A stretch of 64,000 nucleotides of DNA from Sphingobacteriales bacterium. Its GTDB lineage: Bacteria; Bacteroidota; Bacteroidia; Sphingobacteriales; Sphingobacteriaceae. Position numbers and translations under genes: made by a program. Numbering within the stretch: position 1 is the first letter of the stretch; each line of letters starts with the position of its first letter. Shown in pieces: positions 1-64,000 of this stretch. Location: assembly GCA_013298995.1 (NCBI GenBank), contig JAAFJW010000001.1, positions 1,047 through 65,046 of the forward strand, read 5' to 3'. The notes below the pieces were generated by a model. The model was not told where the DNA came from. It did no database searches and saw only the letters and a program-made list of their open reading frames with translations.

Positions 1-1138
1 TTATATCACCTAATTTTTGCTTGGCTTCGGCCCGTATCAACATCATTTCGCCTGCTCTAAATACTTTGAAACTATTAATAGCGGGGTATTTATATAAGGC
101 AGATTTTAAAGTGTTTCCAACATCAGGTATGTTAAATGCCATAATTCTAGGGTCGGAATATGCACCACCTAAACTTTTTATAGTAGCTACTAAATCTGCT
201 GCAACACGGTAAGTAGAGGTATTCCCGTTGGTTGCTAAACCAGGCCTTAAAAAATTATCCGATGGTATTGCCCAATACACCTCTGTTGATGGAGCCGTTT
301 CGCTTGTTGTAGCAAATGCATCTACATAGCCATTAGCATTGGTTAATGGCCTTAAGGCAAGGGCAATGTTGGCATCGTTAATGGCATCGCTCCATTGCGC
401 TGCGTAATAATTTACCCTTGTACGCATAGCATAAACAACTGTACTATCAATTAAATAACGAGAAGTATTTGCTGTGGTGTTTCCACCGGCTCTAAATGCT
501 TGTAACGAGCCGTTTAAATCGGCATAAATATTATCGTAACATTCTTTTACTGTATTACGAGCTGGTTTATAGGCTAATGGTTTATCTGGGTCGAAAGTAG
601 TTACATAGGGTATGCCTAAGGAGCTGGAGTTTCTACCAAAATCGGGAGCTATGTAACGCATTAAGTCAAAGTGCGCTTGCGCCCTTATGGCCAATGCTTG
701 GGCTTTTATGCGCATAGCTTCGGCTTTGGTGTCTCCTACCTCGTAAGTGGGTAAAAATTTAAGTAAAATATTTACTCGAGCAATAATTAGGTAGGGCTGC
801 GAAAATATACCTGCTACTGCACCATTATCGGGGTCGTATTCCATTTCCGACATTTCATTCCAATTGCCCAATGTTCCTATTATTTCCACAAAATCATCTC
901 CCATTAAATCGGGTAAGGCACTCCAACCACTAGGGTTACCAGATGCCGCTTGGTTATCGTAATAATTTGCACTTTGGAAACCACTATAGGTACCATATAA
1001 AACATTTTTAACATCCTCAAAAGTTTTTATTTCGATTCTAAAAGAATCGGGATTTGTGTTTAATTCTTTGCTACACGAGCATATAAGCGTTAAGCACAAT
1101 ATGCTTAAATACGCTGTTTTTTTATATAAATTCTTCAT
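1..1138 (-). CDS. SusD/RagB-family nutrient-binding outer-membrane lipoprotein, partial (C-terminus lies beyond window start)
   Basis: ATG at 1138, 11 bp after the SusC stop. N-terminus MKNLYKKTAYLSILCLTLICSCSKE is a lipoprotein signal with Cys. The frame stays open to position 1 and reads ...GEMMLIRAEAKQKLGDI, typical of SusD. Classical SusC-SusD tandem. Confidence 0.8.
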   Translation of the reverse strand, partial: MKNLYKKTAYLSILCLTLICSCSKELNTNPDSFRIEIKTFEDVKNVLYGTYSGFQSANYYDNQAASGNPSGWSALPDLMGDDFVEIIGTLGNWNEMSEMEYDPDNGAVAGIFSQPYLIIARVNILLKFLPTYEVGDTKAEAMRIKAQALAIRAQAHFDLMRYIAPDFGRNSSSLGIPYVTTFDPDKPLAYKPARNTVKECYDNIYADLNGSLQAFRAGGNTTANTSRYLIDSTVVYAMRTRVNYYAAQWSDAINDANIALALRPLTNANGYVDAFATTSETAPSTEVYWAIPSDNFLRPGLATNGNTSTYRVAADLVATIKSLGGAYSDPRIMAFNIPDVGNTLKSALYKYPAINSFKVFRAGEMMLIRAEAKQKLGDI

Positions 1139-1149
1139 TTTATTTAAAA

Positions 1150-4100
1150 TTATAAGGTTAAATTAACACCAAAAGTTACTCTTTTCAAGGAAGGGTATTG
1201 TGCACCCTCAACTGTAGCGTTAGAGTTTGTTGGGTTGTTAATTGTTGAAACTTCCGGGTCCCAGCCTTGAAACTTAAACTTGGTGTATAAGTTTTGGCCT
1301 TGTATAAAAAATCTAAGTCCTTGAATTTTTATTTTAGTAAGCACACTATTGGGTAAACTGTAGGCTAACTGTATATTTTTTAACCTAAAAAAATCTCCTT
1401 TCTCTAAAAACCTTGTTGTAAAACGCCTTGTCGACTCCGTTATTCTGGGAAAATCGGTTATTTGCCCTTCTGTAGTCCAAGCATTTAACCCATTTGCAGC
1501 AAACGCATAATCAGCTAAAATATTCCATTCTAAATTGTAACGAGCTTTGTTAAAGATATAATTGCCACCGCTAAGAATACCCAGTGCGGTAAGCTCTATG
1601 CCTTTGTAACCCAACATTAAATTTATACCTGCATTGTGTGGGGCATCACTCGTACCTAAAATAACTTTGTTGTTAGCACTATAAGCCCCCAACTGGCCTG
1701 TGGCTGGATTTACAAATTGCGAATTACCTGTTTTAGGATCTACGCCAGCAAACTGTACCAAATAAAAACTATTTACTGGGCTACCTACTTGCAAAGCTTG
1801 GTATTCGCTTCGTGGGGTTAAAAGTAAAGGTTGGTCGGTGTCTAAAGATTTAATCGTGTTTTTGTTAAACGAATAATTTGCGCCAATGCTCCATTTAAAA
1901 TCTTTGGTGTTAATTAGCTTAAAATCAACTGTGGTTTCTATCCCTCGGTTTTGTAAATTGCCCGCATTGGCCGTAAAAGCAGCACCTGCACTATTAATGG
2001 ATGGTACATTAGGTTCGAAATACAAGCCTTTGGTATTGTTGTTATACCATTCAAAGCTTGTACGTATTCGTCCCTTAAAAAACTCGGCATCAATACCAAT
2101 ATTGGTCATTTCTTTTAATTCCCATTTTAAGTTTGGGTTACCCAACCTGCCAATTTGTAAGGTACCTAAACCGCCATAAGTACCCCCAATATATTGTGGC
2201 GAATAGGGGAATTGGCCTATGCCCCCTTGGTTGGCCGCATTACCATAACTTGCTTTTATTTTAGCTAAAGAAACAAAGTTGATGTTTTTAAAAAAATCTT
2301 CATCGCTTAATATCCAACTGGCACCTACCGAACCATAACTAACGTAACGGTTTGCAGGACTTAAACGCGATGAACCATCATTACGACCAGTTAAGGATAA
2401 AAAGTACCTGTTTTTATATGAGTAAGCCACATCTCCAAAAAAAGAAGCCACCGCATTGTTAACTGGAAAACCACCACCTACGCTAGGGATAAAGCCATTT
2501 GCAGCTGTACCCTCTACCAAACCCGTTTCGTTTTTAAACGGTAATAATAAACCATAGCCTGTAAAATTAAAGCTACGGCCTTGGTTTCTAACATATTCAT
2601 AATAAACAGAAGTGTTTAGTTTGTGATTTCCCTCGGCATCTAAATTGGTTTTATAATTTAAACTATTGGTAATGGTATAAGAAAAACGTCTATCTAAGGC
2701 TCGCTCTACTTCCCCATTTAGCCTAAATAGTTTTCCAAACCTAATACCGTTTTGAGTTGCCGTTTGCGAACCGTTGGGTATTAAATTAAAATCTTCAATT
2801 TGAGAGTAATCGCCCCCCATATTAATTTTGTAGCTTAAGTTTTTTATCCAAGGCAGTTTATAATCTAAAAAAACATTACCCGTACTTTTAAGTTGCCATC
2901 TTTGTGATATGTTAACCGTTAATGCTTCTACAGGATTTACCCAATCGCCAAATAATAAAGATTCAGTTGAATTTCCAAAAAAAGTTTTGCCATCGTCTTG
3001 ATAAACAGGCTCGTAAGGTAAAGACCAAAGTACATTATTTAACGGCGAGCCTATACCTTGATTACCCTCTCTTGTACCATTATAATCAGACCAACCGCCC
3101 GATAAATTAGTACCAATGGTTAAATTTTTATCGGTGTGCCTAATGTTTAACCTACCATTGTATTTTTTAATGCCCGTATTTATGGTAATACCGTCTTCGT
3201 TATAATAACCCAAGGAAGTGTAAAATGTGGTTTTATCGCTACCGCCCGATAAGGCTAATTGGTGGGATTGTGTTGCCCCTTTTCTAAATACATAATCGTT
3301 CCAGTTGGTGTTAATTTTCCCCAGTCGCAAATAATCTTCATCAGTACGATTTGGATATGATTTTGCAATGTTTTTTTCAAAAAATAATTTCTCAGATGTA
3401 TTCATTACTTTCAATTGGTTTTCGGGTAAGCGAGACATACCCGTTTGCCCATCGTAAGTAATTTTTAATTTACCTGTTTTACCTTGTTTAGAAGTAATTA
3501 CAATAACCCCATTACTACCTCTTGAGCCATAAATGGAGGTAGAAGAAGCATCTTTTAAAATGGTAACACTTTCAAAATCGTTTTGGTTCATCGTACTAAA
3601 ATCCCCACCCAATATCTCAATACCATCTAATATATAAAGCGGTGCACTAGAGCCATTTATAGAGCCTTGCCCACGTATAATCACATCGGCACTGCGGCCA
3701 GGTTGCCCCGAGCCTGTTTTAACGTTTAAACCTGCGGCTTGGCCTTGCAACAATTGATCGAACGAGGCATTAGGTTGCCCCATAGCACTTTCTATGGATA
3801 CTTGTGAAGCCGAACCTGTAAAATCTCTTTTAGATTTTGTGGCATAACCTGTAACAATTACTTCGCTAAGCGATTTGTTATCTTTCTGTAAAACTAGGTT
3901 TAATACTTCGTTTTTTGTGGAAACCTCCAAAGTGATATATCCTAAATACGATAAAATTAAAGTAGCATTATCGCCGTTTACCTTAATGGTAAATTTACCA
4001 TCGGCATTGGTTTGTGTACCGCTGGTGCTACCTTTTACCTTTACGCTTGCGCCTGGTATGGGTAAGCCGTCATCGTTTGCGGTTACCGTACCGCTAACTG

Positions 4101-4170
4101 TTTTTTCTTGTGCTAATGCGAGTGTGGTACTAAGCATTAGCATAAAAAAACCTTGTACAATTTTTCTCAT
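1150..4170 (-). CDS. SusC/RagA-family TonB-dependent outer-membrane receptor
   Basis: 1006 aa with a signal peptide. Carboxypeptidase-regulatory-like segment (TVSGTVTANDDGLPIPGASVKVKG), plug motifs (EVIVTGYA, IYGSRGSNGVIVITSKQGK) and a long beta-barrel ending in an aromatic-rich C-terminus. Directly upstream of SusD. Confidence 0.9.
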   Translation of the reverse strand: MRKIVQGFFMLMLSTTLALAQEKTVSGTVTANDDGLPIPGASVKVKGSTSGTQTNADGKFTIKVNGDNATLILSYLGYITLEVSTKNEVLNLVLQKDNKSLSEVIVTGYATKSKRDFTGSASQVSIESAMGQPNASFDQLLQGQAAGLNVKTGSGQPGRSADVIIRGQGSINGSSAPLYILDGIEILGGDFSTMNQNDFESVTILKDASSTSIYGSRGSNGVIVITSKQGKTGKLKITYDGQTGMSRLPENQLKVMNTSEKLFFEKNIAKSYPNRTDEDYLRLGKINTNWNDYVFRKGATQSHQLALSGGSDKTTFYTSLGYYNEDGITINTGIKKYNGRLNIRHTDKNLTIGTNLSGGWSDYNGTREGNQGIGSPLNNVLWSLPYEPVYQDDGKTFFGNSTESLLFGDWVNPVEALTVNISQRWQLKSTGNVFLDYKLPWIKNLSYKINMGGDYSQIEDFNLIPNGSQTATQNGIRFGKLFRLNGEVERALDRRFSYTITNSLNYKTNLDAEGNHKLNTSVYYEYVRNQGRSFNFTGYGLLLPFKNETGLVEGTAANGFIPSVGGGFPVNNAVASFFGDVAYSYKNRYFLSLTGRNDGSSRLSPANRYVSYGSVGASWILSDEDFFKNINFVSLAKIKASYGNAANQGGIGQFPYSPQYIGGTYGGLGTLQIGRLGNPNLKWELKEMTNIGIDAEFFKGRIRTSFEWYNNNTKGLYFEPNVPSINSAGAAFTANAGNLQNRGIETTVDFKLINTKDFKWSIGANYSFNKNTIKSLDTDQPLLLTPRSEYQALQVGSPVNSFYLVQFAGVDPKTGNSQFVNPATGQLGAYSANNKVILGTSDAPHNAGINLMLGYKGIELTALGILSGGNYIFNKARYNLEWNILADYAFAANGLNAWTTEGQITDFPRITESTRRFTTRFLEKGDFFRLKNIQLAYSLPNSVLTKIKIQGLRFFIQGQNLYTKFKFQGWDPEVSTINNPTNSNATVEGAQYPSLKRVTFGVNLTL

Positions 4171-4797
4171 GAAATAATAATTTTTTCTACGTGTGTTAAA
4201 TAGTGTTAGTTAATATAAATATAATGTTAGTTGTGATAATAAACCAAATTTTAATTCGCATAAATTGAGATTAATTTTTAATATACTGTTAATCAGTACA
4301 TTAATTTTATAAAATAATTGCCGTATATTTTTAATATTTTGCTATCAAATCTTATTTAAAATTAATAAATTAATAAATTATTGGCGTAATTGTGAGAAAT
4401 TTGAAAATATTTCAGATAAAAAAAGAGTAGATACAAGCCTTAAAGCAGGCATAATTTTTATGTTGCTTGTGGTTAAGAGTGGTGTTTAAACAGTAAAAAA
4501 CACCCAAAAATGCTATGGCTTAGAGTGTATCTACTCGCTCCAAGGCATGGCATAATAAGCTATTAAAAAATAAAAACAGTGTTGTGTAGGCAAACGCAAC
4601 ACGGCGGTGGTTGTTTTTTGTTTGATTAAGTAAAAAAAAATGGCGAAGGGTACTTGTTGCAGAAGTGCTGATGTAACGCCCAGTTTAAAAACTGGCAAAG
4701 AAGTTTAAAGCATAAAAAATGCCTGTTAATTGCACTTATAAACTTTAGTTAATAATTAGGTTTGGTTTGTGCTTTTTTTTATTGGTTTGCTGGCCAA

Positions 4798-5364
4798 TTA
4801 CTCGGCGTTTAATTCATTTTTAAACGAGGCTAACATACGCCCCCCTTTATAAAAATACCTATTCCAGTAGGGGTCTTGCAGGTTACTTATCATTACGCCT
4901 TTGCTAGATGATGCGTGTGCAAACTTACCATCGCCTATGTAAACGCCCACATGGCTAATTGCCCTGCTATGTATTTTAAAAAAAACCAAGTCGCCCTGCT
5001 CTAATTCGGCTTTATTTATTGGGCTAACCATACTAAAAATATTGCGAGAGTTATTACCAATGATGGTGCTAAAAGCCTTATCGTATAATTTATAGGCAAA
5101 GCCCGAACAGTCTATCCCTTTTTTCGAATCGCCACCTAAGCGGTAGGGGGTACCCAGCCAATCGTAAATAAATTTATACATTTTGGTATTTGATGTGGCC
5201 GAAATAGCCACGCCCATTATTTGCGAAAAGTATTGTGACGCTAAATTATCGGGGTCGTTTGTTTCTTCTTTTTCAGAAGATATAGGGTTTATATGTTTTT
5301 TGTTTTGCGCATTTGCCGTCAAGAAAGTGGTTAAAAAAAGTGTTAAAAACAATATTCTCTTCAT
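4798..5364 (-). CDS. NlpC/P60 (C40) family cell-wall peptidase, secreted/lipoprotein
   Basis: Signal peptide MKRILFLTLFLTTFLTANA. Catalytic Cys motif GIDCSGFAYKLY and His region ISHVGVYIGDGKFAHASS. Confidence 0.85.
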   Translation of the reverse strand: MKRILFLTLFLTTFLTANAQNKKHINPISSEKEETNDPDNLASQYFSQIMGVAISATSNTKMYKFIYDWLGTPYRLGGDSKKGIDCSGFAYKLYDKAFSTIIGNNSRNIFSMVSPINKAELEQGDLVFFKIHSRAISHVGVYIGDGKFAHASSSKGVMISNLQDPYWNRYFYKGGRMLASFKNELNAE

Positions 5365-5594
5365 TAATTCTTGATTTAATGTTACATTTTTAAAAAACTT
5401 TACTATTAATCACAAAATATAATTTTGTAGGATTACAAAAGTAAAGTTTATGTTTGTTATACGCAACATAAAAGTTTATGTTTTGGTTATTTTTGGGTAA
5501 AATACAATTTTAAACCTTTTTAATATGATTAAGGTTTCATATTTAATTAGATATTGATAGATTTGTTTTCAAAATTAAAAAAGAATAATTACTA

Positions 5595-6590
5595 ATGAGT
5601 TCAGTTGCTATTACTAAAGATACCTACTTAAATTGGTACGAAATTATGCTTTTATTAAGGCGGTTTGAAGAAAAAGCCGGCCAATTATATGGGCAACAAA
5701 AAATAAGGGGCTTTTGTCATTTATACATAGGCCAAGAAGCTGTAATAGCTGGCACTATTTCGGCTACAACAAAATCGGATAGCATGATAACTGCTTACCG
5801 CGACCACGCACACCCATTGGCCAAAGGAATGTCGCCTAATGCGGCTATGGCCGAGTTATATGGCAAAGCCACAGGTTGCTCGAAAGGTAAAGGTGGCTCG
5901 ATGCACTTTTTTGATAAAGAAAATAAGTTTTTTGGTGGCCATGGTATTGTTGGCGGTCAAGTACCGTTAGGTGCTGGCATTGCATTTGCCGAACAATACC
6001 TAGGAACCAAAAACGTAAACGTATGCTACATGGGCGATGGTGCTGTACGCCAAGGTGCTGTACACGAAACATTTAACCTAGCCATGCTATGGAAAATACC
6101 CGTAGTATTTGTGTGCGAAAACAATGGCTACGCCATGGGTACATCCGTAGCTCGCTCATCTAATATTACAGATATTTACAAACTAGGCTTAGGTTTTGAT
6201 ATGCCCTGCCAGCCTGTAGATGGCATGGACCCTGTAGCAGTACATACCGCCATGGACGAAGCTGTACAAAGGGCTCGAAATGGCGATGGTCCAACGTTTT
6301 TAGAAATAAGAACTTACAGGTATAAAGGGCACTCGATGTCAGACCCGCAAAAATACCGCAGCAAAGAAGAGGTAGAAGAATACAAAGCCAAAGACCCTAT
6401 CGAAATTGTTAAAAAACATATTACCGAACAAGGTTGGAAAGATGAAGCTTGGTTTGATGAGATGGCCGCCAAAGTAAAAGCACAGGTAGAAGAAGCGGTA
6501 AAATTTGCCGAAGAATCGCCTTACCCCGCAGCCGAAGAGCTTTTTAACGATGTTTATACCGATGCTAACTATCCTTTTGTTAAAGATTAA
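5595..6590 (+). CDS. pdhA: Pyruvate dehydrogenase E1 component, alpha subunit
   Basis: 331 aa. Motifs FCHLYIGQEA, ITAYRDH, GKGGSMH and YMGDGAVRQG...ENNGYAMGT (ThDP-binding) are typical of heterotetrameric E1 alpha. Confidence 0.9.
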   Translation: MSSVAITKDTYLNWYEIMLLLRRFEEKAGQLYGQQKIRGFCHLYIGQEAVIAGTISATTKSDSMITAYRDHAHPLAKGMSPNAAMAELYGKATGCSKGKGGSMHFFDKENKFFGGHGIVGGQVPLGAGIAFAEQYLGTKNVNVCYMGDGAVRQGAVHETFNLAMLWKIPVVFVCENNGYAMGTSVARSSNITDIYKLGLGFDMPCQPVDGMDPVAVHTAMDEAVQRARNGDGPTFLEIRTYRYKGHSMSDPQKYRSKEEVEEYKAKDPIEIVKKHITEQGWKDEAWFDEMAAKVKAQVEEAVKFAEESPYPAAEELFNDVYTDANYPFVKD

Positions 6591-6616
6591 TACTAAAAAT
6601 TTACTTAAAATATAAA

Positions 6617-8239
6617 ATGGCCGAAATAATTAAAATGCCCAAAATGAGCGACACCATGACCGAGGGTGTATTGGCAAAATGGCATAAAAAAGTAGGAGAT
6701 AAAATTAAAGCTGGAGATGTAATTGCCGAAATCGAAACAGATAAAGCAACCATGGATTTCGAATCGTTCCAAGAAGGTACATTGCTATTTGTAGGCTTAG
6801 AAGAAGGTAAAGCCGTACCCGTAGATACCATTATTGCTGTAATAGGCGATGAAGGCGAAGATTATAAAGCAGCATTAGCTAGCGATAGCAGCAGTAACGA
6901 AACAGCCACACCTGTTGCCGAAACTGGGCAACAAAAAGAGGCCACCACTGCAGTTATTGATACTTCGGGCATCCCGGCAACGGTAATACGCATGCCTGCG
7001 TTGAGCGATACCATGACCGAGGGCGTTATTAATAAATGGAACTTTAAAGTGGGAGATACTGTAAAAGCCGACGACTCGCTGGCCGATGTTGAAACCGATA
7101 AAGCAACCATGGAAGTAGTAGGCTACGAAGATGGTACTTTGCTTTATTTAAGCGTAAACGAAGGCGAAGCCGTACCTGTAAACGGTATTATTGCTATTGT
7201 GGGCGCAGCGGGCACCGATATTTCTTTGTTATTAAAACAGGGTGAGGCTGTTACCAGCATACCCGAAGCGGGAGCAAGCGATACGAAATCAGCGCAAGCG
7301 ATAGAAACAAATGTAGAAAAACCTGTTTCGCTTGACGATAGCCGTGTAAAAGCATCGCCACTGGCCCGCAAAATAGCACAAGATAAAGGCATTAATTTAA
7401 ACGATGTAAAAGGCAGTGCCGAAGGTGGCCGTATTGTAAAAAAGGATATTGATACATTTACACCTACGCCTAAAAAAGAGGCTACCGTTGCACCTAGCGT
7501 AGCCAACACCGAAAAAGCTTCGGCCCCAGCGGTAACGTTGCCACAGGTTATAGGCGAAGAAAAATATACCGAAAAACCAGTTTCGCAAATGCGTAAAGTA
7601 ATAGCTAAGCGCCTTGCCGAATCGCTATTTACAGCACCGCACTTTTACCTTACCATGAGCATTGATATGGACCAAGCCATAACCGCCCGTGGTAAAATAA
7701 ACGAATACGCACCTACCAAAGTTTCGTTTAACGATATGGTTTTAAAAGCCTGTGCGGTTGCATTAAAACAACATCCTAATATTAACTCATCGTGGTTGGG
7801 CGATAAAATACGCTTTAACGAGCATGTAAATATTGGCGTAGCTGTAGCTGTAGAAGATGGCTTGCTGGTGCCTGTTGTGCGCTTTGCCGATGGCAAATCG
7901 CTTACGCATATATCGGCCGAGGTAAAAGATTTTGCAGGCCGAGCCAAAGCCAAAAAACTACAACCCGCCGACTGGGAAGGCTCAACTTTTACCATCTCTA
8001 ATTTAGGTATGTTTGGTATTGATGAATTTACAGCTATCATAAACCCGCCCGATGCCTGTATATTGGCGGTGGGAGGTATTTCGCAGGTTCCCGTAGTAAA
8101 AAATGGGCAGGTGGTACCCGGTAATGTAATGAAAGTTACCCTAAGTTGCGACCACCGTGTGGTAGATGGTGCCATGGGAGCTGCCTTTTTACAAACCCTA
8201 AAAGCATTGTTAGAAGAACCCGTTAGGCTACTTGCCTAG
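6617..8239 (+). CDS. pdhC: Dihydrolipoamide acetyltransferase (E2) with two lipoyl domains
   Basis: Two lipoyl domains (…AEIETDKATMDFES… and …ADVETDKATMEVVG…). E3-binding segment (ASPLARKIAQDKGINL). Catalytic domain with the DHRVVDG motif near the C-terminus. Confidence 0.9.
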   Translation: MAEIIKMPKMSDTMTEGVLAKWHKKVGDKIKAGDVIAEIETDKATMDFESFQEGTLLFVGLEEGKAVPVDTIIAVIGDEGEDYKAALASDSSSNETATPVAETGQQKEATTAVIDTSGIPATVIRMPALSDTMTEGVINKWNFKVGDTVKADDSLADVETDKATMEVVGYEDGTLLYLSVNEGEAVPVNGIIAIVGAAGTDISLLLKQGEAVTSIPEAGASDTKSAQAIETNVEKPVSLDDSRVKASPLARKIAQDKGINLNDVKGSAEGGRIVKKDIDTFTPTPKKEATVAPSVANTEKASAPAVTLPQVIGEEKYTEKPVSQMRKVIAKRLAESLFTAPHFYLTMSIDMDQAITARGKINEYAPTKVSFNDMVLKACAVALKQHPNINSSWLGDKIRFNEHVNIGVAVAVEDGLLVPVVRFADGKSLTHISAEVKDFAGRAKAKKLQPADWEGSTFTISNLGMFGIDEFTAIINPPDACILAVGGISQVPVVKNGQVVPGNVMKVTLSCDHRVVDGAMGAAFLQTLKALLEEPVRLLA

Positions 8240-8264
8240 GTTATTGTGGTACTAAAAAAAAGTA

Positions 8265-8304
8265 AAATGTTATTCTGTATAATTTAACAGAGTAACATTT
8301 TTTT
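8265..8304 (+). terminator. Intrinsic terminator after the pdh genes
   Basis: Arms AAATGTTATTCTG / CAGAGTAACATTT (one mismatch) followed by a T-run. Confidence 0.6.
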
Positions 8305-8390
8305 ATGCATATTAAATTTGGTATTTATTGGTAACGCCCTAGTTTTTAAGTGGTGTGTTGCATTTTGTAAAATAAAAAATATAATCTCCT

Positions 8391-9320
8391 ATGAATAAAA
8401 ACGACAAGATTTACATTGCTGGGCATCGAGGAATGGTAGGTTCGGCTATATTGCGTAAACTACACGCCGAAGGATTTACCAATTTGCTTACCCGTACATC
8501 TGCCGAGCTTGATTTGCGAAATCAGGCGCAAGTAAACCAGTTTTTTGAACTCGAAAAACCCCAATACGTTTTTTTAGCCGCCGCAAAAGTAGGCGGTATT
8601 ATAGCCAACAATACTTACCGAGCCGATTTTTTGTACGAAAACCTACAAATTCAAAATAATGTTATACATGCAAGTTACCTAAATGGTGTAAGCAAACTGA
8701 TGTTTTTGGGCTCTAGCTGTATTTACCCTAAACTTGCCCCACAGCCTCTAAAAGAAGATTATTTATTAACGGGCTTGCTCGAACCCACCAACGAGCCTTA
8801 TGCCATTGCAAAAATTGCGGGCATTAAAATGTGCGATGCCTACCGCAGTCAATATGGCTGTAACTATATTTCGGTAATGCCTACCAACCTATACGGCTAT
8901 AACGATAATTACCATCCCGAAAACTCACACGTATTACCCGCTTTAATTAGGCGTTTCCACGAAGCTAAAACACAGGACGCATCACATGTAACTATTTGGG
9001 GTACAGGCTCGCCGATGCGAGAGTTTTTGTTTGCCGATGATTTGGCTAATGCTTGTTTTTACTTGATGCAGCACTATGATAGCGAAGGCTTGGTAAATAT
9101 TGGTACAGGTACTGATATTTCGATTAAAGATTTAGCCCTATTGATTAAAGAAATTATACAATACCCAGGCGAACTAAAATTTGATACCAGTAAACCTGAT
9201 GGTACACCTCGTAAACTAATGGATATAAGTAAATTAAGTGCGTTAGGCTGGCAAGCTACTACACAGCTTAAAGATGGAATTGCGCTAGCTTACCAAGATT
9301 TTTTGTCGAAAGTACAATAA
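8391..9320 (+). CDS. fcl: GDP-L-fucose synthase (GDP-4-keto-6-deoxymannose 3,5-epimerase/4-reductase)
   Basis: 309 aa. N-terminal Rossmann motif [20 protein letters not shown] and YAIAKIAG (YxxxK) motifs. Overall layout typical of Fcl/WcaG. Confidence 0.9.
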
Positions 9321-9463
9321 GGGTTACTTTGCTGGTATGCGTAGCTTATTTTGCCGTAGCTTGGGGAGGTGCGTTTGTATTATGAATGCCTAGCTTGCTA
9401 CGTTTTCGCAGAAGCTAATAATAGGAGGTTAGATTAATGATTATTTATATGATTTTTAGGTTA

Positions 9464-10552
9464 TTACGATTTTTGTTTCGACTTAATTTTTAGCGTAATT
9501 ATGAGATTAAAAATTATACAAATAAGAATAAAAAGTGCAATTAAAACCACATTGCCTTGTAGCCGAAACTGCAAGCCTAGGTATATAAAAAAGAAATTAA
9601 CCACCATTAATAACATGGTAACCTGCATGTGGCTAAGGCCAAACTTTAGTAAACGATGGTGTATATGGTTTCTATCGGCTACAAAAGGTGATTTACCTTT
9701 GATTAACCTAATTAAAAATATGCGGCAGGTATCAAAAATAGGAATAATAAGTATGGCAATAGCAATAGATGGGGCCGAGTAAAATAGTGGCCTCACAGCT
9801 ATAGCGGGCGAAAATTTATTAAGTTCTATGTATCTAATGGCCAATACAATGGAAATAAAACCTATTAAAAAAGACCCGGTATCGCCCATAAAAATTTTGG
9901 CAGGCGAATAATTAAAAAACAAAAATCCAATAATAGCACCTACCATACTAAATGCGATACAAGCAATTTCAAACTGCCCCATATAGTAAAATAATACGCC
10001 AAAAGAGGCATTAACAACTACCCCAATTGTGCCCGCTAAGCCATCAATACCATCAATTAAATTAAAAGCATTTATACATAAAACAACGGTAATAATGGTG
10101 AGGATTACGCCTTGTAGTGGCGAAATTTCGTAAATATCAAAAATACCGTATAAACTTGTAAGCCTTACGTTACCCAAAACAACTACAACTGTGGAGGCTA
10201 AAAATTGAACGCTAAATTTTGTGGTTGAATTTACACCCGCCAAATCATCTTTTAGCCCTACTGCAAAAAGCATAATACAAGAGGTGAGTAAAAAATTGGC
10301 TGGTAAAACCTCGCTGTAGCTTAAAAAAATTAACGATACAATGGTAAAACTGCAAAAAATGGCTACGCCGCCTAAGCGAGGGGTACTTTCGGTATGCTGT
10401 TTACGCTCCGATTCCATATCGTCAAACAGGTGCCTAATTTTAGAAACATGTATAATTGAAGGTAAGGTAATTAGCGAAATAAGTGTACTTAAAACAATAA
10501 TACCTAGGTATGAAAGAAGCTGATGTTGAGATAAAAAATCTTTCATTTGCAT
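9464..10552 (-). CDS. Polyprenyl-phosphate N-acetylhexosamine-1-phosphate transferase (WecA/MraY superfamily), initiating transferase
   Basis: 362 aa polytopic membrane protein. Motifs GLKDDL, NAFNLIDGIDGLA, FMGDTGS and HIHHRL are characteristic of the family. Confidence 0.85.
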   Translation of the reverse strand: MQMKDFLSQHQLLSYLGIIVLSTLISLITLPSIIHVSKIRHLFDDMESERKQHTESTPRLGGVAIFCSFTIVSLIFLSYSEVLPANFLLTSCIMLFAVGLKDDLAGVNSTTKFSVQFLASTVVVVLGNVRLTSLYGIFDIYEISPLQGVILTIITVVLCINAFNLIDGIDGLAGTIGVVVNASFGVLFYYMGQFEIACIAFSMVGAIIGFLFFNYSPAKIFMGDTGSFLIGFISIVLAIRYIELNKFSPAIAVRPLFYSAPSIAIAILIIPIFDTCRIFLIRLIKGKSPFVADRNHIHHRLLKFGLSHMQVTMLLMVVNFFFIYLGLQFRLQGNVVLIALFILICIIFNLIITLKIKSKQKS

Positions 10553-10633
10553 ACTACTTTATAAAAAAATAAGCTATTGCATACTTCCGTTTGCTTTGCA
10601 TAGCTGTAATGTATGTTTTTTGTGCAAAGTTAC

Positions 10634-11377
10634 TTAAAAAAATTGCAAAATTTTGCGGAAAGGTTTAAATAAAATAGCTTTAAGTGGGAATGGGATGTTG
10701 TTTTTTTTAAGTGAGTGATAATCTTGGCGATTAGCGAGCCACCTGTTTTTAAAGGTAATATTGCTGGCACCTCCGGTTCTCATTTTAACCATTACTAAGT
10801 TTAAAAAATATTTTTGGAGTGGTGTTTTGTATAAAAACCTAAGCATTAAATCATAATCGGCGGCCGATGTTAAACGGATATCGTAATTACCGTATTTTAA
10901 AAAACATTCTTTTTTTGCATAAAAAGTAGGGTGAGCGGGCATCCATCCGTTTTCTAATAAAAAATCAGAATAATTATGCGAACGCCATTTGCGTACTATT
11001 AAATGATGATTGGTGCGGCTTACATAATCTAAATTACCATACAATATATCAATAGGGTTGCTTGTAAAGGCTTTAGCTACTTGCGAAAGCACATTTTCGT
11101 GTGCATAAAAATCGTCGGCATGTAAAATACCTATACAATTGCCCGTAGCTAGGGCTATGCCTTTATTTATGGCATCGTAAATGCCTTTATCGGGTTCCGA
11201 AATTAAAATATCAATGCCTGTGCCATATTGTTTTAAAATAGTTAAGGTATTATCCTGTGAGTTACCATCAATTACAATATATTCGATATTGCTATAATCC
11301 TGATTTAAAACAGATTGAACGCACTGGGAAATAAAATTTTGTGCATTGTAGCAAACTGTTATAATAGTTATTTTCAT
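10634..11377 (-). CDS. Glycosyltransferase family 2
   Basis: I prefer the internal ATG (MKITIITVCYNAQNFISQCVQSVLNQDY...IVIDGNSQDNT) over the track start at 11434. DAD-type motif (HADDFY). Confidence 0.8.
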   Translation of the reverse strand: MKITIITVCYNAQNFISQCVQSVLNQDYSNIEYIVIDGNSQDNTLTILKQYGTGIDILISEPDKGIYDAINKGIALATGNCIGILHADDFYAHENVLSQVAKAFTSNPIDILYGNLDYVSRTNHHLIVRKWRSHNYSDFLLENGWMPAHPTFYAKKECFLKYGNYDIRLTSAADYDLMLRFLYKTPLQKYFLNLVMVKMRTGGASNITFKNRWLANRQDYHSLKKNNIPFPLKAILFKPFRKILQFF

Positions 11378-11572
11378 TTGTTGTGAGCAATTTTTTAAAT
11401 ATAATATTTTAAAAAAAAATGTAATGTAAAACATTAATTAAAATTTAGTGTAATTTATTTAACCCAATCTAATTTATAAAAAAATTGTATTTCTGATAAT
11501 TAAATATTTAGCTATTAGTTTTAATCAATCAAAAAAATATTGTTATCATTGGACTAAAATTAGGGAGCAAAA

Positions 11573-12364
11573 ATGGGGAAAAATTTATTTTTAATCATAT
11601 TACTACATTGCAGCATATTACAACTTTTAACTTCATGCGGAGTCGAAAAAAATGTACTTTTTGGCAACAATAATAAAAAACCACTAGATAGTGCTGTATA
11701 TGAACTTCAAAAAGGAAAAAAAAGTTATAAAGTAACTGAACAAAAAATACAGCCGGGTGATGAGTTAAAGTTAAGTAATTTACAAAGCGAGAGTTTAATA
11801 TCGGGTACAATGGCCTCATCGTCAGGTGCATCATCGGGGGCTAACGGTGGTGGCTATTTTGTAGAAATTGATAGTACCGTATTATTACCTGTATTGGGGA
11901 AAGTGAAACTAGGAGGGATGACCAGAGAAAATGCAGAAAATATGGTAAATGCGTTGTATCAAAAAACTTTATTAAAAAACCCATTAATTAGCTTATCCAT
12001 TACAAATCATCATGTTACCCTGTTGGGCGATTTTACCTTACAAGGAAATTTCCCATTAAAAAAAGATAAAACACATTTGGTAGAAATAATTGGATTGGCG
12101 GGTGGATTAAATAAAACAGCTGATAATACAGCTATAAAAATTATAAGAGGAAATCCTTTAAATCCTCAAGTATTACTTGTAAACGCAAGTAATATAAACT
12201 TTATGGCCGACGAACGAGTTTACCTACAAAGTAATGATATTGTGTATGTTGCTCAAAAAAAATCGGCTCAAAATGCTGAAAAAATCAGTAAAACAAGTGC
12301 TTTCGTTGGTATTGGTTTAACATTAATTAATACTATCTTTTTAATTTATAATTTTTCCAAGTAA
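11573..12364 (+). CDS. Polysaccharide export outer-membrane protein (Wza/BexD-like OPX)
   Basis: Lipoprotein signal (LLTSCG). Poly_export-like segment (IQPGDELKLS), SLBB-like segment (IKIIRGNP...VYLQSNDIVYV). Located directly upstream of the Wzc-like gene. Confidence 0.8.
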   Translation: MGKNLFLIILLHCSILQLLTSCGVEKNVLFGNNNKKPLDSAVYELQKGKKSYKVTEQKIQPGDELKLSNLQSESLISGTMASSSGASSGANGGGYFVEIDSTVLLPVLGKVKLGGMTRENAENMVNALYQKTLLKNPLISLSITNHHVTLLGDFTLQGNFPLKKDKTHLVEIIGLAGGLNKTADNTAIKIIRGNPLNPQVLLVNASNINFMADERVYLQSNDIVYVAQKKSAQNAEKISKTSAFVGIGLTLINTIFLIYNFSK

Positions 12365-12369
12365 ATTAT

Positions 12370-14808
12370 ATGGCCACCCCATCAGGAATAAAAGATTTAC
12401 CCGAATCCAGTAAAGTACAACAAGAGATAGACTATGCAAAGTTTTTAAACATTATTATTAGTAGGTGGTATTGGGTTGCATTTTCATTGGTTGTTTCGTT
12501 ACTTTTTGCCAATACATACCTGTGGTACACTCAAAAAAAATACAGCACTGTTGCCTATTTAAAGTTTGAAGAAAAACAATCGGATTTAACCAGTTTTGTA
12601 CAATTACAAAGCATGAGTCGCAATTATACTAACAAAATTTTATCAGAAAGTTGGAATTTTAAAAGTAAAAAAGTGATTAGCGATGCCCTCAATTTTATTG
12701 ACTATAAGGTTAGCTACTTTATAGCTGGTCGTATTAGAACTAGTGATTTGTATCCCGAAAAACCATTTAAAATTCAAATTTTAAAGCAAGATAGCATTGT
12801 TTTTTACGATAAATTAATTACAATAAGAGGACAGGGTAAAAATTTTGAAATCGAGTATAAAATTGGTAAAAAAGAAATCAAAAACACACACACCTATAAT
12901 ACCCCAATAGAAATACCTGGCGTAACATTTTATATTGATAAAAATACGCCCATATTTAATGCCGAATATAATTTTAAATTTAACCATAAAAACGATTTTT
13001 ATGGCCGATTAAGCGACGGATTAACTATTGTAGAAGCCGCTAAGTTTTCGTCAGTAGCCATGATTTCGAAAACTGATTATAACCCTTACTTTGCTGCCGA
13101 TGCACTAAATGCCATCATAAAAGTGTATTTACAACAAGATTTAGCACTTAAAACACAATCGGCAAAGCAAATTATTGATTTTATTGATGCCCAGCTTGAT
13201 AACCTAGCCAACAGTGTAAAATCATCGGGCGAAAAACTTAAAAATTTTAAACAAGATAATAACTTTATTGATTTAAGTAACGCTACCGAAAGTGTATTGA
13301 GCAAAGTTACCGAACTCGAAACACAAAACCGAAGCTACGAAATGCAATTATTAATATTAAAACAATTGCAAAACCAACTTTCAAAAAATGGTAAAGCAAT
13401 GCTTAATTTTAATTTAGATGGCAACGTTGACCCTTTGCTTACCAACTTGATAGCTCAATTTAATGCTCTTATACAAGAGCGTTTAAGTTTGTTATCTACT
13501 TATAAAGAAAACTCATCGGTTGTTGTAGATATTGATAAAAAGATGGCAGTTTTGCAAAATGCAGCATCTAATAACATGCTATCAACCCTTAACCGAATTT
13601 TAAAGCAAAAAGAATTTAATAAAGTTGAACTAGAGAAGGCTTATGCAAGTTTAAATACTTTACCTAAGCAAGAAAGGGTATTATTTGGCCTACAAAGAGA
13701 TTATGATATCAACGAAAAAATTTACAGCTATTTATCCGAAAAAAAGCTAGAAGCCCAAATTGGTAAAGCATCGGTACTTTCGGGCGCATCATTAATAGAT
13801 GCAGCACAACCTAACACATCGCCTATATCGCCCAATACTAAATCGGTATGGCAAATGGCCTGGATAGTTGGCATAGGCATAGGTTTAGGTTTTATTTTTT
13901 TGGTACGAAGCATTAATGATAAAATATACGATAAAGAAAAAATAGAAAGTTTAACCAACACGCCTATTATAGGTATGATACGTAACTACCCCTATAAGCT
14001 AGATAGTTACAGTAGCCAAATTTTATCAATTGCTAAACCCAAATCTCTTTTTGCCGAATCGGTACGGTCGGTACGTACTAACCTTAGTTTTATAGCTAGC
14101 GATAAAGAAAGCAAAGTAATATCCATTACCTCCGAAGTGGCTGGTGAGGGTAAATCATTTGTTTCGGTAAATTTGGCCAGTACCATGGCATTAATTGATA
14201 AAAAAGTAATTCTTATTGCTGCGGATTTAAGGCGCTCCAAAGTACATCGAACCTTTAATATAAAAAATAAAATAGGGTTAAGCACCTATCTGGCCAAACA
14301 AAATACTTTAGACGAAATAATTATTAATAGCTCGCAGCCTAATATGGATTTAATTGTAGCTGGCCATGTACCCCCCAACCCTGCCGAACTAATGTACACC
14401 GAGCAACTAGTAGAAATGATTAGCAACTTACGAAAAAGGTACGATTACATCATATTTGATACCGCACCTATTGGCCTAGTATCGGATGCCTTACCCTTAA
14501 TACGCATGAGCGATATTAACCTATTTGTGATACGGGCAGGCAAATCTAAATTTTCGGCGGCCAACATACCTGATAGAATTTCTAACGAATACAAACTAAA
14601 AAATTCGTTTATAATTTTAAACGATTACACACTACAGCCATTATATTCAAGATATTACACATCGGTATATAACGATAACTATTATGGTTATTACTACTCG
14701 GATGTACATACCAATGGCCAAGGCTACTATACCGACGATATTAAAGTAGGTAAAATCAAAAGTTTGTTTATTAGTATAACTAAATTATTTAAAAAAGAAA
14801 ATAGCTAA
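12370..14808 (+). CDS. Chain-length determinant / tyrosine autokinase (Wzc/GumC-like PCP-2a)
   Basis: 812 aa with two TM segments flanking a coiled-coil periplasmic region. C-terminal P-loop kinase (SEVAGEGKSFVSVNLA, Walker B IIFDTAP). Tyr-rich tail YYTSVYNDNYYGYYYSD. Confidence 0.85.
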   Translation: MATPSGIKDLPESSKVQQEIDYAKFLNIIISRWYWVAFSLVVSLLFANTYLWYTQKKYSTVAYLKFEEKQSDLTSFVQLQSMSRNYTNKILSESWNFKSKKVISDALNFIDYKVSYFIAGRIRTSDLYPEKPFKIQILKQDSIVFYDKLITIRGQGKNFEIEYKIGKKEIKNTHTYNTPIEIPGVTFYIDKNTPIFNAEYNFKFNHKNDFYGRLSDGLTIVEAAKFSSVAMISKTDYNPYFAADALNAIIKVYLQQDLALKTQSAKQIIDFIDAQLDNLANSVKSSGEKLKNFKQDNNFIDLSNATESVLSKVTELETQNRSYEMQLLILKQLQNQLSKNGKAMLNFNLDGNVDPLLTNLIAQFNALIQERLSLLSTYKENSSVVVDIDKKMAVLQNAASNNMLSTLNRILKQKEFNKVELEKAYASLNTLPKQERVLFGLQRDYDINEKIYSYLSEKKLEAQIGKASVLSGASLIDAAQPNTSPISPNTKSVWQMAWIVGIGIGLGFIFLVRSINDKIYDKEKIESLTNTPIIGMIRNYPYKLDSYSSQILSIAKPKSLFAESVRSVRTNLSFIASDKESKVISITSEVAGEGKSFVSVNLASTMALIDKKVILIAADLRRSKVHRTFNIKNKIGLSTYLAKQNTLDEIIINSSQPNMDLIVAGHVPPNPAELMYTEQLVEMISNLRKRYDYIIFDTAPIGLVSDALPLIRMSDINLFVIRAGKSKFSAANIPDRISNEYKLKNSFIILNDYTLQPLYSRYYTSVYNDNYYGYYYSDVHTNGQGYYTDDIKVGKIKSLFISITKLFKKENS

Positions 14809-14846
14809 TATTAAACTTTTACAGCTATAAAAAAACGTAAAAAACC

Positions 14847-15356
14847 ATGTTAAAAGGTTTAGATAATTATAATTGGTACCCCTTATACACAAAATCAAGA
14901 TTTGAAAAAAAAACCAACGATTTTTTAATAAAAAAAGGTATCGAAACGTATTTACCTATTAATAAACGGTTAAAGCAATGGAGCGATAGAAAAAAATGGG
15001 TTGATGAGCCTTTGTTTCAATCGTATCTTTTTGTGCGCATTAGCCTAAAAGAATACGACCTAGTTATCCAAACACCTGGAGTAGTTAGATTTATATATTT
15101 CTCGGGAAATATTGCCACTATTTCCGATGCGCAAATACAACAACTAAAAAAAATACTTGCCGAAAACTACCAACCCGAAGTTACCTTTGCCAAATTAGAA
15201 CAAGGGCAAAAAGTTAAAATTATAGAAGGCAACTTAAAAGGTTACGAAGCCGAGATGGTAATGTGGCAACAACAAAACAGGTTGTTACTAAGGTTAGATG
15301 CCTTAGGCCAATCGTTACTTTTAAAAATACCCGCAGGCTATGTACAACCTGTGTAA
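14847..15356 (+). CDS. UpxY-family (NusG-like) transcription antiterminator
   Basis: 169 aa. NGN-like N-terminus WYPLYTKSRFEKK... and KOW motif GQKVKIIEGNLKGYEAEMV. Confidence 0.8.
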   Translation: MLKGLDNYNWYPLYTKSRFEKKTNDFLIKKGIETYLPINKRLKQWSDRKKWVDEPLFQSYLFVRISLKEYDLVIQTPGVVRFIYFSGNIATISDAQIQQLKKILAENYQPEVTFAKLEQGQKVKIIEGNLKGYEAEMVMWQQQNRLLLRLDALGQSLLLKIPAGYVQPV

Positions 15357-15458
15357 TATCCCTTTTTCAAACTTTATTATTCTGTTTTAGAATTTTAAAT
15401 TTGAATATTTTACAACCTAGCAATCATCCCCAAAATGGGACTGAAAGAGCGGAGCTGT

Positions 15459-15532
15459 GTAGTAGTGGGTAGTAGTTAGTAGCTAGTGGGTAGTAGTTAG
15501 AGTGGGTAGTAGCTAGTGGGTGGAAGCTAGTA
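15459..15532. repeat. TAG-rich degenerate tandem tract (GTGGGTAGTAG[C/T]TAG units)
   Basis: About 4 units. 15470-15489 (TAGTAGTTAGTAGCTAGTGG) is the perfect reverse complement of 23691-23710. Confidence 0.85.
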
Positions 15533-15605
15533 TAAATTTTATTAAATCGGTTTTAACCTTGTTTCGCATTTTGTTTGATAAACAATATTTTATGTGTACT
15601 GCTAT

Positions 15606-15731
15606 GGCGTTAACGATGGTAGCGACCTGCCTGCGCAGGCAGGCATCCTTTTTCCCCCCTTCGGGGGGTAGGGGGAAAAAGATACTTGCCTGCGCAGGCA
15701 AGCAGGTAGCGAACAGCGTGTTAAAACGCCC
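15606..15731. repeat. GC-rich nested-palindrome element (REP/MITE-like), copy A
   Basis: GGCGTTAACGAT...CATCCTTTTT...AAAAAGATA...AGCGTGTTAAAACGCCC frame shared with 59928-60028. Internal palindromes CCTGCCTGCGCAGGCAGG, CCCCCCTTCGGGGGG and CTTGCCTGCGCAGGCAAG. Confidence 0.8.
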
Positions 15732-15759
15732 TAATAATTAAAAAAAATTAACAAAACCA

Positions 15760-18666
15760 ATGTGCCGCATAGCTGGAATAGTTTTGCCAAAAGCAAACAA
15801 TAACTACTTAAATTACCATATCAAAAATATGGCTAATGTGCAAGCGCATGGTGGGCTAGATGATGCTGGCTACTTTAGCGATGAAAGCCTAGGCCTTGCA
15901 CTGGGGCACCGTAGGCTGGCATTACTGGATTTAAGCCCCACAGGCCACCAGCCTATGTTTACCATTGATGAGCAAATAGTAATTGTATTTAATGGCGAAA
16001 TTTACAATTACCTCGAAATTAAAAATGAGTTAAAACAGGCAGGTTACTTTTTTAAAACACAAACCGATACCGAAGTAATTATGGTGGCTTATAGCCACTG
16101 GGGAACGGCAGCGTTTGCAAAGTTTAATGGCATGTTTGCCTTTGCTTTGTTAGATAAACAACAAAAACAGCTTTACTTGGTACGCGATGTGGCGGGTATT
16201 AAACCTTTATATTACAGCGCAACGGCCCAAGGCTTGGTATTTGCATCCGAAGTTAAGGCCTTCCAACAATCGGGCATACAGTTTGACGATAACCACGATT
16301 GGAAAATTTATTTTCTTTCCTTTGGCTTTATACCCGAGCCTTATACCACATTAAAAAACGTTTATCAATTAAAACCAGGCTATTTTATTACGTATAATTT
16401 AACCACACAAAGCTATACCGAAACGCAATTTGAAGCCTTAGTTTTTAGTAACGATATTACCTCGAAAACCGAAGCCATTACCAGCATACGCCAGCAACTT
16501 AGCTTGGCCGTAAACCGCCACCTTATTGCCGATGCGCCTATTGGTGTTTTCTTAAGTGGAGGTATAGATTCGAGCATTATCGCTTTGCTAGCAGCAAAAA
16601 ATCAAAAACAACATTTAAAAACATTATCGGTAACTTTTAACGAAAGTTTTTATAACGAAGAAAAGTACCAAAAAATAATTCACAACATTATAGGTGGCCA
16701 ACACAAAAATTACAAAGTTACCCAGCAAAATTATTTAGATGCTATCCCTGCTATACAACAAGCGTTTGACCAGCCCAGTGGCGATGCCATAAACACTTGG
16801 TTTATTACCCGCTGTGCCAAAGAAGAAGGGTTAAAAGCAGTATTATCGGGCCTTGGCGGCGATGAACTTTTTGGCGGATATCCTACCTTTAAACGGGTAA
16901 AACATTTAAACCGTTTACATAAACTACCCATAAGGCTTTTTAAAATTGCCGACCACCTTTCGGACGAAAGATTACGAAAATTAGTTTACCTACAAGGCAA
17001 GCATGTAAATAACGATTATCTTTCGTTACGAGGATTTTATACCCCAAGAGTTATAAGTAAACTAATAGACGCTACCGAAAAAGAAATAAACGATTGTATA
17101 AGCAGCATAAACTACCAAATTGATAAAAAAACACTATCCTCAGGAAATTATGCAAGCTGGCTCGAACAAAATATTTACATGCGCTCGCAGCTGTTAAAAG
17201 ATACCGATTATATGAGCATGGCACACGGTATCGAAGTGCGTGTACCTTTTTTAGATAAAGATTTTTTAAAACTTAGCTACAGCATAGCTCCCGAGATAAA
17301 ATTTGCAGGCCCGCTTGGTAAACAAATTTTAATTGATGCCTTTAGCGATATATTGCCCCAATCGGTGTGGAAACGTAAAAAAATGGGCTTCACCTTCCCG
17401 TTTCAAGAGTGGAATAAAAACCATCCCGAAATTAACAAAATAAGCCATCACCCTAATAAAATTGTATCACAACAGGGGCAACAGTTTTTAAAAAATAAAT
17501 TGCATTGGTCTCGCTGTTTTTCGCTATTGCAAATAGAAAAATACCTGCCCATAAAAAACGTATTGTTTCTTACCCTAAAAACTTTTTGCCACACCGGAGG
17601 TATCGAAAAAGTAAATAGAATATTAATGAAAGTAGGTACCGATTTACGCTTACAACACCTCATAAGGTTTAGTGCAATAAGTGCTTACGATGATTTACCC
17701 GACCAAAAATACATCCCCCGAAACAGGTTTAAAGGGTTTATAGGAAACCTGCCTTTATTTATTATCGAAGCTACTGCCAAAGGTATTAAAAGCAACGTAG
17801 TAATGCTAAGCCACATAAACTTAGCATGGGTAGGCTTGCTTATTAAAACAATATCGCCCAGTACCAAGCTGTATGTACAAGCACATGGTATAGAGGTGTG
17901 GCGCAACCTAAGCTTTGCCAAAAAGAAATTATTACAAATAGCCGATTGTATATTGCCTGTAAGTGCGTACACACAGCAAATTTTAACAACAAAACACGGG
18001 GTAAATGCAACAAAATGTGTAATACTTAACAATTGTATCGACCCTAATTTTAAACGCGAATTTAATCAAACAACAAAACAGCATATCGAAGATAAAACAG
18101 GCTTTAACCATACACATCAAATACTGCTTACGCTTACCCGTTTGGCATCGTCCGAAAAATATAAAGGCTACGACCAAGTGATTAAAGCCGTATCTATCAT
18201 CAAAAAAAACAACCCGCTCATTAGGTACATTATTGCAGGCAAATATGACGATGCCGAATTTACACGAATACAAGCCTTAATAGCACAGCATGGCGTTATA
18301 AACGAAGTAAAACTAACAGGCTTTATTAACGATGAGGATGTAAGCACTTACTTTGGCATAGCCGATGTTTTTGTAATGCCTAGCAAAAAAGAAGGCTTTG
18401 GCATTGTGTTTATCGAAGCCATGGCCTGTGGCCTTGCCGTAATTGGCGGTAACCAAGATGGCTCGGTAGATGCCCTGCGCAATGGCGAAATGGGTACACT
18501 AATAAACCCCGATAATATGGACGACCTTATCAACGCCATAAATAATCAACTTCTTAAAAAAGAAACATTTAATCATTTACAAATGATGACAAAAGCCGAC
18601 AAATACTTCGGTTATACCCAATATAAAGCACAATTAAAAAATATTTTATTACCACAATATGCCTGA
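15760..18666 (+). CDS. Fusion protein: glutamine-hydrolysing asparagine synthase-like amidotransferase (N) + GT4 glycosyltransferase (C)
   Basis: 968 aa. The N-terminus MCRIAGI keeps the Ntn Cys2. The PP-loop SGGIDSS lies in the synthetase domain. From about residue 600 there is a GT-B domain with KKEGFGIVFIEAMACGLAVIGGNQDGSVDAL. The stop overlaps the wzm ATG (ATGCCTGA). Confidence 0.8.
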   Translation: MCRIAGIVLPKANNNYLNYHIKNMANVQAHGGLDDAGYFSDESLGLALGHRRLALLDLSPTGHQPMFTIDEQIVIVFNGEIYNYLEIKNELKQAGYFFKTQTDTEVIMVAYSHWGTAAFAKFNGMFAFALLDKQQKQLYLVRDVAGIKPLYYSATAQGLVFASEVKAFQQSGIQFDDNHDWKIYFLSFGFIPEPYTTLKNVYQLKPGYFITYNLTTQSYTETQFEALVFSNDITSKTEAITSIRQQLSLAVNRHLIADAPIGVFLSGGIDSSIIALLAAKNQKQHLKTLSVTFNESFYNEEKYQKIIHNIIGGQHKNYKVTQQNYLDAIPAIQQAFDQPSGDAINTWFITRCAKEEGLKAVLSGLGGDELFGGYPTFKRVKHLNRLHKLPIRLFKIADHLSDERLRKLVYLQGKHVNNDYLSLRGFYTPRVISKLIDATEKEINDCISSINYQIDKKTLSSGNYASWLEQNIYMRSQLLKDTDYMSMAHGIEVRVPFLDKDFLKLSYSIAPEIKFAGPLGKQILIDAFSDILPQSVWKRKKMGFTFPFQEWNKNHPEINKISHHPNKIVSQQGQQFLKNKLHWSRCFSLLQIEKYLPIKNVLFLTLKTFCHTGGIEKVNRILMKVGTDLRLQHLIRFSAISAYDDLPDQKYIPRNRFKGFIGNLPLFIIEATAKGIKSNVVMLSHINLAWVGLLIKTISPSTKLYVQAHGIEVWRNLSFAKKKLLQIADCILPVSAYTQQILTTKHGVNATKCVILNNCIDPNFKREFNQTTKQHIEDKTGFNHTHQILLTLTRLASSEKYKGYDQVIKAVSIIKKNNPLIRYIIAGKYDDAEFTRIQALIAQHGVINEVKLTGFINDEDVSTYFGIADVFVMPSKKEGFGIVFIEAMACGLAVIGGNQDGSVDALRNGEMGTLINPDNMDDLINAINNQLLKKETFNHLQMMTKADKYFGYTQYKAQLKNILLPQYA

Positions 18667-19516
18667 TACCGAACATTGGGATTTAGAAATAAAACCGCAA
18701 AACCATCTTTTTAACCTACACCTAAAAGATGTATGGCATTACCGAGACCTACTGGCTTTGCTGGTACGTCGCGATTTTGTATCTTTTTATAAACAAACCA
18801 TATTAGGTCCACTTTGGTTTTTTATACAGCCCTTATTTACCACCATTATATTTACGTTTGTGTTTGGTAACTTGGCACAAATATCAACCGATGGTTTGCC
18901 ACAACCCTTATTTTATATGGCTGGTATTACCGCTTGGGGGTATTTTTCCGAATGCCTTACCAAAACCAGCACCGTGTTTAGAGATAATGCCGGTATTTTT
19001 GGCAAAGTATATTTTCCTCGTCTTATAATGCCTTTAAGTATTGTGGTATCAAACCTTGTGAAATTTGCTGTACAAATGTTATTATTTATACTTTTGGTGG
19101 GATATTACTTAGCATCGGGTTACCATTTTGGCCCTAATTGGCACATTTTACTATTTCCTGTAATTGTTGTGTTAATGGCCTGTTTAGGTTTAGGCTTAGG
19201 TATGATAATATCCGCCCTCACCACCAAATACCGCGATTTGGTCTTTTTAGTAACCTTTGGTGTACAATTATTAATGTATGCCACAACGGTAATTTATCCC
19301 CTATCAACCGCCATAACCAAATACCCAAAATACGCCTGGATAATAGAATATAACCCCACTACACCCCTTATAGAAACCTTTAGATACGGCTTTTTGGGTA
19401 GCGGAAGTTTTAGCTGGCAAAGTTTAGGCTACTGCGGCTTAGCCACTTTTTTAATATTATTGTTTGGGATAGTTATTTTTAACAAAGTTGAGAAAACTTT
19501 TGTAGATACCGTTTAG
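18659..19516 (+). CDS. wzm: ABC-2 type polysaccharide export permease
   Basis: 285 aa. N-terminus ...YRDLLALLVRRDFVSFYKQTILGPLWFFIQP and six predicted TM helices are typical of Wzm/TagG permeases. Confidence 0.85.
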   Translation: MPDTEHWDLEIKPQNHLFNLHLKDVWHYRDLLALLVRRDFVSFYKQTILGPLWFFIQPLFTTIIFTFVFGNLAQISTDGLPQPLFYMAGITAWGYFSECLTKTSTVFRDNAGIFGKVYFPRLIMPLSIVVSNLVKFAVQMLLFILLVGYYLASGYHFGPNWHILLFPVIVVLMACLGLGLGMIISALTTKYRDLVFLVTFGVQLLMYATTVIYPLSTAITKYPKYAWIIEYNPTTPLIETFRYGFLGSGSFSWQSLGYCGLATFLILLFGIVIFNKVEKTFVDTV

Positions 19517-19616
19517 GGCATACCCCGAAAAGGGGCCGGGCTTTTCCCCCTAACCCCCAAAGGGAGGTGCTGGCTTGTTCCCCCTTTGGGGGCTAGGGAG
19601 ACTACAATCCCTTATG
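19517..19616. repeat. GC-rich hairpin cluster (REP-like)
   Basis: CCCCGAAAAGGGG, CCCCCAAAGGG and CCCCCTTTGGGGG hairpins, ending ...GACTACAATCCCTTATGC. It starts right after the wzm stop. Confidence 0.7.
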
Positions 19617-19683
19617 CAAAATAGTGTGAGTAAATACAGTAACAATTACAACATAACTAGCTTTTTGTAAGGCTAATTAATTT

Positions 19684-19691
19684 TATATTTG
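19684..19691 (+). promoter_or_regulatory. Bacteroidota -7 box (TATATTTG)
   Basis: Matches TAnnTTTG about 42 bp upstream of the protease ATG at 19733. Confidence 0.4.
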
Positions 19692-19732
19692 TACCAATAA
19701 AATAATTGTTAAACCTTTTTAATCTGAAAATT

Positions 19733-20152
19733 ATGGGCTTAGTACACGCAGAAATAGAATTAGTAAGTTCAGATGATATAGCCTTTGCTTCAAAAGGAAT
19801 CATATCTAAAGATCAAATCAAAAAAATGACTGTTACAGCATTGGTAGATAGCGGTGCTTACATGCTTGCCATAAACGAAACTGTAAAAGCACAATTAGAT
19901 TTAAGATTTATAGATGAACAAATTGCCGAACTAGCCGATGGCAGCAAAGTAAAATTAGAAATTGTAGGCCCCGTAGAAGTGCGATTTGGCAACAGAAGCA
20001 CCACTTGCCGAGCCGTAGTATTACCTGGCGATGCCGAAATATTATTAGGTGCAATACCAATGGAAGATATGGATGTGATTATTCATCCCAGAGAACAAAA
20101 AATGATGGTAAACCCCAAAAGCCCTAATTATGCGCAAAAATCGTTGAAGTAA
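19733..20152 (+). CDS. Retropepsin-like (clan AA) aspartic protease, small single-domain
   Basis: I prefer ATG 19733 (MGLVHAEIEL) because the paralog at 40483 starts MGLVKTNIKL. Active-site-like LVDSGAYMLAI. The block LLGAIPMEDMDV is shared with the paralog. Confidence 0.7.
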   Translation: MGLVHAEIELVSSDDIAFASKGIISKDQIKKMTVTALVDSGAYMLAINETVKAQLDLRFIDEQIAELADGSKVKLEIVGPVEVRFGNRSTTCRAVVLPGDAEILLGAIPMEDMDVIIHPREQKMMVNPKSPNYAQKSLK

Positions 20153-20277
20153 ACAAATGGTAAAATATTTTTTTTAAGTAAGCTTTTGAGAGTTAAAAGC
20201 ATTAACCAAATCAAAACATATCAAAAAAACAGGGATACAAATTTTTTCATCTTAGTTTTCTTTAGATTAATACACCT

Positions 20278-20388
20278 ATGAACCAAGCCCAAATATACCA
20301 ACAAATTAAAGCCACAGTATATGGGTATTTACCCAATAGCAAGGTGCTTCTTAACACAAATCAGCTTGTAAGTGCCAACAGCAAATAA
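20278..20388 (+). pseudogene. 5' fragment of an MNT-type nucleotidyltransferase gene
   Basis: 20278-20348 is near-identical to 22471-22541 (ATGAACCAAGCCCAAATATACC...AAGGTGCT), then diverges and stops after 36 codons. Confidence 0.75.
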
Positions 20389-20457
20389 ATAAACTAAAAA
20401 AGCACCTCTTTAATTTACCTCCGAAATTTTAGTTATAATTATATTTATAACAAATTG

Positions 20458-20465
20458 TACATTTG
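20458..20465 (+). promoter_or_regulatory. Bacteroidota -7 box (TACATTTG) inside a short palindrome
   Basis: ACAAATTGTACATTTGT lies 29 bp upstream of ATG 20494. Confidence 0.4.
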
Positions 20466-20493
20466 TAATGTATTATAAATATACCTACAATAA

Positions 20494-21705
20494 ATGAAAA
20501 TCATTCTGCCGCCTAATATTCAAAAACGACCTCATTACATAAATAGGGTTTTGCCTTTTATGGGTAAGCAAATTTTGAAAGTATTTACGGGGCAGCGTAG
20601 GGTGGGTAAAAGTTATTTGCTTTTTCAACTAATGGCAATTATTGAAGAAACCAAACCAGAGGCACATATTATTTACATAAATAAAGAAGATTTAGCATTT
20701 GCATACCTAAAAAATGCAGATGATTTGTATGCTTATGTACTTGCAAACAAAACCAATAACGGGTTTACTTATTTATTTATTGATGAAATTCAAGATATTT
20801 TGGAGTTTCACACCGCACTTAGGTCGCTTTTGTTGCTCAACGATGTAGATATTTATTGCACCGGAAGCAATGCCCATTTACTTTCGGGCGATATAGCAGG
20901 ATATTTAAGTGGTAGATATATTGAAATAGTAGTATATAGCTTGTGTTATGAAGAGTTTATGAGCTTTCATAATTTAGAAAATAGTGTAGCTACACTAGAA
21001 AAATACCTCAAATACGGTGGGCTGCCTTATCTTAAACATTTACCATTACAAGATGAAATTGTATTTGAATATTTAAAAAACATATATGCCACCATTGTAT
21101 ATAGAGATATAATAAATAGATATGCCATAAGAAATATTCCGTTTTTAGAGCAGTTGGTTTTGTTTTTGGCTGGAAATATTGGGAGTTTGTTTTCTGCAAA
21201 AAAAATTAGCGATTTTTTAAAATCACAACGTACAAACATTGCACCTAACCAAGTGCAAACGTATATTCATTATTTAACATCCGCTTTTTTAATACACCAA
21301 GTAAAACGATATGATTTGGTAGGCAAACGACTATTTGAGATAAGTGATAAATATTATTTTGAAAATCTAGGTATTCGCCATGCTTTGTGGGGATATAAAA
21401 TAGAAGACCGTGGCAAAATAATAGAGAACGCAGTTTACAACCATTTACTCTATCAAGGTTATACGGTGAAAGTGGGTATCATTGGCGATGTAGAAATAGA
21501 TTTTGTAGCAGAAAAGCAAGGAGAAATTAAATATATACAAGTTGCCTTATCGTTGAACGAAGAAAAAACAATAGAAAGAGAGTTTGGAAATCTTAAAAAA
21601 ATAAAAGACAATTACCCCAAAATGGTGGTTACGCTTGATGAATATGATGGAAATACCCATGAGGGGATAATTGCTATGGATTTAAGGAGTTTTTTAAGCG
21701 AATAA
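20494..21705 (+). CDS. AAA-family ATPase with DUF4143-like C-terminal domain (copy 1)
   Basis: 403 aa. Walker A GQRRVGKSY, Walker B YLFIDEIQ, and a C-terminal region with EIDFV (restriction-endonuclease-like tail typical of AAA_14/DUF4143 proteins). Confidence 0.8.
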   Translation: MKIILPPNIQKRPHYINRVLPFMGKQILKVFTGQRRVGKSYLLFQLMAIIEETKPEAHIIYINKEDLAFAYLKNADDLYAYVLANKTNNGFTYLFIDEIQDILEFHTALRSLLLLNDVDIYCTGSNAHLLSGDIAGYLSGRYIEIVVYSLCYEEFMSFHNLENSVATLEKYLKYGGLPYLKHLPLQDEIVFEYLKNIYATIVYRDIINRYAIRNIPFLEQLVLFLAGNIGSLFSAKKISDFLKSQRTNIAPNQVQTYIHYLTSAFLIHQVKRYDLVGKRLFEISDKYYFENLGIRHALWGYKIEDRGKIIENAVYNHLLYQGYTVKVGIIGDVEIDFVAEKQGEIKYIQVALSLNEEKTIEREFGNLKKIKDNYPKMVVTLDEYDGNTHEGIIAMDLRSFLSE

Positions 21706-21833
21706 ATTATAACTCAAAGAACCCATAAAAAAAGAGCTTTAAAACTTAAAATTTTAGAGGTACTTTTTGTAAAATGCTTAAAAAAAGAAATTTTAAAGCA
21801 AAATAATTAAATTTGATAATTAAGTAATGTGTT

Positions 21834-22066
21834 ATGAAATTTGAAACGATAGATATTAAAATCAATAAAGGAGTGCAAGCCTTACACATTACTAAAAAAT
21901 GAGAATTAACGATGATAAAGCATATCTAAAAAAAGTAGGCAATGCTTTGTATATTATTTCATTTCACAATGCTTGGCAAAATCTTTTTGATAGCCTATAC
22001 TGTTTTACTTCTGATTTTATGGAGGATAGAAATCAACTTTTAAGCCAAAAAAGAGAATTGTTGTAA
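21834..22066 (+). pseudogene. VapB/AbrB-like antitoxin gene with a frameshift
   Basis: MKFETIDIKINKGVQALHITKK stops. The +1 frame continues MRINDDKAYLKKVGNALYIISFHNAWQNLFDSL...QKRELL*. Confidence 0.55.
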
Positions 22067-22190
22067 TGATGGAATATTTACTGGACACAAATATTTGCAT
22101 TTATAGACTATTTACTAAGCAGAAAAATGTGAAGATAATATGATACTCTTGGATACATCAATTTTAATAGACTATTATTTCAACCGATAA
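22066..22190 (+). pseudogene. Two successive PIN-toxin 5' stubs
   Basis: MMEYLLDTNICIY... joins a copy of the vapB-vapC junction (GACTATTTACTAAGCAGAAAAATGTG, compare 23270-23295). A second stub MILLDTSILIDYYFNR* follows. Confidence 0.6.
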
Positions 22191-22218
22191 AAAATCTTAT
22201 ATTTTTGTTTAAAAAAAT

Positions 22219-22416
22219 ATGGAAACAATCATCATACAACCACAATCAAAAAAAAAATTAACTTCCTTAAAGGCTTGTATAAAAGCATTAAAAATTGAAT
22301 TTAAAACTATAGATACTAAATACTCGGAAAGTTTTGTAGAAAAAACACTTTAAGGTAGAGAAGATATTAAAAACGGAAAAGGTATTAAAATAGCGATTGA
22401 GGACTTATGGAAATAA
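22219..22416 (+). pseudogene. Small antitoxin-like gene with in-frame stop
   Basis: METIIIQPQSKKKLTSLKACIKALKIEFKTIDTKYSESFVEKTL*GREDIKNGKGIKIAIEDLWK*. The stop overlaps the next stub's ATG. Confidence 0.45.
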
Positions 22417-22451
22417 TTTTCAGTCCCAAAGCAAAAAAATCAAATACTTAG
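22407..22451 (+). pseudogene. RelE/ParE-type toxin 5' stub (14 codons)
   Basis: MEIIFSPKAKKSNT*. The start is typical of RelE/ParE toxins, and the gene is truncated just before the MNT gene. Confidence 0.4.
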
Positions 22452-22470
22452 CAATATAAGTTAAACCAGC

Positions 22471-22788
22471 ATGAACCAAGCCCAAATATACCAACAAATT
22501 AAAGCCACAGTATATGGGTATTTACCCAATAGCAAGGTGCTACTATTTGGCTCACGAGCAAGGTTAGATTTTAACCCAAACAGCGATTACGATATTTTGG
22601 TGGTAACCCCAAATGCAATTGCCCCAAAAGAAAAAATGAATTTAGAAAGTGCCATAAGCAAGCAATTAGTTTATTTAATAAAAGCACCTTTTGATGTATT
22701 GTTGCACAGCCAAAAAGAAATTGATTTAAAGAAAAACTCAAACGGTTTCATAGTTTTTCACGCTTTAAAAGATGCTATTGAATTATGA
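22471..22788 (+). CDS. Nucleotidyltransferase (MNT-type, partner of HEPN)
   Basis: 105 aa. Pol-beta-like motif LFGSRARLDFNPNSDYDILVV. Followed by an overlapping HEPN start (ATGA). Confidence 0.75.
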   Translation: MNQAQIYQQIKATVYGYLPNSKVLLFGSRARLDFNPNSDYDILVVTPNAIAPKEKMNLESAISKQLVYLIKAPFDVLLHSQKEIDLKKNSNGFIVFHALKDAIEL

Positions 22789-22895
22789 CAGATAGCGATA
22801 AAGAAGTACTTTTACAATGGTTGCAAAAAGCCGAACACGATTTAATTGCCGCCGAAATTAATATATTTACAAAAAACACTAAATTTGTAAATTAA
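22785..22895 (+). pseudogene. HEPN-domain toxin 5' stub (36 codons), present twice
   Basis: MTDSDKEVLLQWLQKAEHDLIAAEINIF then TKNTKFVN*. The second copy starts at 22960 within the tandem duplication. Confidence 0.65.
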
Positions 22896-23054
22896 AATCT
22901 AAATTTTATGTTAGCACTTAGAGGAACATACCAAACGCCTTAAAAGATGCTATTGAATTATGACAGATAGCGATAAAGAAGTTATTTTACAATGGTTGCA
23001 AAAAGCCGAACACGATTTAATTGCCGCCGAAATTAATATATTTACAAAAAACAC

Positions 23055-23062
23055 TAAATTTG
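23055..23062 (+). promoter_or_regulatory. Bacteroidota -7 box (TAAATTTG) inside the palindrome TTTACAAA-N10-TTTGTAAA
   Basis: 21 bp upstream of ATG 23083. The same motif is at 22880-22887 in the duplicated copy. Confidence 0.4.
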
Positions 23063-23082
23063 TAAATTAAAATCTAAATTTT

Positions 23083-23313
23083 ATGTTAGCACTTAGAGGA
23101 ACATACCAAAACGGGAATATCGAACTTGAAAAAAAAGTAGAAACCACTCAAAAAATGGAAGTAATTGTTACATTTTTGGAAGAGCCTATAAAAAAACGAA
23201 GTAAAGAAGAATTTTTAGAATTGTTAAAAAATGGACCTATAATGTCGGATGAACAATACCAAGACTATTTACTAAGCAGAAAAATGTGGAATACAAACGA
23301 AATAAGTGAATGA
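23083..23313 (+). CDS. Putative antitoxin of the downstream PIN toxin
   Basis: 76 aa. The N-terminus LRGTYQNGNIELEKKV resembles small beta-barrel antitoxins. The stop overlaps the vapC ATG (ATGA). Confidence 0.5.
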   Translation: MLALRGTYQNGNIELEKKVETTQKMEVIVTFLEEPIKKRSKEEFLELLKNGPIMSDEQYQDYLLSRKMWNTNEISE

Positions 23314-23690
23314 TACTTTTAGATACAAGCATTTTAATTGATTTTTACAGAAAGTCTAATAAAGAAAATTCACACCTTGTAAAACTAAACAGTACATACG
23401 ATATTATTTTTGCATCACAAATAACTTTTTTTGAAATTTATATAGGTTCTAATCAACAACAAAAAAATTTTTGGGATAATGTATTTAACCAAATCACAGT
23501 TTTAGATTTTGATTTCAAGGCAACGAGTTCAGCTGTACAGATTTACAAACAACTAAAAGCTCAAAATAAACTTATCGAAACGGCCGACATTTTTATTGCC
23601 GCAACAGCAATTGCTAACAACCTATCGTTAGCAACCTTAAACACAAAACATTTCAATAGGATTGAGAATCTTAAAACGGTTAGTTTATAA
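23310..23690 (+). CDS. vapC: PIN-domain toxin (VapC-like)
   Basis: 126 aa. MILLDTSILIDFY (first acidic residue), FFEIY, IETADIFIAATA and ATLNTKHF are typical of VapC. Confidence 0.8.
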   Translation: MILLDTSILIDFYRKSNKENSHLVKLNSTYDIIFASQITFFEIYIGSNQQQKNFWDNVFNQITVLDFDFKATSSAVQIYKQLKAQNKLIETADIFIAATAIANNLSLATLNTKHFNRIENLKTVSL

Positions 23691-23757
23691 CCACTAGCTA
23701 CTAACTACTAATAACTAGCTACTAATAACTAACCACTATCTACTAACAACTAATTGC
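23691..23757. repeat. CTA-rich tract, the inverted counterpart of 15459-15532
   Basis: CCACTAGCTACTAACTACTA (23691-23710) is the reverse complement of 15470-15489. Degenerate units continue to about 23757. Confidence 0.85.
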
Positions 23758-23762
23758 TAAAA

Positions 23763-23909
23763 TACGCATTGACGAAACCAACGACCGTAGCAAAAAAGGC
23801 GAAAGCGACATAGTTTGGAGCCTTAAAGACATTAACTTTGAGATACAACAAGGCGATGCCGTAGGCATTATTGGCCGTAACGGTGCAGGTAAAAGCACTT
23901 TGCTAAAAA
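23763..23909 (+). pseudogene. Internal fragment of a second wzt allele (Walker A region only)
   Basis: Aligns by hand to 25398-25545 of the intact wzt with 15 mismatches in about 147 nt. It encodes ...[46 protein letters not shown]. The track ORF 23743..23958(-) is its antisense shadow. Confidence 0.85.
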
Positions 23910-24089
23910 TGTAAATAAATAAAAATGTTGTAAGTTGTTTAAAAATATTTTCCAGCAACTTATAAAATCTATAACATTAAAATTATGGTCTAAAACCAAA
24001 ATTTTTAAGTAATAATACCTTACAATTTCCTTATTTTTACTCTAAAATAGATACCTATTTTATTTAGAATTAAATTAGACAAAAATTCA

Positions 24090-24097
24090 TACTTTTG
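24090..24097 (+). promoter_or_regulatory. Bacteroidota -7 box (TACTTTTG)
   Basis: About 65 bp upstream of ATG 24162. Confidence 0.35.
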
Positions 24098-24161
24098 TTG
24101 TATAAGGTTTTAATATTTAAGAAATCACACATCAAAAATTAACACCTACTACTATTTACGC

Positions 24162-25130
24162 ATGCTCGATAAACAATTTCCAGAGATAATTTCCTTAATC
24201 AAACAATCAAGAAATTATGCTTTAAAAGTAGTAAATACAACTTTGGTTGATTTATATTGGAGTATTGGCGAATATATTAGCAATAATATTAAAAATAAAA
24301 ATTGGGGAGATAGTGTGGTTGAACAGTTGGCTTTGTATATTGTACAAAACGACTCTAACCTTAAAGGTTTTTCTGCCAAAAACCTTTGGCGAATGAAGCA
24401 ATTCTATGAAACGTATAATGATTTTCCAATTCTCTCATCAATGACGAGAGAATTGAGTTGGACGCACAATCTTACTATTTTTTCAAGATGCAAAACCCAA
24501 GAAGAACGTGAATATTATCTCAACCTCTGCAAAACAGAAAATTATTCAGTTCGAGAATTAGAAAGGCAAATATCAGCATCTAGCTACGAACGCAAAATGC
24601 TATCAAAACCAATTCTCTCGTCATTGATGAGAGAATTGCAAATAAATGACAATCATGTATTTAAAGATAATTATGTGTTTGAATTTTTGAATTTGCAAGA
24701 TTCGCATTCTGAAAATAATTTGCAAAAAGCGTTAATTTTACAACTCAAAAATTTTATGTTAGAAGTAGGCAAAGATTTTTTATTTGTATCCGATAATTAC
24801 TGTTTGCAAGTAGGAAACCAAGATTTTTACATTGATTTGCTATTTTATCACCGAAGCTTACAATGTTTAGTTGCATTTGAGCTGAAAGCAGATAGGTTTA
24901 AACCCGAGCATTTGGGTCAACTTAATTTTTATTTGGAAGCCTTAGACAGAGATGTTAAAAATGCAAAAGAAAACCCAAGTATTGGCATTTTGCTTTGTAA
25001 AGATAAAGATACCGAAGTGGTAGAATATGCCCTAAACCGTAGTCTTTCACCTACTATGGTGGCAGATTATACAATGAAGCTCCCCGACAAAAAGCTATTG
25101 CAACAAAAATTACACGAAATGTTGAAGTAA
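24162..25130 (+). CDS. YhcG/DUF1016-family PDDEXK-type nuclease-like protein
   Basis: 322 aa. N-terminal region ...LVDLYWSIGEYI...KGFSAKNLWRMKQFYETY...RELSWTHN. C-terminal D...ELK core (IDLLFYHRSLQCLVAFELK). Confidence 0.75.
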   Translation: MLDKQFPEIISLIKQSRNYALKVVNTTLVDLYWSIGEYISNNIKNKNWGDSVVEQLALYIVQNDSNLKGFSAKNLWRMKQFYETYNDFPILSSMTRELSWTHNLTIFSRCKTQEEREYYLNLCKTENYSVRELERQISASSYERKMLSKPILSSLMRELQINDNHVFKDNYVFEFLNLQDSHSENNLQKALILQLKNFMLEVGKDFLFVSDNYCLQVGNQDFYIDLLFYHRSLQCLVAFELKADRFKPEHLGQLNFYLEALDRDVKNAKENPSIGILLCKDKDTEVVEYALNRSLSPTMVADYTMKLPDKKLLQQKLHEMLK

Positions 25131-25270
25131 AATTAAAGCAAACAATCTTTTCTAATAAACCAAACTCAATTCAAATTTTGTTAAACACCGCAATAAAAGT
25201 ACAAAAACCCCTCTCCATCTCCCCAAAGCGGAGAGCTAACATTGTATCACACATAAATTTATTATTTTAA

Positions 25271-26515
25271 ATGAGCGTAGCAATTAAGGTAGAGAATTTA
25301 AGCAAAGCCTACCAACTGGGCGAAATAGGTACCGGCACCATAAGCCGCGATTTAGAACGCTACTGGGCCAAACTACGTGGCAAAGAAGACCCTTTTTTAC
25401 GTATTGGCGAAACCAACGACCGTAGCACAAAAGGCGAAAGCGATATTGTATGGAGCCTAAAAGATATTAATTTTGAAATAAACCAAGGCGATGCCGTAGG
25501 CATTATTGGCCGCAACGGCGCAGGTAAAAGCACCTTGCTAAAAATACTAAGCCGAGTTACCAGCCCCACCACAGGCAGCGTAAAAGTAAAAGGCCGCATA
25601 GCCAGCCTGTTAGAAGTAGGCACAGGCTTTCATCCCGAACTAAGTGGCCGAGAAAATATTTTCTTAAACGGAGCCATATTAGGTATGCGCAAAGCCGAAA
25701 TTAAAAAACATTTTGATGCCATTGTTGATTTTGCAGGCGTAGAGCGTTATATAGACACTCCCGTAAAACGTTATAGCAGCGGTATGTATGTACGCCTAGC
25801 CTTTGCCGTTGCCGCACACCTCGAAAGCGAAATTTTAGTAGTTGATGAAGTTTTAGCAGTAGGCGATGCCGAGTTTCAAAAGAAGTGTTTAGGTAAAATG
25901 GGCGATTTAAGTAAGGGGGAGGGGAGAACGGTGTTGTTTGTGAGCCATAATATGGGGGCGGTAAGAGGATTGTGTAATAAAGGGGTGATTTTAGTAAACG
26001 GACAAAACAAATATTTTGATAAAATTGAAAATGCGATAGAATCCTATTTATCAAATCAAACTTTAAAAATCAATAATCTATACATAAATAATAAATATAA
26101 GCAAGATTCTAAAATCATAAAAAAAATAGAAATTAAAACCAACTTTAAAAATAGGTTTGATGTCAATTATCCTATAGAAATTAATTTTGAATTAATTAAT
26201 AATTGTTTGAACGATGTTGTTGGGGTACAAATTTTAAATAATAAAGAAGAAATTATTATACATTCATCTAACGAATTTCATAGTAATAACACCTTTAATA
26301 ATAATTTTAAATGTGTTATACCACCAAATACACTAAATGTCGGTAAATATGTTTTGAATTTCGTATATGCCATACGAAACAAAGAATACTACGAGAAAAT
26401 TGAGGGAAAAATAATAATTGAAATTGGAGATTATTTATTTGACACAGCTCTTACATTGGCCGAAGAGTGGAAAGGTGCGTTAAATCCCAAAATTTTAGCA
26501 TGGGAAAATATTTAA
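25271..26515 (+). CDS. wzt: Polysaccharide export ABC transporter ATP-binding protein with C-terminal extension
   Basis: 414 aa. Walker [13 protein letters not shown], signature YSSGMYVRL, Walker B ILVVDE, H-loop VSHN. About 160 aa of AT-rich C-terminal domain lie where Wzt carbohydrate-binding modules occur. Confidence 0.9.
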   Translation: MSVAIKVENLSKAYQLGEIGTGTISRDLERYWAKLRGKEDPFLRIGETNDRSTKGESDIVWSLKDINFEINQGDAVGIIGRNGAGKSTLLKILSRVTSPTTGSVKVKGRIASLLEVGTGFHPELSGRENIFLNGAILGMRKAEIKKHFDAIVDFAGVERYIDTPVKRYSSGMYVRLAFAVAAHLESEILVVDEVLAVGDAEFQKKCLGKMGDLSKGEGRTVLFVSHNMGAVRGLCNKGVILVNGQNKYFDKIENAIESYLSNQTLKINNLYINNKYKQDSKIIKKIEIKTNFKNRFDVNYPIEINFELINNCLNDVVGVQILNNKEEIIIHSSNEFHSNNTFNNNFKCVIPPNTLNVGKYVLNFVYAIRNKEYYEKIEGKIIIEIGDYLFDTALTLAEEWKGALNPKILAWENI

Positions 26516-26532
26516 TATTTTTATATAACAGG

Positions 26533-27096
26533 ATGTTATATTTTTTACAACATTCTAAGTTATTTAAAATTGTAATCGCTATTTTTTATATTATTTCCGA
26601 GTTTGAAATGCTTATCCAATTTCCAAATGATTTTATCATCTTCAGAAAAATCTATTTTTATCTCATCAGAATTAAAATAGGCAAAAAATCATATATAGGT
26701 AAAAACGCCATCTTGTACAGAGCACATCAAATAAGTATTGGCAACTATGCCTCTATTGGAGAGAATTGTATGCTACACGCACATGCCAATATTAAAATTG
26801 GCGATAACTTTTTGGCAGCACCAGGCTTAACAATTAATTCAGGCGGTCATAATCTAGAGACCTTACAACCTATTTCAAAGGAAATTATAATTGGTAATAA
26901 TGTATGGTGTGGCCTAAATGTAGTCATACTATCTGGAGTTACTATTGGTAATAATGTAGTAATTGGCGCAGGTGCAGTTGTTACCAAAAATGTAGCATCA
27001 AATGTATTAGTGGCAGGCAATCCTGCCAAAGTATTAAAAAATATTAACCGAACCGAAGAAATTTGGACTTGGCATAACTCAAAATGTAATGATTAA
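26533..27096 (+). CDS. Hexapeptide-repeat (LbH) O-acetyltransferase
   Basis: IGNNVWCGLNVVILSGVTIGNNVVIGAGAVVTKNVASNVLVAGNPAKVLK. The start is uncertain (GTG 26467, ATG 26500 or ATG 26533). Confidence 0.7.
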   Translation: MLYFLQHSKLFKIVIAIFYIISEFEMLIQFPNDFIIFRKIYFYLIRIKIGKKSYIGKNAILYRAHQISIGNYASIGENCMLHAHANIKIGDNFLAAPGLTINSGGHNLETLQPISKEIIIGNNVWCGLNVVILSGVTIGNNVVIGAGAVVTKNVASNVLVAGNPAKVLKNINRTEEIWTWHNSKCND

Positions 27097-27898
27097 ATTG
27101 CTTAAACACTTACTCGTTAATAATACTAGTTGGTGGTTTTACCCTACTTTTTTAAAAAAAAATCCCAAAATTGCTTTTCAAAGAGGTGAATGGTTAAAAA
27201 ATTATGATAAAGAAACTATCAAAAATTACTTTAAAAAAAGCATTGTATTAAACGGCATCTTTAAAGGGTTAAAATATCCGTCTTTAGATTCATTTGGTAG
27301 TGCATTATACCCAAAACTTATAGGCTCTTATGAGTATGAAATACAAGATATACTTAAACAATTATTAAGTAATCATAATTACAACACTTTCGTGGATTTT
27401 GGATGTGCAGAAGGCTATTATTTAACAGGAATAGGCATAAGTAAAAATGAATTAAAACTAATAGGGGTAGATGTTTCTGATACAGCCTTATCTTTATCTA
27501 AAAAGATGCTAGAATACAATAACATCGAACCCAAAAGGTATCAATTAACAAAAAACCTTGATTTTGCACTTTTTAATGAAAATAAAAAGTTTTTACTTAT
27601 TGTAGATTGCGAGGGTTACGAATCAATATTGATTGATAAAATAGAACAAAAAAACATTTCAAAAATTGATTTTATTATAGAATGTCATGATTTTTTAATA
27701 CCCAACATTACAGCCAAATTGGTAGAAAAACTTAAAAAAACACATCAAATAAAAATTATTAAATCTACACCTGATGAAGACAAAATAACCTATTTACCCG
27801 CAAATTTATACTTATATACCAAAGCATCGAAGTTAAATTTAGTAGCAGAAGGAAGACCAGAAATTATGAACTGGATAATTGCAGAATCAATTTTATAA
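27089..27898 (+). CDS. Putative SAM-dependent methyltransferase (FkbM-like)
   Basis: Motif I-like FVDFGCAEGYY and an FkbM-like VDCEGYE. Recognised by motif only. Confidence 0.45.
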   Translation: MIKLLKHLLVNNTSWWFYPTFLKKNPKIAFQRGEWLKNYDKETIKNYFKKSIVLNGIFKGLKYPSLDSFGSALYPKLIGSYEYEIQDILKQLLSNHNYNTFVDFGCAEGYYLTGIGISKNELKLIGVDVSDTALSLSKKMLEYNNIEPKRYQLTKNLDFALFNENKKFLLIVDCEGYESILIDKIEQKNISKIDFIIECHDFLIPNITAKLVEKLKKTHQIKIIKSTPDEDKITYLPANLYLYTKASKLNLVAEGRPEIMNWIIAESIL

Positions 27899-27910
27899 TA
27901 AAGTAATTAT

Positions 27911-29323
27911 ATGTTGTTTACAAGTTACCCATTTATTATACTATTATTTATTACTCTAATAATTTATTATCATAATAAAGCTAAAAAATTCCAAGTAGAG
28001 GTTTTAGTTACGAGTAGTCTAATTTTTTATGCTTACGATCAGCCTATATTAGTATTTTTATTACTTTTTTCGGCATTTGTAAATATTGTTTCAAGCTATT
28101 ATATTGTAAAAACAATACCAAAGTTTAAAAAAATTATTGCTATTTCTGGTGTTATCAGCAATTTAGCAATTTTATTTTTTTTTAAATATTCTAATTTAAT
28201 TGCCTCTATCTTTTTTGATTCTGATAGCGAAGTCATAAAATTTTTAGTAAACATACCTTTGCCTATAGGAATATCTTTTTTCACTTTTCAAGGTATAAGC
28301 CTAATAATAGATGTTTTCAAAAATGATAAAAATATTGTTGATAAAATTTTACCTATTTCGTTTTTTGAACACGCAAAAAAAGTATTATTCTTTAAATCAT
28401 TTTTTCCACAATTAATTTCTGGACCAATCGTAAAAGCTCATGATTTTTATCCTCAAATAAAATACAAAACTTTTGAAAATGTGAATTTAACTAGCTGTTT
28501 TAAACAGTTAGTGATGGGGTACTTTTTAAAAATGGTAGTTGCTGATAATCTAAAAGATTACACTTATTGGTTACTTTACCCTTATTTTGAAAATTACTCT
28601 TCAACAACTTTATTATGGCTAATTTTCGGATATTCAATGCAAATTTTTGCAGATTTTGCTGGATACTCACTTATTGCATTAGGGCTTTCTCAATTATTTG
28701 GTTACCGCTTAATACAAAATTTCGATTTTCCATACATATCAACTTCGTTTAAAGAGTTTTGGAAAAGATGGCACATCTCTTTATCTACATTTTTAATGAA
28801 ATATCTTTACATCCCTTTAGGGGGAAGTAAAAATGGAAATACCAAAACTTACCTTAATTTATTGATTACCATGATTTTAGGGGGATTGTGGCATGGTGCA
28901 CAATGGAGTTATGCTATTTGGGGATTAGCTCATGGAGCAGTTTTGGTATTAGAACGAATGACAAGCAACCTACTACCTACATTTAAATTGGGTAAAGTTG
29001 GTAAAATAATTAAAGGTATTTCTGTCTTTATATACATCACTCTAGCTTGGCTTTTATTTAAATTGCCCAATTTTAATGATGTTATTAAGTTTTTTAATAC
29101 CTTAATTATTAATTTTTATTTACCAAATAATGATAATTTAATTGTAAGTATTTTAATTTATTCAATGCCTATTATTATTTATCATTTAAGTTATTTAGCA
29201 ATCATTAATAATATTTTAAAAAATAAAATTAGATTTATTGAACCATTTATCTACGCAATTTTACTTTTCTTAATTTTTACAAATAGTGGATCTCAAGGTA
29301 GTTTTATTTACTTTCAATTTTAA
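27911..29323 (+). CDS. MBOAT-family membrane O-acyltransferase (AlgI/DltB-like)
   Basis: 470 aa polytopic. FWKRWHISLSTFLMKYLYIPLGGSK and GGLWHG (conserved His) are hallmarks. Confidence 0.85.
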   Translation: MLFTSYPFIILLFITLIIYYHNKAKKFQVEVLVTSSLIFYAYDQPILVFLLLFSAFVNIVSSYYIVKTIPKFKKIIAISGVISNLAILFFFKYSNLIASIFFDSDSEVIKFLVNIPLPIGISFFTFQGISLIIDVFKNDKNIVDKILPISFFEHAKKVLFFKSFFPQLISGPIVKAHDFYPQIKYKTFENVNLTSCFKQLVMGYFLKMVVADNLKDYTYWLLYPYFENYSSTTLLWLIFGYSMQIFADFAGYSLIALGLSQLFGYRLIQNFDFPYISTSFKEFWKRWHISLSTFLMKYLYIPLGGSKNGNTKTYLNLLITMILGGLWHGAQWSYAIWGLAHGAVLVLERMTSNLLPTFKLGKVGKIIKGISVFIYITLAWLLFKLPNFNDVIKFFNTLIINFYLPNNDNLIVSILIYSMPIIIYHLSYLAIINNILKNKIRFIEPFIYAILLFLIFTNSGSQGSFIYFQF

Positions 29324-29326
29324 AAA

Positions 29327-30190
29327 ATGATAAAAAAAGTATTATTAATTACCGTTACATTATTTATTAGCTATGCAATTTTTATTGCTTTAAAACCAAT
29401 AGATTATGGAGTTAGCCAGCATCAATGGCAAGATAATATTGTTAAAGCGCAAAAATTAATTTTTAACAAACAAATTAAATACAATTATATTATTGTAGGC
29501 TCATCTTTATCTTGTAGACTAATTAAGGATAGCTTACCCCAAAAAACGTATAATTTAGCTTTTGGAGGTTTAAGTGTTTACGATGGTATGAGTTTATTGG
29601 TAAGCCACAAATTATGGCCAAAATATGTTTTAATAGAAACAAATCTCATTATGAGAAGTGAGGATAAAATATTTACCTCCAGCTTAAATAATTTCATTTA
29701 TACAAAAATTAAACAAAATATTATAGCACTACGTGAAGATAAACAACCTTTGGCTTTATTAAGTACTTATATAAATCGTTTTATGAATTTTTTTGATTAT
29801 AAAACACAGTATGATAAAAGTAATAGTGTACCTAAAAACAAATATGAAACCGTAAATAAATTAGTAAATTTAAATAAGGCTAACTATGTAAAACCGTTAG
29901 ATAAATCTGAAATCAATCAGCATTTATTAGAACTAAAAAAGTTTATCAAAATGTTGGAACAAAATCATGTAAAAGTAATTTTCTATGAAATGCCCATTCA
30001 CCCAGTATTAGAAAATACGTACTTAACAAAAACAATTAGAAAGGAAATTCAAGCTAATTTTCAAAATTTAACTTATATATTACCTTGTAATAAACCTTTA
30101 GAAACAACTGATGGACTACATTTAAGCCAAAGTTCTGCATCTTATTTTACTGGATTTTTTAGACAAAAAATTAATGCTGCTAAAAATTAG
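29327..30190 (+). CDS. Hypothetical membrane-anchored protein, possible extracytoplasmic partner of the MBOAT enzyme
   Basis: N-terminal TM anchor, then IIVGSSLSCRL (a GSS-like motif as in DltD/SGNH partners). The call rests on position, not homology. Confidence 0.3.
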   Translation: MIKKVLLITVTLFISYAIFIALKPIDYGVSQHQWQDNIVKAQKLIFNKQIKYNYIIVGSSLSCRLIKDSLPQKTYNLAFGGLSVYDGMSLLVSHKLWPKYVLIETNLIMRSEDKIFTSSLNNFIYTKIKQNIIALREDKQPLALLSTYINRFMNFFDYKTQYDKSNSVPKNKYETVNKLVNLNKANYVKPLDKSEINQHLLELKKFIKMLEQNHVKVIFYEMPIHPVLENTYLTKTIRKEIQANFQNLTYILPCNKPLETTDGLHLSQSSASYFTGFFRQKINAAKN

Positions 30191-30240
30191 TTTTTTATCT
30201 ATTAGCTTACTTTTGCATTTTACGAAATAGTAATTAATTA

Positions 30241-31491
30241 ATGAAAATTCTACATATCCTAACAGCAGATACAGGTGGCGCCGCAACAGGTGCAATAAGA
30301 CAACATAACTCGCTGTTGGATATTCATTTAGATTCTAAGATTTTATGTTGCTATAAAAACGCCCAATCAATAAAAAATATTGAATATTTTAATAAAAAAA
30401 ATCAAAAGAATTTAGCTAAAAAAATAGTTGAAAAAATTGGTTTTAAATTTAGCAACTACGATAAAGAAATTTTCAAAATTGAAAAACTTGGAAAATCATT
30501 CGCTGATGGCGGTACCTACGAACTTTTTTCAAACCCATACTCTAATTATAATATTAACAATCACCCGTTAGTTAAACAAGCCGACGTAATAAACCTACAT
30601 TGGACGTCTGGCTTTTTAGATATTCCCTCGTTTTTAAAAACAAATACTAAGCCAATAGTTTGGACTCTGCATGATATGTACCCTTATTTGGGTGGCTTTC
30701 ACTATGATATAGATTTAGAAAACAATTCTAGTTTCAAATTAATTGAAGAGAAGTACATAAATATTAAGATAGATGCACTAAAAAATACAAAATATGCAAT
30801 AGTAGGCAACAGTAAATGGAATACACAAAAAGCTAAAGAAAGTGTAGTTTTTAAAAATGCTCAATCATTTGATACAGTTTATTATCCGCTTCTAAGTTCA
30901 CAATTTACCCCTATTGAAAAAACTGTTGCAAAAACTGCCTTAAATATACCAAACAGCAAATTTGTAATTGGTTTTGCCTGTGAAAATTTATCTAACCCAC
31001 GTAAAGGTTATTTAAACTTATTAGAATCACTTGAAAAACTACCCGAAAATATTAAACAAAATATCGTATGCTTAAACTTTGGTAACACAACAACAAACGG
31101 AAAAGAATTTAAAACCCTGCAATATATACAGTTAGGTTCAATTAACAATCCAAAAATACAATCTATTGCATACTCGGCTATGGATTTGTTTATTATACCC
31201 TCAACCGCTGAAGCATTTGGACTTACTGCAATGGAAGCAATAGCCTGTAAAACGCCAGTTTTGGGCAATAATGTAGGCGGCATACCTGAAATGATTGAAA
31301 ACAATGTTACAGGTTTTTTATTTGATACCAATCAACCAAACTCCTTATTAACTAATATTTTAAAAATAATAGAAATGGATTTTGAAAAAAGAAATACAAT
31401 AGCCGAAAACGGCTTTAATCACATTAAACTTCAACACAACCCAATTATAATTGCATCTAAATACAAACAAATTTACCAAACATTAGTATAG
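30241..31491 (+). CDS. Glycosyltransferase family 4 (GT-B)
   Basis: C-terminal motif PSTAEAFGLTAMEAIACKTPVLGNNVGGIPEMIENNVTGFLF. Confidence 0.8.
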   Translation: MKILHILTADTGGAATGAIRQHNSLLDIHLDSKILCCYKNAQSIKNIEYFNKKNQKNLAKKIVEKIGFKFSNYDKEIFKIEKLGKSFADGGTYELFSNPYSNYNINNHPLVKQADVINLHWTSGFLDIPSFLKTNTKPIVWTLHDMYPYLGGFHYDIDLENNSSFKLIEEKYINIKIDALKNTKYAIVGNSKWNTQKAKESVVFKNAQSFDTVYYPLLSSQFTPIEKTVAKTALNIPNSKFVIGFACENLSNPRKGYLNLLESLEKLPENIKQNIVCLNFGNTTTNGKEFKTLQYIQLGSINNPKIQSIAYSAMDLFIIPSTAEAFGLTAMEAIACKTPVLGNNVGGIPEMIENNVTGFLFDTNQPNSLLTNILKIIEMDFEKRNTIAENGFNHIKLQHNPIIIASKYKQIYQTLV

Positions 31492-32711
31492 TGAGCGGTT
31501 TATTAAATTATTTGCCTAAAGTTGATTCAGATAAAATTGGATGGCCTTGGTCTGTTGAGGTAGGTAAAGAAGAGTATAGTTGTAATATCAATTGGCCTAA
31601 AATAACTATTGTTACACCAAGCTATAATCAAGGTTGTTTTATTGAAGAAACAATAAGATCTATTCTACTGCAAAACTATCCAAATTTAGAATATATTATT
31701 TTTGATGCTGAAAGTACAGATGATACAATAGAAATACTTAAAAAGTATAGTGATTATTTAACTTATTGGAAAAGCGAAAAGGATAATGGGCAAACAGATG
31801 CAATAAAAAAAGGGCTTAATATAACCACAGGTACACTTTTTAATTGGATTAACAGCGATGATTTTTTACAGCCAAAAGCACTTTTGGTAATTGCTTTGGC
31901 TTATATTGTTAACAGTAATATAGACATTTTAACTGGTACAACTATAAATATTTCGCAACAAGGAGAATATATTTCAAAATTTCATTTTAATACTCAAAGA
32001 TTAATAGATAATATGTTATTTGATGTTGGGGTAAACCAACCTGGCAGTTTTTGGCGAACAGATTTAATATTGGAATTGGGTTTAAATAGTAATTTACATT
32101 ATATAATGGATTTAGATATATGGTTTAGATACTTGTATAAATATGGAAAAAATAACATTTACTTACTAAATCACGATGTAGCCAGTTTTAGATTGCATAC
32201 TAATTCAAAAACCGTCTCTATGTCTAATAAGTTCAATATTGAAGAATTTGGAATATATATGGTTTATTTTTCAAACGTAATTCTTAAAAGTGCTCCTTTA
32301 TTTTTTATAAAAAATCAATTTAGCGAGTATTTTAAAAAAATAGAAATAGCAGATAACAAAATATTAGATATTAGCTTACAGGATAATTTAAAAATGGAGT
32401 ATTTGCTTCTTAATAAATTGCTCACACAAAATATGCTAATATTTTCGATACTTGAAGATACTGGTATGAATAAGAAAGACCAATTTAGGTTTATAGTTAA
32501 CTTACCAAGTACTGAAGATGTAAATAAATCTAATGCCCTAAAATCAATGAGTTTGTTAAAATTTATACAATCAAATAAATTAATAACAATACCTTTTTTT
32601 TATGAATGTTTTGTTTTAAATAAAAACAAAATATTACTATCTGATTTGACTAGAACTTTTTTTAGGAATTTTTTATTTAACCTAAAAAATCGCTTAAGAC
32701 TGATAAATTAG
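31491..32711 (+). CDS. Glycosyltransferase family 2
   Basis: ITIVTPSYNQGCFIEETIRSILLQNYPNLEYIIFDAESTDDT. GTG start overlaps the previous stop by 1 nt, and there is no in-frame ATG nearby. Confidence 0.75.
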   Translation: MSGLLNYLPKVDSDKIGWPWSVEVGKEEYSCNINWPKITIVTPSYNQGCFIEETIRSILLQNYPNLEYIIFDAESTDDTIEILKKYSDYLTYWKSEKDNGQTDAIKKGLNITTGTLFNWINSDDFLQPKALLVIALAYIVNSNIDILTGTTINISQQGEYISKFHFNTQRLIDNMLFDVGVNQPGSFWRTDLILELGLNSNLHYIMDLDIWFRYLYKYGKNNIYLLNHDVASFRLHTNSKTVSMSNKFNIEEFGIYMVYFSNVILKSAPLFFIKNQFSEYFKKIEIADNKILDISLQDNLKMEYLLLNKLLTQNMLIFSILEDTGMNKKDQFRFIVNLPSTEDVNKSNALKSMSLLKFIQSNKLITIPFFYECFVLNKNKILLSDLTRTFFRNFLFNLKNRLRLIN

Positions 32712-32717
32712 TTTTTT

Positions 32718-33575
32718 ATGGAAGATTTAGTTTCGGTAATTGTGCCCACTTATAATGCATCAAGTTTTATTTTAGATACACTTATTAGCATCCAAAATCA
32801 AACATATAAAAATTGGGAATGCTTAATAATTGACGATGGATCTACAGACAACACATATCATGTTATAGAAAAAATTATTGTTGATGATAACAGATTTAAA
32901 TATCATTACCAAACTAATGTAGGCTTAAGTGCTTCACGCAATGCCGGCATTTTAAAATCTAAGGGTAATTTTGTGCTTTTTTTAGATTCGGATGATTTGA
33001 TTAATATACATAAAATTGAAGCACACTTAAATTACCATAGTCAATATCCTGTAATTGATATTACTTATGGCAATGCTCTCTATTTTTATGATAAAAGTCC
33101 AGAGAATTTTTTTTTGAATAAAAATAATAGTAATATAGAATGGATGTTGAAAATACAAGGTTATGGAAACGAAATACTTACTAAATTATTTAAAAAAAAT
33201 ATGATGGTAGTAAGTTCACCAATTATAAAAAAAAAGGTAATTGATAAAATTGGTGGTTTTGATAGTGCATTTACTAGTTTAGAGGATTGGGATTATTGGA
33301 TTAGACTTGCAATTAATAATTGTTATTTTTACCACATTAATGCAGATTGTGCATCTACTTATATAAGATTGTCATCAAATAGTATGTCAATGAATAGTTT
33401 AAGAATGCATAAAAATCAATATAATTTATTGAAAAAATATAAAAAATATAAAACTGCAAGTTTAATGCTTAAAAAGCAAAGAAAATTTTACATTAAAGCT
33501 TTTTTTGCTAAACTACTTAAGTTGGATTTTGAATTTAAAGATTTCCCTTTTATCTATATTGTTAATAGTTGGTAA
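32718..33575 (+). CDS. Glycosyltransferase family 2
   Basis: VSVIVPTYNASSFILDTLISIQNQTYKNWECLIIDDGSTDNT, followed by the DSDD motif. Confidence 0.8.
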   Translation: MEDLVSVIVPTYNASSFILDTLISIQNQTYKNWECLIIDDGSTDNTYHVIEKIIVDDNRFKYHYQTNVGLSASRNAGILKSKGNFVLFLDSDDLINIHKIEAHLNYHSQYPVIDITYGNALYFYDKSPENFFLNKNNSNIEWMLKIQGYGNEILTKLFKKNMMVVSSPIIKKKVIDKIGGFDSAFTSLEDWDYWIRLAINNCYFYHINADCASTYIRLSSNSMSMNSLRMHKNQYNLLKKYKKYKTASLMLKKQRKFYIKAFFAKLLKLDFEFKDFPFIYIVNSW

Positions 33576-33619
33576 ATATTTTTCAAATAAACTCACATAT
33601 AAAATACTATTTAATCAAA

Positions 33620-34480
33620 ATGATAAAAACACTACTAAAGAAAACCGCAAAAAAACTGATTGAGAGAATTACCGATTTTAAATTTATTAATAATTCAGTA
33701 ATTATTAGAAAATTTATACCCTATAAAGAAAATCAAGATTCATTTGTATTAAGCACACAAACACTAATTGTTAAACAATTAGATAGTAATAATTTGCCCC
33801 TACCACCTATAGAAAACTGGTTGGGATATGGTTCAAATGCAGAAGAATATGTAGAATCGGGTAAAAAAGATATTGATGTGCTTATATCAATTTTAAAAAA
33901 TCAAAACTTTAAATGGGATGCCAATAATACTATATTAGATTTAGGTTGTGGCGGTGGTAGAATGATAAGGCATTTATTTGATTATGCAGATAAATCTAAA
34001 ATATTCGGGTGTGATATTAATTCTAATCTTATTCAATGGTGTAAATTTCATTTACAACCACCCTTCAATTTTTTAACAAATACAACTATACCACATCTGC
34101 CATTTGAAGGTAAATATTTTGATTTAATATATACTGGTTCGGTATTTACACATATTGACGATTTGGCCGATGCTTGGTTTTACGAATGCTGTAGAGTTTT
34201 AAAACCGGGTGCATATTTATATGCCACCATTCACGACGAACATTCTATTATGTTGTTAAAAACTAAATATGCAAACCAAAAAATTTCTAATTTGCTAGAG
34301 TCTGAAATAGAAAATATACCCACAGAAAATTATTTAATTTCGATAGGTCGTGACAATGATTCTCAAGTTTATTACGCAAAAGATTATTTTATAAAAACAG
34401 TAAGTCAGTTGTTTGATATAGTTTCCGTAACTCAAGAAGCTTATGGATACCAAACCGCATATTTGTTAAGAAAAAAGTAA
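33620..34480 (+). CDS. Class I SAM-dependent methyltransferase
   Basis: Motif I ILDLGCGGGRMIRHL and post-I/II LKPGAYLY. I prefer ATG 33620 over the TTG at 33569. Confidence 0.75.
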   Translation: MIKTLLKKTAKKLIERITDFKFINNSVIIRKFIPYKENQDSFVLSTQTLIVKQLDSNNLPLPPIENWLGYGSNAEEYVESGKKDIDVLISILKNQNFKWDANNTILDLGCGGGRMIRHLFDYADKSKIFGCDINSNLIQWCKFHLQPPFNFLTNTTIPHLPFEGKYFDLIYTGSVFTHIDDLADAWFYECCRVLKPGAYLYATIHDEHSIMLLKTKYANQKISNLLESEIENIPTENYLISIGRDNDSQVYYAKDYFIKTVSQLFDIVSVTQEAYGYQTAYLLRKK

Positions 34481-34535
34481 AGATTAATTAAAAAATCCCT
34501 TTTATTAAAAATAAAACACAATAGTTTGTAATTTA

Positions 34536-35558
34536 ATGATAGCATTTTGCACTATTACAACTTTTTCATATTGCCCGTATGCGCTACAACTAGCCAGCAA
34601 TATAAAAACACTCCATCCCGAAGCTGACTTTTTTCATTTGATAATAGATGCAACTGATGAAGAATGTTTAGCTATTTCAAAAGAGCATAATTACAAAGCT
34701 CTACCCATTTCTTTTGTTGAGGATGACGAAATCGAAAGTATGAAAATTTATTTTGACGCTTTTGAATTTTGCAATTCTTTAAAACCTTTGTTTTTTAAAT
34801 TTTTGTTTCTAAAAACCTCCATTGAAAAATTAATTTATTTAGATGCAGATATTTATGTTTTAAATAAATTTGATAGTGCACTTGAAATATTAAATACAAA
34901 ACAATTTTTACTCACACCTCACACCTTTAACCCAACACCACATAATTTAAGCACTTACTCCGATTTTATGTGTGTACAATTTGGCTTATACAATGGTGGA
35001 TTTTATGGTATGTCTAGGAGTGCTTCAACAATAAAAATTTTAGATTGGTTATTTGATAATTTAAAATTACATGGTTTTGTGAATTGGAGTACAGGAGAAT
35101 TTGTTGATCAAAAATTTTTAACACTTATACCTCATTTTTTTTCTCAAAACACACATATTATTAGTCATTTAGGTTATAATATTGCCTATTGGAATAATGA
35201 AGAACGTAAACAAATTAGTAATAATGATATAGTGTTTTTTCATTTTAGTGGTTATAAACCAAGCCAACCTAACAAAGTATGTTCTTATATTTCTTTAGAA
35301 TCAAATCAACATATTTTATCTAACGATATTTTTAATAAAATTTTCGTTGATTATAAAACTAAATTGGAGTTTTATACTAAAGATAAAACATACCATACAA
35401 GCTACAGACATGCAAAATTAAATAACAAACGACTAACAAAAAGCTTACGCAAATATTATTTTATAAATCGAAGTTTTAGTCATTATTATACAAAAAAAAT
35501 ATTTTCTCCTTTTTATAAATTATATAAAAAAATAAAATTTAAAATTATCCCAAATTAA
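34536..35558 (+). CDS. Hypothetical protein, possible GT-A nucleotide-sugar transferase
   Basis: DxD-like LIYLDADIYVL about 100 aa from the N-terminus. No further motif recognised. Confidence 0.35.
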   Translation: MIAFCTITTFSYCPYALQLASNIKTLHPEADFFHLIIDATDEECLAISKEHNYKALPISFVEDDEIESMKIYFDAFEFCNSLKPLFFKFLFLKTSIEKLIYLDADIYVLNKFDSALEILNTKQFLLTPHTFNPTPHNLSTYSDFMCVQFGLYNGGFYGMSRSASTIKILDWLFDNLKLHGFVNWSTGEFVDQKFLTLIPHFFSQNTHIISHLGYNIAYWNNEERKQISNNDIVFFHFSGYKPSQPNKVCSYISLESNQHILSNDIFNKIFVDYKTKLEFYTKDKTYHTSYRHAKLNNKRLTKSLRKYYFINRSFSHYYTKKIFSPFYKLYKKIKFKIIPN

Positions 35559-36526
35559 TGATTAATTTATTTTACGAAGAGCCAAATCCCGATAGATGGG
35601 TGCCATTTGATAGGTATCCAAGAGGATTTATTAGACGAATAGTTAGAGGCGAACCACCAATTGGCGGTGTACAACGCTGGTATTTAAACTTAAAGAAAGG
35701 CCTCGAATTAATAGGAGCCGATTTTAAAGATCTATCTTATACCAACCCCCAAAAAAACAAACATTCAACCTCTTGCATTATCGGAAAACCACACGTTATT
35801 CAAAAATGCAATCACACTCAACCAATAATTCTTGGGCCTGGTTTGCCCTCGCATCCTTATGATTTTAAAGATTGGGAAAAATACAATATCAAAAAAATAC
35901 TTATTTCTTGCGATTGGTTTAAGCAAATGTATGATGAATATTTACCAGTTAAAATACCTACAATTGTTTGGCCTAGTGGTATTGATACCCATTTATGGAG
36001 CCCTACCCAAACAATCAAAAACAAGATAATTGTTTATGATAAAGTGAGGTGGGAGCGCAACAGGTATTTACCTAATTTAATATACCCCATATTAGAATCT
36101 TTAAAAAATAAAGGTGAAGAAATAATTTATTTTAAGTATGGCTCATACAAAGAAGAAGATTATTTAGCGGCATTAAAAGAAGCTAAAGCAATGATCTTTC
36201 TTTGCGAACACGAAACTCAAGGATTTGCATATTTACAAGCACTATCTTGTAACGTACCTATTTATGCTTGGAATAGAAAAGGATTTTGGCAAGACCCCAC
36301 ACTTTACCCACACAGTGTAAAGTTTAAAAATGTATCTTCTATACCATACTGGGATGAAAGGTGTGGTATTGAATTCGAAGACTTTGATACTTATCAACAC
36401 AAACAAAATGATTTTTGGCTAAAATTAAACAGTAAATTTTTTAACCCGAGAGAATACATTTTAGAAAACTTAACATTAGAAAAATGCGCCCAAAAATATG
36501 TAGATATTGTAAATTCAATCTATTGA
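35558..36526 (+). CDS. Hypothetical protein, possible GT-B glycosyltransferase
   Basis: EHETQGFAYLQALSCNVPIYAW resembles the GT4 E-x7-E region. ATG overlaps the preceding stop. Confidence 0.3.
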   Translation: MINLFYEEPNPDRWVPFDRYPRGFIRRIVRGEPPIGGVQRWYLNLKKGLELIGADFKDLSYTNPQKNKHSTSCIIGKPHVIQKCNHTQPIILGPGLPSHPYDFKDWEKYNIKKILISCDWFKQMYDEYLPVKIPTIVWPSGIDTHLWSPTQTIKNKIIVYDKVRWERNRYLPNLIYPILESLKNKGEEIIYFKYGSYKEEDYLAALKEAKAMIFLCEHETQGFAYLQALSCNVPIYAWNRKGFWQDPTLYPHSVKFKNVSSIPYWDERCGIEFEDFDTYQHKQNDFWLKLNSKFFNPREYILENLTLEKCAQKYVDIVNSIY

Positions 36527-36652
36527 TTTTAAAATATTTTAAATACATCTTGTCAAAAAAATAAAAATATATAATCTTTATAAAATAGAAATGCGATATT
36601 ATGAATACTTCCGAAAAATAATAAATACAACAAATAAATATCAATATTAGAA

Positions 36653-37606
36653 ATGACGCAAATTACACTCCAAGTATCACTTGCCCCTTCAGATTTTAAA
36701 CACGTTGTGCATTTACTGCCACACCAATTAAAAGTATTTGGCAGCCAAGTTGATGAGATATTGCTAACGTATGATACCCACAAAAGTAAAGGTAGGTTTG
36801 CTTTAAATTGGGATGACAATAACGCTAAAATGTGGCCATTTTTACAAAAATGTGCAAGCGATAATCCTAAAATACGGCTGTTAAAAATTAATTATTCTAA
36901 AGCAAAAAATACAGAAATAGCTCGAAAGTATTTTAACAAAAATTTAATACCTGCCAAAGACTGGCGTGGTGGGCCTTTTTATACTTATTTTTTTGGTTTA
37001 AATGAAGCTAAAAACGATTATGTTTTTCATATAGATTCTGATATGTTTTTTGGTGGTTTAAGCCAAACCTGGATGGCAGAAGCATTGGAATTATTTGAAT
37101 CTGATGATAAAATATTGTTTTTAAACCCGCTACCAGGCCCCCCTAAAGAAGATGGCTCATTAATTGACCAAAATTATAAAATATACAAAAGTAATTTAAC
37201 AAACTCTGGTACACTTTTTTATAAATTTAATGGCATTAGTACAAGATTATTTATGGTTAATAAAAAAGAATTCGAAAAAAATAAAATTAAAACCAAAATT
37301 TACACCACAAAACCACGTGAATTTTTAAGAGCCGTTTATAAGAATAATCCACCATTTAGATTGCCTGAAGAAATTTTAAGCGATTATTTAATTCAAAATT
37401 CTAAATTTAGAATAGATTTTTTAGGCTCTGGTTTGGGGCTTTGGTCATTACATCCGCCATACAGAACCGAAAAATTTTATGAAGATTTGCCCCAAATTAT
37501 TCAAAAAATTGAAAATGGAGAAATTCCAGATTCGCAAAAAGGGTTTTATGATATTGTGGACGAGTTAGTAGACTGGACTGAAGCTAAAAATAAGCTCAAA
37601 CATTGA
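36653..37606 (+). CDS. Hypothetical protein, possible GT-A-like transferase
   Basis: VFHIDSDMFF (DxD-like). Otherwise unrecognised. Confidence 0.25.
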   Translation: MTQITLQVSLAPSDFKHVVHLLPHQLKVFGSQVDEILLTYDTHKSKGRFALNWDDNNAKMWPFLQKCASDNPKIRLLKINYSKAKNTEIARKYFNKNLIPAKDWRGGPFYTYFFGLNEAKNDYVFHIDSDMFFGGLSQTWMAEALELFESDDKILFLNPLPGPPKEDGSLIDQNYKIYKSNLTNSGTLFYKFNGISTRLFMVNKKEFEKNKIKTKIYTTKPREFLRAVYKNNPPFRLPEEILSDYLIQNSKFRIDFLGSGLGLWSLHPPYRTEKFYEDLPQIIQKIENGEIPDSQKGFYDIVDELVDWTEAKNKLKH

Positions 37607-37676
37607 AGTCTATCATCCTCATTTCCTCTTATCCGCTCAAAACTATGGCTTAATCAAAATATTACTGTAACATCAA

Positions 37677-38819
37677 ATGAATTCACTTTTTTTAACTAAT
37701 AAAAATGATTTGTATGCCGAAATTTCTGGGGGAGTACAACTTTGTTCACAAGAATTTTTAGAAGTAATACGCCTAATTTCTAATACCGTTGAAATATATG
37801 AAATTAAAATTTCAAAAAATTTAAAACATCGTTTAATAAGGTTTGCAGGTTTCGATTATTATCATTTATACAATACAAAATACTACCAATTAAAATTAAT
37901 AGAAATTTTAAAAGTACAGAAAATAGATATTGTTTTTATTAATAAAGCAGAATTAGTACGATTTTCTAAAGTTATAAAAAACGAATTTGGTACGAAAATT
38001 AAAGTAGTAGTTTTGTCGCATGGTAACGAATCGGGTGATTTTTTACACGATCTTACACATCCAAGTTCTAATATTTCAAAGTTTAAACTGTTAAAAAATA
38101 AAGTAAGATTAGGTTTTAACTTATATACCGAATCTTATTTTAGACACCGCTATATAGATTTGGTTTGTGCCATGTCAGAAGAAGAAGTAGCAATAGAAAA
38201 ATGGTTGGGTGCTAAACAAGTTTTTTATTTCCCTAGGTTGATTGTAAGTAAAGAAATTGGTTGGAATCCAAAATTAGGTAGGTTTGGATTCGTGGGTACA
38301 CTTAATCATACACCTAATTTAATAGCACTAGAACAAATATGTGTGAAGCTAAATGAATTGCAAATTAGCAACCTTGAGATAAGGTTAGTTGGCAGTGGTG
38401 AAAAAGAAGGTCGAAATCTAGAAAGTAAGTATAAATTTGTCTCTTATTTAGGTCGTTTGGATGATGTAAATTTAGAAACAGAAGCATGTACTTGGCTATA
38501 TTTCTTAAATCCAATATTTTGGTATTCTAGAGGTGCTTCTATGAAATTAGGACAAGCTTTAAGTTGGGGAATACCCGTAATTTCTACATCAGCGGGTGCT
38601 CGTGGCTATAAATTTAAAAAAGGGCTTATTCCGTTTTGTAATAATAATGTCGAATCATTTGTTGAACAAATGATAGGTAAGGCTAATGACATGACGTTGG
38701 CAAAAAACATGTTTCAAAAATTGATAAATATTGAAGCATATAAATACTGCAATATTGAAATAGGTCAAGACTTAGCACAATTGATTTTAGAGTTGAATTC
38801 CAGTAGCTCGTCAAGTTAG
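37677..38819 (+). CDS. Putative GT-B glycosyltransferase, unusual C-terminus
   Basis: GASMKLGQALSWGIPVISTSAGARGY resembles the GT1/GT4 donor-binding region. It ends in ...LELNSSSSSS*, right where a foreign GT 3' remnant begins. Confidence 0.4.
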   Translation: MNSLFLTNKNDLYAEISGGVQLCSQEFLEVIRLISNTVEIYEIKISKNLKHRLIRFAGFDYYHLYNTKYYQLKLIEILKVQKIDIVFINKAELVRFSKVIKNEFGTKIKVVVLSHGNESGDFLHDLTHPSSNISKFKLLKNKVRLGFNLYTESYFRHRYIDLVCAMSEEEVAIEKWLGAKQVFYFPRLIVSKEIGWNPKLGRFGFVGTLNHTPNLIALEQICVKLNELQISNLEIRLVGSGEKEGRNLESKYKFVSYLGRLDDVNLETEACTWLYFLNPIFWYSRGASMKLGQALSWGIPVISTSAGARGYKFKKGLIPFCNNNVESFVEQMIGKANDMTLAKNMFQKLINIEAYKYCNIEIGQDLAQLILELNSSSSSS

Positions 38820-38845
38820 CGCATCGATTGCCGAACCTCTGATAA

Positions 38846-39055
38846 AAGAGAATTTTAAACAATAACCCTTCAATAGGCAAAAGTTTCCCAATTGGGGATG
38901 TAAATGCGTTAGCAAAAATTATTGAACATTATTTTAATAATCCTGTTGGCCTTATGGCAACAAAAACAAACGCTTACCAATTGGCTAAAAATCAATTAAA
39001 TTGGGAATACGAAAGCAAAAAGTTTATAAACACTATTAAACTTTGCATGAAATAA
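38846..39055 (+). pseudogene. 3' remnant of a GT4 glycosyltransferase gene (tail A)
   Basis: Open frame ...PSIGKSFPIGDVNALAKIIEHYFNNPVGLMATKTNAYQLAKNQLNWEYESKKFINTIKLCMK* without an N-terminal part. Homologous tails at 39215-39292, 43321-43395 and 44140-44340. Confidence 0.65.
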
Positions 39056-39116
39056 CTTTTCCTTAAACCTAATACATACATTAACTATAAACACTTGGTT
39101 TAAAATCACGTACCTT

Positions 39117-39210
39117 GTCACTCTGAACGAAGTGAAGAGTCTCAAAGAGCGTATGGTTAGACTTTTCACTTCGTTCAGAGTAACAAATCAGAGTGACAAA
39201 TCAGAATAGC
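39117..39210. repeat. Hairpin/13-mer element, copy 1 (solo)
   Basis: Arms GTCACTCTGAACGAAGTGAAGAGTC (39117-39141) and GACTTTTCACTTCGTTCAGAGTAAC (39160-39184). Followed by degenerate units AAATCAGAGTGACAAATCAGAATAGC. Confidence 0.85.
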
Positions 39211-39223
39211 AAGCAACCAAGCA

Positions 39224-39346
39224 AAAAATCAATTAAATTGGGAATGCGAAAGCAAAAAATTTATAAATACTATTAAATTTTGCATGAAATAACTTTTCCT
39301 TAAACCTAATACATACATTAACTATAAACACTTAGTTTAAAATCAC
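39224..39346. repeat. 123-bp direct duplicate of 38987-39109 (GT tail end plus 55 bp)
   Basis: Constant offset of 237 bp with a handful of substitutions. The two copies bracket hairpin copy 1. Confidence 0.85.
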
Positions 39347-39429
39347 TAAACTAAATTTTACTTCTATATTTAAAATGAAATTAACCATTTTAAATATGTT
39401 ATTTTTGAAATATAAAAATGTAAAACGAA

Positions 39430-39663
39430 ATGACTAGCACCCTCCTTCAAAACCAAATCATAAACTTACTGCCATTGGTAGAAAACAAAAAAATATTAAA
39501 AGCAGTGCATACTATTTTGGAGCAAGAAGCTAAGCCTCACAGCCTCACACAAGCCCAAATGGATGAACTCGACCGCAGAGAAGCGTCTTATCTTCGAGGC
39601 GAAGGCAAGAGTTATACTTGGGAAGAGGTACAAAATAATATTCTAAATAAAAAGCGAGAATAA
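39430..39663 (+). CDS. Putative addiction-module antitoxin
   Basis: 77 aa. ...LTQAQMDELDRREASYLRGEGKSYTWEEV is typical of the small 'addiction module component' antitoxins that precede ParE/RelE. Confidence 0.6.
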   Translation: MTSTLLQNQIINLLPLVENKKILKAVHTILEQEAKPHSLTQAQMDELDRREASYLRGEGKSYTWEEVQNNILNKKRE

Positions 39664-39665
39664 TT

Positions 39666-39959
39666 ATGTACAATGTAGAACTAAGTGATGAAGCACAGTT
39701 TGACCTTGATGAAGCCTACATTTGGTACGAGTTACAACAAGTAGGTTTAGGAAAAAGACTTGTTTTGTTGGTTCGTGATTATATGCAAATATTAAAAGCA
39801 ACACCCGAGCAGTTCCCAACCATTCATAAAAACAAGCGAGCAGTATATATCAAGGATTTTCCTTATCAAATTATTTTTACAATTTACGCAGATGTAGTTG
39901 TAGTTTTTTCAATATTTCACACCAAACGCAACCCTAAAGTTTGGAAAAAGCGAACTTAA
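39666..39959 (+). CDS. ParE/RelE-family type II toxin
   Basis: 97 aa. ...DLDEAYIWYE...FPYQIIFTIYADVVVVFSIFHTKRNP is typical of the family. Lies 3 bp after the antitoxin. Confidence 0.75.
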   Translation: MYNVELSDEAQFDLDEAYIWYELQQVGLGKRLVLLVRDYMQILKATPEQFPTIHKNKRAVYIKDFPYQIIFTIYADVVVVFSIFHTKRNPKVWKKRT

Positions 39960-40099
39960 ATTTCCATGAGTATATCTAAATCTGAAATGGCTATAAACGA
40001 AACCAAGTAAGCAGAAATACTCGGTTCAATACAAATAATAATATCTTAGGTTTTTCTTTAGCACTCCATAAGGCGAATAAAAATTATGAATAAGCTTGA

Positions 40100-40400
40100 T
40101 TCCATAAATCCATAAGTTACAAAAGTATCCACTCTTATAGGCTCGGCACAAGGCTTTGTGGCCAAAGCCGTAAACAAAGGCATGGTGTTGCTGTATTGGA
40201 ATATTGGCTAAACCATACAATACGAAATCATACAAAGCGAGCGAGCCGAATACGGCAAATGAATTGTGCAGACACTGTCTGCACAATTGATAATAGATTT
40301 TGGTAAAGGATATAATTATCGCACCCTATATAGAATGGTGCGTTTTTATGAAACATTCCCAGATTTCCAAACAGTGACGACACTGCTGTCACAATTCAGT
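40100..40400 (+). pseudogene. YhcG/DUF1016 N-terminal fragment with in-frame stops
   Basis: Reads ...AKAVNKGMVLLYWNIG*TIQYEIIQSERAEYGK*IVQTLSAQLIIDFGKGYNYRTLYRMVRFYETFPDFQTVTTLLSQFS. This parallels residues about 20-105 of the intact copy at 24162. The track ORF 40026..40286(-) is antisense noise. Confidence 0.7.
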
Positions 40401-40417
40401 ACAAAATAACTCGATAC

Positions 40418-40438
40418 TATGGTTCGCTTTGTTGCAAA
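40418..40438 (+). repeat. Isolated copy of the 21-bp core TATGGTTCGCTTTGTT(G/A)CAAA
   Basis: Preceded by ACAAAATAACTCGATAC, which matches the spacer of the downstream array. Begins where YhcG homology ends. Confidence 0.8.
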
Positions 40439-40482
40439 GTGCTTACATTTACATAGTTTAAATGATATAATCTAACATATAT

Positions 40483-40863
40483 ATGGGCTTAGTAAAAACT
40501 AACATCAAACTTTCAAATCCTAGATTTCCAGAGATGAATGCCATAGAAGTGGTAAGTTTAGTAGATACTGGTGCTTTGCACCTTTGCATTACCGAAACGC
40601 AATGTATTCAACTTAAGCTAGAAACCGCAGAAAAGCGCCCTGTAACTTTGGCGGATGGTTCTACACAAATTATACCTTATGTTGGCCCTATAAAAGTAGA
40701 TTGGAAGGGCAGGATAAGCTACACAGGTGCGATGGTTTTGGGCAACCAATGTTTATTGGGAGCAATACCAATGGAGGATATGGATGTTTTGGTGCATCCA
40801 GCCCTACAAATTGTAATTGCTAACCCACTACATCCTAATATACCAGCTTCGGTGGCGTATTAA
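40483..40863 (+). CDS. Retropepsin-like (clan AA) aspartic protease, copy 2
   Basis: 126 aa. LVDTGALHLCI and LLGAIPMEDMDVLVHP. Paralog of 19733..20152. Confidence 0.7.
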   Translation: MGLVKTNIKLSNPRFPEMNAIEVVSLVDTGALHLCITETQCIQLKLETAEKRPVTLADGSTQIIPYVGPIKVDWKGRISYTGAMVLGNQCLLGAIPMEDMDVLVHPALQIVIANPLHPNIPASVAY

Positions 40864-40881
40864 GATAAATTTCATACAAAA

Positions 40882-41001
40882 TATGGTTCGCTTTGTTACA
40901 AATAATCACTAAAATATGGTTCGCTTTGTTACAAAATAACTCCATATTATGGTTCGCTTTGTTACAAAAAAACACAAAATTATGGTTCGCTTTGTTACAA
41001 A
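40882..41001 (+). repeat. Four tandem 33-bp units (21-bp conserved core + 12-bp variable spacer)
   Basis: Cores start at 40882, 40915, 40948 and 40981, a period of exactly 33. The core is TATGGTTCGCTTTGTTACAAA. Confidence 0.9.
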
Positions 41002-41005
41002 TTTT

Positions 41006-41013
41006 TATATTTG
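41006..41013 (+). promoter_or_regulatory. Bacteroidota -7 box (TATATTTG) in the palindrome TTACAAAT-N6-ATTTGTAA
   Basis: 29 bp upstream of ATG 41042. Confidence 0.4.
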
Positions 41014-41041
41014 TAAAGTTAAATTTAATTAATGCAAAGCA

Positions 41042-42382
41042 ATGTATTATAGAAAAATAATTACTGAACTTTTATTATGGAAAGATAAAATAAATCGTAA
41101 ACCATTGATTTTGAGAGGTGCAAGGCAAGTTGGCAAAACTACTATAGTTAATCATTTTGCTACTTACTACAATCAATTTATAAACTTAAATTTAGAAAAA
41201 ATTACTGATGCCCAATTATTCTTAAATTATACTACAATTGATGGCTTAATTAAGAGTATATTTTTTTTACATAATGCCAATCTAGACAAAAAAGAAAACA
41301 CCTTAATTTTTATAGACGAAATTCAAGAAGTACCCTATGCTATTAATTTGCTTCGCTATTTTTATGAAGATTTTCCACAGATACACGTCATTGCTGCTGG
41401 TTCGCTTTTAGAAACGATACTTACCGAAAATATTAATATTCCAGTAGGTAGAGTAGAATTTTTGGTACTACGCCCAGTAAGTTTTAGCGAATTTTTGGGT
41501 GCAATGTCCGAAAAACAATCATTAGAATTAATTAAGAGCCATGAAGTACCTGATTATGCTCACGACAAATTGATGACATTATTTCACACCTATACACTGA
41601 TAGGTGGTATGCCCGAAATTGTAAAATCTTACGCAGCGGATAAAAATTTAACTTCGCTTAAAAAAATATACGATTCGCTTTTAATTGCTTACCAAAACGA
41701 TTTTGAAAAATATGCCAAAAATAGCACACAGGTACAAGTATTGCGTCATGTTATCAAATCAATAGGTACAGAAACAGGCAATAGAATAAAATTTGAGCGT
41801 TTTGGAAACTCAAACTATGGTAGCCGAGAAGTGGGAGAGGCTCTTCGCACCCTCGAAAAAGCCATGTTGATACAACTGATATACCCAAGTATTAGCACCA
41901 AATATCCTATACAAACGGATTATAAAAAATCGCCAAAACTTCATTTTTTAGATACAGGCTTGTTTAACAAACTAGCAGGGATTCAAAAAGAATTAGTAAG
42001 AAGTTTAAATGTAGAAAGCGTACACCAAGGCAAAGTGGCCGAACACATTGTGGGGCAGGAATTGCTTACTACTAGCTTTTCGCCTTTGCATGAACTCAAA
42101 TTTTGGACCCGAGAAAACAAAGATGCCAACGCTGAGGTAGATTATTTATATGAATATGAGGAAATGCTTTTTCCTGTAGAAGTAAAATTAGGTGCTGCTG
42201 GCAGATTGCGTTCGTTACATAGTTTTATAGATACGGCAGCGCATAACATTGGTATAAGAGTATCTTCAAACCATTTTAGTGTAGAAAATATAAAAACCAT
42301 TGCAGGAAAACCAGCAAAACTGATAAATTTACCTTTTTATTTGCTTGATGCTTTGGATAAAATTTTAAACGTTCATGTATAA
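41042..42382 (+). CDS. AAA-family ATPase with DUF4143-like C-terminal domain (copy 2)
   Basis: 446 aa. Walker A GARQVGKTT, Walker B LIFIDEIQ. The C-terminal EVDYLYE...FPVEVK is a nuclease-like tail. Confidence 0.8.
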   Translation: MYYRKIITELLLWKDKINRKPLILRGARQVGKTTIVNHFATYYNQFINLNLEKITDAQLFLNYTTIDGLIKSIFFLHNANLDKKENTLIFIDEIQEVPYAINLLRYFYEDFPQIHVIAAGSLLETILTENINIPVGRVEFLVLRPVSFSEFLGAMSEKQSLELIKSHEVPDYAHDKLMTLFHTYTLIGGMPEIVKSYAADKNLTSLKKIYDSLLIAYQNDFEKYAKNSTQVQVLRHVIKSIGTETGNRIKFERFGNSNYGSREVGEALRTLEKAMLIQLIYPSISTKYPIQTDYKKSPKLHFLDTGLFNKLAGIQKELVRSLNVESVHQGKVAEHIVGQELLTTSFSPLHELKFWTRENKDANAEVDYLYEYEEMLFPVEVKLGAAGRLRSLHSFIDTAAHNIGIRVSSNHFSVENIKTIAGKPAKLINLPFYLLDALDKILNVHV

Positions 42383-42737
42383 ATGCTTTATAATCAAGTA
42401 ATAAATGCAACACGGAAAAATCTAAGAAAGCAGGGGAAAAACTGAACATAAAAGCCGAATTTTTTCCCTGCTTGTGGTGATAAGAAAACCTCATATCTTT
42501 AGGTTACAACACTCAATAAAATACGAAACACTTAACATTAGAACAAAAGTATAAAATTACGGTACTTAAATCCGAAAATTATACACAATCAAAAATTGCT
42601 TATTAATTGAAATTATAAACGCTGTACCATCAATAAATACATGCTTACACCGCTAACAGATTTTAATCAGTTTAATGATATGTTAGATTTTTGGCTTTGC
42701 CTGAATAGTTTTTAAGCTTTTTTTAACGAGTAACCTT

Positions 42738-42824
42738 TTCACTCTGAACGCTGCCTGCCACTCTGAACGAAGTGAAGAGTCTCAAAGAGCGTATGGTTAG
42801 ACTCTTCACTTCGTTCAGAGTGAC
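42738..42824. repeat. Hairpin/13-mer element, copy 2 (left part of the occupied site)
   Basis: TTCACTCTGAACG-CTGCCTG-CCACTCTGAACGAAGTGAAGAGTC, loop, GACTCTTCACTTCGTTCAGAGTGAC. Confidence 0.9.
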
Positions 42825-42901
42825 AAAGGGTATTCGGCATGTAAAAAAGGCGTTTATTCATCGGTTTACCCAAAAAACTTATTTTAAAAACATTTACCGT
42901 T

Positions 42902-43201
42902 ATGAGAGAACATAATTACTTTGTTTACATCATCACAAACAAAAATAAAACGGTACTTTACACTGGCGTAACCAATAATTTAAAACGACGCCTATACGAG
43001 CATGAACATGGTATAGCAGACTCTAGCAATACATTTACAGGTAGGTACAATGTACATTATTTGCTATATTTTGAACATTATCAATACATATTAGACGCAA
43101 TAGCCCGTGAAAAACAAATAAAAGGTTGGACAAGAGCCAAAAAAGAAAAAATAATTTCGGATTTTAACCCTAATTGGGATTTTTTAAACGAAGAGATTTA
43201 G
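42902..43201 (+). CDS. GIY-YIG domain protein (small stand-alone nuclease-like)
   Basis: 99 aa. YFVYIITNKNKTVLYTGVTNNLKRRLYEHEHG (GIY...YTG, R, E motifs) and ...REKQIKGWTRAKKEKII. The TAG stop overlaps the repeat. Confidence 0.85.
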   Translation: MREHNYFVYIITNKNKTVLYTGVTNNLKRRLYEHEHGIADSSNTFTGRYNVHYLLYFEHYQYILDAIAREKQIKGWTRAKKEKIISDFNPNWDFLNEEI

Positions 43202-43281
43202 ACTCTTCACTGCGTTCAGAGTGACAAGAGGGCGTTCAGAGTGACAGGCAGCGTTCAGAGTGAAAAGGGCATTCAAAGTAA
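43201..43281. repeat. Second copy of the hairpin right arm plus an array of CGTTCAGAGTGA units
   Basis: GACTCTTCACTGCGTTCAGAGTGAC, then units at 43233-43245 and 43252-43264, and a degenerate CATTCAAAGTAA. Confidence 0.9.
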
Positions 43282-43320
43282 TAAAAGGTATCAAATAAAA
43301 ACAAAACCTGTTTATATATT

Positions 43321-43395
43321 TTAGCTAAAAATCAATTAAACCGAGAAAAAGAAATCGAGAAATTTATAGGGATTGTTAAATTGTATATTCAATAG
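43321..43395 (+). pseudogene. GT4 tail remnant (tail B, last 24 codons)
   Basis: LAKNQLNREKEIEKFIGIVKLYIQ*, compared with LAKNQLNWEYESKKFINTIKLCMK* at 38981-39055. Confidence 0.6.
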
Positions 43396-43444
43396 CCATT
43401 TTTAAAAGTTTAATTAATACATTTGAATAAGAAATTTTACAGCC

Positions 43445-43672
43445 ATGGTATCAAACAAACCAACAAAACTAAATACGGTACAATTACATTTGCTGAAAAT
43501 GTTTGAGAAAAATACCAATGATAATGATTTAAGTGAAATAAAAGTATTATTATCTAATTATTACGCAAAAAAAGTAGATGCAGAATCTGATAAAATTTGG
43601 AGCGAAAAAGATTTGAATGAAGCAGATATAGAAAAATTATTGCATACACATATCCGTACTAAATACAAATAA
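43445..43672 (+). CDS. Putative antitoxin of the downstream PIN protein
   Basis: 75 aa, helical and acidic. The stop is adjacent to or overlaps the PIN frame. Call by position. Confidence 0.4.
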   Translation: MVSNKPTKLNTVQLHLLKMFEKNTNDNDLSEIKVLLSNYYAKKVDAESDKIWSEKDLNEADIEKLLHTHIRTKYK

Positions 43673-43698
43673 GGGTATTAATTGATACCAATGTTTTA

Positions 43699-44076
43699 TT
43701 GGCTATTTTACCGAAGAAATCGAAAGAAAGGTGGTTGTTTGATAAGCTACGAAGCCATCAGTTAACCCTAATTTTATCAAACGAGATTATTGAAGAATAT
43801 GATGAAAAAATATCTTGGTTCTATTCAGCTTATCTTTTGGAGTTAGTGCTAGAAGAAATTTTAAATTTACCTTTAACCGAGTGTTTTGAAGCCTATTTTA
43901 AATGGCAACTTATTTTTACCGACCCAGATGATAATAAATTTGTAGATGTAGCAATTTCATCAAATGCAGATTACATTATCACTAATGATAAACATTTTAA
44001 AGAATTGGATAAAATCGAATTCCCAAAAGTAAATCACATCACGTTAAATAATTTCAAAAATTTATTTGCAAATTAA
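43699..44076 (+). CDS. PIN-domain toxin (TIGR00305-like), start codon unclear
   Basis: ...FTDPDDNKFVDVAISSNADYIITNDKHF is typical. The conserved N-terminal RVLIDTNVLLAIL lies in frame upstream of the first canonical start (TTG 43699), back to a stop at 43660, with no ATG/GTG/TTG. Confidence 0.65.
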   Translation: MAILPKKSKERWLFDKLRSHQLTLILSNEIIEEYDEKISWFYSAYLLELVLEEILNLPLTECFEAYFKWQLIFTDPDDNKFVDVAISSNADYIITNDKHFKELDKIEFPKVNHITLNNFKNLFAN

Positions 44077-44139
44077 AAATACGTGATTGGTTTTAAAATT
44101 TTGCTCAAAAATAGTTTTTTGCAAGTATTCTTTGGTTAG

Positions 44140-44340
44140 TAAGAGTGCTCCAATTGGAGATGTAAATACGCTTTCAAATAATATTAAATATTATTTGAAC
44201 AGCCCTGCTGGGTTGCTAAAAACAAAAATTGCGACAAGCAACTTAGCTAAAAATGAGTTAAACAGGAAACCCGAAAGCAAAAAGTTTCTAAGTATGATAA
44301 ACGGCATTACGAGTAACCCTGCTACACTGATTTGTTACTC
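44140..44340 (+). pseudogene. GT4 tail remnant (tail C)
   Basis: ...SAPIGDVNTLSNNIKYYLNSPAGLLKTKIATSNLAKNELNRKPESKKFLSMING... runs without its own stop into hairpin copy 3. It is part of the track ORF 44087..44356. Confidence 0.55.
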
Positions 44341-44473
44341 TGGTTTGTCACTCTGAACGAAGTGAAGAGTCTCATAAGAGCGTATGGTTAGACTCTTCAC
44401 TTCGTTCAGAGTGACAAGGGGGCGTTCAGAGTGACAGGCAGCGTTCAGAGTAACAAGGAGCGTTCAGAGTTAC
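44325..44473. repeat. Hairpin/13-mer element, copy 3 (unoccupied site)
   Basis: Inverse units TGATTTGTTACTCTGGTTT, then hairpin 44347-44415. Units CGTTCAGAGTGAC (44423), CGTTCAGAGTAAC (44442) and CGTTCAGAGTTAC (44461) follow. Confidence 0.9.
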
Positions 44474-44531
44474 AATAAAACAATCAGCGTTACAAAAAGC
44501 ATCAAATAAAAGCATAAATAAAAGCCAATAA

Positions 44532-45833
44532 TTGAAAACCGTACTCATTATTTCCCCTTACTTCCCGCCCAGCAACGCAGCCGATATGCAACGCATACGT
44601 ATGAGTTTGCCTTTTTTTAAAGATTTTGGATGGCAAGCCGAGCTTGTTATTGTAACCCAGCAACAGTCTGATATAAATAAAGATGCTTTACTGCTACAAT
44701 CAATCCCAAACAATATTAAAATACACACGGTAAAAGCTTTTTCCAAAAAATATACCTCAAAGTTAGGTTTAGGCAGTTTAGCCTTGCGTAGTTTATGGTT
44801 TTACAAACAAAAAGTAAACAAGCTATTAAATACAAAAAAATACGATTTAATTTATTTTTCTACTACACAGTTTCCTGTTTGTATTTTGGGGCCTTACTGG
44901 AAAAATAAATTTAATATCCCTTACGTAATTGATATGCAAGACCCTTGGCATTCGGATTACTACCAAAACAAACCTAAAAACGAACAGCCACCCAAATATT
45001 GGTTTAGCTACCGTTTAAATAAGTATTTAGAACCCATTGCCATGAAAGCCGTTGATGGCTTAATAAGTGTTTCGGATGCTTATATCCAAACTTTACAACA
45101 CAGGTATGCAAACACCAAAAATATTCCCACAGCAACCATAACCTTTGGCGCATTTGCTAAAGATTTTGAAATTGCTACCCAAAATCAAGCACTTGCACCA
45201 TCGGTAATTAAACAAAATAAAACCAAGTTAAATATGGCTTACATTGGCCGTGGCGGTGCCGATATGCAGCCAGCGGCTATTTTGCTTTTTAAATCTTTTA
45301 AGGTAGGATTAGCAAATTATCCCGAAGTGTTTAACCGATTTAAAATTTACTTTTTAGGTACCAGCTACGCACCAGCTGGGCAAGGTAAACCCAGCATACA
45401 GCCTATAGCTAATGAAATGGGTTTAGCAAACTATGTATCCGAGCAAACCGATAGAATAGCTTTTTATCAAACCCTAAACACTTTAAAAACTGCAGATGTG
45501 CTATTTATACCTGGCTCGGACGATCCGCAATATACAGCCTCAAAAATATACCCTTACTTAATGGCACAAAAGGCATTGATAAGCATTTTTAACCAAAATA
45601 GTAGTGCAACAAAAATTATTGAAGAATGTGAGGTAGGTTTAGCCTTAACTTTTGATATGGCCGAAGAAATTATTACAGAAAAAATTATCAACTATTTATT
45701 GGCTGTGGCCGATGGTAGCGTAATAATCAACCCTCCTAAAGCTAAAATATTTGAAAACTATTCGGCCAAAAACATGACTAAGTTGCAAGTTGAATTATTT
45801 AACAAAGTTTTGGTTTGCCAACGCAAGCCATAA
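44532..45833 (+). CDS. Putative GT-B glycosyltransferase
   Basis: 433 aa, TTG start with no ATG nearby. The N-terminus KTVLIISPYFPPSNAADMQRIR is typical of GT4-like EPS enzymes. Confidence 0.45.
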   Translation: MKTVLIISPYFPPSNAADMQRIRMSLPFFKDFGWQAELVIVTQQQSDINKDALLLQSIPNNIKIHTVKAFSKKYTSKLGLGSLALRSLWFYKQKVNKLLNTKKYDLIYFSTTQFPVCILGPYWKNKFNIPYVIDMQDPWHSDYYQNKPKNEQPPKYWFSYRLNKYLEPIAMKAVDGLISVSDAYIQTLQHRYANTKNIPTATITFGAFAKDFEIATQNQALAPSVIKQNKTKLNMAYIGRGGADMQPAAILLFKSFKVGLANYPEVFNRFKIYFLGTSYAPAGQGKPSIQPIANEMGLANYVSEQTDRIAFYQTLNTLKTADVLFIPGSDDPQYTASKIYPYLMAQKALISIFNQNSSATKIIEECEVGLALTFDMAEEIITEKIINYLLAVADGSVIINPPKAKIFENYSAKNMTKLQVELFNKVLVCQRKP

Positions 45834-45874
45834 AGCAAATGTTAAGTTTTAAACAAAAATCACACAATAACTGC

Positions 45875-45882
45875 TATATTTG
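45875..45882 (+). promoter_or_regulatory. Bacteroidota -7 box (TATATTTG) within ATCACACAA...TTTGTGAT
   Basis: About 38 bp upstream of ATG 45920. Confidence 0.4.
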
Positions 45883-45919
45883 TGATAAAAATCACAGTTT
45901 AAACACTTAATATGTGAAA

Positions 45920-47245
45920 ATGCAATTTAAAAGACACCTTGAAACCAATTTGCTGGAATGGAAAAATAGCACAAACCGCAAACCCTTAGTTTTAAATGGA
46001 GCAAGACAGGTAGGCAAAACGTATTTAATGAAATGGTTAGGAAAAAATCATTTTCAAGATTTTGCTTATTTTAATTTTGACGAAAAACCCGAACTTAAAC
46101 AGTTTTTCGAAAACACAAAAGATGTAGCCCAAATTATCGAAAACCTTTCACTGGTAAACGGTGGTAAAATTAATAACCACACACTATTGATATTTGACGA
46201 AATACAAGAGTGTATGCCTGCATTAAACACACTTAAATATTTTTACGAAAACAAACCCGAACTTTGTATTATATGTGCTGGTTCGTTATTAGGTATTTCG
46301 TTAGGTAAAACACATTCTTTCCCTGTAGGTAAAGTTAATTTTTTAACCCTTTACCCTTTATGTTTTGCTGAGTTTTTAAGTCAAGCCGAACCTAGTTTAC
46401 ACAGGTATTTAAGTGGTATTGATGCTTTAAATGCCATACCCGATATATTTTTTACATCATTAAAAGATAACTTTAAAAAATACTTAGTTACAGGGGGCTT
46501 GCCAGCAGTTGCTTTGGCTTTTTTAGAAACCAAAGATTTTGCATTTGCCGATATGGTATTAAAAGATTTGATACGATCGTATGAACTCGATTTTGCCAAA
46601 CACCCCATTACCAAAGATGTTGCCAAAATAAGCCATGTATTTAATTCGATACCTTCGCAATTAGGCAGAGAGAACAAAAAATTTATTTATCAATTAGTAA
46701 AACCAGGTGCCCGAGCTCGCGAATACGAAGATGCTATTAGGTGGCTAGAGCAAGCGGGTTTAATTTATAAAATTTATTTGTGCAAAACACCTAAATTACC
46801 CTTAATGGCTTATGATGATTTAAGCGCATACAAAATATATGTTTTTGATGTAGGTATTTTACGAAAACTTTCGCAATTAGCCTCCATTGCTTTTACAGAA
46901 GGTGATAGATTATTTGTTGAGTTTAAGGGTGCTTTAGTAGAAAATTATATTTTGCAAAGTTTAATACCACAATTAGAAGTTATACCCCGATATTGGACTT
47001 CGGGAAACCAAGCCGAGGTTGATTTTATAATGCAAATACAAAACCAAATTATACCAATAGAGGTAAAAGCCGACGAAAATGTGCGTAGTGCAAGCCTTAC
47101 CTTATACGCTAATAAATTTTTACCTTTTATTAAGTTAAGGTATTCGATGAAAAACCTATCGTACAAAGATGGATTATTAAATATACCGCATTTTATGGCC
47201 GATTATACCACACAATTAATAAAAATGGTTCAAAAAATCAGCTAA
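45920..47245 (+). CDS. AAA-family ATPase with DUF4143-like C-terminal domain (copy 3)
   Basis: Walker A GARQVGKTY, Walker B LLIFDEIQ. The C-terminal EVDFIMQ...IPIEVK is clearly related to copy 2. I prefer ATG 45920 over GTG 45914. Confidence 0.8.
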   Translation: MQFKRHLETNLLEWKNSTNRKPLVLNGARQVGKTYLMKWLGKNHFQDFAYFNFDEKPELKQFFENTKDVAQIIENLSLVNGGKINNHTLLIFDEIQECMPALNTLKYFYENKPELCIICAGSLLGISLGKTHSFPVGKVNFLTLYPLCFAEFLSQAEPSLHRYLSGIDALNAIPDIFFTSLKDNFKKYLVTGGLPAVALAFLETKDFAFADMVLKDLIRSYELDFAKHPITKDVAKISHVFNSIPSQLGRENKKFIYQLVKPGARAREYEDAIRWLEQAGLIYKIYLCKTPKLPLMAYDDLSAYKIYVFDVGILRKLSQLASIAFTEGDRLFVEFKGALVENYILQSLIPQLEVIPRYWTSGNQAEVDFIMQIQNQIIPIEVKADENVRSASLTLYANKFLPFIKLRYSMKNLSYKDGLLNIPHFMADYTTQLIKMVQKIS

Positions 47246-47280
47246 ACTCAATATATTAAATACAGCACATTTCAAACAAA

Positions 47281-48441
47281 ATGAAAAAATTAGCCATTGT
47301 TAGCACCCACCCCATACAATACTATGCCCCAGTTTTTAAGCTACTTGCCCAAAAATTGGATGTTAAAGTATTTTATACTTGGGGGATAGAGGTTTTAGAA
47401 AACAAATACGACCCAGGCTTTAAAAAAGATATAAAATGGGATATACCACTACTTGATGGCTACAAGTACCATTTTACTAAAAATATAGCAAAAAATCCAG
47501 GTTCGCACCATTCTAAAGGCATTATTAACCCCAATTTAATTACCGAAATAGAAACATTTGGAGCAGATGCACTCCTTATTTATGGCTATGCTTATGATAG
47601 CCATTTAAAAGTAATGCGTTACTTTAAAGGCAAAACACCTATTTATTTTAGAGGCGACTCCACTTTGTTAGATAAAGAAAATATATTTAAAAAATTAATT
47701 AAAACAGTGTATTTAACATGGGTATATAAACATATCGATGTTGCATTTTATGTAGGATTAGCCAATAGGGCCTATTTTAAAAAATACGGAGTACCTGATA
47801 AAAATTTAATTAATGCACCACATGCTATTGATAATGATTTTTTTAGTGCCGATAGAACTACGGAAGCAAATGACATTAGGCATAAAATGGGGATACAACA
47901 AAGTGATATTTTAATTTTATATGCAGGAAAATTTGAAACAAAAAAAAATCCAGAAATACTGTTGCAGGCTTTTGGTAAACTTAGGCATCAAAATGTATTT
48001 TTATTACTATTAGGTAACGGAGATTTAGAAATGGTGCTAAAAGAAAAAACAAAATCGCTTAAAAAAAGAAAATATATTTTTTTTGAAGATTTTAAAAACC
48101 AAAACCAGTTGCCTGCCTATTACCAAGCTTGTGATTTATTTTGTTTGCCTTCAAAAGGGCCTGGCGAAACTTGGGGATTAGCCGTTAACGAGGCAATGGC
48201 TGCAGGAAAAGCAATACTTATATCAGATAAAGTAGGTTGCCAGTCTAACTTAGTATTAGACGGGTCAAATGGTTTGATTTTTAAATCAGAAAATACCAAA
48301 GACATTTATCAAAACTTAAAAAGACTTATTTTTGATAAGCAAAAATTGATTGACATGGGTAAAGCTTCAAAAAATATTATTGCAAAATACAGTTTCCAAA
48401 TACAGGTAAATAAAATTATCGAAGCAATAAATGAACAATAA
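47281..48441 (+). CDS. Glycosyltransferase family 4 (GT-B)
   Basis: PSKGPGETWGLAVNEAMAAGKAILISDKVGCQSNLVLDGSNGLIF. Confidence 0.8.
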   Translation: MKKLAIVSTHPIQYYAPVFKLLAQKLDVKVFYTWGIEVLENKYDPGFKKDIKWDIPLLDGYKYHFTKNIAKNPGSHHSKGIINPNLITEIETFGADALLIYGYAYDSHLKVMRYFKGKTPIYFRGDSTLLDKENIFKKLIKTVYLTWVYKHIDVAFYVGLANRAYFKKYGVPDKNLINAPHAIDNDFFSADRTTEANDIRHKMGIQQSDILILYAGKFETKKNPEILLQAFGKLRHQNVFLLLLGNGDLEMVLKEKTKSLKKRKYIFFEDFKNQNQLPAYYQACDLFCLPSKGPGETWGLAVNEAMAAGKAILISDKVGCQSNLVLDGSNGLIFKSENTKDIYQNLKRLIFDKQKLIDMGKASKNIIAKYSFQIQVNKIIEAINEQ

Positions 48442-49906
48442 CCAAAAACATATAGCTTATTTACCTGGTTTTATACTATGGATAATGGCCGAATTTATAA
48501 TTACCGACCCCGTATTGTCCTATTTTTTAGCTTGGCTAAGTTCATTCTTTATTTTTTATTGGACTATATTTTCGAATTTTAAATACATCAACGATGACTT
48601 GCCCGTAAAAGACCAAGTTTTACGTCCTATAATTATAGTTCAGTTAATTTTTGCTGGTTTTATGTGTTGCACTTCTGTTTTTTATTTCTTAAACCATTTG
48701 GGCTATCGTTATTTCGAAAAAGTAGAATTTAATTTAGATGTACCCAATGCGCAAACTTATTTGATAGCCCAATGCCAACGTTTAAGTTTATTGGCACATG
48801 CCTCTTTGGTAACAGGCATCATTTTACTAACCAATAAAAAAGATAAAAACCAAAGAAAGTACATTTTAGCATCAGATATTAACATAAATAATTTATTAAC
48901 TAAATTTAGCATTTTTACTTTTTTTGCTGCATTTGCAGTAAAAGTAATTCCTGGTTTTTCTCAGTTTAGTGAGGGGCTTACCTCTGTTTCGGTTTTTGCA
49001 GGTACTTTTTTATTGGTGAAAGGCATTGTACATAAAAAAAAGAAATTACTTTATATAGGTGGTGCCTTGTTTTTTTCAAACCTATTAAAAGCTACACTTT
49101 CGGGCTTTAAAGAACCCATACTTATGAGCATCATTATTTTGGGTTGTTTGCTGTTTCCCGTTTATAAAAAAGTTACCTTATACCTTGGTATCCCATTATT
49201 ATATGGCTTGTTATACATCTTACCCACTTATGTAAGTGTAATGCGAACACAATCTTGGGGAGGGGATAGTTCGGCAGAATCATCAAGAACAGCAGCTATA
49301 GAAACTATTTTAGACGATGAAAACGCCGCTTTAATAGAAGATACTAATTGGGAATTTTTAACCGACCGCATAAGCGAGATAAATATGTTTACGCAGTTTG
49401 TAAACAATACCCCCACCAATATTGATTATTATGGTTTTGAAATTTTAATAGATTCGTTTTATGCACTTATACCAAGGGTATTATGGAAAGATAAGCCTAT
49501 AACCGAAGAAATATCAATGAAAAGGGTATATGCAGCTGGTGTAATAAGTGAAAGCTCTATTGTATCGGCCAAAACCCGCCCTGTGGTAGATGCGTATTTA
49601 AGTTTTGGTACCCTTGGGGTGTTTGTTTTTTTTATTTTGATAGGCTTAATTGCCCAAGGGCTTTGCAATACATCGGAAAACACCTTTGGCGGCTACCAAT
49701 TTGGTACGGTTATAATAATGGGCATATTTAGCAATACGCTATGGCGTGGCAATAATTTTGAGTTTATGTTTAATTCATTGTTTTATGGATATATTTTGGT
49801 AATTATTATAGGAGAATTTTTAAAATTGTTTAAAATATTAAATTCTTTAGATTACCCTTCTACAGAAAATCAAGATATATTTTTGGAAGATGCAAAAATA
49901 GAATAA
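48431..49906 (+). CDS. Polytopic membrane protein, probable O-antigen/EPS repeat-unit polymerase (Wzy-like)
   Basis: 491 aa with at least 10 hydrophobic segments. A large loop carries ...ALIPRVLWKDKP, a motif common in Wzy-type polymerases. Confidence 0.5.
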   Translation: MNNNQKHIAYLPGFILWIMAEFIITDPVLSYFLAWLSSFFIFYWTIFSNFKYINDDLPVKDQVLRPIIIVQLIFAGFMCCTSVFYFLNHLGYRYFEKVEFNLDVPNAQTYLIAQCQRLSLLAHASLVTGIILLTNKKDKNQRKYILASDININNLLTKFSIFTFFAAFAVKVIPGFSQFSEGLTSVSVFAGTFLLVKGIVHKKKKLLYIGGALFFSNLLKATLSGFKEPILMSIIILGCLLFPVYKKVTLYLGIPLLYGLLYILPTYVSVMRTQSWGGDSSAESSRTAAIETILDDENAALIEDTNWEFLTDRISEINMFTQFVNNTPTNIDYYGFEILIDSFYALIPRVLWKDKPITEEISMKRVYAAGVISESSIVSAKTRPVVDAYLSFGTLGVFVFFILIGLIAQGLCNTSENTFGGYQFGTVIIMGIFSNTLWRGNNFEFMFNSLFYGYILVIIIGEFLKLFKILNSLDYPSTENQDIFLEDAKIE

Positions 49907-49959
49907 TTTATAAAAGCAATAAAGTACAAATCTACATCAGCAAATACACTAACCTATTT

Positions 49960-51129
49960 ATGTCTCTTTTGCAATACAACGTCCTCCACATTTCGGCAAG
50001 CTATATACCAGCATATATTTATGGTGGTCCTACCATGTCGGTATCGCAACTGGCGCAAAATCTAGCTAAATATGGTAATTGTAACGTAAGTGTTTATACT
50101 ACTACTGCCAATGGTAAAACAGAATTAGACATCACGCCCAATAGCGTACACCATATCAACGGCGTACAAGTAACATATTTTAAAAGAATAACTAAAGACC
50201 ATAGCCATTTTTCGCCTGCGCTGTATATTGCTTTATGGAAAAACATACACACTTTTGATTATATACATTTACACGCTTGGTGGCATTTGGTTTCGGTTGT
50301 AAGTGCATTAATATGTGTACTAAAAGGTAAAAAATTTATTCTATCGCCTCGTGGTACATTAAGTACATATTCGTTTAATAACCGTACTTCGTTTCTCAAA
50401 AAAATTTTTCACCAATGTATAGGTGAACCATTATTATGTAGGGCTAATTTTTTATTAACCAGCAAAAATGAAGAAACCGAAATAAAGCTATTGCTTAACA
50501 AATCTGTAAAAACTTATGTACTCCCTAATTTTGTTAAAATAGCCAATCAAGATATTCATTTGCAAATACCTGATTTTGGTACTTTTAATCTGTTATTTTT
50601 ATCAAGGGTCGAGGAAAAAAAAGGGATAGAATTTTTATTCTACGCACTCGAAAACCTTACCATTTCGTACCAATTAACCATAGCAGGTACAGGCGATATA
50701 ACTTATATCGAAAAATTAAAAAAATTAGCCAAAATCCTAAATATCCAACAAAACTTAAATTGGATAGGGCAAGTAAACAACAATAAAAAATTTGAAATTT
50801 TAAACAAACACCATTTATTAATATTACCATCGTACAACGAAAACTTTGCCAATGTAATTATTGAAAGCCTGAGTGTAGGCACAGCTGTACTTATAACACC
50901 CAATGTAGGTTTAGCAGATTTTGTGGAAAAAAACAACCTAGGATGGATATGCCCCCAAAACCAAAATGCCATTAAAAATAAAATTGAATTTATATATACT
51001 CAAACTGAAAAGTTAAAAATTATTAAAAGTATTGCGCCAAAAATTATCTATGCAGCATTTGATATCGAAAATTTAACCAAACAATATCTCAACTTTTATA
51101 AATCAACTTCAAAAAACAAAATAAATTAA
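49960..51129 (+). CDS. Glycosyltransferase family 4 (GT-B)
   Basis: PSYNENFANVIIESLSVGTAVLITPNVGLADFVEKNNLG. Confidence 0.75.
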   Translation: MSLLQYNVLHISASYIPAYIYGGPTMSVSQLAQNLAKYGNCNVSVYTTTANGKTELDITPNSVHHINGVQVTYFKRITKDHSHFSPALYIALWKNIHTFDYIHLHAWWHLVSVVSALICVLKGKKFILSPRGTLSTYSFNNRTSFLKKIFHQCIGEPLLCRANFLLTSKNEETEIKLLLNKSVKTYVLPNFVKIANQDIHLQIPDFGTFNLLFLSRVEEKKGIEFLFYALENLTISYQLTIAGTGDITYIEKLKKLAKILNIQQNLNWIGQVNNNKKFEILNKHHLLILPSYNENFANVIIESLSVGTAVLITPNVGLADFVEKNNLGWICPQNQNAIKNKIEFIYTQTEKLKIIKSIAPKIIYAAFDIENLTKQYLNFYKSTSKNKIN

Positions 51130-51215
51130 CATAATTTAGCGTCAGATTATGCTGAACATACCGATAATATATTGTATGTAATGCCCAACATCTAATATCA
51201 TTACATTTACCCCTA

Positions 51216-52070
51216 ATGAAAACACCAATAACCGCCATAATATTAACCTTCAATGAAGAAAAAAACATTGTTGATTGTATAAATAGCCTTTATGATTTAG
51301 TTGATGAAATTATTGTTGTTGATTCGTTTTCTACCGACCGTACCATAGAAATTATAAAAAGCTATGGACTACAATTTCATCAACACGAGTTTACAAATTA
51401 TAGCACACAGCGCAATTGGGCATTAAACAACATTATTATTAAAAACAACTGGATTTTAAACCTAGACGCCGACCACAGAGTTACAAAAGAGCTAGCTAGC
51501 GAATTGCAACTTTTATTTAGTGCAAACATTGATGCCTCAATTAATGGCTTTGTAGCAAGCCGAAAAACCTTATTTATGGGTAAATGGATAAAATACGGTG
51601 GTCATTACCCAACCTATCACGCTGTTTTATTTAGAAAAGGTTTTGGATATTGTGAAGAACGACTATACGACCAACATTTTAAAGTGGATGGTACTATAAA
51701 AAAATTAAAAGGCGATATTATTGATTTAATTACAGAATCATTATCAACATTTACCCTAAGACACAATAAATGGTCTGATTTAGAAGCCCTAGAACAGTTT
51801 TCGGGCAACTTACTTAATAATACAAAACTTATAAAAGGAAACCTTAACGGAAACCCAATTCAAAAAAGAAGGTATTTGAAAAATATTTACGACCGTTTCC
51901 CTTTATTTATACGACCAATAATGTATTTTTTTGTAAGATACTTTTTACGATTGGGATTTCTAGACGGTAAAAGAGGTTTAATTTTTCATTTTTTACAATG
52001 CTTTTGGTTTAGATTTTTAATTGACGCAAAAATTTATGAAATAAAAAAAACAAATGAAAAAAGCACTTAA
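51216..52070 (+). CDS. Glycosyltransferase family 2
   Basis: ITAIILTFNEEKNIVDCINSLYDLVDEIIVVDSFSTDRT, followed by the NLDADH motif. Confidence 0.8.
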   Translation: MKTPITAIILTFNEEKNIVDCINSLYDLVDEIIVVDSFSTDRTIEIIKSYGLQFHQHEFTNYSTQRNWALNNIIIKNNWILNLDADHRVTKELASELQLLFSANIDASINGFVASRKTLFMGKWIKYGGHYPTYHAVLFRKGFGYCEERLYDQHFKVDGTIKKLKGDIIDLITESLSTFTLRHNKWSDLEALEQFSGNLLNNTKLIKGNLNGNPIQKRRYLKNIYDRFPLFIRPIMYFFVRYFLRLGFLDGKRGLIFHFLQCFWFRFLIDAKIYEIKKTNEKST

Positions 52071-52641
52071 CACACTTAACCACAACCAAGCCTTAAAATT
52101 TATTCTAACTTTTGTTGTGTTTTTTATACTATTTAATAGCGCAAATAAATTTTTCAATAGTGTGTACTCACCACATTCAAAGTATTATAATTCTTTTTTT
52201 GCCGAAAACTTAAATTATATACAAGCCATACGTAGCACACTCATCATTTGTAGTGCTACCATTTTACAATGGCTAGGTTATACCATGCTGTACACTAAAA
52301 CTCAGTTATTGGCAATAGGCGGTGTACCTTGCAACATAAATTATGGATGCCTTGGCTTAGGTGTGCTTAGTTTTTGGACAGCCTTTATAATCGCTTTCCC
52401 AAAACCAATAAAACAAAAAATAAAATTTTTTATTATCGGGCTATCTAGCATATTTATTTTAAACATTAGCCGTATGGTACTTTTAGTGGTAACTACCGTA
52501 AATTCTCCAGCCGATGTAAAAAAAATAAATTATCATCATGATTTATTTAACATCATCGTTTACGTTATTTTATTTGCGATGATTTATTTTTGGATAAACA
52601 ACACCCAACACCAAGCCCCTAATAAACCTAGCGATACCTAA
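52054..52641 (+). CDS. Small polytopic membrane protein, exosortase/archaeosortase-like
   Basis: 195 aa. The ordered Cys/Arg/His motifs NYGCLGLGVLSFW, ILNISRMVLL and HHDLFNIIVYVILF resemble the catalytic triad layout of mini-exosortases (XrtF-like). By eye only. Confidence 0.45.
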   Translation: MKKALNTLNHNQALKFILTFVVFFILFNSANKFFNSVYSPHSKYYNSFFAENLNYIQAIRSTLIICSATILQWLGYTMLYTKTQLLAIGGVPCNINYGCLGLGVLSFWTAFIIAFPKPIKQKIKFFIIGLSSIFILNISRMVLLVVTTVNSPADVKKINYHHDLFNIIVYVILFAMIYFWINNTQHQAPNKPSDT

Positions 52642-52645
52642 AATT

Positions 52646-53209
52646 ATGCCCTCGCACATCTCCACTGTACAATTGGCCAAAAAATTCGACACCAAAAACT
52701 TTATAATTGGTGCCTCGGTTTACAAGCAGTTTTTATGGTATTATGTAAGCTGTTTGGTATTTAGGTCGGGGCTTATGCCCTCAAGCAGTGTATTGGTATT
52801 TATACTCAAATGCTTTGGTGCCAAAATTGGCAAAGATGTGCGTATAAAACCCTATATATACATCAAATACCCCTGGAAACTAACCGTAGGAAACCATAGC
52901 TGGCTGGCCGAATGTTTTATTGAAAACTTGGATGAGGTAATTATTGGTAATAATTGTTGCATATCGCAAAATGCTACACTGATGACAGGCAACCATAACT
53001 ACAAAAAAACTAGCTTCGATTTAATTACAAAGCCAATTATATTAGAAAACGGTGTTTGGGTTGGTGCCAATGCAACCGTATGCCCTGGTGTGCTATGTAA
53101 AACACATTCGGTATTAACAATGGGTGCAATAGCCACAAAAAACCTAGAGGCATACAGTATTTACAGTGGTACACCAGCCGTTAAAATTAAAGATAGAGTT
53201 ATTGATTGA
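52646..53209 (+). CDS. WcaF-like hexapeptide-repeat acetyltransferase
   Basis: N-terminal membrane-proximal segment, then IGNNCCISQNATLMTGNH...ENGVWVGANATVCPGVLCKTHSVLTMGAIATKNL. Confidence 0.8.
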   Translation: MPSHISTVQLAKKFDTKNFIIGASVYKQFLWYYVSCLVFRSGLMPSSSVLVFILKCFGAKIGKDVRIKPYIYIKYPWKLTVGNHSWLAECFIENLDEVIIGNNCCISQNATLMTGNHNYKKTSFDLITKPIILENGVWVGANATVCPGVLCKTHSVLTMGAIATKNLEAYSIYSGTPAVKIKDRVID

Positions 53210-53257
53210 TACGCTAGCAATGCTTGTTACAAGCACTACATTAAGTTAAATAAACAG

Positions 53258-53390
53258 GATTGAAGCGGTTACCCTTTTTTTGATTGGGATTTTTGAAGCG
53301 TAGGGATAAAAAAGCTATGAGCAAACCTACCAGCAGGTAGGCAAGAAGCCCTACTAGCCCTTACTTAAACAGAACCAGCCCCTACTTTTC
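53258..53390. repeat. GC-rich REP-like segment
   Basis: GGATTGAAGCGGTTACCC...GAAGCGTAGGGATAAAAAAGC...CCTACCAGCAGGTAGG palindrome...CCCTACTAGCCCTTAC. Same flavour as the other GC-rich intergenic elements. Confidence 0.5.
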
Positions 53391-53400
53391 CCATAAAAAA

Positions 53401-54126
53401 ATGTTGCACAAAACCGCTGGAATTGTTTTAAAAACCACTAATTACGCCGAAAGTAGCGTGGTTGCCAAAATTTATACCGAAAAATTTGGCTTGCAATCGT
53501 ATATAATTAATGGGGTAAAAAAACCTAATGCCAAAATACGGATGAACATGCTACAACCATTAAGTATATTAGACATGGTAGTTTATCACAAACAAAATGG
53601 TGGCATACAGCGTATTGCCGAAGCTCGTCCCTCGCCCGTTTTACTTTCGATACCTTATCATATTATAAAAAGTTCGGTGGCATTGTTTTTAAATGAGATG
53701 CTATACAAAAGCCTTAAACAACCTAACCACGAGCCACTTTTATTCCAGTTTTTAGTAAATGCGATTTTATATTTAGATTGTACCCACGAAAAATGTAGCA
53801 ATTACGCATCCGTTTTTTTGGTACAATTAAGCCGTTTTTTGGGCTTTAGTCCCGATATTTCTTATGCCGACTCGCGATTGTACTTTGATTTACAAAACGG
53901 AGTTTTTGTAAATATGATACCCAACCATACCCAATATATAGGCAGCAATGATTTAAAAAACTGGGTTAAAATATTACGTTGTTCATTAACAGATACCGAT
54001 TTGCTAAACCTAAACCCAGGCAATAGAAAATATTTTTTAGAACAAATTATTAACTATTACCGCTTACATATTGATGGCTTGGGCGAGGTAAAATCGCATT
54101 TGGTATTAGAGGAAGTATTAAGTTAA
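53401..54126 (+). CDS. recO: DNA repair protein RecO
   Basis: 241 aa. The N-terminal OB-fold signature MLHKTAGIVLKTTNYAESSVVAKIYTEKFGLQSYIINGVKK is typical of Bacteroidota RecO. Confidence 0.85.
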   Translation: MLHKTAGIVLKTTNYAESSVVAKIYTEKFGLQSYIINGVKKPNAKIRMNMLQPLSILDMVVYHKQNGGIQRIAEARPSPVLLSIPYHIIKSSVALFLNEMLYKSLKQPNHEPLLFQFLVNAILYLDCTHEKCSNYASVFLVQLSRFLGFSPDISYADSRLYFDLQNGVFVNMIPNHTQYIGSNDLKNWVKILRCSLTDTDLLNLNPGNRKYFLEQIINYYRLHIDGLGEVKSHLVLEEVLS

Positions 54127-54156
54127 AAAAACCCGTTTTGAAAATATATTTATTGC

Positions 54157-54184
54157 AAAAAGCCCCAAAATGGGGCTTTTTTTG
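54157..54184. terminator. Bidirectional intrinsic terminator
   Basis: AAAAAGCCCCAAAATGGGGCTTTTTTT lies between the convergent recO and the small ORF. Confidence 0.7.
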
Positions 54185-54186
54185 TG

Positions 54187-54381
54187 TTACTTTTTTTTGT
54201 TGGCTTTGTGGCGCATATCGGGTGTGCCATCTTTTTTTAGTGGGCCCTTGGCTTTTTTGTTTTCTTTAAAACGTTTGTCCAGTGTACCATCTTTTTTAAC
54301 TTGCAACTGGGCTGCACAAAGGGGTGTAAATGCGCCAAAGCTAATTATGGCAAGCATTAACATAGCAATTATTTTTTTCAT
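54187..54381 (-). CDS. Small secreted lysine-rich protein with two KKDGTxDxR repeats
   Basis: 64 aa. Signal peptide MKKIIAMLMLAIISFGAFTPLCA, then KKDGTLDKRFKENKKAKGPLKKDGTPDMRHKANKKK. Confidence 0.5.
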   Translation of the reverse strand: MKKIIAMLMLAIISFGAFTPLCAAQLQVKKDGTLDKRFKENKKAKGPLKKDGTPDMRHKANKKK

Positions 54382-54442
54382 AATTTATATTTTAGGTGAT
54401 TTCTAAGGTACAAAGTTTTAGTTTATTTTAAAACTTATTTTT

Positions 54443-55564
54443 TTAATCTGCCAATATCCTGTATAGTTCTAAATTTAGGTAATAATGATTGCCCTGCATG
54501 GTACGGCGTTCTAAAATACCCATTTGTACCAATTGGGTTAAGTATTTTTTAGCGGTATTTTCGGCATATAGCTTTTGTTCGGTAAAATATTTTACGCGAC
54601 TAAATGGTTGGGTAAAAATGGTATTCACCAATGATTCGGGTCGGCTAATTTTGGTTTTAGAAATAATTGCTTGTAGTATGGCATCTTTTGCAGCAATAAT
54701 ATCATTAATTTTATGGTAAGTTAAATTAGATGTAACCTCCACAGCTTTAAGCATGTAAATTATCCATGTTTTCCAATCGCCACGCTGGGTTACACCCATT
54801 AAGCTACTGTAATAATCGTCTTTATTATCCATAATGTATTTGCTCAAAAACAAAATGGGGTAATCTAATAAACCCTTTTTAGTAAGATAATGGATATTAA
54901 AAATTCTTCCTGTTCGGCCATTGCCATCTCTAAAAGGATGTATAGCCTCAAACTGAAAATGCCCTATTGCCATTTTCAAAACAGCATCAACCTTATATTT
55001 TTTATCATCATTTAGGTATTGAAGCAGGTTTTGTAGTTTTTTTTCTATAATCCCAAGCCCTCGTGGTGGCGTATAAACCGCTTTACCAGCATTAGGGCCA
55101 GTACCACCTTGGCGTATGTAGGTTTGTGCTACAACAGGCCTAATACCATCGTTCGTTTGGTTTACTTGTTGGTATATAAGTTGGATATATTGTTCGTCAA
55201 AGGCATCTTTATCTTTTAAATAATCGTAACCCTGCCATAAAGCTTCACGGTAACGTAATATTTCTTTAGGTGCACCTTGTATTATTTCCTCGGGTTGTTC
55301 GCAAAATGCTTTGTAAAGCTCATCATCGGTGGTAAAAATATTTTCTATTGCGCTTGATGCTTTGGCCTCTTGTAAACTTATCGAGTTAATTAACATCCCC
55401 TGATTTGGTATGGCAATGCTGCGCCCCTGTAATTTACCCAAAGCTACTTTTGCATTAGCCAAATGTTCGTAAATTTCTACTGTTTTAAATAAACTATCGT
55501 CGATGGGTAAATCGGGCAAGCCGTTCCAAGGAATATTTCTGTCAGGATTTATTGTATATACCAT
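54443..55564 (-). CDS. Fic-family protein (AMPylase-type) with C-terminal winged-helix
   Basis: 373 aa. Core motif HPFRDGNGRTGR. N-terminal inhibitory-helix motif SSAIEN, which fits (S/T)xxxE(G/N). Confidence 0.85.
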   Translation of the reverse strand: MVYTINPDRNIPWNGLPDLPIDDSLFKTVEIYEHLANAKVALGKLQGRSIAIPNQGMLINSISLQEAKASSAIENIFTTDDELYKAFCEQPEEIIQGAPKEILRYREALWQGYDYLKDKDAFDEQYIQLIYQQVNQTNDGIRPVVAQTYIRQGGTGPNAGKAVYTPPRGLGIIEKKLQNLLQYLNDDKKYKVDAVLKMAIGHFQFEAIHPFRDGNGRTGRIFNIHYLTKKGLLDYPILFLSKYIMDNKDDYYSSLMGVTQRGDWKTWIIYMLKAVEVTSNLTYHKINDIIAAKDAILQAIISKTKISRPESLVNTIFTQPFSRVKYFTEQKLYAENTAKKYLTQLVQMGILERRTMQGNHYYLNLELYRILAD

Positions 55565-55608
55565 AGCTCTACACGTTATTCGATAACGCTAAATTATTTT
55601 TCGAAAAA

Positions 55609-55616
55609 CAAATGTA
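55609..55616 (-). promoter_or_regulatory. Bacteroidota -7 box (TACATTTG on the minus strand) for fic
   Basis: About 45 bp upstream of ATG 55564, directly abutting the first 71-bp repeat unit. Confidence 0.4.
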
Positions 55617-55620
55617 AGCA

Positions 55621-56243
55621 AATAAATACAGTTAACATTAAAAAGTACTATATTTTAATGTTAGCTAAGATTTTGGCATCAAACAGAAAGGAATAAATGT
55701 AGCTAAAATTAAAAAGTACTATATTTTAATGTTAGCTAAGATTTTGGCATCAAACAGAAAGGAATAAATGCAGCTAACATTGAAAAGTACTATATTTTAA
55801 TGTTAGATAAGATTTTGGCATCAAACAGAAAGGAATAAATGCAGCTAGCATTAAAAAGTACCATATTTTAATGTTAGATAAGATTTTGGCATCAAACACA
55901 ACAGCTAGCATTAAAAAGTACTATATTTTAATGTTAGATAAGATTTTGGCATCAAACAGAAAGGAATAAATACAGCTAGCATTAAAAAGTATTATATTTT
56001 AATGTTAGCTAAGATTTTGACATCAAACAGAAAGGAATAAATACATATAACATTAAAAAGCACTATATTTTAATGTTAGCTAAGATTTTGACATCAAACA
56101 GAAAGAAATAAATGCAGCTAACATTAAAAAGTGCTATATTTTAATGTTAGCTAAGATTTTGACATCAAACAGAAAGGAATAAATACAGCTAGCATTAAAA
56201 AGTGTTATATTTTAATGTTAGCTAAGATTTTGACATCAAACAC
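55621..56243. repeat. Tandem array of nine units (period 71 bp; one unit is 60 bp), each with a 14-bp-stem hairpin
   Basis: Hairpin anchors at 55629, 55700, 55771, 55842, 55902, 55973, 56044, 56115 and 56186. Unit consensus: AATAAATGCAGCTAACATTAAAAAGTACTATATTTTAATGTTAGCTAAGATTTTGGCATCAAACAGAAAGG. Confidence 0.95.
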
Positions 56244-56300
56244 ACCGTAAAACTATAAACAAAGCGTATAATAAAAGGGGGGTAAGAAATTACCTTTTCT

Positions 56301-56337
56301 AAAAACAAAAAAGCACCCTAGAAAATCTAAGGTGCTT
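56301..56337 (-). terminator. Intrinsic terminator downstream of tRNA-Val
   Basis: The minus strand reads AAGCACC-loop-GGTGCTT followed by TTTTTGTTTTT. Confidence 0.55.
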
Positions 56338-56415
56338 TGGTGGGAGATACTGGGTTCGAACCAGTGACCCCCTGCTTGTAAGGCAGGTGCTCTGAACCAG
56401 CTGAGCTAATCTCCC
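56338..56415 (-). tRNA. tRNA-Val (anticodon TAC), CCA encoded
   Basis: Hand-folded cloverleaf: acceptor GGGAGAT/ATCTCCC, D stem GCTC/GAGC, anticodon stem CCTGC/GCAGG with loop CTTACAA, T arm ACTGG-TTCGAAC-CCAGT, discriminator A plus CCA. Confidence 0.9.
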
Positions 56416-56553
56416 GAGTGGTTTTTTGTTATCAAAATACTAGAGTATTTCTGATTTGGGTTTGCAAAACTAATTTTTTAATTCCATTTTCCAAATTAAT
56501 TTTAACAATTTTTAAATTACCATCGTATATTAGTGCCATAAAACTTTAAAATA

Positions 56554-57513
56554 ATGGCAACAGTAAATATCCCCCGTTTAGATCTTAACAATTACACCAA
56601 TGGTAACGTACAACAGCGAAAGCAATTTTCCGATGCCATTGGCTCGGCATTTACCGATACTGGCTTTATAACCATTACCAACCACGGCTTAAACAAAACT
56701 TTAATAGATGCTTTGTACCAACAAGTTGAGCAGTTTTTTAGTTTGCCCGATGCCATAAAAAGCCAATACGAGAAAGTAGAACTAGCTGGCCAACGTGGTT
56801 ATACCACCAAAGGAAAAGAGAAAGCAAAAGATGCCAACACACCCGATTTAAAAGAATTTTGGCAAACTGGCCAATATGTAGAAGATGGCGATGCGATAAA
56901 AGCCGACTATCCAGATAATATGATAGTAACCGAATTACCCGCTTTTAATACCGTTACCAAACAAATTTATCAGCAATTAGAGCAAGCCGGAAAAATACTA
57001 TTACAAGCTATTTCGGTTTATTTGGGTTTGCCCGAAAATTATTTTAACGATAAAGTACATAATGGAAATTCTATTTTAAGAGCCATACATTATTTCCCGA
57101 TTTTAAACCCCGAAGCATTGCCCCACGATGCCGTAAGGGCTGGTGCACACGAAGATATTAACCTAATAACTTTATTAATTGGCGCAAGTGCCGATGGCCT
57201 TGAAGTGCTTACTCGCGATAACCAATGGTTTGCCATTAAAGCCCAAGGCGACGATATTGTGGTAAATGTAGGCGATATGTTGCAACGATTAACCAATAAT
57301 AAGCTACGCTCTACCACGCACCGTGTGGTAAACCCGCCAGTAGCATTAATGAAAAACTCTAGGTATTCGGTACCATTTTTTTTACACCCAAAAATGAGTA
57401 TGCCCTTAAATTGCTTACCCAACTGCGTAAATAGCCAAAATCCAATAGCATATAATGATATAACGGCAGGCGAATATTTGGACGAACGATTGAGAGAAAT
57501 AGGTTTAAAATAA
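56554..57513 (+). CDS. 2-oxoglutarate/Fe(II)-dependent oxygenase (isopenicillin-N-synthase-like)
   Basis: 319 aa. HxD (GAHEDINLITLL), distal His (STTHRV) and RYSVPFF (RxS) motifs. Confidence 0.8.
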   Translation: MATVNIPRLDLNNYTNGNVQQRKQFSDAIGSAFTDTGFITITNHGLNKTLIDALYQQVEQFFSLPDAIKSQYEKVELAGQRGYTTKGKEKAKDANTPDLKEFWQTGQYVEDGDAIKADYPDNMIVTELPAFNTVTKQIYQQLEQAGKILLQAISVYLGLPENYFNDKVHNGNSILRAIHYFPILNPEALPHDAVRAGAHEDINLITLLIGASADGLEVLTRDNQWFAIKAQGDDIVVNVGDMLQRLTNNKLRSTTHRVVNPPVALMKNSRYSVPFFLHPKMSMPLNCLPNCVNSQNPIAYNDITAGEYLDERLREIGLK

Positions 57514-57728
57514 GTAAATTAGGCTTTAATAAGGCGGTTAATAGCGTAAAATATATGTAAAATTAATAAAGATGATGGGTGTTGCTTTCAAAACTTTAAC
57601 CAAATGTAACACTTATCTAACAACGGTATTTTACCAATGAGCAAAAAATGAGGCGGTTAAAAAAAATATCTTTTTATTTTAAACAAAATATCTATTACCT
57701 TTAGCAAAAATTACTTAAATAAAATTTT

Positions 57729-58973
57729 ATGAAAAACAAATTACTACTGGCGATATTAGCCTTATCAATTGCATTTACTGCATGTAAAAAAAACGACGAT
57801 GGCGATGAGCCATCAGCCGAAGACCCTTTCAAATTAAGTTACTCCAACCTTACTGTTGAACAACATAAAAAAGACCTCGAAGCATCGGGCTTGGATTTTA
57901 TGAAAAAAATAAACAGTATGCCCGACGAAAAATTTATTAAGGTAATGAAAAATCTAAACGATTTGAACTTGGAGCTAACATCAAATAAGGTAAAAAAAAT
58001 GAACAGCTTTGCCGAAGCGGCATCTAATAAAAGTATGGCAAAGGTTTTAGAAACCGCCACCAGTACCGATACCGAAAAAATAAGCGATGGTTATGGTATT
58101 TACACTTACAACGTTAAGACAAAAGAATGGACTACTTCACCCTCTAAAGATAAATTGGAAATAAACTTTCCAGCTCTAGAAAATGGTACTAAAAACAATG
58201 CCAAAATTACTATGACTTATGTTTCATCTAACATTAAAGCAAGTTTAGAAGATGACCTATTAGAATTACCAAAATTAGCTTCGGCAATGTTGGTAGTTGA
58301 TGGTAAGGAAGAAATGAAATTTACATCTTCACACGAATATAAAGCAGATGGTACGCCAACTAAAACAGATATTAGCCTAAAAATGGGTTCGTTTACTATG
58401 GCTTTTAATGTGTCTAACACTACTGAAGTGCTAACCAACAGTTTTTCTTTTAGCAAAGGGTCAGAAACTTTGTTTAGTTTTAATTCTACTGGAAACGGTA
58501 CGCTAAATATTGGTACAGCAGATGGTGCTAAAGATGCAGCGGAAGTTATTAAAAATGCCAATGCAAATTTCGAAATAATGAACGTTAAATTCACTGGTAT
58601 ATTCGATATTAAAGGTTTTTCGGACGACCAAAAAACTTATGAAAAGTTGCTATCTGAATTTGAAAAAAACAAAAAAGAGGTAGCTGGTTTAAATAAATAT
58701 TCGCAGTTTATAGCTATAAACAAAACTAGTAATAGTATTATTGCTAAAACCGAGTTCTTTACAACCGAAAGCGAAAGTTGCTATAATAAATACATTCAGG
58801 TAAATTATCCACCATACTACAAATTTGAAAAAACATGTAACAGATATTACGATTGGGAGCCTCGTTTAGTTTTTAAAGATGGTTCTAAATTAAGCTTCGA
58901 AGCGTTTAAAGAAAATGGTTTTGCGATATTAATTAAAGAAATTGAAGATTATGGTGAAAAGTTTGAGCTATAA
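57729..58973 (+). CDS. Hypothetical lipoprotein
   Basis: Lipobox LALSIAFTACKK. No recognisable domain. Confidence 0.5.
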   Translation: MKNKLLLAILALSIAFTACKKNDDGDEPSAEDPFKLSYSNLTVEQHKKDLEASGLDFMKKINSMPDEKFIKVMKNLNDLNLELTSNKVKKMNSFAEAASNKSMAKVLETATSTDTEKISDGYGIYTYNVKTKEWTTSPSKDKLEINFPALENGTKNNAKITMTYVSSNIKASLEDDLLELPKLASAMLVVDGKEEMKFTSSHEYKADGTPTKTDISLKMGSFTMAFNVSNTTEVLTNSFSFSKGSETLFSFNSTGNGTLNIGTADGAKDAAEVIKNANANFEIMNVKFTGIFDIKGFSDDQKTYEKLLSEFEKNKKEVAGLNKYSQFIAINKTSNSIIAKTEFFTTESESCYNKYIQVNYPPYYKFEKTCNRYYDWEPRLVFKDGSKLSFEAFKENGFAILIKEIEDYGEKFEL

Positions 58974-58989
58974 TTAACTTTTAAAAAAA

Positions 58990-59020
58990 GGGAGCCTGTA
59001 AAAACAGGCTCCCTTTTTTT
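58990..59020. terminator. Bidirectional intrinsic terminator
   Basis: GGGAGCCTG-TAAAAA-CAGGCTCCC flanked by A- and T-runs, between convergent genes. Confidence 0.7.
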
Positions 59021-59867
59021 ATGGCTTTGCTACCACTTTATAAATGGTAGCACCATAGCCACACCAAATACCAATACCATTCCCGTTTATGTTAGATTTT
59101 ATTTTACCTGTTGAGCCTATTAATGGGTTTGATGAGTTTAAAACCTCATCTTGAAAGCTGCTCCAAAAATCGTAACCAGCCTTGGGCATGGTGGCAAATT
59201 TTACCAATACGGTATCTCCATAGTTAAAAAAAGGCTCGCTGGCTACCGTTAAATTATTTTCGGGGGCTCGGTTTACTTGCAAGGTAAAATCTTTACCATT
59301 AAAAAATTTATCGTCGTAGTTTGATAAAAGTGTGGGTATAAATCGTTTGCCAGTATCTAGCTTGGTGTACAGTTTATAATAATTTTTTTCGCTACCATTA
59401 TCTAAAAACTGGGTTTGTAGTTGTAACTTGTTATTGTTTTTGGGTACAAACCATATTTTGGTAAGTGCCACAGGTTGGGGTATGGTGGTTTGTGATGTAA
59501 GTGTAAAACCTGCATATTCGATAGTAAGGTTGTAGGTTTTGCCTGCTTCGCCTTTTAGCTCGGTACCTTTATATACAAACGAAGGGAAATAATTGGCATC
59601 TTTTCCGCCAGTTAAAATTTCGGTATTTAGGCCATCGCTTACCGTTACTTTGGCGTATCTAATTATTATTTCGCTTAGTTGCGCCGAATCTACGGAAGTA
59701 AAAAAAGGAAGATTATGGGTTAAAATTACGTGTGGGTATTGTCCATCCTCAATCCAACCTTCTACCACAAATTTTGGCGAATAATTTTTACGGCTGTTTA
59801 TATCGTTTTTCTCGCATCCTACAATTATAAAAAAAAATGCGAGGGCTATAATGGCTTTTTGTATCAT
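59019..59867 (-). CDS. DUF4249-like lipoprotein (partner of the upstream TonB-dependent receptor)
   Basis: I prefer ATG 59867 (MIQKAIIALAFFFIIVGCEKN, a lipobox). The track's longer start at 60011 reads through the palindromic repeat. The pairing with a CarboxypepD_reg-TonB receptor is typical. Confidence 0.6.
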   Translation of the reverse strand: MIQKAIIALAFFFIIVGCEKNDINSRKNYSPKFVVEGWIEDGQYPHVILTHNLPFFTSVDSAQLSEIIIRYAKVTVSDGLNTEILTGGKDANYFPSFVYKGTELKGEAGKTYNLTIEYAGFTLTSQTTIPQPVALTKIWFVPKNNNKLQLQTQFLDNGSEKNYYKLYTKLDTGKRFIPTLLSNYDDKFFNGKDFTLQVNRAPENNLTVASEPFFNYGDTVLVKFATMPKAGYDFWSSFQDEVLNSSNPLIGSTGKIKSNINGNGIGIWCGYGATIYKVVAKP

Positions 59868-59927
59868 ATTAATTTGCTTTAGAGGGTTGTTGTTGCTCAA
59901 TGATTTTTGTTTTTTAGGTGCGTTAAC

Positions 59928-60028
59928 GATTGCAACGGCATCCTTTTTATCCATAGCCCCCATCTTGGGCTGTTGGCAAATGGGGGCTATGGATAAAAAG
60001 ATATAGTGCAAAGCGTGTTAAAACGCCC
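59928..60028. repeat. GC-rich nested-palindrome element, copy B
   Basis: GTGCGTTAACGAT...CATCCTTTTTATCCATAGCCCCCA / TGGGGGCTATGGATAAAAAGATA...AAGCGTGTTAAAACGCCC. The outer frame is shared with 15606-15731. Confidence 0.8.
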
Positions 60029-60076
60029 AAATATGGTTAAAACATTTATAAACAAATTATTACATAGATAAATCTT

Positions 60077-62485
60077 TTAGTTAAAAATTATTTTGTAATT
60101 AATGGCAGGCAAAATGGGCAATAATGCTACTGACTGGGGTTGTATGCTTACTTTTAGTTTATTCAAATCGCCTTTGGCCATAAAAAATGTATAAATAGGA
60201 TTTTGCCTATTGTAAAGGTTATAAACCGAAAACGAAAGTTCGGATTGTAACTTTTTTCGTGGTTTCATTTTATAAACAATTGCGGCATCTAGCCTGTGGT
60301 AAGCGGGCATTCGGCTACCATTAAATGGGCCGTATTCGTTCACTATATTGCCACCAATGGTAAACCTACTTACGGGCATTGTAAAGGCATTGCCCGTTGC
60401 ATAAGTAAATGCGCTTGATATATTCCACTTTGCGCCAAGCTGATAATTGCAAACCAACGAAAAATCGTGTCGCCTATCGTACTTAAACGGGAAAGGCTTT
60501 CCTTCATTTAGGTCGGCAAAATTTCGGTTACTTTTTGATAGCGTGTAGCCCGCCCAGCCTGTTAACTTGCCTTTTACTTTTTTGATAAAAAACTCGGCAC
60601 CATAAGCATTACCTGTGCCATTGTATAAATTATCTTCTATTTTTAAATTGTCAAGCAAATTCATTATCCCGCCCGAAAACTCAACCAAGCCTTTCATATT
60701 TTTATAAAAGGCATCAGCATAAGTTTGGTAAGTACCATTTTTAAAGTTTTTAAAATAGCCCAAACTTGTTTGGTATCCTTTTTCGGGTGGTAGGCCAGCA
60801 AGGGAAGGCATCCAAAAATCGGCAGGGAAATTAACCGCCGTAACCGATATTAAATGTATGGGTTGCACATTTCTGGAGATGGCTAATTTTAAACTGGCAT
60901 TGGCGTTAAAAGCGTAACGAAAAGTAAGCGATGGTTCTACAAATACATAGGGTGTAATGGTTTTATTGCTAGCGTATTGTGTTTTATTGTTGAGCTCATC
61001 AGTTGCGGTAAATGGGCCTTTATGCCTGTAATAGGTAAGCCTTGTGCCAGCGTAAATGGCAATTTTATCGTTAAAGGTAAATTCATCACTCAAAAAAACA
61101 GCACTTTCGTCGGCATGGTAAATATTGGCTGTGCCAAAATCGAGCTCGGTATTTAATGATTTTGCGTAAGGTGTATTGGGTTTAAACTGGTGATTGGTAT
61201 AGTGGAAACCCGCTTTAATTATTTGCTTATTAAGCTGATAGGTTAAGTAGCTTTTAAAGCTATAATCTTTAATATTAGAGGCTATGCGGGCGGTATATTG
61301 GTCTTGTGCCATCCCAAAATTAAAATTATAGCTGCTATGCGTTAGTGTGGTATTTAAAATTAGGCTTGTATCAATTATGCGTTTCCAGTTTAATGATAAG
61401 GCGGTATTTTGCCAGTTCATATTGTTGTTGATACTAAATTGGGTTATATCAAAGCCAAAATCATCACCACCTGTAAAAGCCGAAATGTACAGGAAATCTT
61501 TTTTGGATAATTGGGCATTGGATGTGAAATTTACATCATAAAAATCGTATTTGGCTTTATTAAAAAACGGTGAATTAAGGTTTAGTTTACTTAAAAGTGG
61601 CCATACAGTATAATTCATAAAGGTTTTGCGGGCGGCAAGGTTAATGCTCCATTTGGTGGTGATGGGTAAAGTGATATTTGCAGCAGCATAATAAAGCCCT
61701 AAGTCGGCTTCTGTTTTTAGCGAATCGGCAATTTTTTTGGAGCTATTTACTTCAATTAACGATGCCAGCCTGCCCACTTGTGCTGCGGGTACACCTGTTT
61801 TGTACAATTTAACCTCGTTTACTACCGCCGAATTAAAAACCGAAAACAAGCCCAATAAATGCGATGGGTTATAAATAATGGCATCGTTTAAAAGGGTAAG
61901 ATTTTGCCCTGCGCTGCCACCTCTGATATACATCCCCGAGTTTCCTTCGCCACCTTTACCTACGCCTGGGAGGGTTTGTAGGGCTTTTATGGGGTCGGTT
62001 TGTCCCAAAAAACTAGGTACTTTTTCTAAATCTTGCTTGGTAAAAATAGTTACATTGGCATCGGTAGATAGTATTTTGTTATTAGGTTGTGCTTGGGTTA
62101 CGGCTACTTCGTTTATATGGATAAATGTGGGTTTTAAATACAGTTTTAAATTGGTTTCGCCTAGCACATGTACCGTTTGGTATAATGTATCGAAACCTAA
62201 GCTGGAAAGTACAAAAATATAGTTTCCGTTATTTAAATACGTTTTAAAATAGCCATTTTTTAGCGTTGTGGTGATGTTTTGTGTTTTAATTTCGATTTTA
62301 ACTTTGGCTATCGGGTTATTGCTTGCTTGTTCATAAACATAACCATTAACCAAATTTTGGCTTTGTGCTACAAGGCAACTACTGCATAATAAAAACAGTA
62401 AAAAAAGTTTTTTTACGGTACTAGCTGGCAATTTTTGCCATTTTAAATGCTTATTTTGGTAGGATGATGAGTAGTTGTAAATCAA
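60077..62485 (-). CDS. TonB-dependent receptor with carboxypeptidase-regulatory-like N-domain
   Basis: About 800 aa. NGYVYEQASNNPIAKVKIEIK (CarboxypepD_reg-like), plug (DPIKALQTLPGVGKGGEGNSGMYIRGG) and a beta-barrel ending ...INYKIIFN. There are only TTG starts (62485 or 62431); the latter gives a clean signal peptide. Confidence 0.8.
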   Translation of the reverse strand: MIYNYSSSYQNKHLKWQKLPASTVKKLFLLFLLCSSCLVAQSQNLVNGYVYEQASNNPIAKVKIEIKTQNITTTLKNGYFKTYLNNGNYIFVLSSLGFDTLYQTVHVLGETNLKLYLKPTFIHINEVAVTQAQPNNKILSTDANVTIFTKQDLEKVPSFLGQTDPIKALQTLPGVGKGGEGNSGMYIRGGSAGQNLTLLNDAIIYNPSHLLGLFSVFNSAVVNEVKLYKTGVPAAQVGRLASLIEVNSSKKIADSLKTEADLGLYYAAANITLPITTKWSINLAARKTFMNYTVWPLLSKLNLNSPFFNKAKYDFYDVNFTSNAQLSKKDFLYISAFTGGDDFGFDITQFSINNNMNWQNTALSLNWKRIIDTSLILNTTLTHSSYNFNFGMAQDQYTARIASNIKDYSFKSYLTYQLNKQIIKAGFHYTNHQFKPNTPYAKSLNTELDFGTANIYHADESAVFLSDEFTFNDKIAIYAGTRLTYYRHKGPFTATDELNNKTQYASNKTITPYVFVEPSLTFRYAFNANASLKLAISRNVQPIHLISVTAVNFPADFWMPSLAGLPPEKGYQTSLGYFKNFKNGTYQTYADAFYKNMKGLVEFSGGIMNLLDNLKIEDNLYNGTGNAYGAEFFIKKVKGKLTGWAGYTLSKSNRNFADLNEGKPFPFKYDRRHDFSLVCNYQLGAKWNISSAFTYATGNAFTMPVSRFTIGGNIVNEYGPFNGSRMPAYHRLDAAIVYKMKPRKKLQSELSFSVYNLYNRQNPIYTFFMAKGDLNKLKVSIQPQSVALLPILPAINYKIIFN

Positions 62486-62728
62486 AAAGATAGGTATGTT
62501 TGTGATAATATTAAAAAAATAGCCTACAACAGCCCATTTATTATTTTATTGGGTTGATATTGCTTGGTGCAAAATAATGAAAACATGTAGCTTCGCATAA
62601 AAATATGTGGTTTATTTGAAATCATATATTTTTATTAAATCAACTTATACATATTTGAATTTAATTTTATTTAAGTTTGATAGAAAAAACAATCATCTTA
62701 CAGCCCTAAGTAAACCCACCCCAATTTA

Positions 62729-63739
62729 ATGCCCATCTCCCACAAAAATATTTTAGTAATTGACGATGAAGATAAACTACGGGGTTTGTTATGCCGTATT
62801 TTAAGCCTAGAAGGTTACCATATTTTTGATGCTGCATCGGCCAAAGCTGGGTTAAAAATTTTACAAACCGAAGATATACAAGTAGTTTTAAGCGATGTAA
62901 AACTACCCGACATAAACGGTATTGAACTTACCGAAACAATAAAAACCCAATACCCACACATAGAAATTATAAACCTTACCGCCTACGGCACCATTGCCGA
63001 TGGCGTAAAAGCCATACAAAAAGGGGCTTTCGATTACATTACCAAAGGCGACGATAACGATAAAATAATACCCCTAGTAAGCAAAGCAATGGAAAAAGCA
63101 TTGCTACAAAAACGGGTTAAAGAGCTAGAAAACAAAATAGCACAAGGCTTTGGTTTCGATACCATTTTGGGCCGCTCGGGCGGGATTTTAGAAGCCATAA
63201 ACCTGGCCCAAAAAGTTTGCCCTACCGATACCACCGTTTTATTATTGGGCGAAACTGGTACAGGGAAAGAAGTTTTTGCGCAAGCCATACATTACCAAAG
63301 TAGCCGAAAACACAAAAATTTTGTAGCCATTAATTGCAGTGCTTTATCTAAAGATATTTTAGAAAGTGAACTTTTTGGCCATAAAGCTGGTGCATTTACA
63401 GGCGCATTAAAAGATAAAAAAGGCCTATTTGAAGAGGCCGACCAAGGCACTATTTTTTTAGACGAAATTGGCGAAATGGATACCGAACTGCAAGCAAAAT
63501 TGCTACGGGTTTTAGAAGCTGGCACATTTATAAAAGTAGGAAGCACCCAAACCGTAAAAGTAAATGTGCGGGTAATTGCCGCCACCAACCGTAATTTACA
63601 ACAGCAAAGCAACGAGGGAAAATTCAGGTTAGACCTTTTTTATAGGTTATCCGTTTTTGCCATTACCCTGCCATCGCTAAATCAAAGGTTAGATGATATT
63701 CTATACAGCAACTTTCAACTAGTTGATTTACATATATAA
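62729..63739 (+). pseudogene. Sigma-54-dependent response regulator (NtrC-like), 3'-truncated
   Basis: Receiver domain (ILVIDDE...SDVKLPD). AAA+ domain with GETGTGKE, GAFTGA, and the FLDEIGEM...VIAATN region. After ...LPSLNQRLDDI the frame diverges and stops, so the rest of the AAA+ lid and the C-terminal HTH are missing. Confidence 0.75.
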
Positions 63740-63929
63740 TTTTCTATAAAAATCCGCACAAGCTGCTGTTTTAAAACTTTTTATAGGGAAAATTGAGCCT
63801 TATTGGGGGAAAGTTGGAAAACCAAGGCCAGCATTTCATCACATCAGCTAGCCCCGCCATCCGCTCATACGCCCACAGGCCTTAGGCTCAAGGCCGGTAT
63901 CCGCTGCTGTCGGGTTTAGGTACGCAGGG

Positions 63930-63968
63930 CGGTGCTTTTTAACGCAGGTCCTTGCACCGTATTTTTTT
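63930..63968 (+). terminator. Possible intrinsic terminator at the end of the GC-rich segment
   Basis: CGGTGC...GCACCG stem (long loop with an inner GCAGG/CTTGC pairing) followed by TATTTTTTT. Confidence 0.35.
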
Positions 63969-64000
63969 CTACAGCCAGCTTTGTGTGCTTTGCGCCTTCG

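Follow-up and report, generated by a model that had tools for sequence, protein, structure and literature searches.

The window, meaning the whole 64,000-nt stretch of DNA that was analysed, most probably carries an Ssn-type system in which the gene for a small GIY-YIG endonuclease lies within a cluster of oriented hairpin repeats that are cognate to the enzyme. Nuclease and repeats together form one system, and the repeats are SRM-like and fall within the CGTC/TGTC-tagged REP superfamily. A nuclease-hairpin system of this kind is already known, having been published in 2025, and a catalogue of the repeats dates from 2013. The present analysis adds a class of repeats that the published SRM pattern misses and that has a covariation-supported fold, half-site arrays in regular phase, and a naturally occurring pair of a gene-bearing and a gene-less site.

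SsnA of Neisseria meningitidis, to which we compare the window, is a 94-aa single-domain GIY-YIG protein that binds the flanking NTS hairpin solely when this is ssDNA and in one orientation, with cleavage a few nucleotides upstream (Chenal et al. 2025, PMC11893778). The trinucleotide that precedes the NTS palindrome and the C that follows it are critical, and cognate repeats were reported for 71% of Ssn genes (PMC11893778). CGTC/TGTC-tagged REPs were catalogued in Proteobacteria, Chlorobi, Bacteroidetes and other groups, mostly as head-to-head dimers whose spacers are conserved, and no dedicated enzyme was found for them (Di Nocera et al. 2013, PMC3733652).

Oriented repeats and their fold

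An earlier note on this DNA had described three loci that share a long hairpin, and an array of 13-mers. The three loci are present as inverted pairs at 39117-39184, 42757-42824 and 44347-44415 with almost identical spacers of 18, 18 and 19 nt, except that the second starts at 42757 and not at 42758 and that the right arm of the first has two mismatches. In the window, the 25-nt arm gave seven matches at three or fewer mismatches, with 0.00 expected, namely the two arms of each pair and a solo arm (Table 1). The 13-mer CGTTCAGAGTGAC was found in 13 copies at two or fewer mismatches compared to 0.19 expected, all within 39117-44473. The composite palindrome that had been noted was also recovered, with 42734-42769 being 97% complementary to 43233-43268, and a 53-nt inverted repeat by hairpin 1 was 89% complementary to 44320-44372. 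The observation was thereby confirmed far above chance. Hairpins 1 and 3 are also flanked by degenerate half-sites with a 13-nt period.

Table 1. Coordinates of the repeat units, half-sites and nuclease gene in the window
Feature	Position	Strand	Basis
Full repeat unit, SRM-like, TGTC-tagged, left arm of dimer 1	39117-39141	+	Exact match to 25-mer GTCACTCTGAACGAAGTGAAGAGTC
Right arm of dimer 1, full repeat unit with 2 mismatches	39160-39184	-	25-mer match
Two degenerate 5' half-sites, 13-nt period (TCAGAGTGAC, TCAGAATAGC)	39188-39210	-	Read from sequence
5' half-site, 19 nt 5' of full unit	42738-42750	+	13-mer match
Left arm of dimer 2, full repeat unit with 1 mismatch (GCC for GTC)	42757-42781	+	25-mer match
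18-nt dimer spacer TCAAAGAGCGTATGGTTA, conserved across the window's three dimers	42782-42799		96% direct repeat
Full unit, right arm of dimer 2, upstream direct repeat of gene cassette	42800-42824	-	25-mer match
AAAGGG spacer and 71-nt leader of nuclease gene	42825-42901	+	Read from sequence
ssn-like gene, 99-aa single-domain GIY-YIG nuclease	42902-43201	+	PF01541 E 3.7e-16; catalytic residues invariant
Full unit abutting stop codon, downstream direct repeat of cassette	43201-43225	-	25-mer match
5' half-site array (43233-43245, 43252-43264, degenerate 43270-43282), 19-nt period	43233-43282	-	13-mer match
Two degenerate 5' half-sites, 13-nt period (GCTACACTGA, GTTACTCTGG)	44321-44343	+	Read from sequence, inverted repeats
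Head-to-head dimer 3, gene-less counterpart of site 2 (+ unit 44347-44371, 19-nt spacer, - unit 44391-44415)	44347-44415		25-mer matches, alignment to site 2
5' half-site array (44423, 44442, 44461, degenerate 44481), 19-20-nt period	44423-44493	-	13-mer match

We scanned 185,579 species genomes for ACTCTGAACGNAGTGAANAGTC, which has 20 fixed bases and about one expected chance match, and at least 120 loci carried the 25-mer. The matches listed came from Bacteroidota, Ignavibacteriota, Syntrophomonadaceae and other Bacillota, and Chloroflexota, and further from candidate-phyla bacteria, Desulfobacterota and others. Among the 120 loci listed, the 25-mer was mostly solo and extragenic, and head-to-head dimers outnumbered tail-to-tail dimers 14 to 1. 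Only 9% of the units lay inside long open frames compared to 79% of all bases. The 13-mers of the window are 5' halves of the repeat, and solo 5' halves were found in unrelated genomes as well (32 compared to about 4 expected), where the distance to a full unit on their 3' side was 18-21 nt and that to another half 17-20 nt. The TGTC-tagged repeat recurrently comes with such 13-mer arrays.

A Hamming scan of the 120 listed loci gave 233 full units, including 83 distinct 25-mers, on which the fold ...(((((..((...))..))))). was tested. In these 25-mers, cells changed on both sides of a pair numbered 52 compared to 16.3±3.0 in shuffles (0/500), and the covariation score was 0.314 compared to at most 0.084 in slid controls. 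The covariation supports a small interrupted hairpin within the single arm. Thus, each arm is an element of its own, and the long 68-nt hairpin consists of two oriented 25-nt repeats arranged as a head-to-head dimer. The arm is laid out as T-GTC, 5 bp, a tandem G·A/A·G, 2 bp, a GNA triloop and then C-T, which can be written as the 27-nt unit T-GTC-[ACTCT GA AC GNA GT GA AGAGT]-C-T. Conservation spans T(-1) to T(+26) and is lost in the flanks beyond, and T-GTC and C-T were conserved in 148-174 of 174 units. The palindrome is given its orientation by the GTC directly 5' of it and the C directly 3'. The candidate recognition unit is likely to be each self-folded 25-27-nt arm and not the 68-nt hairpin.

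Folded with the ViennaRNA DNA parameters, a single arm reached -2.3 kcal/mol (z 0.55), no better than shuffles, which we attribute to a model that does not credit sheared G·A pairs and GNA triloops. An alternative energy-minimum stem of the single arm, TCACT/AGTGA, had no covariation and was rejected. As ssDNA, dimer 3 folds with -33 kcal/mol (z -12), and this 25-bp long hairpin of the head-to-head dimer would compete with the small arm hairpins.

The repeat as a literal string had no match in a literature search, and no Rfam family coincided with the hairpins. A CRISPR-like array was excluded since the spacers are only 6-7 nt. The published SRM pattern HGTCWYN(0-2)YYVSBRHN(0-5)WNVSBRGN(0-2)RNCYNB gave 0 matches in the window and 0 among the 233 units, using a script that detected 8 NTS in 3.2 kb of N. 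gonorrhoeae as a control.

The GIY-YIG nuclease and its association with the repeat

The ORF between the two direct repeats has 99 codons and matches PF01541 (GIY-YIG) over residues 5-82, and no second domain was found in the protein besides PF01541. Its TAG stop codon at 43199-43201 shares the G with the repeat arm that follows, as had been pointed out from the sequence. Upstream of the ATG, the leader was conserved only partly in the closest relatives. At E 1e-5 the protein had about 8000 relatives, all of about 100 aa, while in the PDB only the UPF0213 proteins 1zg2 and 1ywl were related (E about 0.007).

A tblastn search of a plasmid collection (7.3-Gb database) matched the window protein to N. 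gonorrhoeae with E 2e-11, in two chromosomes filed as plasmids. The gonococcal ORF is 94 aa long, and its Y6, Y17 and E64 fit the positions mutated in PMC11893778; it is the SsnA ortholog. The window protein is 39% identical to it over 85 aa (pairwise BLASTP 2e-20), a measure taken against the gonococcal ortholog and not against the N. meningitidis protein itself. In PMC11893778, homology was defined by a tblastn E < 1e-10, and the value obtained here via the gonococcal ortholog lies below that threshold. Y9, Y20, R30, H34 and E70 were invariant in an alignment of 21 sequences, with Y9, Y20 and E70 aligning with the catalytic Y6, Y17 and E64 of SsnA. By alignment, the window protein is a homolog of SsnA.

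GIY-YIG homing endonucleases of the I-TevI type resemble the window gene in having a GIY-YIG catalytic domain and in being small free-standing cassettes by a presumed target. These homing enzymes have a separate DNA-binding domain and cut dsDNA. Membership in this group was rejected, as the window protein has no second domain and scored 18.6 bits for TIGR01453, far short of the cut-off of 56.

To relate gene and repeat, we approached the association from both sides. Starting from the repeat, a GIY-YIG gene was present in 9 of the 120 loci listed, and in eight of these nine it was tightly bracketed by the repeat. Starting from the gene, 80 metagenome loci were picked by the protein alone and searched with a generic detector (GTC, an A-led 5-bp stem, a 3-25-nt interior, the complementary stem and C). 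The motif density was 4.18/kb within 300 nt of the gene compared to 0.23/kb elsewhere, an 18-fold enrichment, and at least one unit was found within 300 nt in 66 of the 80 loci and at least two units in 51. The interior belonged to the tandem-GA class (GA...GA) in 167 of 183 units from these loci, and the stem letters differed widely between loci (TTCT, TTCC, TCCT, CTCT, TTTC and others). Proteins that shared a stem variant were slightly more alike, with 55.6% compared to 52.5% identity (0/1000 permutations). A unit lay 7 nt or less from the stop codon in 18 of 43 relatives, and the commonest flanking layout, in 22 of 35 relatives, was inverted with the tags outward. In the window the gene is flanked on both sides by full units, and canonical NTS lie around the gonococcal ortholog, with one placed 2 nt past its stop. 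Together with the homology to SsnA, the bracketing and the enrichment bear out the earlier proposal that the nuclease and the repeats belong together.

In the mechanism that we propose, the 27-nt unit would fold as ssDNA into a short interrupted hairpin with the GTC tag on its 5' side and the C on its 3' side. For ssDNA cleavage, cut position and biological role, we infer by homology with Neisseria SsnA and from context that the protein would bind the unit hairpin only in ssDNA and in a single orientation and would cut a few nucleotides 5' of the tag. Most copies stand alone or in head-to-head dimers, seen as 68-nt hairpins, and the gene is bracketed by repeats. The cluster at accessory-module junctions in a surface-polysaccharide locus may mark or modulate recombination that passes through ssDNA intermediates.

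The gene-bearing and gene-less sites

The cluster lies within a polysaccharide-biosynthesis locus of about 40 kb that contains genes for a Wzc-like kinase and many glycosyltransferases as well as MBOAT and ABC genes. This locus is broken up by toxin-antitoxin pairs, a clan AA protease, three AAA_14/DUF4143 ATPases and a YhcG nuclease. Paralogous coding remnants are found beside all three repeat sites, and a 126-nt direct duplication brackets hairpin 1; the remnant ORFs beside the hairpins had no match in a Pfam search. Thus, the repeat sites coincide with recombination scars. They do not mark every module boundary, although this had been claimed, since no hairpin was found at 39959-40483, 40863-41042 or 45833-45914. 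Integron-like cassettes, in which the hairpins separate gene modules, were rejected, there being no integrase or recombinase within the window.

The contrast between an occupied and an empty site, which the earlier note had drawn, holds as a pair. When 42825-43225 (401 bp) was removed from site 2, the remainder aligned to 44347-44458 with 107/111 identities and one gap, and with the flanks included sites 2 and 3 were 88% identical over 184 nt. The two sites are about 1.6 kb apart, and the 401-bp insert is bounded by 34-nt direct repeats. Sites 2 and 3 have flanking sequence in common outside the repeats, which makes them paralogous segments rather than products of independent insertion into unrelated targets. 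With the 34-nt direct repeats and shared flanks, unequal recombination or slippage is sufficient and the junction is not placeable. The difference between the gene-bearing site (42757-43268) and the gene-less site (44347-44458) is most likely due to unequal recombination or slippage between the 34-nt repeats. In the closest relative (89% identity), the dimer-leader-gene unit is tandemly duplicated, which is the reciprocal product of such an event. Homologs of the ssn-like gene occupy intergenic gaps of conserved operons. Three exact homolog proteins were each found in a single conserved context, namely between trpD and trpC (16 contigs), in a polysaccharide locus (6 contigs) and beside a GH3 gene (7 contigs).

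With the nuclease uninvolved, homologous recombination of the ordinary kind, together with replication slippage between the short repeats of a variable polysaccharide locus, would account for both versions of the site, for the arrays of half-sites and for the flank duplications. This reading, to which we give some credence while doubting that it is the full account, agrees with the direct repeats around the 401-bp unit, the duplication flanking hairpin 1, the coding remnants adjoining all three sites and the tandem unit seen in a relative. It leaves unexplained the repeat architecture around the gene in 66 of 80 relatives, the fixed 18-21-nt spacing of 5' halves in unrelated phyla and the conservation of the 27-mer across phyla. 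The gene-repeat link, as seen in 8 of 9 listed loci and in the gene-first loci, also weighs against hairpins that serve as transcription terminators or RNA-level elements next to an unrelated nuclease gene. That explanation is highly improbable: the 68-nt dimers are very stable single-stranded, they lie downstream of genes, and transcription is frequent for REPs in general (PMC3733652), but no T-run follows the hairpins, no terminator-like site was called at any of them, Rfam gave no match, and what is conserved across phyla is the sequence with its orientation tags and not the stem alone.

The cassette might instead be an autonomous mobile element, either homing-type or IS200/IS605-like with peel-and-paste movement, so that repeat nicking moves or copies the 401-bp gene and repeat into gene-less dimers and the dimers are non-autonomous, REPIN-like derivatives. 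We consider this unlikely. Consistent with it are the two versions of one composite site within 1.6 kb, the homologs in operon gaps such as that between trpD and trpC, the tandem duplication in the closest relative, the identical 25-mer in many phyla and the IS-like architecture that the authors of PMC11893778 remarked on. The flanking repeats of the window are moreover co-oriented, so the predicted cuts fall on one strand and would free the gene with one repeat; in the commonest, inverted layout the predicted cuts fall on opposite strands. The direct repeats that bound the insert make transposition unnecessary and leave the junction not placeable, the flanks common to both sites argue for paralogous segments, and one fixed context for each exact protein argues against frequent transposition. 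GIY-YIG enzymes are hydrolytic, and strand rejoining is not known in this superfamily. The self-contained mobile unit of the earlier note thus cannot be read from the site pair, which recombination between the 34-nt repeats explains equally well. More specifically, a repeat-ssn-repeat unit that is a mobile or homing ssDNA element and the GIY-YIG counterpart of REPIN-RAYT seems to us quite unlikely. If it were true, gene-less head-to-head dimers that become exposed as ssDNA would be nicked by the nuclease, and the gene with one repeat, 401 bp together, would be copied into them or peeled out. Dimers and phased 5' half-site arrays would then be footprints of repeated cleavage and repair, and the sites would be exchange points for accessory modules (toxin-antitoxin pairs, ATPases) in surface-polysaccharide loci.

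Relation to known systems and significance

Ssn nucleases with their NTS/SRM repeats are among the closest described systems. Like Ssn/NTS, the window combines a single-domain GIY-YIG protein of about 94-100 aa, with 39% identity and the same catalytic residues, and a gene bracketed by oriented hairpin repeats of which one abuts the stop codon. In both, GTC precedes the palindrome as a 5' tag, the first pair is A-T and a C follows on the 3' side, and in both many extragenic repeats cluster near surface-structure genes. In contrast to the continuous 8-bp GC-rich stem of NTS, the stem in the window has the tandem G·A as an interruption and ends in a GNA triloop, the tag is TGTC instead of CGTC, the repeats escape the published SRM pattern (0/233), and there are 5' half-site arrays. 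The host of the window is a Flavobacteria-type bacterium.

The window element also fits the description of CGTC/TGTC-tagged REPs in PMC3733652. These are short extragenic palindromes that carry CGTC or TGTC at one end, begin their stems of 8-9 positions with an A-T pair and occur mostly as head-to-head dimers whose spacers are conserved; Bacteroidetes and Chlorobi are among the phyla reported. The window element differs in that no dedicated enzyme was found in that work, whereas here and in PMC11893778 there is a GIY-YIG partner. With REP/REPIN-RAYT (Bertels and Rainey 2011, PMC3116915; Nunvar 2010), the window shares a single-copy nuclease gene flanked by its repeats, repeats dispersed as inverted doublets that form long hairpins, and the recognition of ssDNA hairpins, which for the window is predicted. 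RAYT is an HUH/Y1 transposase with covalent intermediates, whereas the window enzyme is a GIY-YIG hydrolase, and the tag is GTAG there and (C/T)GTC here. Membership in REPIN-RAYT was rejected since the partner is GIY-YIG and not HUH/Y1 and the tag is TGTC and not GTAG, leaving an analogy only.

These results extend the Ssn nuclease-repeat system to a large, mainly Bacteroidota-type branch, represented by the relatives found at E 1e-5. As the SRM pattern misses the repeats of this branch, the reported 71% of Ssn genes with cognate repeats is probably an underestimate. The branch also offers a compact candidate recognition element, T-GTCACTCTGAACGAAGTGAAGAGTC-T, of 27 nt with the tandem G·A and GNA triloop, and since it is almost invariant across phyla it is a useful candidate for the ssDNA tools proposed by the Ssn authors. 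The site pair 1.6 kb apart can be used to ask whether Ssn-type systems move or merely recombine. Finally, the findings support the view that Ssn nucleases are the missing partner enzyme of the CGTC/TGTC-tagged REPs.

Homologous nuclease genes and solo half repeats

The order at the closest relative of the window's nuclease gene (89% identity) is dimer, leader, gene, dimer, leader and gene start, the dimer being two head-to-head copies of the hairpin repeat. Barring an assembly loop, the dimer-leader-gene unit is tandemly duplicated here. Two further homologous nuclease genes, one between trpD and trpC in a trp operon, the other within another polysaccharide locus, were each flanked on both sides by their own stem variant of the repeat. 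In the window and the loci found by the repeat scan (at least 120), solo 5′ halves preceded a full unit, on its 5′ side, at a constant distance of 18-21 nt (mode 20) across unrelated phyla.

As a separate observation, the ATG of the N. gonorrhoeae ssnA ortholog in NZ_CP119142.1 (1880219-1883464) lay in a different frame from the conserved one in that strain. PLSDB files two complete N. gonorrhoeae chromosomes as plasmids.

Remnants and modules around the repeat sites

Coding-like remnants adjoined every repeat site of the window. The remnants at 38846-39055 and ~44138-44302 shared 53% identity over 55 aa (BLASTP 3e-19), and the 126 nt ending the former had a second copy at 95% across the hairpin at 39117-39184. 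A Pfam search gave no match for the remnants, which look like the C-terminal ends of replaced glycosyltransferase genes. The three ATPase paralogs were dispersed across the window's polysaccharide locus, and a 33-nt tandem repeat (core ATATGGTTCGCTTTGTTACAAA) lay immediately 5′ of the second.

Coordinates of features in the window and at related loci
Feature	Position	Remark
AAA_14/DUF4143 ATPase genes	20494-21705, 41042-42382, 45914-47245	three paralogs
YhcG PDDEXK nuclease	24162-25130
ParE/antitoxin module	39430-39959
PIN module	43699-44076
33-nt tandem repeat	40844-41034 (and 40380-40438)	5-6 copies
Coding-like remnants	38846-39055, 39221-39346, 43321-43382, ~44138-44302
Short ORFs crossing repeats	42739-42915, 38996-39169, 44087-44356	peptides such as ...HSERSEES... 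and ...LFTSFRVT...
tRNA gene	56341-56415
Flavo-1 RNA	59912-60024	52.2 bits; suggests a host of the Flavobacteria type
Solo 5′ halves (examples)	L055 3000-3064; L058 4968-5012	repeat-scan loci
Closest nuclease relative	L223 1090-1734
Nuclease gene in trp operon	L121 3818-4457
Nuclease gene in polysaccharide locus	L213 2573-3644

Open reading frames through the repeats

The short ORFs that run through the window repeats are artefacts of the repeat, and they would be wrongly annotated as hypothetical proteins.

Follow-up and report, generated by a model that had tools for sequence, protein, structure and literature searches.

A ninefold tandem array upstream of a SoFic-type fic gene in a Sphingobacteriales genome: probable amplification of an autoregulatory promoter-operator module

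Two Fic proteins that act on their own promoters are the closest described relatives of the system reported here. Yersinia pseudotuberculosis CccR, a class II Fic protein with a C-terminal HTH domain, is a dimeric autorepressor whose footprint comprises two 10-bp inverted repeats (AGATAATCAT-N26-ATGATAATCT) over its own -35/-10 elements (PMC9755527). In Shewanella oneidensis, dimeric SoFic binds its own promoter in a sequence-specific manner, best on the 100 bp adjoining the ATG, whereas the monomer does not; AMPylation of EF-Tu is likewise carried out by the dimer, and the preprint defines no binding site (bioRxiv 10.64898/2026.07.09.737422). Wild-type Sofic is toxic, and its cloning needed three lac operators (PMC12249575). 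Autoregulation through repeats in the gene's own promoter is therefore already known as a property of the Fic-wHTH family. In toxin-antitoxin operators such as that of AbiEi, likewise, a toxic gene is autorepressed via several inverted promoter repeats whose sites act cooperatively (PMC7319586), and synthetic LacI decoy operator arrays raise the expression of an autorepressed gene, the free repressor going down and total protein going up (PMC7505660).

Here we analysed a 64,000-nucleotide stretch of DNA from a Sphingobacteriales bacterium, called the window throughout, in which a fic gene is preceded by a long tandem array (Table 1). The fic product contains the Pfam domains Fic_N, Fic and SoFic-like_C, gives a full-length match to the PADLOC SoFic defence model (E=1.3e-97) and aligns with the solved SoFic structures PDB 3EQX/9TCH at E of about 1e-65, while its similarity to CccR (PDB 7XUX, E=9e-8) is weak and confined to the Fic core. 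It carries the N-terminal class II inhibitory motif SSAIEN and the active site HPFRDGNGRTGR. An AF2 model based on 43 homologs (pLDDT 82) predicts a canonical C-terminal winged helix of H-b-H-H-b-wing-b topology, in which helix 309-318, a strand and helix 324-329 are followed by the recognition helix at 335-347 (ENTAKKYLTQLVQ) and a strand-wing-strand. The gene beside the array encodes a class II Fic of the SoFic family whose C-terminal domain is of the winged-helix/HTH type.

Table 1. Positions of the fic gene, its promoter, the array and the neighbouring tRNA gene, counted from the first nucleotide of the window.
Feature	Position	Strand	Basis or remark
fic, 373 aa, SoFic-family class II Fic AMPylase	54443..55564	-	ORF
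fic leader/start region, unique DNA	55565..55608	-	sequence; comparison with L151; half-site map
fic -7 box TACATTTG	55609..55616	-	45 nt upstream of fic ATG
Module array, n=9 (eight of 71 bp, one of 60 bp)	55621..56244	-	TRF, anchors, unit register
C> arm of unit 1, TTTTAATGTTAACT	55630..55643	-	
C> arm, further starts	55701, 55772, 55843, 55903, 55974, 56045, 56116, 56187		
B< arm of unit 1, AGCTAACATTAAAA	55653..55666	-	
B< arm, further starts (each +13)	55724, 55795, 55866, 55926, 55997, 56068, 56139, 56210		
23-mer TTTTAATGTTAGCTAAGATTTTG, matches	55653, 55724, 55795, 55866, 55926, 55997, 56068, 56139, 56210		
A> half-site TTTGATGCC of unit 1	55675-55683	-	recurs at +71 steps; site A conserved across loci
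-7-like box TCTGTTTG of unit 1, overlapping A>	55680-55687	-	
Short unit, 60 bp, with 11-bp deletion	55834..55893	-	unit register
tRNA-Val GC-rich intrinsic terminator	56310-56338	-	terminator scan
tRNA-Val(tac)	56338-56415	-	upstream of array, fic strand; neighbour, not module part

TRF reported 55621-56242 as a single strong tandem array with a period of 71, 8.9 copies, 90% matches and a score of 943. A scan of the window tolerating up to three mismatches gave nine matches to the anchor 23-mer TTTTAATGTTAGCTAAGATTTTG, each with at most one mismatch, and the head-to-tail units are stepped by 71, 71, 71, 60, 71, 71, 71 and 71 bp; in 100 shuffled sequences the 23-mer had no match. Both searches reproduced the nine tandem units that a first-pass annotation of this DNA had placed at 55621-56243 with the same spacings. 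It had also described the whole unit as repeated without unique spacers, which we confirmed, and a CRISPR array was rejected on the grounds that the entire 71-bp unit recurs at 90% identity with no unique spacers. The same annotation had let the array fill the space between the fic promoter and the tRNA-Val terminator; it does abut the fic -7 box, but about 66 bp of unique DNA precede the terminator. Homology of the units to the fic-proximal DNA, seen earlier as a resemblance to the sequence beside the true promoter, runs to the end of the true -7 box and stops exactly after TTTG, so that the repeated region is effectively 55609-56244. The sequence at the junction of the 60-bp unit (CAAACACAACAG) is similar to that with which the array ends distally (CAAACACACCG), a likeness suggestive of a block duplication. 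The period of 71 bp amounts to 6.8 helical turns, a non-integral number with no evident phasing logic. A micro-ORF on the + strand (GAAAGGAATAAATG, resembling a ribosome-binding site, then a 10-codon ORF) was rejected, its ATG being ATA in four units and a stop following in one.

Read in the sense of fic, each unit consists of a TCTGTTTG box overlapping the half-site A> (TTTGATGYC), the segment CAAAATCTT, the B< arm AGCTAACATTAAAA, a 9-nt spacer, the C> arm TTTTAATGTTAGCT and a 17-nt T-rich linker, or in compact form TCTGTTTG-ATGCCAAAATCTT-AGCTAACATTAAAA-N9-TTTTAATGTTAGCT-linker. The module thereby holds three half-sites, A>, B< (AACATTAAA) and C> (TTTAATGTT), each of about 10 bp and roughly two helical turns apart, with B< lying 21 bp after A> and C> 20 bp after B<. 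The hairpin noted at first pass is, on our reading of the sequence, the inverted B</C> half-site pair. The 14-bp stem attributed to every unit is perfect in unit 8 only, the 9-bp core being perfect in three units and the remaining units carrying one or two mismatches. The B< core AACATTAAA is identical in all nine units, A> reads TTTGATGCC in units 1-5 and TTTGATGTC in units 6-9, and the C> arm has one or two substitutions in 8/9 units. The right arm, taken as nearly invariant, is indeed identical in its core throughout; it carries one C/A polymorphism (units 3-5), and the conserved block is larger than the arm. This block, which starts with the TTTG in the -7-like box and extends over A> and the spacer to include B<, has 2 variable columns out of 36, against 12 of 35 in the rest of the unit with boundary effects removed and 19 of 35 without their removal (Fisher p = 0.003 to 5e-6). 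Divergence among the units is about 10%, and the substitutions are concentrated in C>, the spacer and the linker. Mismatches in the B:C pairs are skewed towards A.C in the fic sense, or G.U on the opposite strand (about 16 versus 5 independent events, p=0.03), a skew that would fit a strict B< site with A> and C> tolerating Y at two positions and would fit an antisense RNA stem equally well.

A consensus Bacteroidetes -7 box is present only at the fic-proximal position (TACATTTG) and is homologous to the -7-like boxes of the units. These read TCTGTTTG in seven units and TGTGTTTG in two, all without the A at position 2 of TAnnTTTG, which agrees with the earlier description of a box one mismatch from that consensus in every unit. 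From promoter studies in Bacteroides and Flavobacterium, an A at this position is reportedly important. A> overlaps the TAnnTTTG box and C> lies 17 nt upstream of the box, over the -33 region; inverted half-sites of about 10 bp overlap fic's own promoter elements. The fic leader contains a small palindrome, CGTTAT-N3-ATAACG, and the half-site map places no half-site copy within it. Head-to-tail units of tens of base pairs also make up the NsiR1 arrays of Nostocales, which are tandem small-RNA genes with a promoter-like box and a hairpin in each unit, and plasmid iterons, which are directly repeated protein-binding sites. The window array differs from the former in its off-consensus internal boxes, and from the latter in having no replication gene and in being built of inverted half-site sets rather than single direct repeats; an iteron reading was rejected on anatomy.

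In a scan of about 185,000 species genomes, the 23-mer TTTTAATGTTAGCTAAGATTTTG was found in two places, both at a fic ortholog. A related Sphingobacteriales MAG (L010) has a syntenic locus whose contig ends in the array beside tRNA-Val and whose units are differently diverged. Sphingobacterium shayense (L011) has three 71-bp units directly upstream of the orthologous fic, with no tRNA nearby, and these have only the core TTTTAATGTTAGCTAAGATTTTGGC in common with the window units. Further loci were collected via the proteins of fic orthologs and from a metagenome scan, so that the set covers protein identities of 58-98% in Sphingobacterium, Pedobacter, Mucilaginibacter, Dyadobacter, Hymenobacter and MAGs. 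The module lies immediately upstream of fic in 15/15 ortholog loci examined, all in Bacteroidota, with a period of 70-73 bp. Its copy number is nine in the window versus two to four in relatives, one ortholog locus being cut by a contig end: there are two modules at L012, L013, L015 (Dyadobacter arcticus), L027, L137, L147 (Pedobacter cryoconitis), L148 (Hymenobacter canadensis), L152 and L154, three at L011, L031, L098 and L160, and four at L057. At three ortholog loci TRF did not report a tandem array, though half-site mapping shows the module there. Short-read assemblies that encode an identical or 98% identical Fic protein all stop inside the fic-proximal unit, the usual effect of a long tandem repeat on such assemblies.

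The geometry is maintained across the orthologs, with A> 21-22 bp before B<, C> 19-20 bp after B< and B< recurring at 70-73 bp, and the spacers between half-sites are free in sequence and constant in length. Site A reads TTTGATGYC followed by AAAA across loci, and the GC-rich Hymenobacter still has ACATTAAA/TTTAATGT. As in the window, half-sites are placed on the -7 box and over the -33 region, and some copies precede the promoter, which would not transcribe them. The boxes between modules match the consensus promoter in the orthologs (TATATTTG, TACATTTG, TACCTTTG, TATCTTTG). Since the gene neighbourhood is different at every ortholog locus, the module and fic appear to travel as a self-contained pair. 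The window unit matches the Dyadobacter or Pedobacter module block for block, which argues that the 71-bp period is ancestral and that the window array is an amplified fic promoter-operator module.

We also mapped half-sites in the Shewanella SoFic promoter DNA from the preprint and found two modules of about 80 bp, each with ATGTCGAT half-sites in a > < > arrangement. The protein belongs to the same family as the window protein (E about 1e-65 over the full length) and its promoter likewise has repeated > < > modules, but the half-site sequence is another one, the period is about 80 instead of 71 bp, there are two modules instead of nine, and the promoter is of the sigma-70 type rather than the Bacteroidetes -33/-7 type; binding is demonstrated for Shewanella SoFic and predicted for the window protein. 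CccR shares with the window system a class II Fic toxin with a C-terminal HTH/wHTH domain and inverted half-sites of about 10 bp over its own promoter boxes, separated, as here, by a long spacer. It has one palindrome, in contrast to three half-sites per module at steps of about 20 bp in 71-bp repeats, ninefold; its half-site sequence differs, and its dimer is back-to-back, unlike that of SoFic. In AbiEi a separate antitoxin binds the DNA at two repeats, whereas in the window toxin and DNA-binding domain form one polypeptide and there are nine modules (PMC7319586).

The half-sites were then compared with the recognition helices of the encoded proteins. The helix reads [AVS]ENTA[KR]KYL in about 100 of 120 homologs, and at loci with a helix of the ENTA[KR]K type ACATTAAA is kept in 12/12 cases. 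One homolog of the 120, P0012, has the helix ALNTAIKYL, and at its locus (L154) A, B and C are all changed, to TTTGATATC, AATATCAAA and TTTGATATT, with the 71-bp geometry kept. Four proteins of the 120 carry AEKTARNYL; an altered site was predicted for this variant from the protein before the DNA was fetched, and the sites of P0086 (Mucilaginibacter sp. UYP25, L160) are indeed altered, its three modules reading TTTACCGTC, AACGGTAAA and TTTACCGTT at a period of 71 bp with no ACATTAAA site among them. As the common-helix loci keep ACATTAAA over 58-98% protein identity, the switch in site follows the helix and not overall divergence. Half-site sequence thus appears to track the recognition helix of the encoded Fic, with two independent switches. 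The switch also takes in site A, which is no part of the hairpin, and a simple stem-loop model does not require this. We regard the protein-DNA co-variation as the strongest indication that the sites are read as DNA by the Fic protein and not as RNA; it comes from two lineages, and a change of some other trans factor in those genomes may be an alternative source. The comparative evidence bears out two suggestions of the first-pass annotation, namely that the target of selection is the DNA of one arm and not an RNA stem, and that the array is a reiterated operator or promoter module controlling fic.

Taken together, we consider it probable that the array arose from the promoter-operator module through which the adjacent SoFic-type fic gene regulates itself, amplified in tandem to nine copies, with the upstream units as predicted operators that form a platform for SoFic dimers. 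By homology and protein-DNA co-variation, the winged-helix domain of a SoFic dimer would recognise the half-sites in double-stranded DNA, and SoFic would repress its own promoter through them. Unequal crossing-over may have expanded the module to nine copies, including one block duplication with an 11-bp deletion. The eight upstream units, which have good A> and B< sites and an off-consensus box, are most likely extra operators rather than promoters, because only the fic-proximal copy has a consensus -7 box. They would constitute a cis-linked platform or sink that binds many SoFic dimers. Such a platform could tighten or cooperatively stabilise repression of a toxic gene and, like the decoy sites of any autorepressor, would raise the total amount of DNA-bound SoFic at a given free concentration.

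The serious rival to this platform is that the module is a SoFic operator of which no more than the one or two copies nearest fic have any role, copies 3-9 being a neutral minisatellite with inherited good sites that arose by unequal crossing-over between two ancestral modules and has no effect on fic expression. We judge this unlikely, yet it deserves real weight: two to four copies suffice in relatives, the internal -7 boxes are off-consensus, the variants shared among units (GCC/GTC, TAGCT/TAGAT and the 60-bp junction) look like local and block duplications, and copy number is not reportable from short-read assemblies. It has to contend with a perfect B< core and an intact A> in 9/9 units despite a divergence of about 10%, with substitutions falling in the spacer, C> and the linker (p=0.003), and with the related MAG L010, which has an array in the same place with differently diverged units. 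Moreover, if an autorepressor binds its nine high-quality sites at all, they must have kinetic consequences (PMC7505660). The divergence of the units and the array in the related MAG also indicate that this is not a fresh slippage product. The earlier proposal of a hypervariable minisatellite therefore survives in part: a copy number of nine versus two to four is clearly the product of tandem duplication, though not of fresh slippage. The persistence of the array in L010 and the position-specific conservation at most suggest an adaptive role for copies 3-9.

It is tempting to speculate further that the array is a natural cis-linked sponge that stores poised, inactive, DNA-bound SoFic dimers beside their own gene, with phage-triggered release and copy number as a tuning knob, a possibility that we hold to be rather doubtful. 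Since the AMPylating form, the dimer, is also the DNA-binding form, a pool of DNA-bound toxin would be a poised one; nine modules could hold up to about 9-18 dimers, inactive while bound to DNA, and copy number would set both the pool size and the threshold of repression. A phage-induced change, such as DNA degradation, altered supercoiling or competition by phage DNA or protein, might then free the pool at once for abortive infection, and expansion or contraction of the array would be a heritable tuning knob of the defence system. Like synthetic LacI decoy arrays, the window array would be a cluster of repressor sites outside the promoter that shifts the balance between free and total repressor. 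Titration of the datA type, in which clustered sites titrate DnaA, serves replication control. Arrays of the LacI or datA type are synthetic or for replication control, unlike the window array beside a defence toxin, and we know of no natural cis-linked decoy array described for such a toxin.

Returning to the amplified operator, a role of the B:C hairpin in RNA, whether as a leader or attenuator, as a series of weak terminators against tRNA-Val read-through, as a tandem small-RNA array or as an antisense structure, is in our view very unlikely. The units do fold at -15 to -17 kcal/mol on either strand (z-scores -2.7 to -4.4), the second hairpin falls within the 5' leader in several orthologs, both arms change together at L057, L148, L154 and L160, B:C mismatches are skewed to G.U on the antisense strand, and tRNA-Val lies upstream on the fic strand. 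Against this, Rfam 15 gave no match over the array at the gathering score or at E<=1 save a chance mir-556 at E=0.14, and between orders the stems keep their sequence instead of covarying, a GC-rich genome included. Copies are situated over the -33 region and upstream of the promoter, site A switches with B and C from outside the hairpin, and which half-site a locus has goes with the recognition helix of the DNA-binding domain encoded next to it. The idea that the units are stacked weak terminators insulating fic, put forward at first pass, likewise finds no support: none of the nine passes a terminator scan that does find the tRNA-Val terminator, their stems have only 3-4 G-C pairs of 14, tRNA-Val has its own strong terminator, and modules also precede fic orthologs with no tRNA upstream or with a divergently transcribed upstream neighbour (L013, L015, L147), including places without a co-oriented gene upstream. 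Integration of an island at tRNA-Val was considered separately and rejected, as neither a repeat of the tRNA 3' end nor a GC break was found.

Less likely still is a stack of nine active promoters, one per unit, that boosts fic transcription once repression is lifted; it would be favoured by the units being homologous to the real promoter through the whole of its -7 box and by the consensus promoter boxes between the modules of orthologs, but a perfect box exists only at the proximal position, the conserved A at position 2 being absent from all eight internal boxes and from the distal one.

Metagenomes were scanned with the bare palindrome AACATTAAA-N10-12-TTTAATGTT, which gave at least 120 loci, four of them at fic among the matches listed. 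The others are mostly single AT-rich chance palindromes, expected at an estimated rate of about 1e-9 per position, and the scan is no test of exclusivity; it supplied the four extra fic loci and three pairs of modules at 71-72 bp without fic in the fetched flanks among the matches listed (L020, L074, L077). The pair is oriented towards a downstream gene at L074 and L077 and is flanked by convergent genes at L020. The sites are thus not strictly exclusive to fic, and the fic-less pairs could be further targets, remnants or mobile copies. Viral contig scans revealed no Fic relative, and the one palindrome match there (L136) is an unrelated long hairpin. That the array consists of sites for an unlinked DNA-binding protein, or is a MITE/REP-like element beside fic by chance, is extremely improbable, since the fic-less pairs and the different fic neighbourhood in every genome are outweighed by the absence of another unit copy in the 64-kb window (nhmmer and mismatch scan), the restriction of the 23-mer to two of about 185,000 species genomes, both at a fic ortholog, the lack of any BLAST match of two units to plasmids and phages and the co-variation of the sites with the Fic recognition helix; the first two of these counts speak against a dispersed REP/BIME or MITE-type repeat in general, and a REP reading was rejected on anatomy as well.

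What is new here is the three-site 71-bp module of the Bacteroidota branch, the correspondence between helix and site, and the ninefold amplification. SoFic is a widespread single-gene anti-phage and toxin system whose regulation is just beginning to be understood, its binding to its own promoter having been reported in 2026 without a defined site. The present comparison offers an operator grammar for the Bacteroidota branch, in the form of three half-sites at steps of about 20 bp within 71-bp modules, and a first correspondence between recognition helix and half-site, with three helix/site pairs. Should the extra copies prove to be just neutral, the locus would still illustrate cleanly the seeding of a minisatellite by a two-site operator, and the array would still explain the breaks in short-read assemblies beside such genes. 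Loci with two, three, four and nine operator modules form a natural series in which to see how multiplicity sets the level of an autorepressed toxin.

The approximately 71-bp module that precedes fic is also found away from this gene. Pairs of this module (2-2.3 units) with a spacing of 71-72 bp occur at three metagenome loci (L074, L077 and L020) whose fetched flanks contain no fic gene.

The fic ortholog of L154, a relative in which all three half-sites of the operator have changed along with the recognition helix of the Fic protein, lies just downstream of a tRNA gene, an arrangement shared with the window, where the neighbor is tRNA-Val. By eye, the L154 tRNA gene looks like tRNA-Phe. A search within the window for a repeated tRNA 3' end of the att type did not find one.

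On the other side of the window fic, the N-terminus of the 64-aa ORF resembles a signal peptide and its tail is rich in lysine; the ORF is annotated as a gene in independent assemblies too. The 47-aa AS1 antitoxin is reported to lie downstream of E. coli Sofic (PMC12249575); the window ORF is similar to it in position, with no evidence of homology, and PADLOC returned no match for the ORF.

Locations of features in the window and at other loci
Feature	Locus and position	Strand	Context
Module pair without fic	L074 6630-6730		upstream of TPR protein gene
Module pair without fic	L077 12341-12500		upstream of secreted hydrolase-like gene
Module pair without fic	L020 4600-4700		between convergent genes
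tRNA gene	L154 about 2220-2300		fic just downstream
64-aa ORF	window 54187-54381	-	directly downstream of fic
Palindrome	window 55572-55586		fic 5' leader
-7 box TAAGTTTG	L011 7051-7064		near fic ATG
-7 box TAAATTTG	L147 1490-1503		near fic ATG
-7 box TATATTTG	L160 1490-1503		near fic ATG
19-20 bp unit arrays	window 43212-43279, 44403-44475, 44327-44356 (inverted), 39175-39205		
175-bp tandem duplicate	window 22760-23110		3' end of nucleotidyltransferase-like gene (22471-22788)
VapB/VapC-like pair	window 23083-23690		directly after 175-bp duplication
33-bp repeat	window 40878-41002		
Flavo-1 RNA	window 59912-60024	+	overlaps 5' end of minus-strand ORF

The window holds several other repeats. 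A 19-20 bp unit, GCGTTCAGAGTGACAAG(R)G, is repeated in short arrays, each with AGACTCTTCAC ahead of it, and these arrays flank a ~1.1-kb element containing two small ORFs, one antitoxin-like and one PIN-like. The whole resembles a toxin-antitoxin island, or a cassette, whose boundary sequences are repeated. The two 175-bp copies are 98% identical, and the VapB/VapC-like pair that follows them is small. A 33-bp unit, AAAATATGGTTCGCTTTGTTACAAATAACACA, is present in 3.8 copies at 87% identity. Separately, the match to Flavo-1 RNA (RF01705) scores 52 bits, which exceeds the gathering score.

The 5' leader of the window fic contains a small palindrome, CGTTAT-N3-ATAACG, with the -7 box on one side and the ATG on the other; it is retained, with a different center, in the 98% relative L151. 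In three orthologs (L011, L147 and L160), a consensus -7 box ends just 3 nt upstream of the fic ATG, a placement that implies that the fic mRNAs of these species would be leaderless or near-leaderless.
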